Source: Candidatus Minimicrobia sp. QA0096
GTDB lineage: Bacteria > Patescibacteriota > Saccharimonadia > Saccharimonadales > Saccharimonadaceae
Assembly: GCF_963967315.1 (NCBI RefSeq)
Contig: NZ_OZ017288.1
Location: 540,001 to 572,000, forward strand
Direction of reading: 5' to 3'
DNA length: 32,000 bases
Shown: positions 1-32,000 of the stretch, in pieces
Layout of the letters: the number at the start of each line of letters is the position of its first letter
Numbering within the stretch: the stretch's first letter is position 1
Made by a program: the position numbers and the translations under genes
Notes under the pieces: generated by a model
Told to the model about the DNA's origin: nothing
The model's input: only the letters and a program-made list of their open reading frames with translations
Database searches by the model: none

Positions 1-22
1 GGATAGATATGTCGCGTCAGGT

Positions 23-727
23 GTGGCGGATGATACTTTAAGAGAAAGAAGCGACACAGACAAAATGCCGAAAGATAGAGTGCTGGAGTTGATACAGATC
101 ATGCCTTATTGGATTCGATCGGAGGAGAATCTCGAGTCTTATAGGAACGGGGCATTTTATGAACGTAATAATAAGATAAAAGAAAAAGAGACGGTCGTAG
201 CCTTTAATAAAATTCTGCGGACTATTATCAGCGAAGGACAATACACTCGTAAGTCAGAGCTTATATCGGATATTGAAAATGCTATGAATCATCTTGATTA
301 TAGTGATAAAGAGGTTAAAAATGCGCATAGATTTTTAAATTATGTAATTAATGGTATGCGCCATGAAATCGCCGCTGAGATGGCCCTAAATGAGGTTGAG
401 GGAGTACAAGCTGTTTATACATCTAGCGTTGAAGGCGACCTTGCTGGGACTGATATTTTGGTTGAATATGTAAGAGACGGTAATATATATGTATTTGGTT
501 TTGATATAAAATCAACGAAAACCGCAGCACGTAAGGCTAATAATGATAAGTATTGCATGGACTACCGTGCTATCTGGTCTGGCTTTAATCACAAGGCTGG
601 TGACTTTGGCTATGATGAAGATGGCTTAATTCCTAAGAAGCGTGTTATTAGAGGAAAGATTTCATATTATAAGGGTGTTCTTGAAGAGATGGTCAGAGAA
701 GAAGATTGTAAAAGACAAAATAATTAG
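23..727 (+). CDS. hypothetical protein, possible PD-(D/E)xK nuclease fold; 5' end uncertain
   Basis: 234-codon ORF with GTG at 23 and an alternative ATG at 65. The frame is open to the left window edge, so the gene may start outside the window. Motif order is E115/E119 (HEIAAE), then D144 (GTDILV), then D161-I-K163 (GFDIKS). Low GC: 19 of 60 nt in the line starting at 241. Confidence 0.5.
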   Translation: MADDTLRERSDTDKMPKDRVLELIQIMPYWIRSEENLESYRNGAFYERNNKIKEKETVVAFNKILRTIISEGQYTRKSELISDIENAMNHLDYSDKEVKNAHRFLNYVINGMRHEIAAEMALNEVEGVQAVYTSSVEGDLAGTDILVEYVRDGNIYVFGFDIKSTKTAARKANNDKYCMDYRAIWSGFNHKAGDFGYDEDGLIPKKRVIRGKISYYKGVLEEMVREEDCKRQNN

Positions 728-750
728 CACTCACACTTGACGAGTGCTAA
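724..750 (+). promoter_or_regulatory. CIRCE operator (HrcA binding site)
   Basis: Perfect TTAGCACTC-N9-GAGTGCTAA inverted repeat directly upstream of groES. Its left arm contains the stop codon (TAG 725-727) of the preceding ORF. Confidence 0.9.
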
Positions 751-766
751 TTTGTTGCGCTACAAT
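737..766 (+). promoter_or_regulatory. putative groESL promoter
   Basis: TTGACG (737-742), an 18-nt spacer, then TACAAT (761-766). The -35 element lies inside the CIRCE spacer and right arm. Confidence 0.5.
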
Positions 767-796
767 AAATGTATTGTTAACGAAATGGAGGATAAC

Positions 797-1066
797 GTGA
801 GTACACCTATTAAGCCTCTTGGCGACCGTGTTGTAGCGGTGCGTGAAGAAGCAAAGACTCAGACAGCGAGCGGAATTTACTTGCCTGATAACGCTAAAGA
901 AAAGCCAGTAGTTGCGGAAGTTAAAGCAGTTGGCGGCGATGTGAAGAACGTCAAAGTCGGTGATCGAATTGTCTATAAGGAATATTCGACTACGGATTTG
1001 AAAATTGACGGCACGGAATATTTGGTTGTTCGCGAAGAAGATATTTTAGCAACGGTTGTTGGATAA
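797..1066 (+). CDS. groES: co-chaperonin GroES
   Basis: IKPLGDRVVAV...ASGIYLPDNAKEKP...VGDRIVYKEY...GTEYLVVREEDILA is a typical Cpn10 sequence. GTG at 797 follows GGAGG (787-791) by 5 nt. The tracked ORF start at 737 and the ATG at 785 lack a Shine-Dalgarno (SD) sequence. Confidence 0.92.
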   Translation: MSTPIKPLGDRVVAVREEAKTQTASGIYLPDNAKEKPVVAEVKAVGGDVKNVKVGDRIVYKEYSTTDLKIDGTEYLVVREEDILATVVG

Positions 1067-1082
1067 AAAGGGGAGTTTAATT

Positions 1083-2726
1083 ATGGCAAAAAAAGTTTTT
1101 TATGATGACGATGCGCGAAATCGCGTGCTTGGCGGCGCTAAGTCACTATACGACGCAGTTAAGGTAACTTACGGTCCAAAGGGTCGCAATGTTGTGATTG
1201 CGAAGGGTTTTGGTGGACCAACTGTTACTCATGACGGCGTAACTGTGGCTGAAGGAATTGAATTGCCAGAAAATGATGACGAAACGCTGGGCTATAAAGT
1301 CGGTGCCGATTTAATCAAACAGGCCGCTAAGAACTTGAACAAGCAAGCAGGCGACGGCACAACGACTGTAACGGTGTTGACGTACTCGATTTTGAAAGAG
1401 GCAAATCGATTGATTGCGGCTGGACATAATCCGATGGAACTTAGGAAAGGTATCGAGCAAGCTGGCGCGGAAATTGTTAAAGAATTGAACAAATTGGCTG
1501 AGCCGATTGAAGGCAAGTCTGATCGCGTGGCTGAAGTTGCTACGATTTCGGCGGGTGATGCAGAAATTGGTAAATTGATTGCTGGCGTAATCGAGAAAGT
1601 TGGCAAAGACGGCGTAGTTACTGTTGAGGCTGGTCAAGGCTTGGAGCTGGAAGCTGAAGTTGTCGAAGGTTTTAGCTTGGACAAGGGTTGGGTGAGTCCG
1701 TTCTTTGTTACTGATGCGGGTCGTCAGGAGGCTGTGTACGAAAAGCCAGCGATTTTGATTACCGATAAGAAGATTTCTAGTGTACAAGAATTCTTGCCAA
1801 TGTTGGAAAAATTGGCACAAAGCGGTAAAAAGGACGTTGTTCTGATTGCTGATGAAGTTGAAGGCGAAGCTTTGAGCATTTTGGTCTTGAACAAATTGAA
1901 GGGCGTATTCAATACCGTAGCTGTTAAGGCGCCAAGTTTCGGTGATCGTCGTAAAGATGTTCTTCGTGATATCGCTGTGCTGACTGGCGCGATTGTGATT
2001 TCTGAAGATCACGGATTGACATTCGAAAACGCTGGCTTGGAAGTTTTGGGTTCGGCGCGCAAGGTGATTGTTGGTAAAGACGAAACGACAATTATCGAAG
2101 GCGCGGGCAAGCCTTCAGGCGTGAAGGAGCGAATTGCTGAGATTAAATCGCTTTCAGAAAATGCTTCAAGTGAGTATGAAAAAGAACAATTCGACAAGCG
2201 TGCCGCGGCATTATCTGGCAAGGTTGCGGTTATTAAGGTTGGTGGCGCGACTGAGACTGAAATTGACGAAAAGAAATTCCGCGTTGATGACGCCGTGGCG
2301 GCTACTAAGGCGGCTTTGGCTGAGGGAATTGTTGCTGGTGGTGGCGTAACTTTGGTCAATTTGGCTGGCAATCTAAAAGTTAGCGGCGCAGATAGTTTGT
2401 CGGTCGGTCGACAGATCTTGAAAGACGCTCTGAAGCAACCGTTCTTGCAGATTATGAAAAACGCCGGGTTGAATGCTGATGCACTGCTTGCTCAAGTTGA
2501 ATCTGGCAAACCTGGATTCGGCGTTAACGTTATGAAGCCAGAAGACGGTCTGATTGACGTGAAGAAGGCTGGTGTTATTGATCCAGCTCGTGTGACTAAA
2601 GAAGCTGTTCAAAACGCAGTATCAATTGCATCAACTGCGGCAACTATGGGCGCTTTGGTGGTTGATATTCCAGAGGCTGAGGTTGCAGCTGCTCCTGGCG
2701 GTATGCCGGGAATGGGTATGATGTAA
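1083..2726 (+). CDS. groEL: chaperonin GroEL
   Basis: MAKKVFYDDDAR...AGDGTTTVTVL... and the C-terminal GGMPGMGMM tail. ATG at 1083 follows a GGGGAG SD. The tracked start at 1056 overlaps the groES stop and is less likely. Confidence 0.98.
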   Translation: MAKKVFYDDDARNRVLGGAKSLYDAVKVTYGPKGRNVVIAKGFGGPTVTHDGVTVAEGIELPENDDETLGYKVGADLIKQAAKNLNKQAGDGTTTVTVLTYSILKEANRLIAAGHNPMELRKGIEQAGAEIVKELNKLAEPIEGKSDRVAEVATISAGDAEIGKLIAGVIEKVGKDGVVTVEAGQGLELEAEVVEGFSLDKGWVSPFFVTDAGRQEAVYEKPAILITDKKISSVQEFLPMLEKLAQSGKKDVVLIADEVEGEALSILVLNKLKGVFNTVAVKAPSFGDRRKDVLRDIAVLTGAIVISEDHGLTFENAGLEVLGSARKVIVGKDETTIIEGAGKPSGVKERIAEIKSLSENASSEYEKEQFDKRAAALSGKVAVIKVGGATETEIDEKKFRVDDAVAATKAALAEGIVAGGGVTLVNLAGNLKVSGADSLSVGRQILKDALKQPFLQIMKNAGLNADALLAQVESGKPGFGVNVMKPEDGLIDVKKAGVIDPARVTKEAVQNAVSIASTAATMGALVVDIPEAEVAAAPGGMPGMGMM

Positions 2727-2743
2727 ATCTGCCCCGAGCAATA

Positions 2744-2775
2744 AAAATCCCGCCGAAAATGGCGGGTTTTTATTT
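2744..2775. terminator. bidirectional rho-independent terminator
   Basis: Stem CCCGCC (2749-2754), loop gaaaat, stem GGCGGG (2761-2766). An A-run lies upstream and TTTTTATTTT downstream. It sits between convergent groEL and the 2788-3300 ORF. Confidence 0.8.
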
Positions 2776-2787
2776 TGGAGGAATGGA

Positions 2788-3300
2788 CTATCGAGGATTT
2801 GATAAGTAGTCGATTTCTTTAATGATATCCAGTAGAGCCTGTGCGCGGCGAGCTTCATCGACAATAGCTACAGCAGCGTCGTGTGCTGGTGCGATCAGAG
2901 TTTTATCGTCCGTAGAACGAAGAAGTAATAGGTAAGTGTCAAACTTTTCCTCTGGAGAAACATCTAGCTTGTCGACTAATGGACGCAACTCGTTCAAGGC
3001 AGTTTGCTTAATCGTATCAAGCGTAGGATCTGCGGCTGCAGCTGGAGCTGGTGTGCTGACTGTTGGAGTTGGCATAACTGACTCTGGAGCGGCAGGCTTC
3101 GCTATATCATCAATAGCAGGCTCATCGTTTTGATCCGTAGCGACAGGATCCGGTGAGATGGTTGCAGGATTAATTACAGGTGAAGCTGTAGCATTTGTTT
3201 CTTCGAACTGTAAATTATTGTCTGTATTTTGTGATACGCCAGCTAATACCTTAGCCAGTTCTTGGTCGTCACTGAATGATTGATTAGCTTGAGAATCCAT
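2788..3300 (-). CDS. hypothetical protein with a Pro/Ala/Thr-rich linker and a helical C-terminal domain
   Basis: 170-codon ORF. ATG at 3300 is preceded by AAGGTGGG on the minus strand. I recognised no domain. Confidence 0.6.
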   Translation of the reverse strand: MDSQANQSFSDDQELAKVLAGVSQNTDNNLQFEETNATASPVINPATISPDPVATDQNDEPAIDDIAKPAAPESVMPTPTVSTPAPAAAADPTLDTIKQTALNELRPLVDKLDVSPEEKFDTYLLLLRSTDDKTLIAPAHDAAVAIVDEARRAQALLDIIKEIDYLSNPR

Positions 3301-3340
3301 TATAACCCACCTTATATATTAAATTGTTTAAGCTTATATA

Positions 3341-3355
3341 TGTTACACTATAACA
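3341..3355. promoter_or_regulatory. overlapping divergent extended -10 elements
   Basis: Plus strand has TGTTACACT (3341-3349). Minus strand has TGTTATAGT (complement of 3347-3355). Together they form the ATGTTA/TAACAT inverted repeat between the divergent 2788-3300 ORF and pgi. Confidence 0.4.
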
Positions 3356-3377
3356 TGAGTTAACAAAGGAGCGCAAG

Positions 3378-4418
3378 ATGTTAGATGATATGAATGTGAT
3401 AAAACAATATGATCCAGGCGACGTTTTGAGCGGCGTTTTGAATATCCCAGAACAAGCTCGATATGAGGTGTCGATCCACGAAGGCGCGAACCAGCGTCGA
3501 GATTTCAAGAATATTGTGATCGCGGGAATGGGCGGTTCGGCTTTAGCGGCTGATATGGTTCGAGTTTTGACCGCGGGCTGGTTGCATATTCCACTTGAAG
3601 TGGTGAAGGGCTATGATTTGCCGGGGTTCGTGAGCGAGGAAACGTTGGTTATTGCGGTTAGTCATTCGGGCAATACCGAGGAAACTCTGAGTTGCTATCA
3701 GCAAGCATTGGAAAAGAAGGCATGTCTGGCGGCTATGTCGATTGGTGGAGCGTTGATTGAGCGAGCGAAAAATGACAATGTAACTTACGCTCAAGTTCCA
3801 GCTGGCGCGCAGCCACGAATGTCGACGGTTTACCATTTGCGAGGATTATTGAAACTATTACAACATTTTTGGGTGATTGATAATGATTTGTACGATCAGG
3901 TGAAAAATAGCGCTGATTGGTTGGCGGGCGAGATATCTAATTGGACAGCCAAAACGCCAGAAGCTGATAATTTGGCGAAGCAGATTGCGAAATTAACAAT
4001 TGGCAAGACGTTGGTTGTTTTTGGCGGTGAACTGACTTGGCCGCTGGCGTATAAATGGAAGATCAGCTGGAATGAATCGGCGAAGAATTTGGCGTTCTCG
4101 AATCAATATCCAGAATTTAATCATAACGAGTTTATCGGCTGGTCGTCGCATCCAGTAGAAAAGCCGTTTACGGTTTTTGATATTCGTAGCAATTTGGAGC
4201 GGGACAGAATCCGCGAGCGAATGGAGCTGAGCGACCGACTGTTAAGTGGCAAGCGACCAAAAGCGCACGTACTGGAACTTCGAGGAAAGACGCTTATGGA
4301 ACAATTACTGTGGGGTTTGGTGCTGGCTGACGCGGCTAGTATTTACACAGCCATTCTCAATGGAGTCAATCCTGGTCCAGTTCAGTTGATTGAAAAATTG
4401 AAAGCGGAACTTAGTTAA
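3378..4418 (+). CDS. pgi: bifunctional phosphoglucose/phosphomannose isomerase (SIS domain)
   Basis: SIS motifs IAGMGGSALAADM and AVSHSGNTEETL. Length and C-terminal layout match the PGI/PMI family. AAGGAG SD lies 6 nt before the ATG. Confidence 0.8.
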   Translation: MLDDMNVIKQYDPGDVLSGVLNIPEQARYEVSIHEGANQRRDFKNIVIAGMGGSALAADMVRVLTAGWLHIPLEVVKGYDLPGFVSEETLVIAVSHSGNTEETLSCYQQALEKKACLAAMSIGGALIERAKNDNVTYAQVPAGAQPRMSTVYHLRGLLKLLQHFWVIDNDLYDQVKNSADWLAGEISNWTAKTPEADNLAKQIAKLTIGKTLVVFGGELTWPLAYKWKISWNESAKNLAFSNQYPEFNHNEFIGWSSHPVEKPFTVFDIRSNLERDRIRERMELSDRLLSGKRPKAHVLELRGKTLMEQLLWGLVLADAASIYTAILNGVNPGPVQLIEKLKAELS

Positions 4419-4419
4419 T

Positions 4420-5631
4420 TTAATATCGTAGAGATTCGATTGGGTCGCGTCTGGTGGCGCGGGCTGCTGGATATACGCCAGAAATTACGCCGATGATTAT
4501 TGATAGTCCAATTGATAAGACGGCTGTTTGCCAATAAATATAAGGTGTGAGAGGTAAATATAAGCTGGCAATATAAGCTCCCACCAAGCCTAATCCATAG
4601 CCCAATATTCCGCCGAGGAATCCGATGATCGCTGCCTCGATTAAGAATTGATTGATGATATCCCAGCCTGTGGCGCCGACGGCTCGTCTGACGCCGACTT
4701 CACGCTGGCGCTCGGCGACATTGACAAGCATCACGTTCATAACGCCTATTCCACCGATTAACAGAGAAATAATACCGATGACAGTTAAGATTATCGAGAG
4801 AAACCTCGCGACATTAGACTTCTTTTCGTTTATCTCTTCACCGGAAACGATTCGATAATTCTTATCACTATCATGATTCTTCTTCAAAATATCGTCAGCC
4901 GATTTTATGACTGAATTGAGATTTTTATAATCTTTGGTAGTTACGATGATTTGCTGAATCTGCGGCGTTCCTTGGGTGAATTTTTTAATCACAGACAATG
5001 GAATAATGGCGGCGTTATTAAAATTCACGTCCAAATAACTGGCTTGATTTTCAATATTCTTCAACACGCCAACAACGGTCAATGGTTGATTTCGGATGTA
5101 AATAACGTTTCCGATGGATCTTTCGGTGCCGAACAAATCGACCGACAATTGCTGACCGACGACAACTCCGCCGATGTCGTTAATAAATTGCCCAGTAGCA
5201 ATTTGCAAATTAGCGACGTCTTTTAGCGATTCCGTACTGCCGATTAACGCGGCGTTTTGGATATCGACTTTACCTTCGCGGGCGCGCAGTTCGGCGTGCA
5301 GAAATGCAATTGGCGCAGCTTTTGTATTGGCAATTTTTTCTATATCCCTGGCGTCCGTTTCAGTCAATGTGTTGACTGTCGTCGTGTTGTCGGATTCGGT
5401 CAGTAGATTCGGGATGGCTTTTTGATTGCCAGACTTAACAATAGCGACAGGAGCAGATGATTGGTTGGAATTGTCGCCTAATAGGTGATTAAATCCGCCA
5501 GTTAGAGATAGAACCATGGTGATGCTGGCGATGCCAATAGCTACGCCTACAATTGTCAAAAATGTTCGTCCACGATTAGCTCGTAGCGCCTGAGTAGCGT
5601 TTTCAAAATGATTTTTTACTAATATTTTCAC
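4420..5631 (-). CDS. ABC transporter permease, MacB/FtsX family
   Basis: N-terminal TM segment, a large periplasmic domain and a C-terminal FtsX-like three-TM bundle (VMLVNVAERQREVGVRRAVGA). The GTG start overlaps the upstream ATPase stop (GTGA). Confidence 0.9.
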   Translation of the reverse strand: MKILVKNHFENATQALRANRGRTFLTIVGVAIGIASITMVLSLTGGFNHLLGDNSNQSSAPVAIVKSGNQKAIPNLLTESDNTTTVNTLTETDARDIEKIANTKAAPIAFLHAELRAREGKVDIQNAALIGSTESLKDVANLQIATGQFINDIGGVVVGQQLSVDLFGTERSIGNVIYIRNQPLTVVGVLKNIENQASYLDVNFNNAAIIPLSVIKKFTQGTPQIQQIIVTTKDYKNLNSVIKSADDILKKNHDSDKNYRIVSGEEINEKKSNVARFLSIILTVIGIISLLIGGIGVMNVMLVNVAERQREVGVRRAVGATGWDIINQFLIEAAIIGFLGGILGYGLGLVGAYIASLYLPLTPYIYWQTAVLSIGLSIIIGVISGVYPAARATRRDPIESLRY

Positions 5632-6422
5632 GATTTTTTCGCCCTCGATTTCTTTGAAGACTTTTGCTTCTTAGGTTTTTCTTCTTTTTCGTCGTCTACA
5701 ATTAACTTCTTAGTGAACTTGCGCTTTTCCTTATGCTCGTCAGTGTCGATTTTTCCGTCCAGCATGGTGATGACGCGACTGGCATAATGAGTCAATTCTG
5801 GGTTGTGAGTAACCATAATTATAGTATTGCCGCGACGATGTAGGTCGGACAATTCTTCCATAATGAGATGACTCGATTTGCTATCCAAATTTCCTGTTGG
5901 TTCATCGGCTAAGATAATTGACGGGCTATTAACCAGCGCTCTAGCAATTGCTACGCGCTGAACCTGACCGCCGGATAATTGATGTGGCATGTAATATTCG
6001 CGTTGTCCCAGATGAAAAGTTTTCAGAATGCGGCTAGCTTCTTGAAGTCGTTTAACTTTCCCGAGTCCTTTATACGTTAGCGGCAATGCTACGTTTTCAA
6101 TTACAGTCAGGCGAGGGATAAGATTGAAATTCTGGAAAACGAAGCCGATGTGTTTGGAGCGAATTTTGGCGCGTCGTCGCGAACTGAGATTGTCGACAGC
6201 GACATCATCCAGATAATATTCGCCCTCTGACGGCTGGTCTAATAGTCCAAGGGTGTTTAATAGAGTAGTTTTTCCGCAGCCGCTTGGGCCCATAATAGCG
6301 ATAAATTCACCCTTTTTAACGGTTAAATCGACGTTATCTAAGGCGCGAATCTCAGCATCACCAAAGCCAAATTTTTTAGTGACATTAACAAGTCTAATGC
6401 GTGGTGGAATAGTTTCTTTCAT
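5628..6422 (-). CDS. ABC transporter ATP-binding protein (MacB-type) with a Lys-rich C-terminal tail
   Basis: Walker A GPSGCGKTT, signature LSGGQVQR, Walker B ILADEPTGNLD. Start is at MKETIPP (ATG 6422). The longer tracked ORF reaching 6629 runs antisense through the tRNA gene and is an artefact. Confidence 0.93.
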   Translation of the reverse strand: MKETIPPRIRLVNVTKKFGFGDAEIRALDNVDLTVKKGEFIAIMGPSGCGKTTLLNTLGLLDQPSEGEYYLDDVAVDNLSSRRRAKIRSKHIGFVFQNFNLIPRLTVIENVALPLTYKGLGKVKRLQEASRILKTFHLGQREYYMPHQLSGGQVQRVAIARALVNSPSIILADEPTGNLDSKSSHLIMEELSDLHRRGNTIIMVTHNPELTHYASRVITMLDGKIDTDEHKEKRKFTKKLIVDDEKEEKPKKQKSSKKSRAKKS

Positions 6423-6482
6423 CTTTGACTTATTATAGAGAATGAATGTTATTAAGTGCAACCATAAGAGATAATAAAATTG

Positions 6483-6491
6483 TGGTATAAT
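6483..6491 (+). promoter_or_regulatory. extended -10 element for tRNA-Ser
   Basis: TGGTATAAT ends 9 nt before the mature tRNA 5' end. Confidence 0.5.
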
Positions 6492-6500
6492 TATCAACAA

Positions 6501-6590
6501 GGAAGGGTGCAGGAGTGGTTGAACTGGCACGCCTGGAACGCGTGTAACGGAGCAATCTGTTCGAGGGTTCGAATCCCTCTCCTTCCGCCA
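6501..6590 (+). tRNA. tRNA-Ser (anticodon GGA), CCA encoded
   Basis: Hand-folded cloverleaf. Acceptor stem GGAAGGG/TCCTTCC has one G-U pair. D stem is CAG/CTG. Anticodon stem CACGC/GCGTG carries loop CTGGAAC. There is a long variable arm. T arm is GAGGG-TTCGAAT-CCCTC. Discriminator is G, followed by CCA. Confidence 0.92.
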
Positions 6591-6650
6591 AGAGATATTT
6601 GAGAGGGTATTATAGAAACAAGAAAACATTATACGTACTTAATCAATATT

Positions 6651-7652
6651 TTGATAGACGCATATAATGCTGGTAAGCTACCAGAGATAAAAGATATTAT
6701 TGTCGAACCTGAATATGGGTATGTGGCGTCAATTGAGTATAATTCTGGAGAACACAGAGTTTTATATGGACATGATCCTGGGTTTAATTCAGGAAGTGCA
6801 GAGCAATTAGCTAATGATAAGGGGTATACAAAGTTTTTGCTTAGAGAAAATGGCATAGATTGTGCAAGAGGTTCTGAATTTCTTTTACCTTGGTGGGCGG
6901 ATATGTTGCGTCAATCAGACCGTCAGCAGTTTAATCACTCTATGCGTGACACAAAAGAAGCCCTTGGCTATATTGATAAATCTTTAGGATTTCCTGTCTA
7001 TGTTAAACCTAGCAGAGGTTCTCAAGGAGTTGGTGTAGCTAGAGTTGAAACCGCTGAAGAACTTGATAAGCTTCTTAATCAGTATAACGAGGAGCGTGTT
7101 AAAGTAGCTGTCATTGAAGAAGAATTAAAAATGCCTGACTATCGTATATTGGTTTTTGATGATGAGGTAGTTAGTGCCTATGAGAGACGACCTTTTTCTG
7201 TTAAGGGTGATGGAGTAAGTAATTTAGAACAGCTAATTGATTTGAAACATAAGACCTTGGTAGATTCTGGTAGAGATATACATTTTGAAAGACAGCTACC
7301 TATAATTATGAATAAATTAGAGAAAATGGGTCTGTCTATGACCGATATTATACCGGAAGGCACAGATGTTCGGTTGATGGATATATCAAATTTATCAGCA
7401 GGAGGAATGCCAGTTGATGTCGGTGAAGTTATGCATCAGCGGTGGCGAGATCTAGCTGTCAGGGTGGCAAGAATCTTTGATTTACGAATATGTGGGGTTG
7501 ATTTGGCGTGTAAGGATATTACGCAATCAGATAGCGAATACGGCGTAATAGAGGTAAACGCAACGCCTGGTGTCAAACAATTTATGGCAAGCGGTGTGGC
7601 TCAGCAGGAAAAGCTAGAAGATATTTTTGTTAAATTCTTCCGAACATTATAA
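6651..7652 (+). CDS. ATP-grasp ligase resembling the cyanophycin synthetase N-terminal domain and RimK
   Basis: DKGYTKFLLRENGI, GFPVYVKPSRGSQGVGV, DYRILVFDDEVVSAYERRP, NLSAGGMPVDV and GVIEVNATPG match ATP-grasp motifs. The start is uncertain: TTG at 6651 is the first canonical start after the in-frame stop at 6600, and there is no SD. Low GC: 23 of 60 nt in the line starting at 6721. Confidence 0.72.
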   Translation: MIDAYNAGKLPEIKDIIVEPEYGYVASIEYNSGEHRVLYGHDPGFNSGSAEQLANDKGYTKFLLRENGIDCARGSEFLLPWWADMLRQSDRQQFNHSMRDTKEALGYIDKSLGFPVYVKPSRGSQGVGVARVETAEELDKLLNQYNEERVKVAVIEEELKMPDYRILVFDDEVVSAYERRPFSVKGDGVSNLEQLIDLKHKTLVDSGRDIHFERQLPIIMNKLEKMGLSMTDIIPEGTDVRLMDISNLSAGGMPVDVGEVMHQRWRDLAVRVARIFDLRICGVDLACKDITQSDSEYGVIEVNATPGVKQFMASGVAQQEKLEDIFVKFFRTL

Positions 7653-7656
7653 TGAT

Positions 7657-7791
7657 CTACCTTGCCGCAAATTCACTCACCAAATAAAACGACCCAGCAA
7701 TAACGACGTACGTATCAAGCTGCTGGGCTTTCTCGATGGCTTTTGTGAGAGCTCTGTCTGGATTGTATTCAATCTCGACTGCAAATTTCAT
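7657..7791 (-). pseudogene. 44-codon ORF resembling the extreme C-terminus of FolC/Mur-ligase proteins; a remnant or a small protein
   Basis: My translation is MKFAVEIEYNPDRALTKAIEKAQQLDTYVVIAGSFYLVSEFAAR. The GSFYLVSE end resembles the conserved GS(L/F)Y(L/F)(V/I)xE C-terminus of FolC. An extended -10 TGCTATAAT (complement of 7802-7810) ends 10 nt upstream of the ATG. It is below the ORF-track length cutoff. Confidence 0.35.
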
Positions 7792-7839
7792 ACCGTATCT
7801 GATTATAGCAAAAATAGGTTGTAATTTTTACTAAATAGC

Positions 7840-7894
7840 TTGCAAAACACTAGATATAGCGGCTATAGTTATTATTGTACGCTATATATATAGC
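7840..7894 (+). promoter_or_regulatory. nrdA promoter with tandem NrdR boxes
   Basis: TTGCAA (7840-7845), an 18-nt spacer, then TATAGT (7864-7869). Box 1 is acactagatatagcgg (7847-7862). Box 2 is acgctatatatatagc (7879-7894). Starts are 32 bp apart. Each matches the 16-bp NrdR-box consensus (approx. acaCwAtATaTwGtgt, from memory) at 12-13 positions. Confidence 0.7.
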
Positions 7895-7934
7895 GAGCCC
7901 ATAAATAAACAAAAACACAAGCTACGAAGATAAG

Positions 7935-7965
7935 CCACCAGATGAGGTGCTGGTGGTTTGTTTTT
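7935..7965 (+). terminator. terminator-like hairpin inside the nrdA 5' leader (possible attenuator)
   Basis: Stem CCACCAG (7935-7941), loop atgaggtg, stem CTGGTGG (7950-7956), then TTTGTTTTT (7957-7965). It lies downstream of the putative promoter and 25 nt upstream of the nrdA GTG. Confidence 0.5.
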
Positions 7966-7989
7966 AAGAGGGAAAATTAAGGAGGGTAT

Positions 7990-10392
7990 GTGAAAGAAAT
8001 TAACGTAGTCAAACGCGACGGAACAAAAGAGCCGTTTGATGCAAATAAAATTAACACGGCTATTTTAAAAGCATGCGAAGGTTTGCCGGACCAAATTTCT
8101 AAGGTCGTTCAAGTTGCGACTGAATTGCAATTGACATTATTTGATGGAATTACGACCGAACAACTAGACGAGGCTGTCATTCAAACAGTTTTACAAAACG
8201 TTAAAGACGACCCAGACTATGATAAAATCGCGGCACGATTATTATTGAAAACTGTCTATAAGCAGATTTTGGGCGATTATGAGACGGCGGAAGAATTGAA
8301 AAAGCTTCATGCGCGCGAATTTCCGAAGTTCGTTAAGTCGGCAGTAAAAGAAGGATTGTTGGATAATCGCATGGCTGACGGTCGATTTGATCTGAAAAAG
8401 CTGGCGGCGGAACTTGATCCAGCGCGTGATGATTTGAGTAAATATTTGGGTGTGGTGACCAATAAAAACCGCTACGCTCTTCGTAAGCAAAACGGCTCAC
8501 CAATTGAAACGCCTCAGTTTACGCACATGCGAATTGCTATGGGGCTTAGTTACAACGAGGCTGATCCGACCACTGCAGCGATTGAGTTTTATAATCACAT
8601 GAGTAATTTGGAATACGTTCCGGGTGGCTCAACGCGAGTTAATGCTGGCGGTTCGTTCCCACAGCTCAGTAACTGTTTCTTGCTTAATGTCGATGATGAT
8701 ATGGAGTCAATTGCTAAGGCTGTTCGCGACACAATGTGGATTGCTAAAGGCACGGGCGGAATTGGTATTGGTTTTACAAAGCTACGCGCAGCTGGCAGTC
8801 CAGTTAAAACCACCAACACTGAATCGACTGGACCAATTCCATTTATGAAGATGATTGATACGGCGCTGTTTGCGGTTTCTCGTAAGGGAAAAAAGGCTGG
8901 TGCAGCTGCAATTTACATGGAAAACTGGCACCTTAATTTTGATCAATTTATCGATCTTCGTCAAAACTCTGGCGACCCATATCTACGAACCAGATTTGCA
9001 AATACCGCGGTATTTATCTCTGACGAATTTATGAAGCGAGTAGAAAAAGATCAAGATTGGTATTTGTTTGATCCAGCGGAAACTCCAGATTTGACGGAAT
9101 TATACGGCGAAGAATTTTCGGCGCGATATAAAGAATATATCAAGATGGCAGAAGCTGGAAAATTGCGTGCGTTTGATAAAGTTCCAGCTCGTCAGCAATT
9201 TAAGCGCATTTTGACTAGTTTGCAGGCGACATCACATCCGTGGCTGACTTGGAAAGACACGATTAACGTGCGAGCATTAAATAACAATACGGGCACAATT
9301 CACCTCAGTAACTTGTGTACGGAAATTACATTACCGCAGGATAAAAATAATATTGCGACGTGTAATTTGGTGAGCATTAATTTGTCGGCATTTCTCGGTG
9401 AGGATAAAACTTGGGATTGGGATAGATTGAAAGAAGCGGCTCGTGCGGCAGTGCGACAATTGGACAATTTGTGCGACATCACTCAAACGCCAATTCCAGA
9501 AGCGATGCATTCGAATCAACAAACTCGAGCAATTGGCCTCGGGATTATGGGTCTTTCTGACGTATTGGAGAAGTTGGGCTATTGCTACGAATCAAAAGAA
9601 TCTTACGATTTGGTTGATCAATTGACAGAGTTCATTAGCTATCACGCGATTGACCAGTCGGCTGATTTGGCAAAGGAATTGGGTAGTTATCCAACATTCG
9701 CGGGTAGCGGCTGGAGCAAGGGCCTTCTTCCGATTGATACGGTTGATAAATTGTCGAAAGATCGCGGCGTGAAGGTGAAAATAGACCAAAAGACGCGACT
9801 GGACTGGGACAGTTTGCGAAAGAAGGTGAAGAAGGGAATGCGAAATGCGACTCTTATGGCAATTGCGCCGACGGCTAATATTGGGCATGTGGCGGGAACG
9901 ACTCCTGGAATTGATCCGCAATTTGCACAGATTTTCAGTCGCTCGACTTTGAATGGTAAGTTTTTGGAAGTGAACCATAATTTAGTTCGCGATTTGAAGA
10001 AGCTTGGTCTGTGGGATGATTTGAAAGATGAGATTTTTGCAGCTCAAGGCGATATTCAAGATATTGACGGCATTCCGCAAAACATCAAGGATGTTTATAA
10101 GACAAGCTTCCAGCTCAGTCCGTACGCATTTATTGAAGTGGCAGCCAGGGCTCAGAAGTGGGTGGATCAGGCGATTTCTCGAAATATGTACCTGGAGACG
10201 CGAGATATTGATGAATATGTGAAGATTTATTCAGAAGCGTGGAAGCGTGGCTTGAAAACGACATATTATCTACACGTTAAGCCGCGTCATCAGTCGGAGC
10301 AAACGACGGTTTCAGTTGATAAAATTGCAGAACAAAAAGTCCGTACAAATAGTAAAGTGCGCGGATTTGGATTTGCGAAAATTAATAAATAA
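7990..10392 (+). CDS. nrdA: ribonucleoside-diphosphate reductase alpha subunit (class I) with an N-terminal ATP-cone
   Basis: ATP-cone VVKRDGTKEPFDANKI. Active-site motifs are LSNCFLL, NLCTEITLP, ATCNLVSINL and TTYYLH. The GTG start follows AAGGAGGG. The ATG at 7988 runs straight into a stop. Confidence 0.95.
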   Translation: MKEINVVKRDGTKEPFDANKINTAILKACEGLPDQISKVVQVATELQLTLFDGITTEQLDEAVIQTVLQNVKDDPDYDKIAARLLLKTVYKQILGDYETAEELKKLHAREFPKFVKSAVKEGLLDNRMADGRFDLKKLAAELDPARDDLSKYLGVVTNKNRYALRKQNGSPIETPQFTHMRIAMGLSYNEADPTTAAIEFYNHMSNLEYVPGGSTRVNAGGSFPQLSNCFLLNVDDDMESIAKAVRDTMWIAKGTGGIGIGFTKLRAAGSPVKTTNTESTGPIPFMKMIDTALFAVSRKGKKAGAAAIYMENWHLNFDQFIDLRQNSGDPYLRTRFANTAVFISDEFMKRVEKDQDWYLFDPAETPDLTELYGEEFSARYKEYIKMAEAGKLRAFDKVPARQQFKRILTSLQATSHPWLTWKDTINVRALNNNTGTIHLSNLCTEITLPQDKNNIATCNLVSINLSAFLGEDKTWDWDRLKEAARAAVRQLDNLCDITQTPIPEAMHSNQQTRAIGLGIMGLSDVLEKLGYCYESKESYDLVDQLTEFISYHAIDQSADLAKELGSYPTFAGSGWSKGLLPIDTVDKLSKDRGVKVKIDQKTRLDWDSLRKKVKKGMRNATLMAIAPTANIGHVAGTTPGIDPQFAQIFSRSTLNGKFLEVNHNLVRDLKKLGLWDDLKDEIFAAQGDIQDIDGIPQNIKDVYKTSFQLSPYAFIEVAARAQKWVDQAISRNMYLETRDIDEYVKIYSEAWKRGLKTTYYLHVKPRHQSEQTTVSVDKIAEQKVRTNSKVRGFGFAKINK

Positions 10393-10406
10393 AGGAGGAA
10401 ATTAAG

Positions 10407-11384
10407 ATGGGAATTTTAGGTTCAGGATTACGCGATGGATTGTCACTTCACCCAATTCGTTACCCTTGGGCGTATGATCTTTATAATCAAGCAGTGGCTA
10501 ACACGTGGTTTCCAAACGAAGTTCAATTAGTCCAAGATTTGGCAGATTTTGAAAAATTGTCAGATGATGAAAAACACGCCTTAAAAACAGTGATTAGCTA
10601 TTTGAACCCAAACGAGTTATTGATCAATAAATCATTGGCGTTTGGTATTTATCCATACGTGAACGCGGCGGAAGCTCAACTATATTTGTCGAAACAGATG
10701 TGGGAAGAAGCTAACCACTTTATGACGTTTGAATACATTATTGAGACATTTCCGTTTGATCGCGAGGAAATTTATGCTGCGGGATTTGGTAAAAAATCAT
10801 TAGCCGACAAAGCTGACTTCCAGAATAAGCATTTGGATGTGATGCTTGATCCGAATTTGGATATTTATTCGCTGGAAGGTAAGAAAGATTTTGTTCGTTC
10901 ATTGGTAGCATATAACATCGTGCTTGAGGGAATTTGGTTCTATTCAGGCTTTATGGTTGGTATGAGTTTCCGCCAGCGTAATTTGTTGCGCAACGTTGGC
11001 TCGCTACTGGACTGGATTACTCGCGATGAAAATCTTCACTTGACGTTTGGTATCAATTTGCTTTTGACAATTTTGGACGAGAACCCAGAATTGCAAACAC
11101 AGGAATTTGCAGAAGAAATTCGTGGCTTGATTCTGCAGGCAGTGGAGCTTGAGAAGGCTTACAATAAGGATATGCTACCAAAGGGAATTTTGGGATTGAA
11201 TGCTGATTATGTCAATCAGTATGTTATGCATATGACCGACCGTCGCTTGCAAGAATTAGGTTTTGAGCCTGAATATAACGTGCCAAATCCAGCTAAATGG
11301 ATGGCAGCTGCCAATGATACGCTGGAATTGGTGAATTTCTTTGAAAGCACAAACACTAGTTACGAAGTTAATACCACGAAGTAA
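10407..11384 (+). CDS. nrdB: ribonucleotide reductase beta subunit, class Ic-like
   Basis: Ferritin-like R2 ligand pattern: E70 (NPNELL), E101-x2-H104 (EEANH), E in VLEGIWFYSGF, and E-x2-H in RDENLH. F108 sits at the position four residues after H104 that normally holds the radical Tyr. AGGAGG SD. Confidence 0.95.
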   Translation: MGILGSGLRDGLSLHPIRYPWAYDLYNQAVANTWFPNEVQLVQDLADFEKLSDDEKHALKTVISYLNPNELLINKSLAFGIYPYVNAAEAQLYLSKQMWEEANHFMTFEYIIETFPFDREEIYAAGFGKKSLADKADFQNKHLDVMLDPNLDIYSLEGKKDFVRSLVAYNIVLEGIWFYSGFMVGMSFRQRNLLRNVGSLLDWITRDENLHLTFGINLLLTILDENPELQTQEFAEEIRGLILQAVELEKAYNKDMLPKGILGLNADYVNQYVMHMTDRRLQELGFEPEYNVPNPAKWMAAANDTLELVNFFESTNTSYEVNTTK

Positions 11385-11794
11385 TGGGAGTTGATGATAT
11401 GAACGAATTAGCGAAAGAAATATTAGATACAGTCGAAGTTGGTGCGTTGGCTACTGTTAATTCTGATAGGACGCCACTGGTGACACCAATACATTTTGCA
11501 CGATTGGGTGATTCGATAGTTTGGATATCAGAGCCGACTGCGCGCCATTCGGAGAATGCGTTTCGAAACGGTAAGGCAGAATTTGTGGTTTGGGATGATA
11601 AAAAGCGAGCAGTTTTCTTAAAAACTAACGTGACTGAACTTCCAGAATCTGAAAAAGAGGCGGCAATGGCAGCTTATAAAGAGAAGTTGGCTGATTTTAT
11701 GCCACGTTGTCAAAATCCGCAAATATACGTTGCACCGATTGGTGAACTTGATGAAAAAACTACAACGGGCAATTGGCTGCATTTTATTGCATAA
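11384..11794 (+). CDS. pyridoxamine 5'-phosphate oxidase-like FMN-binding split-barrel protein
   Basis: VGALATVNSDRTPLVTPIHFARLGDSIVWISEPTARHSENAFRNGKAEFVVWD resembles the PNPOx / general stress protein 26 family. ATG at 11384 overlaps the nrdB stop (TAATG). An alternative ATG is at 11399. Confidence 0.72.
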   Translation: MGVDDMNELAKEILDTVEVGALATVNSDRTPLVTPIHFARLGDSIVWISEPTARHSENAFRNGKAEFVVWDDKKRAVFLKTNVTELPESEKEAAMAAYKEKLADFMPRCQNPQIYVAPIGELDEKTTTGNWLHFIA

Positions 11795-11842
11795 GCACTA
11801 TATCTAGCGTAAAATTAGTTAAGTAACTACTAAATATAGGGG
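11795..11842 (+). promoter_or_regulatory. second pair of NrdR-box-like sites
   Basis: gcactatatctagcgt (11795-11810) matches the consensus at 12 of 16 positions and the reverse complement of box 1 at 13 of 16. ctactaaatatagggg (11827-11842) matches at 11 of 16 with the core CTAaATATAG. Start-to-start spacing is 32 bp, identical to the nrdA pair. Confidence 0.55.
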
Positions 11843-11845
11843 AAA

Positions 11846-12025
11846 ATGAAAATGAACGCAAATCAGATTATTACTGATGACATGACTTTGGAAGAAAAAT
11901 TGAGCGCCATTGACGCAGCTCTTAAAGCGGCGCAGGAAGCGGCTGATGATCAAGCAAAGTCGAACGGCACTGTTGCGGCACCAGTTGACCCAGCAAGTTT
12001 GACTATTTGTGACGGTTGCGAATAG
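11846..12025 (+). CDS. unannotated 59-aa protein with a C-terminal CxxC (…TICDGCE)
   Basis: My translation is MKMNANQIITDDMTLEEKLSAIDAALKAAQEAADDQAKSNGTVAAPVDPASLTICDGCE. It falls one codon below the ORF-track cutoff. It follows the nrdA-nrdB-flavoprotein genes on the same strand and lies directly behind the NrdR-like boxes. Confidence 0.5.
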   Translation: MKMNANQIITDDMTLEEKLSAIDAALKAAQEAADDQAKSNGTVAAPVDPASLTICDGCE

Positions 12026-12047
12026 AGTTTCGAGCAGCGTTTTACTA

Positions 12048-12077
12048 TTGACAGCATAGCCAATTATGTTGTATAAT
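12048..12077 (+). promoter_or_regulatory. near-consensus sigma-70 promoter
   Basis: TTGACA (12048-12053), an 18-nt spacer, then TATAAT (12072-12077). The ATG at 12088 lies only 10 nt further on. Confidence 0.6.
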
Positions 12078-12087
12078 TAAGAGTATC

Positions 12088-12474
12088 ATGAAAACAATTG
12101 AGACTCTTTCAGGATCTGAGGCTATGAAAGAAATTGAGCCACAGAGAGAGGGTTTTTCTCTGGCGGTTGCGCTTGGTTCTCTCAAGAAATGGGTGTGTGG
12201 TAGACGAGAAAAGTACGGCAAACCTTTTGGATTAACTAACAATTCAGCGGTAGAAAAACTTGAGGCAGCTGGAGAAGAATTGGGATTGCCAGAAACAGAC
12301 GTTCGTCTTTCCTCTGGACTTAAGCTGTTGATGGGCTTAATGCATGGCAAAAAGGAAGTTGAAATAATTGGCGAAGATATCTTAATTGAAGCCGCTAAAA
12401 GGGTTAAAGAAGAAGGTAAGGGAAGTGTTATAGCCGCCAACACATTTCAATGGAGAAGATGTTCCTACGGCTAG
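12088..12474 (+). CDS. hypothetical protein
   Basis: 128-codon ORF directly behind a consensus promoter. I recognised no domain. See the finding on frame-linked ORFs. Confidence 0.5.
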   Translation: MKTIETLSGSEAMKEIEPQREGFSLAVALGSLKKWVCGRREKYGKPFGLTNNSAVEKLEAAGEELGLPETDVRLSSGLKLLMGLMHGKKEVEIIGEDILIEAAKRVKEEGKGSVIAANTFQWRRCSYG

Positions 12475-12615
12475 TTATTTGGCGTCTTTGTTGAACAAAA
12501 TTAATATTGGCGTAGCGTCGACTAATAGAGATTGGATTAAGAAGGGTGTTGGCGGAATCAACCTAGAGGCTATACAATACAGTATCTTGCGTTTGGCGCT
12601 AAAAACTTTTTTGGT

Positions 12616-13053
12616 GTGTCATATGAATGGGTAGATAAAAAGAGTAAAAAACCAGTTCACTTTTCAACAGACCATTACGAAGAAGCGGTTAAATTTGTTG
12701 AGGATGGTGGATCTTTGGTTTTGGCTGGATATTCAGCGGATGACTCAGTAGGCTCAAAGCCTCGCAGTGAAATGGGCTCTGCAGCGATTCATACGGCATT
12801 GAAATCTGGCGCAGACTTGATATTTGTTTACGTATCGTCAGAGGACAAGAAACTTACTATTAGGGTCATGGAAGATGAGGGTGGTATGCTTGCGGCGTTT
12901 AGCAATTCATATAGAAAGGCGCTAGATATGAAGGATTCTGCTGCATCCGAGTGTTTATTATCGTCATGCAAAGAGTACTTAAAAGACAGCGAAATAGGTA
13001 GGGTTATAGCAGAAGAATATAAGCGTCGATCAGATAAAAATAAAGCTAAGTAA
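12616..13053 (+). CDS. hypothetical protein
   Basis: 145-codon ORF with a GTG start and no clear SD. I recognised no domain. It may be the downstream part of a frameshifted gene. Confidence 0.45.
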   Translation: MSYEWVDKKSKKPVHFSTDHYEEAVKFVEDGGSLVLAGYSADDSVGSKPRSEMGSAAIHTALKSGADLIFVYVSSEDKKLTIRVMEDEGGMLAAFSNSYRKALDMKDSAASECLLSSCKEYLKDSEIGRVIAEEYKRRSDKNKAK

Positions 13054-13074
13054 GTGTCCGCAAGGTTCTAGTTA

Positions 13075-13103
13075 TTGACAAAATAAAAATAATGTGATAT
13101 CAT
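13075..13103 (+). promoter_or_regulatory. near-consensus sigma-70 promoter with extended -10
   Basis: TTGACA (13075-13080), a 17-nt spacer, then TATCAT (13098-13103) preceded by TGa. Confidence 0.55.
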
Positions 13104-13139
13104 TTCACTATATAAATAATTAAAACAAAAAGGAATAAA

Positions 13140-13298
13140 ATGGCTGAAGAAAAAGATATTCACGGACTTACTGAAGGCGTATTGAGTCGAGACGATATGT
13201 CGGCGTTGACTTACGTATTGCAACACGTGAAAGGATCTAGCCCAAGTTCGGCGACGAAATTAAGTCTGGAACTGGAAGAACTTGATGAAACAGCGTAG
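13140..13298 (+). CDS. unannotated 52-aa acidic protein
   Basis: My translation is MAEEKDIHGLTEGVLSRDDMSALTYVLQHVKGSSPSSATKLSLELEELDETA. AAGGA lies about 7 nt upstream of the ATG, and a consensus promoter about 40 nt upstream. Confidence 0.4.
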   Translation: MAEEKDIHGLTEGVLSRDDMSALTYVLQHVKGSSPSSATKLSLELEELDETA

Positions 13299-13343
13299 GG
13301 ATTTAGCTAGATAATAATCCACCTCTGTTGTATACTGGACAGT

Positions 13344-14975
13344 ATGGAACAGATTATTTCTCAAGTAGTGAAGCAACTTTTTGATCAAGATATATCAGTG
13401 CAATTGACGCGTCCTGATCCGAAGTTTGGTGACTTTGCTACAAATGTGGCATTGCAATTGGCTAAGCCGCTGGGAAAAAATCCGCGTGAAATTGCGGAGA
13501 TGATTGCTGAAAATCTGCGCAAGGAAGAGGAGTTTAGTGAAGTAAGCGTGGCTGGTCCAGGTTTTATCAATGTAAAGCTGAGCGATCAATCCGTTCTAAA
13601 TTCTTTGAAAAAAGAGCCAACGACGAAGCGCGCCGGTCAGACGGTTGTAATTGAAACCAATTGTCCGAATCCATTTAAGGCTATGCATATCGGACACGCT
13701 TTGAATGCGATTTTGGCGGACACGATGGCTAATTTGTTGGCGGTTGATGGCGCAATTGTGCATCGAGTGAGTTATCACGGTGATGTCGGAACACATGTTG
13801 GTAAAAGTATGTGGGCGATTTTGCGTGAGATTGACGGCGATGTGAATAAATTGAACGAAATCCCAGCTGATAAGCGAAATGAATTTATGAGTCGCATGTA
13901 CGTTGAAGGTGCGCGTGCGGCGAAAGAATCTCCAGAGGCGAAAGCAGAAATTGATGAACTAGCCAAGCAATCATTCGTCTTGGATGATCCACTATATAAA
14001 CAAGTTTACGAAATCTGTAAAAGTTGGAGTTTTGACGAAATTGACTCTAATGTTGGGCGACTTGGAAACGTGCCAATTGAGCGACGTTACGTTGAGAGCG
14101 AAACTGAAGAATTGGGAAAATCTTTGATTAAAGAGAAAACTCCAGAGGTGTTTACCAAATCTGACGGTGCGTATGTTTTTAAGGGTAGCAAATACGGCGC
14201 GTTTGATAACGTGTTTATTGGATCTCATGGCAATGGCCTTTATGGCGCGCATGATATGGGATTAATTCAGTTGAAGTATAAGGATTACCCAGATTTGGAC
14301 TTATCGATTACAGTAAACGCCGAGGAGCAAGCAGCGTACTTCCGTGGCGTGATTGCGGCTAGTGAATTGTCGATTCCGGTTTTGAAGGGAAAATTGTTCA
14401 ATTACGCGACTGGCTTTGTTAAATTGGCAACTGGAAAGATGAGTTCGCGAACGGGTGAGGTTGTTACAATTGGCTGGCTGTTCGATGAGTTTAAGAAGGC
14501 AATTGAAAATGCTGGTGGTGAGCCAACCGACGACGTGATTGCTGGCGCGCTTCGTTATCAATTCTTGAAAGTGAAGATCGGCGGTGACGTCATATTTGAT
14601 ATTAATGACGCGGTAAGTTTGACGGGAAATACGGGAAGCTACCTGCAATACGCCCATGCTCGAGCGCGAGGCATTTTAACTAAATCCGATAAAGAAATTG
14701 CCTTTCCGACAGAGTTGTTTGACGAAGATAAGATGCTGGTCAGAAAGTTGAGCGAGTATGTGGACGTGGTTGATCGCGCTAAGGAAAGTCTGGAGCCTCA
14801 TTACATTTGTACGTATTTGTTTGAATTGGCTCAGGAATTCAATCGATATTACGAGAAAAATCAGGTTATTGGTAGTGACAAAGAGGCGCACCGCGTAGGA
14901 ATCGTGGCAATTTACGCCGACATTCTTAAGGCTGGACTGGCTATTTTGGGAATCGTGGCACCAGAACGGTTGTAA
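13344..14975 (+). CDS. argS: arginine--tRNA ligase
   Basis: Class I HIGH motif (AMHIGHALN), KMSK-like KMSSRTG, and a C-terminal anticodon-binding DALR-type domain. TATACT -10 ends 7 nt before the ATG. Confidence 0.96.
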   Translation: MEQIISQVVKQLFDQDISVQLTRPDPKFGDFATNVALQLAKPLGKNPREIAEMIAENLRKEEEFSEVSVAGPGFINVKLSDQSVLNSLKKEPTTKRAGQTVVIETNCPNPFKAMHIGHALNAILADTMANLLAVDGAIVHRVSYHGDVGTHVGKSMWAILREIDGDVNKLNEIPADKRNEFMSRMYVEGARAAKESPEAKAEIDELAKQSFVLDDPLYKQVYEICKSWSFDEIDSNVGRLGNVPIERRYVESETEELGKSLIKEKTPEVFTKSDGAYVFKGSKYGAFDNVFIGSHGNGLYGAHDMGLIQLKYKDYPDLDLSITVNAEEQAAYFRGVIAASELSIPVLKGKLFNYATGFVKLATGKMSSRTGEVVTIGWLFDEFKKAIENAGGEPTDDVIAGALRYQFLKVKIGGDVIFDINDAVSLTGNTGSYLQYAHARARGILTKSDKEIAFPTELFDEDKMLVRKLSEYVDVVDRAKESLEPHYICTYLFELAQEFNRYYEKNQVIGSDKEAHRVGIVAIYADILKAGLAILGIVAPERL

Positions 14976-15006
14976 AATATACTATATTAGTATATAATAT
15001 GCCTTT

Positions 15007-16176
15007 ATGAATGAGCGAGGCGAGCAGTCGGATAAACGTCAAGATAGATGCAATCAATACTTATCATCGCAATTATTAACTCCGAGAAGTGATATAGCAG
15101 AGAAAAGAGGCATTAAGCGAGAACTCTTATTAGAGTCAGAGAAGCTTTGTGGCATAAAAAATGTGTACAAAAAGTCAGATAAGACGTTTGATGATGTAGC
15201 GGAAGCGGCTAAATCTGTTGCAGAGCTTGTTCGTGAAACACTTTATTTTAGGTCAACGGGTAATTTTTCAAGTCCGCTTGAAGCAGTAAACATCGCCAAA
15301 GACGAAGCTGCTAATTGTTATGGACATACAATTGTTGCGTCAGAATGTTTAGAAAAGTTAGGAATTGAACATTTTATTAGTTACGCAAATCAACACACGT
15401 TCATCACACTATTTGATCGTAGTAGTAATAGGTCGTTTATAATAGATGTTTTGACAGAGGAGTTGCGCTGTGAAATGACTGACGCTATTGGCTTTGATGG
15501 AATAGATCCGGTTGAGCAGTTGTATTGTGGTGAACTCAGGGCTAATAGTACTTTATATACAGATTTATTATTGCAGAAATTGCCCTCGTCTGTTAATAGA
15601 GGTGATTTTGTAGCTCGACGAGAATGGTTGATGTTCTCGGATGGTATAAAATATCGAGATGGCTACGGAAGAAATGCACGACTACAGATGCTTACTCTGC
15701 CGTCTATTCCAGGTAGATTATTATTGCTAGATGAATATAATGCTCGAATTGATCAGTTGAATGGGCGATATAAAGAGGCTGCGGATAAAATAGTAGACTT
15801 GTCTGGTATATATTTGGATGTTGATTCTCGGAATGATTTGAAAGAAGCGGATAAATTATGTAGAGAATTAATAAAACAAGGCAGTGGTGATTTGGCTGTT
15901 CAAGTAGCGTCCGTGGTAAATGATAGTTTGTTGTCGGGAGATTCTTCAAAGAACAGGCTGTTTCTTCCTGATGTTGTGCGTAAAGTAGCTAAACATGATA
16001 GGGATATTAACTTATTAAATGAGGCAATTAGGTTGTATAAGGAAATTATCAATAGTAAACCTAAGTATGATAGCTTGGCTGTGGGGAAGTTAAGGGTTGC
16101 CGAAAAGTTGCTGAGGTCTATGAAGGCTGCTGGTTCGATTGTGTGCGATGCTACCTGTGATAAAATTAGTGAATAA
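15007..16176 (+). CDS. hypothetical protein with a transglutaminase-like Cys-His-Asp core
   Basis: AANC104YGHTIVASECLEKLGIEHFISYANQH130TFITLFDRSSNRSFIID147V matches the order and spacing of the TGc/papain-like catalytic triad. A helical C-terminal half follows. Low GC: 20-21 of 60 nt in the lines starting at 15361 and 15721. AGA/AGG Arg codons are frequent. Confidence 0.62.
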   Translation: MNERGEQSDKRQDRCNQYLSSQLLTPRSDIAEKRGIKRELLLESEKLCGIKNVYKKSDKTFDDVAEAAKSVAELVRETLYFRSTGNFSSPLEAVNIAKDEAANCYGHTIVASECLEKLGIEHFISYANQHTFITLFDRSSNRSFIIDVLTEELRCEMTDAIGFDGIDPVEQLYCGELRANSTLYTDLLLQKLPSSVNRGDFVARREWLMFSDGIKYRDGYGRNARLQMLTLPSIPGRLLLLDEYNARIDQLNGRYKEAADKIVDLSGIYLDVDSRNDLKEADKLCRELIKQGSGDLAVQVASVVNDSLLSGDSSKNRLFLPDVVRKVAKHDRDINLLNEAIRLYKEIINSKPKYDSLAVGKLRVAEKLLRSMKAAGSIVCDATCDKISE

Positions 16177-16203
16177 ATATCTAATAAAAGGAGTTTTATA
16201 GTT

Positions 16204-16653
16204 ATGAAATCTTCAGAATCAACTAAAGGTTCAAAAGTATCAGCTAAGAAATTAGCTTCGAAGAGCGTAAAAGCCGCGGCGAAAGTTGCCGCTCTTAAAG
16301 AGAAGAAAATTGTAAGTGCAGCTATAAAAGATACTCACATGGCTGGATTTGTTAATTTTATTCGCGAACAGGGCGTCGTCGGTATGGCGGTTGGTTTGGC
16401 AATCGGTACCGCAGCTGGTGATACTGTGAAAAAATTGGTAACAGCATTTATTGATCCGCTAGTGCAGCTGGTTGTTGGTTCTCAGCAAGGGTTACAATCA
16501 GCTTCATTCACAGTTGAAGTTGCTGGACGTAAAGGTGAGTTTTTATACGGCGCATTTGTTAGCTCGTTAATCACGTTGATAGCCGTTGCGTTTGTTGTAT
16601 ATGCAATCATTCACTTCTTGAAACTCGATAAATTAGATAAGAAAAAGGATTAA
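16204..16653 (+). CDS. mscL: large-conductance mechanosensitive channel MscL with a Lys/Ala-rich N-terminal extension
   Basis: FVNFIREQGVVGMAVGLAIGTAAGDTVKKLVTAFIDPLV is the MscL TM1 signature, and a second TM segment follows. AAGGAG precedes the ATG at 16204. An internal ATG at 16339 would give a canonical-length protein. Confidence 0.82.
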   Translation: MKSSESTKGSKVSAKKLASKSVKAAAKVAALKEKKIVSAAIKDTHMAGFVNFIREQGVVGMAVGLAIGTAAGDTVKKLVTAFIDPLVQLVVGSQQGLQSASFTVEVAGRKGEFLYGAFVSSLITLIAVAFVVYAIIHFLKLDKLDKKKD

Positions 16654-16657
16654 AACC

Positions 16658-17362
16658 TTAACTAATAAGCGTGCCTACTGATTCTCCGCGGGTTGCGCGG
16701 AGAATATTTCCGTCTGTAAGCAAATCACAAATTACAACTGGAATATGTTCGTCCATTGCTAGTCCAATTGCCGCCTTATCCATAACGGCAATGTTAGGAT
16801 TTGTCAGGGCTTCTTGGTAAGATAAATGATCAATTTTTACGGCGTCAGGGAATTTCATAGGATCTTTATCATAAACTCCGTCAACCTTTGTCGTTTTAAT
16901 TACGGCGTCACATTGCATTTCTAGTGCTAAGTTTAAGGCTGCAGTATCGGTGGTCAAGAACGGCCGACCAGTGCCGCACGCCACAATAACGATGCGATTT
17001 TTCTTAATATGGCTAATGGCGCGTCGGAAAGTATAGTGGTCAATAAATTGATTGACTTCAACCGTAGATAATGCGCGAGTTGGCAGTCCTGCGTCATTTA
17101 ATACGTCAGCTAGAGCAATTGCATTCATTAGCGTAGAAAGCATCCCGATATTATGTGCGGAAACAGGTTGAATTCCGTGACCGATAATTTGATTGCCACG
17201 AACATAATTGCCGCCGCCAACCATAATTACAATTTCAGCCCCGTCGTCCAGCGCTGGTCGAATTTGTTCGGCAATCCAGCGAGCGCGTTTTGGGTCAAAG
17301 CCGCTGGCGAATTCGCCTTGAAGTTGTTCACCTGATAATTTGAGTAGGATGCGTTTTGTCAT
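16658..17362 (-). CDS. pyrH: UMP kinase
   Basis: KRILLKLSGE...MVGGGN...ACGTGRPFLTTDTAAL...VDGVYDKDP are typical PyrH motifs. Confidence 0.96.
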   Translation of the reverse strand: MTKRILLKLSGEQLQGEFASGFDPKRARWIAEQIRPALDDGAEIVIMVGGGNYVRGNQIIGHGIQPVSAHNIGMLSTLMNAIALADVLNDAGLPTRALSTVEVNQFIDHYTFRRAISHIKKNRIVIVACGTGRPFLTTDTAALNLALEMQCDAVIKTTKVDGVYDKDPMKFPDAVKIDHLSYQEALTNPNIAVMDKAAIGLAMDEHIPVVICDLLTDGNILRATRGESVGTLIS

Positions 17363-17506
17363 GACACCAGTGTATCATAGCGCGCTTGAAAAATAACATA
17401 AATGCAAAAGGGAGGCGGCAGTGTAATACAAATTGCGATTTTGCTATACAAATATTCGTTTTTTAAGTTAGACAAACTAGACAAGAAAAAGCTAAGACGC
17501 TTACGT

Positions 17507-17535
17507 TTGCTATTTTACTTTCTCCTATCTACAAT
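17507..17535 (+). promoter_or_regulatory. putative promoter of the helicase gene
   Basis: TTGCTA (17507-17512), a 17-nt spacer, then TACAAT (17530-17535). AAGGAGAG SD and the GTG at 17559 follow. Confidence 0.4.
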
Positions 17536-17558
17536 GTGAGTATAAAGGAGAGAGTAGT

Positions 17559-20105
17559 GTGAAAGATGGAGTTCGGCGGCCGGGCTATTTACGTAGATCG
17601 CAAGAACCTAGCAGTAGCCATTTATTGAGTCGAAATATTGAAAGATCCAGTCAACCGTCGTATAGTTATGGTGAACCGCCCGAACAGAGGCGACAGCGTT
17701 TAAAAGAATTGCGGGAACGGTACAGTAAACTACCGGAAACTCCTTTTGCTGACTATGATCTTGGTGACAAAAAACTACCTGCATATAAGCACAAAGCAGA
17801 GATATTAGACACATTATCGGAAAGTAAAATATCCTGGTTGTGCGGACCGACGGGTAGTGGTAAAACGACACAAACTGCTCAGTATGCACTGGAGCGGTTT
17901 GATCGTGTCGTGGTGTTGATGCCGCGGCGGGTTATTGTCGATAATGTTACTGAATATGTCGAGAAGAGTTTGCGTGAACAGCTTGGCGAACAATATCCTA
18001 ATCACTTGGTGGGCAAGATTCACGGACGTGCCACTGAAGCGACGCCGGACACTAGGCTCTGTTTCATGACTCCAGCAACGTTTACGAAAAAGCTGGAACA
18101 ATTTTCTAGCGACTGGCAGGACGAGAAGACGCTTATCCTGGTTGATGAAATACATGAAGCCAATTTGGAGATGGAATTTGCTACCGCTCTGGCGGCAAAA
18201 TCGATAGAGAATACCGGCAAATGGCATATGGCTTTTTCTAGTGCCACGCCTGATACAGAAGTTTCTCAGGCGATGTACGAAGATATTAATGGGTCAGAAC
18301 TACCAGTCGTAACCATTAAGGGTCGGCCGCATGATATTGATATTGAAGAAGATAAGGTGAATACCGTATCCGAAGCTTACCTTGAATATGGTAAGGACTC
18401 GAAAAAATCACTAATCTTTGTTGAAGGCGTGAGGAGTATTGATGAGACCATTGCGTCAATCAAACGTCATACTCGCCATCAATCCGGGAAAATACGATTT
18501 TTCAAACTACATTCTGGCATATCAGAAGCCGTGCGCCGAGAGATTTTTACTGCCAAACCAGCAGAAGATGAGTCGTTTGTCATCGTTTCGACCTCGGCTG
18601 GACAGTCTGGTATTACCATCTCCGAGGTTGATTTGGTGCTGTCAAATGGACTGACGAAGAGTAAAGAAATTGGTGAAGAGGGCACGGAGGGGTTGCCACC
18701 TCGATTGTGTACTCAAGCAGAGCTGATGCAGCAGGCGGGGCGGGGCGGTCGTGATATTGATGGCGCTAAGTTTGTATTGGCTCGTCCGATATCTTACGAT
18801 AAGATTTATTTGCCAGATGAGCTGAAAGGATTTTATGATATTGCGTCCCGCGAACAGCATATTCCACCGGAGATATATCACACGAATATTGTGCGCAACG
18901 TTTTGTCGGCTATCCATCTGAATGGTAATTTTGAGGATCTGAACCGATACCTGATGCATCCTGTTGCTAGTAAAAAAGTTATTCAAGAGTCGTACGATTT
19001 GCTGGAAACCCTGGAAGCAATTGATGGAGAAGGGCAGATCACAAAAATTGGTGAGTTTATGGATAGTTTATCATTGTCGCCAGAACTTTCTCGGTCATTA
19101 GCAGAAATGATTAAGAATGGGGGAAGCTTACGTGAAGTGTTGGCATTATCGGCCATGGCAGCCTCCGTCTCGGGTGGTGGCTTTGCCGCCTGGCATCAAC
19201 CAAAGGAATTGTTCCAGGAATTTGTCAGCCCCGATACAACAGATGACTTTTTTGCCGAATACGATGCTTTTTTGAAAACCAGAGAGATTTATGACGGCTG
19301 TCGTACTGACAATGACGTCTACCTGACTAATGGTATTGATCCCAATAAGGCGGATAATATTCACTATCAATTTAATAAAATATGTCGGCGCCTGTCGGTT
19401 AATCCAAACGATATCAACATGGGTGAACTAAACAGCGAGGAAAAACACAATATATCGGTGGCTTTGGTGCGCGGGTTTCAGGAATTATTGTATACCAAAG
19501 CTGGTAGTCGGCGCATTGGACGAACAACGGTTAATCAATACAAGAATGTTCATACTGGCGAACGTGGTATTTCTGAGTATGAAATTAGTTCGCACAGCTT
19601 AGTGCGACGTATGGGCTCGGAGGCGTTGAAGTTGGCCCTGGCTTTACCGTGGTGGTATGATACGCGTGATGGTCGTCGATACACACTCAACACAATTTTA
19701 CCAGTAACCAAGAATCAAGTTGCTCAAGCCTTGAGTAGCAGCGCTGTGTCTGAATCCCTTGGTGATAGAGTTGCTCCTAATGGTGACTTGGTTCGTGTGA
19801 CGCGGCCGAAAGTCGGCTCACTGATACTCGGTCCAGAGCGGCAGCAAAAAATCCCCGCCATAACAGATGAGCAAATCGCGCTGATAGTGGACGCAATGAA
19901 AAACAAGGCTAATAAACAAGTAAGAGTATTGTTTGATTTACAACATCAGCGAGTTATCACCAAGGGTCAATTGCATCAGGTCCTAGACGGGTCTGCGGTA
20001 AATAGTCACAATGTCCATGAGGCGGAGGCTAAGGTTTGGGCTGAAGTGCAGAATGTGTTAACGAGCGAGCAGCAAGAAGCTTTTTATGGTCAGATAAACA
20101 GATAA
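17559..20105 (+). CDS. DEAH/RHA-family ATP-dependent helicase (HrpA/HrpB-like)
   Basis: Motif I is GPTGSGKTTQ, motif II VDEIHE, motif III SSAT, motif V STSAGQSGITI and motif VI QQAGRGGR. HA2-like elements PPEIYHTNI and LETLEAIDGEGQITKIG follow, then a C-terminal region I could not assign. Confidence 0.88.
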   Translation: MKDGVRRPGYLRRSQEPSSSHLLSRNIERSSQPSYSYGEPPEQRRQRLKELRERYSKLPETPFADYDLGDKKLPAYKHKAEILDTLSESKISWLCGPTGSGKTTQTAQYALERFDRVVVLMPRRVIVDNVTEYVEKSLREQLGEQYPNHLVGKIHGRATEATPDTRLCFMTPATFTKKLEQFSSDWQDEKTLILVDEIHEANLEMEFATALAAKSIENTGKWHMAFSSATPDTEVSQAMYEDINGSELPVVTIKGRPHDIDIEEDKVNTVSEAYLEYGKDSKKSLIFVEGVRSIDETIASIKRHTRHQSGKIRFFKLHSGISEAVRREIFTAKPAEDESFVIVSTSAGQSGITISEVDLVLSNGLTKSKEIGEEGTEGLPPRLCTQAELMQQAGRGGRDIDGAKFVLARPISYDKIYLPDELKGFYDIASREQHIPPEIYHTNIVRNVLSAIHLNGNFEDLNRYLMHPVASKKVIQESYDLLETLEAIDGEGQITKIGEFMDSLSLSPELSRSLAEMIKNGGSLREVLALSAMAASVSGGGFAAWHQPKELFQEFVSPDTTDDFFAEYDAFLKTREIYDGCRTDNDVYLTNGIDPNKADNIHYQFNKICRRLSVNPNDINMGELNSEEKHNISVALVRGFQELLYTKAGSRRIGRTTVNQYKNVHTGERGISEYEISSHSLVRRMGSEALKLALALPWWYDTRDGRRYTLNTILPVTKNQVAQALSSSAVSESLGDRVAPNGDLVRVTRPKVGSLILGPERQQKIPAITDEQIALIVDAMKNKANKQVRVLFDLQHQRVITKGQLHQVLDGSAVNSHNVHEAEAKVWAEVQNVLTSEQQEAFYGQINR

Positions 20106-20124
20106 CGAGTGTATAATAGATAGT

Positions 20125-20667
20125 ATGAGTAAGGCGAAAAAGATTTTATGGGTGGATTTGGAGATGACTGGATTAGATCCAGTGCGTGATGAGATTTTGG
20201 AAGTGGCGGCAATTGTGACTGATTGGAATTTTAAGGAAATTGCGACGTATGAAGGAATTGTGCGCCATGATTCGGAAAAGCTGGCTAAGTTGTTAGATCG
20301 AAATGCTGGTTTTTGGAATGAGCATCCGGAAGCGCGACGCGGGCTGGAGGAGCAGAATGAATCGGGCAAGCCTTTGGCGGAAATAGAACGCGAATTGTTG
20401 GCGTTTTGTGATGAGCATTTTACGGGTGAAACGAAGATTTTGTTAGCAGGTAATTCAATTCATCAAGATAGGCGATTTATTGACCAATGGTGGCCGACGT
20501 TGTCAAAAAAACTACATTATCGTGTGCTTGATGTGAGTGCGTGGAAGGTGGTATTTGAAGGCAAATACGGTAAGAAATTCGCCAAGCCAGAAGATCATCG
20601 AGCGTTGGAAGACATCCGCGGCAGCATTATGGAACTTGAATATTATTTGAAAAAGGTAAAGGTATGA
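20125..20667 (+). CDS. orn: oligoribonuclease
   Basis: ILWVDLEMTGLDPVRDEILEVAAIVTD, GNSIHQDRRF and HRALEDI form the DEDDh exonuclease pattern of Orn. TGTATAAT ends 7 nt before the ATG. Confidence 0.93.
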   Translation: MSKAKKILWVDLEMTGLDPVRDEILEVAAIVTDWNFKEIATYEGIVRHDSEKLAKLLDRNAGFWNEHPEARRGLEEQNESGKPLAEIERELLAFCDEHFTGETKILLAGNSIHQDRRFIDQWWPTLSKKLHYRVLDVSAWKVVFEGKYGKKFAKPEDHRALEDIRGSIMELEYYLKKVKV

Positions 20668-21002
20668 CACATAAACAATTTGAAGAATTTATCCTAAGCT
20701 TGCCGGGCGTATGGCTGGATTATCCGTTTGGCGAGGATGTTGCGGTGTATAAATTTGGTCGAGATAATGACGGTACAGGGAAAATGGTAGCATTGGTGAC
20801 GGAAGGTTCAAAGCCTCTCAGAGTAAGCCTAAAATGCGATCCGTTGTTGGCGCAGAATTTACGAGAAAAATACGAAACGGTTTTACCAGGCTATCACTTA
20901 AACAAGAAGCATTGGAATACAATTATTTGTTCAGGTCAATTGACTGACGAAGAGGTCTTTGATTTGGTGAGGTTGAGCTATCGATTAGTCTCGGAAGCTT
21001 AA
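20664..21002 (+). CDS. MmcQ/YjbR family protein
   Basis: PGYHLNKKHWNTI and the overall length match E. coli YjbR (…HLNKAHWSTV…). The ATG overlaps the orn stop (ATGA). Confidence 0.82.
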   Translation: MTHKQFEEFILSLPGVWLDYPFGEDVAVYKFGRDNDGTGKMVALVTEGSKPLRVSLKCDPLLAQNLREKYETVLPGYHLNKKHWNTIICSGQLTDEEVFDLVRLSYRLVSEA

Positions 21003-21610
21003 TCTGCTTTAATGATTTGATTGATCTGCTTCTGAATATTCTCTAAATCGCCAGCAGTTTTTACTAGCCATTCGCGCATCTTTTTTGACTTGGTGGACTT
21101 GTACACCTTTTTCATCATGTTGATTGTGTCTGTTATTTGCACATTCATCTCATGGGCATAGGTAATATCCAATTGCGTGTTCAGAAGGGCTTCGTCCAAT
21201 TTTTTCTCTAATTTTTCTGACGGATCTAGAGCGAGGATGTCCTTCTGTTTCTCCTTGTAATTGATACCGGTTGCTTGGAGCGCTTCGCCCATTGAGGCAT
21301 CCGCAGTAGTCAGCACTGCAACCAGAGAACTGTTGGTGGTCTGCAGACTGGTCGACCGGAACTTATTATTGTATTTTTTGGAAATAGTGAATAACTTATT
21401 AACGCGCGCTGCAACTTGTGACGGGTTGGCGTTCGGCATGGAATCTTGTGAAAAAACGAATATCGCGATTAGGGTTATCAAGCCGATAAAGCTCAAAATA
21501 GCGATGATGATTTTGGTTTTTTTATCAAAACCTTCCGCTGGCGGAGGTGTGGCAATTTGATTCAGATAATCGATACCTTGAGGTTGGTTGTTCAAATTGT
21601 CAGGATACAT
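20999..21610 (-). CDS. hypothetical single-pass membrane protein
   Basis: ATG at 21610 (MYPDNL…) lies 6 nt downstream of TGGTTAAAT on the minus strand. One TM segment (IIIAILSFIGLITLIAIFVF). The tracked TTG start at 21628 is less likely. Confidence 0.6.
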   Translation of the reverse strand: MYPDNLNNQPQGIDYLNQIATPPPAEGFDKKTKIIIAILSFIGLITLIAIFVFSQDSMPNANPSQVAARVNKLFTISKKYNNKFRSTSLQTTNSSLVAVLTTADASMGEALQATGINYKEKQKDILALDPSEKLEKKLDEALLNTQLDITYAHEMNVQITDTINMMKKVYKSTKSKKMREWLVKTAGDLENIQKQINQIIKAD

Positions 21611-21663
21611 ATTTCTATTTAACCACAAACAATAACAGAGGTAAAGAGTGATATAATAAAAAT

Positions 21664-23397
21664 ATGAATGATGCCAAAGAAGAAGTGCGGGCGCGACTGA
21701 ACATCGAGGATGTGATTGGTGAGTATGTTCAGTTGAAGCGAGCGGGGCGCAATTTGAAGGGTTTAAGTCCGTTTACCGACGAGCGAACTCCAAGCTTTAT
21801 GGTCAGTCCAGAAAAGCAGATTTGGCACGATTTTTCTTCTGGAAAAGGTGGCGATATTTTTACGTTTGTGATGATGGTGGAAGGAATGGATTTTCGTCAA
21901 TCGCTGGAGCATTTGGCTCGGAAGGCGGGCGTTGATCTGACTTTGTTTTCTAATGGTGACGGACGAACAGCCAAGCGTCGTGCCAGAGCTAGAGAAGCAC
22001 TGAAATTAGCAGCTAATTTTTATCAGCAGAATTTGGTAAAAAATTCGACAGCGTTAAATTATGTGGTTAAAAAACGGCGATTAAATCGTCAAACAATTGG
22101 TGATTTTTTGATTGGCTATGCGCCGGAGAATGGTGACACGTTGACGAAAGCGTTGGAAAAAAGAGGATTTTCTAGGCAGGAATTGGCGGACGCTGGCTTG
22201 TCGAATAGGTTTGGTGGCGATTTGTTTCGTGGGCGAATGATGGTGGCGTTGAGTGACGGCAATGGCGAAGTTGTGGGATTTACGGGCAGAATTATTCGTG
22301 ACGATCCGCGCGCGCCAAAATACTTGAACACGCCGCAAACGCTGCTATTCGATAAGTCGCGACATATTTTTGGTTTACATCAAGCCAAAGAAGCGATTCG
22401 AAAAAGCGATGTGGCGGTTATTGTTGAGGGCAATTTGGACGTAATTAGCAGTCATCAAGCGGGAGTCAAAAACGTTGTCGCTACTTCTGGAACGGCGATG
22501 ACGACGCAACATTTGAAGTCGCTTAGTCGATTGGCAGGGCGGATTCGCTTGGCGTTTGATGGCGATCGAGCGGGAGTTAACGCGACGGAGCGGGCAATCA
22601 ACTTGGCGCAGGAAGTCGGTGTGGAATTGGAAGTGGTGAGTTTGCCTGATGGCGTCAAAGATCCAGACGAATTGATCCAAAAAGATCCAGCGCTTTGGCA
22701 GGCGGCGATTGATAAATCTCAGCCAGCGGTGGATTGGGTGATTGCCAGATACGCGGAAATGGAGAATTTGAAGTCGGCGGAAGGCAAGCGGAGATTTTCG
22801 ACCATTGCGCTGAGAATTGTCCGAGGCTTGAAAGATCCGGTGGAACAAGAGCATTATTTGTCGGTGATTTCTGAAAAAACTGGCGCGTCAATTACCGCGC
22901 TGAAGGCAAAATTGTCGAATGAAAAAGTCGCTGAACATCAATTGAAAAAGGCGAAAATTGAGAAAGAAAAACCAACTCCAATTCAGGATGAAACTGAAGA
23001 TATGCTGGCGGGGCTGGCGGCGAGTGAAAAATCCGTGCGGCGTTGGTTGGCGGCGGTTTCTGGCGAAATGTTGGATGATGACAATGCGCGGCAGTTGATT
23101 GGCTATTTGCGGAAAAATCCAGACGCGGATTTGGACGAGGTTCCGCTGGACTTGCAAAAAATCGAACAGTATGTGAAAATAGTACAGTTGAAAAGTGAAA
23201 GTCGTTACGCCAATTGGGAGCAAAAAAGCTTAGACGAAGAGATGGCTCGGCTAGTCAGACAGATAACAATCAAACATCGCGAAAACAAAAAGAATCAACT
23301 ATTAACGCAGCTTAGAGAGGCCGAGGCGTCGGGCGATGAGGTTTTGTCTCAGAATTTGCGCCAGAGCCTAAATAATCTGATTAAGGAGAAAATGTGA
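21664..23397 (+). CDS. dnaG: DNA primase
   Basis: The zinc-ribbon-like N-terminus has substituted ligands. RNA polymerase core and TOPRIM motifs are present ([23 protein letters not shown]), with a helical C-terminal domain. TGATATAAT ends 6 nt before the ATG. Confidence 0.95.
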
Positions 23398-24356
23398 GCG
23401 ACGATATCACGACGAAGCCAGTAAACTTAAATGAAGATGATGATTTTGATCCAACGCTTATAGACGAAGAAGAATCGGAAGATTTGGATTCGTTGACAAC
23501 TGGGCAATATTTGGACGACGTGTCGGATGACTCAGTCAGACTGTACTTGCGCGAAATCGGTAAAATTCCATTACTTAGTTCTGAAGAAGAAATGGACTTG
23601 GCGCGCCGAATTGTTGAAGGCGATAAAAAGGCTAAGGATAAGATGGCTGAGGCGAATATGCGTTTGGTGGTGTCAATTGCTAAGCGTTATTCTGGTCGTG
23701 GCTTGGACTTTTTGGATTTGATTCAAGAAGGAAATACGGGACTTTTGCGCGCAGTTGAGAAATTTGATCCAGATAAGGGATTTAAGTTTTCGACTTATGC
23801 GACTTGGTGGATTCGTCAAGCGATTACGCGTGCGATTGCTGATCAGGCGCGAACGATTCGTATTCCAGTTCACATGGTGGAAACGATCAATAAATTGCTG
23901 CGTACTCAGCGACGAATGACACAGGAATTGAATCGTGAGCCGACAATTGAAGAATTGTCTAAAGAGCTGGATATGGAACCAGAGAAAATTGAATACGTCA
24001 TTAAGATTAAACAGGATATTTCTTCTCTGGACGCTGGTGTTGGTCGTGATGGTGAAGATGACGATTCAGTCTTGCAAGATTTTATCGTTGATGAAGATAC
24101 GGTTTCACCAGAAGATTCCGCTTCAAATCAATTATTAAAAGAGCAAGTTCAGGAAATTCTATCAAGTTTGAGTGATCGCGAGCAGAAAATTGTTCGAATG
24201 CGTTTTGGCTTGGACAATGGGAAAAATCACACTTTGGAAGAAGTTGGTCAGGAATTTGCGGTTACGCGCGAGCGAATCCGCCAGATTGAAGCTAAGGCGC
24301 TAGCAAAACTTCGCAAACACAAAGACGCGAAAAAACTTTACGAATATCTGGACTAA
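23394..24356 (+). CDS. rpoD: RNA polymerase sigma factor RpoD (group 1)
   Basis: Region 2 is [18 protein letters not shown]...[16 protein letters not shown]. Region 4 is [24 protein letters not shown]. The GTG start after AAGGAG overlaps the dnaG stop. Confidence 0.96.
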
Positions 24357-24944
24357 TTAACACTGTTCGGGCGATTTACAAAAATGGGCGTCGTGAGTTG
24401 CGGCGTCTATTTTTTGGTGTAATTGCTCGAGGCTACCGTCGTTAATGATGAAATAATCAGCAATAGCAATTGGTCCACCTTTTTCCAAATTCTCGATTTC
24501 TGACCAGTCGCGCTGATCGACTTCGTGTGGTTGCATTGGGCGCTCTATGCGCTTAGCCATTCGTTGATAACGGAGGTATTTTGGTGTAACAATAGCAATA
24601 ACGACAACTTGTCCAGGAAATTCGTGCTTAAGGAATTTATATTCACTCCAAGTGTATAATCCGTCCAAAACGATTTTATTTTGCCCAGCGTTTATTAAGT
24701 CGTGGATATTTTTTATGACGCGTTTGATTACGAAATCTTTGCCCTCACGGCGACGAATTTCTTCGCGAAATTGTTGTTGATTGTCCCAAGTTTTTTCAAT
24801 TCCAGCCTCGTCCATGGCTTTATAAATAACGCCACCGAAGTAAATTTTTGGAAATCCTTTTTCTGTCAAATATTCGACAGCTGAGCTTTTGCCGCTGCCC
24901 GCCAATCCAACCAGGGCGATAATTTTTGCGTATGGTTGTGTCAT
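24357..24944 (-). CDS. P-loop nucleotide kinase (dephospho-CoA kinase-like / UPF0200-like)
   Basis: Walker A is VGLAGSGKSS. Architecture is lid-like and kinase-like (LDGLYTWSEY, RDWSEIENLEKGGPIAIADYFIINDGS). TGTTAAAAT ends 6 nt before the ATG. Its stop abuts the rpoD stop. Confidence 0.7.
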   Translation of the reverse strand: MTQPYAKIIALVGLAGSGKSSAVEYLTEKGFPKIYFGGVIYKAMDEAGIEKTWDNQQQFREEIRRREGKDFVIKRVIKNIHDLINAGQNKIVLDGLYTWSEYKFLKHEFPGQVVVIAIVTPKYLRYQRMAKRIERPMQPHEVDQRDWSEIENLEKGGPIAIADYFIINDGSLEQLHQKIDAATHDAHFCKSPEQC

Positions 24945-25006
24945 GTACTAATTTTAACAATTTGTTGACATTCTTCCAAATAGAGAGTATCTTTAAGTTA
25001 CATATT

Positions 25007-25558
25007 ATGGAAACACTTCATGGACATACTGAAGAGTTACCTCAGAATTCTCCTTCTGACCTTGATATTAAGGGTCAAGAAAATCCAACAGAAAATGAAC
25101 ATATAGCTGCTCAGATTGAGAAATTGGAATCGAAATTTGATCGTAACCCAGATGGTAGCGAGAAATGGCAGAGGCTTATTAGCGAGCCTATCGAGGATCA
25201 ATATGGGCAGATTTGGATGATTTGGGAAAATTCTGCGACGTCTTCATGTGAACCAAAGGATCGATATCAAATATATAAGATACTCAATGATGAAGATGAG
25301 TTTAGATATGCTTTCATAAAAGAGCTTGAGGTTGATCGCTACCCTGGGTGCCATAAAACCTCTTATGAGTTTTTTGTTGGACCAGATGACGGTAGAGATG
25401 AGACTATAACCGTGTTCTTTAATGACGATGGAGTGATTGAGTATGTCCATTGTTATAGCTATCTGGAGGAGCGCAAGAGGTTGTACGAGAAGCACGAAAG
25501 AGCCCAGAAGAAACTTGCTGAAGCGTCAATAATCAATTCTCTGACGATAGCCGCTTAA
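25007..25558 (+). CDS. hypothetical protein
   Basis: The start is taken at METLHG (ATG 25007), 13 nt after TTGACA-N17-TATCTT (24965-24993). I recognised no domain. Confidence 0.5.
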   Translation: METLHGHTEELPQNSPSDLDIKGQENPTENEHIAAQIEKLESKFDRNPDGSEKWQRLISEPIEDQYGQIWMIWENSATSSCEPKDRYQIYKILNDEDEFRYAFIKELEVDRYPGCHKTSYEFFVGPDDGRDETITVFFNDDGVIEYVHCYSYLEERKRLYEKHERAQKKLAEASIINSLTIAA

Positions 25559-25574
25559 ATGCTACAATAGAAGT

Positions 25575-28112
25575 ATGAAGCGTCTAGTGGTTATTGATGG
25601 AAAGTCGGTGTTTTACCGAGGTTATTATGCTATGCCGGGATTGTCGATGGCTGACGGAACTCCGACTGGCGGAGTGTACGGATTTGTCAGTTTGGCAATT
25701 GAGTTAATTAAGAAATTAGAGCCGGATTATGTGGCGGTAGCTTGGGATAAGCGAGGCACAAATATTCGCAAGCGGCGGGAATTATATCCAGAATATAAAG
25801 CTGGTCGCAAGCCAGCACCAGATGACTTTTATCAGCAAATACCGATTTTACACGAGTTGCTTGATGCATTTGGTTGGCCGCTTTATGAAATTGATGATTA
25901 CGAGGCGGATGATATTATGGGTGCGTTTGCCAGGCAGGCGGAATCTCGCGGAATTGAAACGTGCTTGATAACGTCGGATTTGGACGCATTGCAATTGATA
26001 TCACCAATGACCAAGGTTTACGCCATGAAAAATGGTTTAAGGAATATCGAGGAGTTCACGGCGGAATATTTTGAAGAAAAATATGGTATTCGGACGGAGC
26101 AGTTTTTAGACCTGAAGGCTTTGAAGGGTGATTCTAGTGACAATTTACCGGGAGTGCCGGGAATTGGTGAGAAAACGGCAGTGAAATTATTGCAAGAATA
26201 TGAAACGCTGGACGGAGTTTATGAGCATTTGGATGAGCAAAAAGGCGCTTTGCGAACGAAGCTGGAAAATGGTCGCGAGTCGGCATATTTGACCAAGCAA
26301 GTGGCGGAAATTTGGACTGATGCGCCGATTGAGCTGAATTGGGATGTGGCGGACGTGAATGATTGCGACTTTACGCGAGTAACGGAAATTCTGCAGAAAT
26401 TAGAATTTCAATCGCTGATTGGACGATTGCCAAAAACAATGCAAATTGCGGAAAATGAGAAAAAAGAAGAACCGAAGTTGGATATTCCACGAATTGAAAA
26501 ATTGCCCGATATGCCGATGTTTGAGGCGGAAAATATAATATATATCGATTCGTCGGAGCCTGACGTAATTTACATAAGCTCAAATCCTGAGTCAGCGTGG
26601 ACGGCGAAAATTAGCGAAATTAGTCAATCTATGTGGCAATTACTGGCGCAGGGAATTGTGATTGCGGCGGATGTCAAACGGTTATATCACGCGCTGGATA
26701 ATCATGGCGTGGCGGTGCGTTTTCATGAGGTTTGGGACGTTGAGCAGGCGGCGTTTTTAATTGATCCGCTGAAGCGCGACCGTAGTTTGAATGCGCTGTC
26801 TGGTGATTTTTCTGACGACAATTCCGCGCCTTATCAATTGGCTCGCTTGCATAAAATTTATCGTGAACAAAAAGTTTACATGTCGAACAATTCACAAATT
26901 GCGCGTGTGGCTTACGAGTTTGATTTTCCAGTAATTTGGGCGCTATTCCAGATGGAAAAACGCGGGATGAAATTGGATGATGCGCTATTAAAACAGATGG
27001 GCGATGAGCTGGCGGCGGAAGTTAGCGAGCTTGAACAACAAATGTATTCCATGGCTGGATACGAGTTTAACGCGTCTAGTCCAGCGCAACTTTCTGAGGT
27101 TTTGTTTACCAAATTGCAATTACCAACCGCGGGCATAAAAAAGGGAAAAACTGGATATTCAACAGGTCAAAAAGAGCTGGACAAATTACGCGGACAACAT
27201 TCGATTATCGAGTTGATTGAGCGATATCGAGAATTGACCAAATTGATCAGCACGTACATTGAGGCGTTACCAAAATTGATGGCGACTGATGGGCGAATTC
27301 ACACTACATTCAATCAGGATGTAACCAGCACGGGGCGACTGAGTAGTACAAATCCGAATTTACAGAATATTCCGGTACGGACTGAACTGGGTAGGAAAAT
27401 TCGCCAGGCGTTTGTTCCGAGTGATGGCAAAGTTTTTGTCGGTGCGGATTATTCACAATTTGAGCTGAGGCTGGCGGCTGTGTTGGCAGGCGACGAGAAG
27501 TTGATCGAAGACTTTAATAGCGATGTTGATATTCACGCAAAAACGGCGGCGGAAACATACGGAATATCGATTGACGAAGTGAGCAAATCTCAGCGTCGAG
27601 CAGCGAAAGTGATCAATTTTGGTGTACTTTACGGAATGAGCCCGCACGGTTTAGCGGCGGCTACGGGAATGTCATTTACAGAGGCGAAAAAGTTTATTGA
27701 TCATTATTTTGAGGTACGAAAGCCGATTCGTCAGTACTTGGATAAAATTCTAACTCAAGCGCGGGAACAGGGTTTTGTTGAAACGTATTTTGGCAGGCGA
27801 CGACCAACGCCTGATGTAAAATCGAGCAATTTTATGGTGCGATCTTCGGCGGAAAGAGCTGCGATGAATATGCCAATTCAAGGCACAGAAGCGGATTTGA
27901 TGAAATTAGCGATGATTCGGCTGGAGGATAAATTGTCGGACTTAGCTGATGCGATTTTACAGGTTCATGATTCGATTTTGGTGGAATGCAAACCTGAAGA
28001 CGTCCAGAAAGTCAGCGAGATTATGAAAGCGGAAATGGAAGGCGTTTGTCCAGAATTGCCAATTAAGTTGAAGGTTGATGTTGGCACGGGCGCAAATTGG
28101 GGTGAAGTATAG
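25575..28112 (+). CDS. polA: DNA polymerase I
   Basis: 5' nuclease domain (VIDGKSVFYRGYYA, GDSSDNLPGVPGIGEKTA). Polymerase motifs are DYSQFELR, RRAAKVINFGVLYG and QVHDSILVE. The central 3'-5' exonuclease-like region lacks the DxE, NxxxD and YxxxD carboxylates and is probably inactive. Confidence 0.97.
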   Translation: MKRLVVIDGKSVFYRGYYAMPGLSMADGTPTGGVYGFVSLAIELIKKLEPDYVAVAWDKRGTNIRKRRELYPEYKAGRKPAPDDFYQQIPILHELLDAFGWPLYEIDDYEADDIMGAFARQAESRGIETCLITSDLDALQLISPMTKVYAMKNGLRNIEEFTAEYFEEKYGIRTEQFLDLKALKGDSSDNLPGVPGIGEKTAVKLLQEYETLDGVYEHLDEQKGALRTKLENGRESAYLTKQVAEIWTDAPIELNWDVADVNDCDFTRVTEILQKLEFQSLIGRLPKTMQIAENEKKEEPKLDIPRIEKLPDMPMFEAENIIYIDSSEPDVIYISSNPESAWTAKISEISQSMWQLLAQGIVIAADVKRLYHALDNHGVAVRFHEVWDVEQAAFLIDPLKRDRSLNALSGDFSDDNSAPYQLARLHKIYREQKVYMSNNSQIARVAYEFDFPVIWALFQMEKRGMKLDDALLKQMGDELAAEVSELEQQMYSMAGYEFNASSPAQLSEVLFTKLQLPTAGIKKGKTGYSTGQKELDKLRGQHSIIELIERYRELTKLISTYIEALPKLMATDGRIHTTFNQDVTSTGRLSSTNPNLQNIPVRTELGRKIRQAFVPSDGKVFVGADYSQFELRLAAVLAGDEKLIEDFNSDVDIHAKTAAETYGISIDEVSKSQRRAAKVINFGVLYGMSPHGLAAATGMSFTEAKKFIDHYFEVRKPIRQYLDKILTQAREQGFVETYFGRRRPTPDVKSSNFMVRSSAERAAMNMPIQGTEADLMKLAMIRLEDKLSDLADAILQVHDSILVECKPEDVQKVSEIMKAEMEGVCPELPIKLKVDVGTGANWGEV

Positions 28113-28133
28113 AAAATATGGTATAATTATGCC

Positions 28134-28781
28134 ATGAAATACACTCAACGACGAAATTCATTTTCTCGATTTGTGCCAATTTTGCTGGTTATTGTTATCA
28201 CGGTAGTGGCGGTAGCAGCGGTTATTGCGATTGGTCGAGCATTATTTGGTAAAAATGATTCAGGTCAAACAGCAGATCAGAATGTTAACGTAGGACAAGT
28301 TGCTTTGTTGTCGACGGACGCGGGAAGCGCAGTTCGATTGACGGTACGCGGACCAATTGTAGCGAACGAGAATTTCCGCTCATATAGCATCACTATTTCG
28401 CCAGAATCTCGCGAAATGACGACGTACGAGGGCTATTTGGATAAGCCGATTGCAGAGAAAAAATTGGACAATAACAGCAAGGCTTATACGGAGCTGGTTT
28501 ACGCGCTTGATAAGCGAAAAATGATGGAAGGCACACCGCTAACCGAGCAGCAAAATGATTTGCGGGGGATTTGTGCTAGCGGTAAAATTTACAAATTCGA
28601 AACTTTGAAGGACAATTCCGTTGTGAAAAGTTTGTGGACGTCGGATTGTAGTGGCTCTAAGGGTTCGGCGCAAGCTAATGTAAACGAGATTTTGGATATG
28701 TTTTTGAAGCAAATTCCTGACGGCAAGAAAATGGCGGCTGGAATTGGCCTAAGCCAAGAAGAAGCTTTGTTTAAGCTGTAG
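28134..28781 (+). CDS. hypothetical membrane-anchored protein
   Basis: N-terminal TM anchor (FVPILLVIVITVVAVAAVIAIG) followed by a soluble domain with two Cys. TGGTATAAT ends 6 nt before the ATG. Confidence 0.6.
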   Translation: MKYTQRRNSFSRFVPILLVIVITVVAVAAVIAIGRALFGKNDSGQTADQNVNVGQVALLSTDAGSAVRLTVRGPIVANENFRSYSITISPESREMTTYEGYLDKPIAEKKLDNNSKAYTELVYALDKRKMMEGTPLTEQQNDLRGICASGKIYKFETLKDNSVVKSLWTSDCSGSKGSAQANVNEILDMFLKQIPDGKKMAAGIGLSQEEALFKL

Positions 28782-28791
28782 GACTTGCCGA

Positions 28792-29670
28792 ATGCCAGAA
28801 CTACCCGAAGTTGAGACAGTTCGTCGCGGCTTGGCGGATTTGCTGCCAGGTCAGGCTGTTGTGCGAGCGACGGTATTTGATTCGCCAAAAAGCTTTCCGA
28901 ATTCACCCACAGACGTTCAGCAATTTTTATACGGTGCGCACGTAACGGCGGTGCGGCGTCGCGCGAAAGTATTGATGATTGATCTTGATACGCGTTATTC
29001 GCTGGTGATACATCTTAAGATGACTGGCCAATTGATTTTTCGTGGGGCTAATAGTTTTGCTGGTGGTCATCCGAATGATAGTTTGATCGGTGAATTGCCT
29101 GATAGATCGACACGAGTGCAAATTGATTTTACGGATGGTTCACGTCTGTTTTTCAATGATCAGCGTAAGTTTGGCTGGATGAAATTGATGCCGACTGATG
29201 AGATAGAAAATTTGCCATTTATGCAAAAGGTTGGACCAGAGCCGCTCGATAAAAAAACCGAGGCGGATGACTTTATTAAGCGAATTCGTCGTCGGCAAAA
29301 TTCAATGATAAAGCCGGCGTTTCTTGATCAGTCGGTGATCGCTGGGGTTGGTAATATTTATGCCGATGAAGCTCTGTGGGCTGCGAAAATTCACCCTCAG
29401 ACGCGCGTCAAAAATGTTAGTGATGACCAATTGGAAGATTTGTTTAACGAACTGCGTCAGATTTTACAATTGAGCATTGATCAGGGCGGCTCGACGGATA
29501 AAAATTATGTTGACGCTGAAGGCAGAAAAGGTAATTATCTGTCATTTGCGCATGTATTTCGTCGGGAAGGCCAGCCGTGCCATCGGCATCCTGACCAAGA
29601 GATTGTAAAGATGAAGGTTTCTGGACGCGGTACGCATATTTGTCCAGTCTGCCAGGTGGAAATCAAATGA
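28792..29670 (+). CDS. mutM: formamidopyrimidine-DNA glycosylase
   Basis: N-terminal MPELPEVE, the H2TH region (LDQSVIAGVGNIYADEALW) and a C-terminal zinc finger. Confidence 0.93.
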   Translation: MPELPEVETVRRGLADLLPGQAVVRATVFDSPKSFPNSPTDVQQFLYGAHVTAVRRRAKVLMIDLDTRYSLVIHLKMTGQLIFRGANSFAGGHPNDSLIGELPDRSTRVQIDFTDGSRLFFNDQRKFGWMKLMPTDEIENLPFMQKVGPEPLDKKTEADDFIKRIRRRQNSMIKPAFLDQSVIAGVGNIYADEALWAAKIHPQTRVKNVSDDQLEDLFNELRQILQLSIDQGGSTDKNYVDAEGRKGNYLSFAHVFRREGQPCHRHPDQEIVKMKVSGRGTHICPVCQVEIK

Positions 29671-30569
29671 TTTACTTTTTTTACGGCGAAAATGAATTCG
29701 AGAAACGGCGGGCAATTGCTAAGCTGATCGGCAACGAAAAAGCGGCGCGACATGATGGAGAAGAGTTGACGCTGGCTGGAATGCAGGAAATAGCAATTGG
29801 GCAGACGCTGTTTATGAACTCGTCGGTGTATTTGATTTCAAGATTGAGCGAAAATTCTGAGATTTGGTCGCAGCTTCCAGATATGAAGTTTGATGATGAC
29901 AGGACGATTATTTTGGTGGAAGATAAAATTGATAAGCGAACGAAAACGTATAAGTGGCTGCAGAAAAATGCCAAAGTTCAGGAATTTTCACCGCTTAGTG
30001 ATCGTCAAAAACCGCAGCTTTTAAAGTGGTGCGTGGCGGAGGCGAAGGTTCGCGAGTGTGAATTAACGAATCGTCAAGCAGAGATAATTGTCGATCGTTT
30101 GGGATTTGATCAGTTGCGATTGAGTAATTTTTTGGATCAATTGTCGCTGGCGGAAAAAGTGACGGATGATTTAATTGACAACTTTATACCTTTGGCGAGA
30201 TCGGAAAATGTGTTTGATTTGTTCGTTTCGGCGCTAGCGGGTGATTATGATAAGGTTCACGACATAATTAGCTATTTGGAGTCGGAAAGTGGTGTTGATG
30301 GCGCTTATCAGACAATGGGATTGCTTGCCTCGCAGGCAACTAACTTGACGGCGTTGGTTTTGGCTGACGGCGACAGTAAGTTGGTGGCTTCGGATTTTTC
30401 GGCTAATCCGTATGTTTTACGAAAATTAGCATCTTCAGCAAAAGGTGTCGATAAGAAAAAACTGAAAAGGATAAATGACGCGCTACTTCGGGCAGACTTG
30501 CAAATGAAAACAACTTCTGTAAATCCGTGGCTGCCTGTGGAGGCGGCACTGGTCGGAATTGGAAAATAA
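29667..30569 (+). CDS. holA: DNA polymerase III delta subunit
   Basis: MIYFFYGENEFEKRRA… and the length match HolA. The ATG overlaps the fpg stop (ATGA). It lies next to rpsT, as in many bacteria. Confidence 0.78.
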   Translation: MIYFFYGENEFEKRRAIAKLIGNEKAARHDGEELTLAGMQEIAIGQTLFMNSSVYLISRLSENSEIWSQLPDMKFDDDRTIILVEDKIDKRTKTYKWLQKNAKVQEFSPLSDRQKPQLLKWCVAEAKVRECELTNRQAEIIVDRLGFDQLRLSNFLDQLSLAEKVTDDLIDNFIPLARSENVFDLFVSALAGDYDKVHDIISYLESESGVDGAYQTMGLLASQATNLTALVLADGDSKLVASDFSANPYVLRKLASSAKGVDKKKLKRINDALLRADLQMKTTSVNPWLPVEAALVGIGK

Positions 30570-30571
30570 AA

Positions 30572-30599
30572 ATACCCCAGTTAATTCCGGGGTATTTTC
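30572..30599. terminator. bidirectional rho-independent terminator
   Basis: Stem ATACCCC (30572-30578), stem GGGGTAT (30589-30595), then TTTT. An A-run lies upstream. It sits between convergent holA and rpsT. Confidence 0.75.
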
Positions 30600-30615
30600 T
30601 AGTAATCTTTACAGA

Positions 30616-30966
30616 TTATTTTTCAGATTTCTTAGCAGCTGGCTTCTTTGCTGGAGCTTTTTTAGCGGCAGTTTTCTTTGCTGTTGCTGGCTTTGCGGCT
30701 GGTTTTTTAGTAGCTTCTAATGTAACACCTGCTTTTTTAGCAATTTTGCTCAATGCGCTCTTTCGGCGAGCAGCAGTGTTTTTCTTAATCAAGCCTTTTT
30801 TAACAGCAGTGTCGATTTCGCTTTGTGCTGCAGCAAGAGTCTTTGCGCTTGGTTCTGTAGAGAAAGCTTTAACAGCAGTCTTAATGTCTTTTTTAATGCT
30901 GATGTTTCGCTCGCGGCGCTTTAAGGTTTGTTTAGCACGCTTGATGGCGGATTTGATGATTGGCAT
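30616..30966 (-). CDS. rpsT: 30S ribosomal protein S20 with a Lys/Ala-rich C-terminal extension
   Basis: MPIIKSAIKRAKQTLKRRERN is a typical bS20 N-terminus. The tail is KKPAAKPATAKKTAAKKAPAKKPAAKKSEK. The minus strand carries TTTACA-N17-TATAAT and an AAAGGAG SD upstream. Confidence 0.93.
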   Translation of the reverse strand: MPIIKSAIKRAKQTLKRRERNISIKKDIKTAVKAFSTEPSAKTLAAAQSEIDTAVKKGLIKKNTAARRKSALSKIAKKAGVTLEATKKPAAKPATAKKTAAKKAPAKKPAAKKSEK

Positions 30967-31123
30967 GTTTCTCCTTTACCTCTATAGATTTGTATCGCTA
31001 ATCAGGAAGAATTATACAGAAAATAGCATAAATTGTAAAGAGTTGGCTTAGATATTGACTTTATGGTACTGCTTATGGTATAGTGATGCCAAGCGTAATT
31101 ACAAAACAAACATAGGAAAAATC

Positions 31124-32000
31124 ATGTCAAACGGATCAGCAAAGCAAAAAGTAATCCAGAGCATCAAGGATGTAACTAATATTTTAGTGACGGTGAGTTC
31201 TAGTCCGTCAGTCGACGAATTGTCGGCAGCATTAGGATTGACGATTTTCCTCAATAAGCTAGGGAAGCACGCTACGGCTGTGTTTAGCGGCGACATTCCG
31301 CCAGCAATTACGTTCTTGAATCCTGATAAGACGTTTGAGCAGACCGCAGATTCTTTACGTGATTTTATTATTGCTTTAGATAAAGAGAAGGCTGATCATT
31401 TACGCTATAAAGTTGTTGACGACGCCGTAAAGATTTTCATTACGCCATATCGTACGACAATTACCGATAAAGACTTGGAATTTTCACAGGGTGATTATAA
31501 CGTTGAGCTAGTTCTGGCGCTAAATGTTGAAAATAGTGAAAGTATTGATACGGCATTAACGGCACACGGTAAGATTTTACATGATGCTACAGTTGTGGCT
31601 ATAACAGCGGGCGATGTAAAGAGTGGTCTGGGTTCTGTTGATTGGCACGAATCTAACGCGAGTGGTGTGAGTGAAATGGTTGTTGAGCTTCTTGATGATC
31701 TGAAGACGCCGAAGGTGACTCTGGATGAGCAGATGGCGACGGCTTTGCTTACGGGAATTGTTGCAGTAACTGACCGATTTAGTAATGGAAATACATCATC
31801 AAAGGTTATGACTACAGCCGCAGAACTTATGGCGGCCGGCGCAAATCAGCAATTGGTGGTTTCAAAGATTGCAGAGAGCGAAGTAGAGGACAAGCCGCAG
31901 AAGATTGAAAAGATCGAAGAAAAATCTCCAGAAAAAGAAGAAGCTTCAGAGGATAAAACTGAAGAAGCGGAGAAAGATGAGGAAACTGTACACGCGGACG
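31124..32000 (+). CDS. DHH-family (NrnA-like) protein with degenerate motifs, 3'-partial at the window edge
   Basis: My translation is MSNGSAKQKVIQSIKDVTNILVTVSSSPSVDELSAALGL…ALLTGIVAVTDRFSN…, with no stop before 32000. It is absent from the ORF track because it is open-ended. TGGTATAGT and an AGGA SD lie upstream. Confidence 0.65.
   Translation, partial: MSNGSAKQKVIQSIKDVTNILVTVSSSPSVDELSAALGLTIFLNKLGKHATAVFSGDIPPAITFLNPDKTFEQTADSLRDFIIALDKEKADHLRYKVVDDAVKIFITPYRTTITDKDLEFSQGDYNVELVLALNVENSESIDTALTAHGKILHDATVVAITAGDVKSGLGSVDWHESNASGVSEMVVELLDDLKTPKVTLDEQMATALLTGIVAVTDRFSNGNTSSKVMTTAAELMAAGANQQLVVSKIAESEVEDKPQKIEKIEEKSPEKEEASEDKTEEAEKDEETVHAD

Follow-up and report, generated by a model that had tools for sequence, protein, structure and literature searches.

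In class I ribonucleotide reductases (RNRs), each turnover oxidises a pair of active-site cysteines of the alpha subunit, NrdA. A CxxC motif on the flexible C-terminal tail of NrdA enters the active site and reduces this disulfide, after which thioredoxin, glutaredoxin or NrdH re-reduces the tail. These thioredoxin-fold redoxins are about 75–110 aa long and carry an internal CxxC. The tail cysteines are arranged as CxxC or Cx4C, and the reductant TCEP works through them alone (PMC4078304). In E. coli NrdA, they are C754 and C759. Those of B. subtilis NrdA are C695 and C698 (PMC11903788), and according to reviews, class I RNR alpha chains 'almost exclusively' have a double-cysteine motif at their C-terminus (PMC9669993). 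NrdJb, a separately encoded C-terminal module of the class II enzyme NrdJ, mediates disulfide exchange (PMC4520616, PMC5704485) and forms a cysteine-rich zinc-finger fold that contains six cysteines (PMC5704485). For Aeromonas phage Aeh1 (Crona 2010), nrdA is described as fragmented in association with a mobile genetic element, the pieces being joined via protein interaction domains derived from that element (PMC3045599).

The gene considered here lies behind nrdA and nrdB in a 32-kb window (the whole stretch of DNA that was analysed). An earlier note on this DNA had proposed that its small product could be a split-off mobile tail of NrdA. Conservation, synteny, complementarity, homology, fission-like gene order and recurrence all agree and therefore support this proposal. 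We estimate a probability of roughly 0.8 that the gene encodes the class I alpha-subunit C-terminal redox-shuttle tail as a free 57-residue protein, produced by gene fission.

The nrd genes of the window and their candidate regulatory sites

The nrdA gene (7990–10392, + strand) encodes a class I RNR alpha subunit with an ATP-cone, recognized with Pfam and with NCBIfam NF005101, and its closest structure is P. aeruginosa NrdA (5im3). The active-site cysteine motifs SNCFLL, NLCTEI and TCNL are intact. The earlier note had read the tail as lacking cysteine, and this was confirmed: the protein ends in ...RGFGFAKINK, with no cysteine past KTTYY and no C-terminal cysteine pair, and covers only positions 3–788 of the 822 positions of NF005101. 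The following gene, nrdB (10407–11384, +), encodes a class Ic-like beta subunit whose best PDB match is C. trachomatis R2 (1SYY). Its EEANHFMTF aligns to EEAVHTHTF (F127) of 1SYY, which places a Phe at the radical-Tyr position, and its NPNE aligns to STAE (E89), so that the first metal ligand is Glu. The gene between nrdB and the peptide gene (11384–11794, +), previously described only as a flavoprotein, can be specified by Pfam (PF01243) as a PNPOx-like FMN-binding split-barrel protein, for which no match was found among PDB sequences. No thioredoxin gene was detected in the window or in the compared loci.

The ORF at 11846–12025 (+) encodes MKMNANQIIT...TICDGCE. It had been taken as a gene of 59 codons; the ORF itself stands, and its start and length require revision. 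The upstream ATG at 11846 would give a 59-aa product. The second ATG (MNA...) is the start in nearly all of the 353 homologues, and the Shine–Dalgarno GGGG at 11839–11842 has the right spacing for a start at 11852 and the wrong one for 11846. Since both the homologue starts and the GGGG spacing fit the second ATG, the product is most likely a protein of 57 aa encoded by 11852–12025 (+).

The homologues are 56–76 aa long and unnamed; wherever a database label exists, it is 'hypothetical protein'. Conservation of the family extends across Saccharimonadales, and purifying selection on it is strong, with a dN/dS of 0.08 over 72 distinct gene sequences (0.06 for residues 1–28 and 0.05 for the tail). 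Lack of conservation, which the earlier note had named as grounds for giving up the idea, is thus contradicted by an ORF that is both conserved and selected as a protein. The N-terminal block and residues P44, D46, P47, C53, G55 and C56 are invariant in alignment A1, and P44, D46, P47, C53 and C56 are still invariant in the wider alignment A2. Among the 881 ORFs of the window, only this one ends in C..C[EQ]. Searches with the peptide against Pfam, NCBIfam, PHROGs and PDB sequences retrieved nothing meaningful, and the whole window gave no Rfam match at the gathering threshold.

The helical acidic N-terminus and flexible tail anticipated from the sequence agree with the AlphaFold2 model. An amphipathic acidic helix is predicted for residues 13–38 (11888–11965, +), with a block-mean pLDDT of about 74–80; this region contains invariant columns. 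The invariant block DDMTLEEKLSAIDAA comprises residues 9–23 and is followed by the predicted helix. Confidence is low at the C-terminus (pLDDT <50 for residues 54–57, and a mean of 47 for the last block). The only two cysteines of the protein lie within its last residues (C53-D-G-C56-E57), as in class I tails, and form part of the motif P-x-D-P-x5-C-x-G-C-E/Q at the very C-terminus. Based on C-terminal alignment, a fused-tail HMM and the low dN/dS, residues 43–57 (11978–12022, +) are homologous to the redox tail at the C-terminus of NrdA. The peptide is not part of the NrdA polypeptide; it is encoded two genes downstream by a separate gene with its own Shine–Dalgarno and promoter-like site.

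NrdR boxes contain six highly conserved positions, C4, A6, A8, T9, T11 and G13 (PMC13584703), and the canonical pair consists of 16-bp boxes with a spacer of 15–16 bp (PMC13584703, PMC12051234). Two NrdR-box-like sites had been noticed ahead of the ORF, and closer inspection strengthens them. Box 1 (GCACTATATCTAGCGT, 11795–11810, +), which is kept in relatives, and box 2 (CTACTAAATATAGGGG, 11827–11842, +), which overlaps the Shine–Dalgarno GGGG, both carry 6/6 conserved positions and are separated by a spacer of 16 bp. The pair occupies the same position in dozens of related genomes. No other pair of two 6/6 boxes with such a spacer exists in the window, and 6 out of 1000 dinucleotide-preserving shuffles of the window yielded at least one. 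Ahead of nrdA, box 1 (ACACTAGATATAGCGG, 7847–7862, +) also has 6/6 conserved positions, and box 2 (7879–7896, +) lies in a TA repeat and scores 5/6 in either of two registers (7879–7894 or 7881–7896). The 32-bp spacing claimed to be identical in both pairs therefore depends on the register, holding in one but not in the other (spacers of 16 vs 18 bp).

A promoter-like site precedes nrdA (TTGCAA-18-TATAGT, 7840–7869, +; 9/12 in a consensus scan), with NrdR box 1 inside its spacer. The same layout recurs at the peptide gene, where box 1 occupies the spacer of TTGCAT-17-TAAAAT (11787–11815, +), a site read from the sequence that scores 8/12, under the scan threshold. The layout is kept in relatives, for example as TAGACA-16-TATAAT in L086. 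We infer that 11787–11815 is the promoter of the peptide gene. With these candidate boxes, the gene has the sites of a predicted NrdR-regulon member. A regex search of the window and of all compared loci detected no nrdR gene. Because the putative promoter is itself overlapped by a consensus NrdR pair, the peptide gene of Nanosynbacter-type genomes would be repressed together with nrdAB at high dATP.

Homology to fused tails and distribution of the peptide

Among 120 diverse NrdA representatives that keep KTTYY, 112 have a CxxC terminus. The eight tail-less proteins include P0141, P0153, P0173, P0221, P0223 and P0163, the last on a contig (L101) that stops about 100 nt past nrdA. The nearest tail-bearing NrdAs terminate in ...CPIDPAERAQCDSCQ, ...CPTDPAERALCESCQ and ...CPIDPQERLQCESCQ. 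The peptide terminates in APVDPASLTICDGCE, with APIDPAELTMCEGCQ as the version of its relatives, and its last 15 residues match the C-termini of the nearest NrdAs. In a comparison of the peptide profile with 150 NrdAs, the best four (P0121, P0122, P0256 and P0209) aligned to profile positions 38–57 or 42–57, flush to the C-terminus. An HMM built exclusively from these four fused tails ranked the ORF at 11840–12025 first among the 881 ORFs of the window. The match to the window peptide is weak (E 0.16, 8 bits), and significance comes only through orthologues: the L005 orthologue, 82% identical, was retrieved with E=1.6e-5 against 26,472 ORFs, and 63 of the 65 matches were peptide ORFs. A general HMM from the 112 NrdA tails missed the window peptide. 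The resemblance to the E. coli terminus (...DDGCESGACKI) cited in the earlier note proved uninformative; what the peptide does match are the tails found in the nearest NrdA clade, a C-terminal homology that had not been foreseen. The fused tails of this clade contain three cysteines. Free peptides from Saccharibacteria and actinobacteria have Ala or Val where the first of these stands, and their chemistry may therefore not be that of fused tails.

The complete NrdAs of the Saccharibacteria clade stop after GFGF in every case (82/82), with no cysteine past KTTYY, and the peptide was found at each of the 75 nrdAB loci that reach far enough. In 69 of these loci, the PNPOx-like gene separates nrdB from the peptide gene. 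The other six, all from environmental genomes (L079, L083, L084, L090, L091 and L094), have the order nrdA-peptide-nrdB; there, the peptide gene has its own Shine–Dalgarno and the PNPOx-like gene is absent. The three nearest tail-bearing relatives examined (L095, L097 and L098) lack a separate peptide. Synteny with nrdAB and an anticorrelation with cysteine-tailed NrdA, both of which the earlier note had proposed to look for, are borne out by these counts. A scan of IMG/VR, which needs exact 8-residue words, found no close relatives of this NrdA. The position directly after nrdA is the one in which a fission would leave the tail, as judged from gene order. In Nanosynbacter-type genomes, the peptide gene is apparently a relocated one, moved behind nrdB and the PNPOx-like gene and equipped with its own putative promoter.

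Other split tails were found outside this clade. In high-GC actinobacteria, an ORF of 34–39 aa ending in ...VPIDPMESLMCDSCQ begins with an ATGA or GTGA that overlaps the nrdA stop (five variants, on two diverged contigs). On a T4-like phage contig, the encoded NrdA contains an intein and is tail-less, and an ORF of 42 aa that ends in ...KACSIDNPDCEACQ comes after it. The tree places these separately, suggesting that tail splits arose independently at least twice more. The actinobacterial overlaps may allow a programmed frameshift; against this, the identical stop/start overlap is kept on both diverged contigs. Free tails also occur away from any tail-less NrdA. Peptides of the Saccharibacteria type are encoded on phage-like contigs (L001–L004 and L008–L014), among them ones of 63–68 kb, with no RNR gene within 10 kb, and a 145-kb element (L102) carries a lone Pseudomonas-type tail peptide with no nrdA within 5 kb. 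The latter is a complete tail with three cysteines, and such hosts normally carry fused tails. These occurrences leave room for a modulatory role. A tblastn search with the phage-type peptide against INPHARED phages gave no match.

Proposed function and alternative explanations

Every sequence-level prediction of the split-off tail that was open to testing held. NrdA of this clade is truncated just before its tail, and the tail motif lies on the separate peptide. In the mechanism that we propose, the invariant acidic helix (residues 13–38) probably serves as a docking element on NrdA or the holoenzyme, from which the disordered tail could reach the active site. There, the peptide would act as a putative redox shuttle to the NrdA active-site disulfide. 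Its oxidised CxxC would be recycled via the thioredoxin system of the cell or possibly via the adjacent PNPOx-like flavoprotein. More tentatively, free NrdA tails might represent an overlooked and recurrent third component of class I RNRs, resulting from at least three fissions. Working in trans, the tail could come under a control of its own and possibly limit the rate of the enzyme, and phages and other mobile elements, which carry tail peptides with no RNR gene nearby, might use them to boost or hijack host re-reduction during infection. We regard this wider reading as doubtful.

Alternatively, the peptide could be a tail mimic that regulates or inhibits NrdA, competing with substrate or thioredoxin at the active site or titrating reductant, and mobile elements could use it to manipulate host dNTP synthesis. 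Such a role would account for the free tails on contigs with no nearby RNR gene and for the complete Pseudomonas-type tail on L102 despite the fused tails of such hosts. In the B. subtilis RNR, moreover, the tail and the substrate cannot bind at the same time (PMC11903788). However, the cognate cellular NrdA is tail-less and yet retains the active-site cysteine pair that needs re-reduction, so that, if the peptide were purely inhibitory, no known route of turnover would be left to the enzyme. The consistent pairing of 82 tail-less NrdAs with peptides at 75/75 loci favours an essential part over a modulator, and we consider regulation improbable.

Slightly less probable still is a role in metal handling or cofactor assembly for NrdB, in which a possibly dimeric peptide would bind Mn, Fe or Zn through its CxxC and aid formation or repair of the Mn/Fe cofactor together with the PNPOx-like flavoprotein. 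Metal binding by CxxC motifs is common, the class Ic-like NrdB has a Phe in place of the radical Tyr, and the flavoprotein gene precedes the peptide gene in most genomes. Nevertheless, the tail is homologous to NrdA tails and not to a metallochaperone (the family searches and the PDB gave no match), the peptide is kept in the six genomes without a PNPOx-like gene in the operon, and the actinobacterial and phage splits likewise pair an NrdA tail with a truncated NrdA. It is very improbable that the ORF is an unrelated small redox peptide, a RiPP precursor or a chance ORF beside the nrd genes. A short, unannotated peptide with no family match might suggest as much, but the dN/dS over the 72 gene sequences, the invariant nrdAB synteny, the C..C[EQ] terminus found in no other ORF of the window and the absence of RiPP maturation enzymes nearby argue otherwise. 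Three further candidates were rejected. A Pup/UBact-like tag with a terminal G-C-E/Q does not fit, as such a terminus is the one seen in NrdA tails and the neighbourhood contains no ligase genes; nor does ligation of a 'fractured gene' by a split intein, the peptide being 57 aa long and devoid of intein motifs. A readthrough or frameshift fusion in Saccharibacteria is opposed by the Shine–Dalgarno or promoter of the peptide gene itself, which is usually two genes away from nrdA.

If the peptide is a natural split tail, covalent attachment to NrdA would be dispensable, and the turnover of apparently tail-less class I NrdAs would be explained. A split tail would also offer a clean experimental handle on the poorly understood re-reduction half-cycle, since the tail could be altered in concentration, sequence or redox state while the catalytic subunit stays the same. 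A protein labelled 'hypothetical' throughout human oral Saccharibacteria would receive a correct annotation, and the NrdR regulon would gain one predicted member. For phages, the free tail may be a new way to manipulate host nucleotide supply. Database NrdAs without a tail merit a second look for small downstream ORFs ending in CxxC.

Relation to known systems

Full-text literature searches turned up no class I split tail, and the arrangement seems to be undescribed. The earlier note, which knew of no such arrangement, is thus right for class I as far as these searches reach; the note did not mention the precedent of P. aeruginosa NrdJa/NrdJb (Torrents 2005; Crona 2015; Loderer 2017). In that system, as here, the disulfide-exchange cysteines are encoded by a separate, adjacent gene and catalysis stays in the large chain, NrdJb being needed for reduction by physiological reductants. 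However, the Pseudomonas enzyme is a B12-dependent class II RNR, whose NrdJb also has an IscU-like part, whereas the present one is class I (Ic-like) and works with NrdB. Unlike NrdJb, the peptide has neither a zinc finger nor six cysteines and consists of one helix and a disordered tail with a single CxxC. It occurs in one lineage under a putative NrdR-type promoter two genes past nrdA, and copies are also present on phage-like contigs.

The NrdA of phage Aeh1 is likewise a class I alpha subunit in two pieces that need non-covalent assembly. Its break reportedly lies within the catalytic core and was caused by a homing-endonuclease gene. At the locus studied here, the detached piece is the disordered tail alone, without involvement of a mobile element. 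With NrdH, glutaredoxin and thioredoxin, the peptide shares its small size, a CxxC, proximity to or co-regulation with RNR genes and carriage by phages. In contrast to the peptide, which would replace the NrdA tail, these redoxins reduce it by means of a thioredoxin fold. The peptide has no such fold: it matches no Pfam or NCBIfam family, its model contains one helix and its CxxC is at the extreme C-terminus.

The peptide differs from the canonical fused class I tail in being unattached, in having Ala in place of the first of the three cysteines and in its additional conserved N-terminal helix, of which fused tails contain no obvious counterpart. It resembles that tail in its terminal cysteine pair, flexible context and terminal E/Q. 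The motif P-x-D-P-x5-C-x-x-C is common to the peptide and the nearest fused tails (P0121, P0122 and P0256), and its role is presumably the same in both.

NrdA, NrdB and the gene that follows them

The window derives from an oral Candidatus Nanosynbacter (TM7, Saccharibacteria), and its NrdA is 98-99% identical to those of named Nanosynbacter genomes. The protein (nrdA, 7990-10392, + strand) has ATP-cone, all-alpha and barrel domains. SNCFLL, NLCTEI and TCNL, the motifs of the redox cysteine pair and the thiyl-radical cysteine, are intact; the enzyme therefore still needs the re-reduction after each turnover that is established for class I RNRs (e.g. PMC11903788). Its C-terminus, ...KTTYYLHVKPRHQSEQTTVSVDKIAEQKVRTNSKVRGFGFAKINK, is free of cysteine, as the earlier note had read it, and the protein covers only positions 3-788 of NCBIfam NF005101 (822 positions). 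Among the 150 best NrdAs from an exhaustive phmmer search of 1.84 billion cluster representatives, the KTTYY motif, after which tail cysteines were counted, is retained in 120; 112 of these end in CxxC, and eight have fewer than two tail cysteines. A G-F-G-F motif (10350-10392) is terminal in all tail-less Saccharibacteria NrdAs and also occurs, often twice, in the linkers of the relatives P0122, P0134 and P0256, whose tails are fused to NrdA. It may be a docking site for the free peptide.

The downstream nrdB (10407-11384, + strand) is class Ic-like. Since a Phe and a Glu of NrdB align with F127 and E89 of Chlamydia trachomatis R2 (1SYY), the alignment implies that the cofactor is Mn/Fe and not a tyrosyl radical. 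The gene wedged in after nrdB and ahead of that for the peptide (11384-11794, + strand) encodes a PNPOx-type split-barrel, FMN-binding protein. The product has no sequence match in the PDB and weak similarity to F420/PPOX-class oxidoreductases; it is a candidate cofactor activator or reductase for the peptide.

The peptide gene and its relation to NrdA tails

The 59-codon ORF pointed out in the earlier note (11846-12025, + strand; MKMNANQIITDDMTLEEKLSAIDAALKAAQEAADDQAKSNGTVAAPVDPASLTICDGCE) is present, with its likely start moved. Because most homologues start at the second ATG, in agreement with the spacing of a GGGG Shine-Dalgarno sequence, the product is most likely 57 aa long (11852-12025, + strand). 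Among 5.8 billion proteins searched, 353 homologues turned up; in the 120 matches listed, lengths range from 56 to 76 aa and every named protein is a 'hypothetical protein'. Two parts of the alignment are invariant, an N-terminal block (I-I-x-D-D-M-T-L-E-E-K-L-S-A-I-D-A-A) and the C-terminal end (A-P-x-D-P-A-x-L-T-x-C-x-G-C-[E/Q]), and the linker between them varies. For 72 distinct gene sequences of 57 codons, a pS of 0.66 stands against a pN of 0.12, and dN/dS is 0.08 overall (N-terminal part 0.06, linker 0.15, tail 0.05). In an AlphaFold2 model based on the family alignment, residues 13-38 form a helix (block-mean pLDDT about 74-80); confidence drops toward the C-terminal end, where the mean of the last block is 47 and residues 54-57 score below 50. 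We regard the ORF as a real gene.

When the peptide profile was compared with the 150 NrdAs, the four best matches were P0121, P0122 and P0256 (58%, 53% and 60% identical to the window NrdA, respectively) and P0209, all with fused tails ending in ...KVCPIDPAERAQCDSCQ, ...QACPTDPAERALCESCQ, ...SACPIDPQERLQCESCQ and ...GACPIDPFEKVMCTSCQ, respectively. The window peptide ends in ...AAPVDPASLTICDGCE and its orthologues in ...AAPIDPAELTMCEGCQ. In all four NrdAs, the profile segment ending at position 57 aligns flush with the last residue of the protein; it starts at position 42 in three of them and at 38 in P0209. In the reverse direction, an HMM built from nothing but the final 17 residues of these four tails ranked ORF 11840-12025 first among 881 stop-to-stop ORFs of the window, with an E-value (0.16) that is weak alone. 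Against the 26,472 ORFs of all loci, the same HMM found the L005 orthologue (82% identical) at E=1.6e-5, and 63 of its 65 matches were peptide ORFs. The peptide ORF is also the sole one of the 881 window ORFs to end in C..C[E/Q]. A general HMM of 112 NrdA tails, mostly ...KACSIDNPDCEACQ, did not detect the peptide; as judged from these alignments, the peptide is homologous to the tail as it occurs in the nearest clade, whose three-Cys tail has lost its first Cys in the free peptides. The end of the peptide, so aligned, is the tail missing from NrdA.

Gene order and regulation

An NrdA scan of one genome per GTDB species yielded 80 loci (NrdA identity 79-99%), 78 of them titled Saccharibacteria; the exceptions are one MAG titled 'Acidobacteriota' and one 'uncultured bacterium'. 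Locus L092 (JBLMYW010000055.1), labelled 'Acidobacteriota bacterium MAG219', has a Saccharibacteria-type tail-less NrdA (80% identity); the contig is probably saccharibacterial and mis-binned. Three metagenomic loci and the window brought the number of loci compared to 84. No cysteine follows KTTYY in any of the 82 complete NrdAs. The synteny with nrdAB raised in the earlier note was borne out: the peptide gene was found in 75 loci, and in the other nine the contig stops less than 2 kb past nrdA, short of the expected position. The anticorrelation between peptide and Cys-bearing NrdA tail held as well, as three tail-bearing relatives (L095, L097 and L098) have no separate peptide at their loci, where the sole tail-like ORF end is that of NrdA itself. 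The order is nrdA-nrdB-PNPOx-peptide in 69 loci and nrdA-peptide-nrdB in six environmental Saccharimonadales loci (L079, L083, L084, L090, L091 and L094). These six, like the tail-bearing relatives, are missing the PNPOx-like gene, and their peptide gene starts a few bases past the nrdA stop with its own Shine-Dalgarno sequence. An order of this layout would result if the 3' end of nrdA had split off.

An NrdR site consists of two 16-bp boxes with a spacer of 15-16 bp (PMC13584703, PMC12051234). The two NrdR-box-like sites that the earlier note placed before the ORF (11795-11810 and 11827-11842, + strand) both have all six conserved positions (C4, A6, A8, T9, T11 and G13) and lie 16 bp apart. 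The window has no second such pair, and one arises in 6 of 1000 dinucleotide-preserving shuffles. The pair is kept upstream of the peptide gene throughout nrdA-nrdB-PNPOx-peptide genomes and is absent where the gene is operon-internal. In a promoter-like TTGCAT...TAAAAT (11787-11815, + strand), the 17 nt between the two hexamers are taken up by box 1, and box 2 overlaps the transcript start and Shine-Dalgarno sequence. The nrdA promoter is built in the same way (TTGCAA-18-TATAGT, box 1 within the spacer). No nrdR gene was found in the window or the fetched loci. The peptide gene looks monocistronic, as the gene after it has a promoter of its own with a perfect sigma-70 consensus (TTGACA-18-TATAAT, 12048-12077).

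Downstream of that promoter, ORFs 12088-12474 (128 aa) and 12616-13053 (145 aa) have no Pfam or NCBIfam match; relatives (L005) have a NUDIX hydrolase and CTP synthase in their place. In the nrdA leader (7925-7965), which separates the promoter with its NrdR boxes from the start codon, a U-run comes after a strong hairpin (AAGCCACCAGAUGAGGUGCUGGUGGUUUGUUUUU); the fold of the leader has a z-score of -3.2. This element has no Rfam match and may be a transcription attenuator. ARAGORN placed a tRNA-Ser(GGA) at 6501-6590, inside a mechanical ORF (5628-6629) on the opposite strand; an Rfam scan of the window at gathering thresholds returned no family, this tRNA included.

Free tails elsewhere and known split reductases

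High-GC actinobacterial contigs (L096 and L099, about 67% GC; one NrdA-cluster member is labelled Naasia sp.) encode a tail-less NrdA ending in ...RRGFGFGAAPKADA; the TGA stop of its gene overlaps the start, ATGA or GTGA, of the next ORF (L096 1380-1499; L099 921-1031). This ORF of 34-39 aa ends in ...TATGSIY[IV]VP[IL]DPMESLMCDSCQ and is followed by nrdB. Five sequence variants from different data sources, and an overlap kept on two diverged contigs, argue against a sequencing error. A T4-like phage contig (L100) encodes an intein-containing tail-less NrdA (...TSGALNKVSA) and, 33 nt 3' of nrdA, a 42-aa ORF (6595-6723; MSQVDSSSSVDMNDDDDFLSGITPQDVPKACSIDNPDCEACQ) encoding the tail that is canonical for that NrdA clade; six variants were found, 42-50 aa in length. 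In a neighbour-joining tree of 272 shared columns, the Saccharibacteria form the sister group of an actinobacterial clade holding the fused NrdA P0272 and the split NrdA P0280 (mutually 77% identical), and the phage NrdA is placed elsewhere. From these placements, the simplest reading of this simple tree is at least three fissions of the NrdA tail. Both free-tail types have an N-terminal acidic-hydrophobic block (phage DDFLS, Saccharibacteria DDMTL), which may be a convergent docking motif.

Peptide copies 81-88% identical to that of the window are found on phage-like contigs of about 57-69 kb (L001-L004, peptide at 10001-10174; L008-L014; IMG/VR), which encode Rad52, YqaJ exonuclease, SSB, T7 gp5.9-like, ParB and 7-deazaguanine/queuosine genes. 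There the peptide gene heads a rightward operon directly after a five-tRNA cluster (Trp, Asn, Phe, Met, Gln), with no nrdA or nrdB within 10 kb and no valid NrdR box pair upstream. A scan of IMG/VR by exact 8-residue words found no close NrdA relatives. A 48-aa free peptide with a complete Pseudomonas-type tail (...DDFLSDAQAQDVPKACSLDNPDCEACQ; L102 5001-5147, L103 477-623) sits among small genes of unassigned function in a 145-kb element encoding SSB and an MvaT-like protein, with no nrdA within 5 kb. A mobile element could be using it as a tail mimic.

The active-site disulfide of class I RNRs is reduced by the tail CxxC, which a redoxin then recycles. In the Saccharibacteria, at the sequence level, the tail motif has been lost from NrdA and is present on a homologous peptide, co-located with an NrdR-type site. 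The free peptide would reduce the NrdA disulfide in trans, its invariant acidic helix would tether it to NrdA or the holoenzyme, and thioredoxin (or the PNPOx-like protein) would recycle it; through the candidate sites, NrdR would co-repress its gene with nrdAB. Zhang et al., in 2007, are said to have found that the yeast R1 tail acts between protomers. The break in the NrdA of phage Aeh1 reportedly lies within the catalytic core. Aeh1 NrdA is likewise a class I alpha subunit in separate pieces, encoded in fragments and reassembled non-covalently (PMC3045599). Small-molecule reductants have been suggested for class II tails without Cys (PMC9669993 and preprint). The earlier note's view that the arrangement is undescribed holds for class I as far as the journals covered by full-text searches go, in which no report of a detached tail was found; the class II split NrdJa/NrdJb is a precedent. 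There, NrdJb 'mediates cysteine thiol-disulfide exchange' and attaches to NrdJa close to the C-terminus of the latter; electron transfer between subunits is documented for a class II enzyme (PMC4520616, PMC5704485). Both are split RNRs, whereas here the enzyme is class I and the free part is reduced to a microprotein: the peptide system is the class I counterpart of the NrdJa/NrdJb split.
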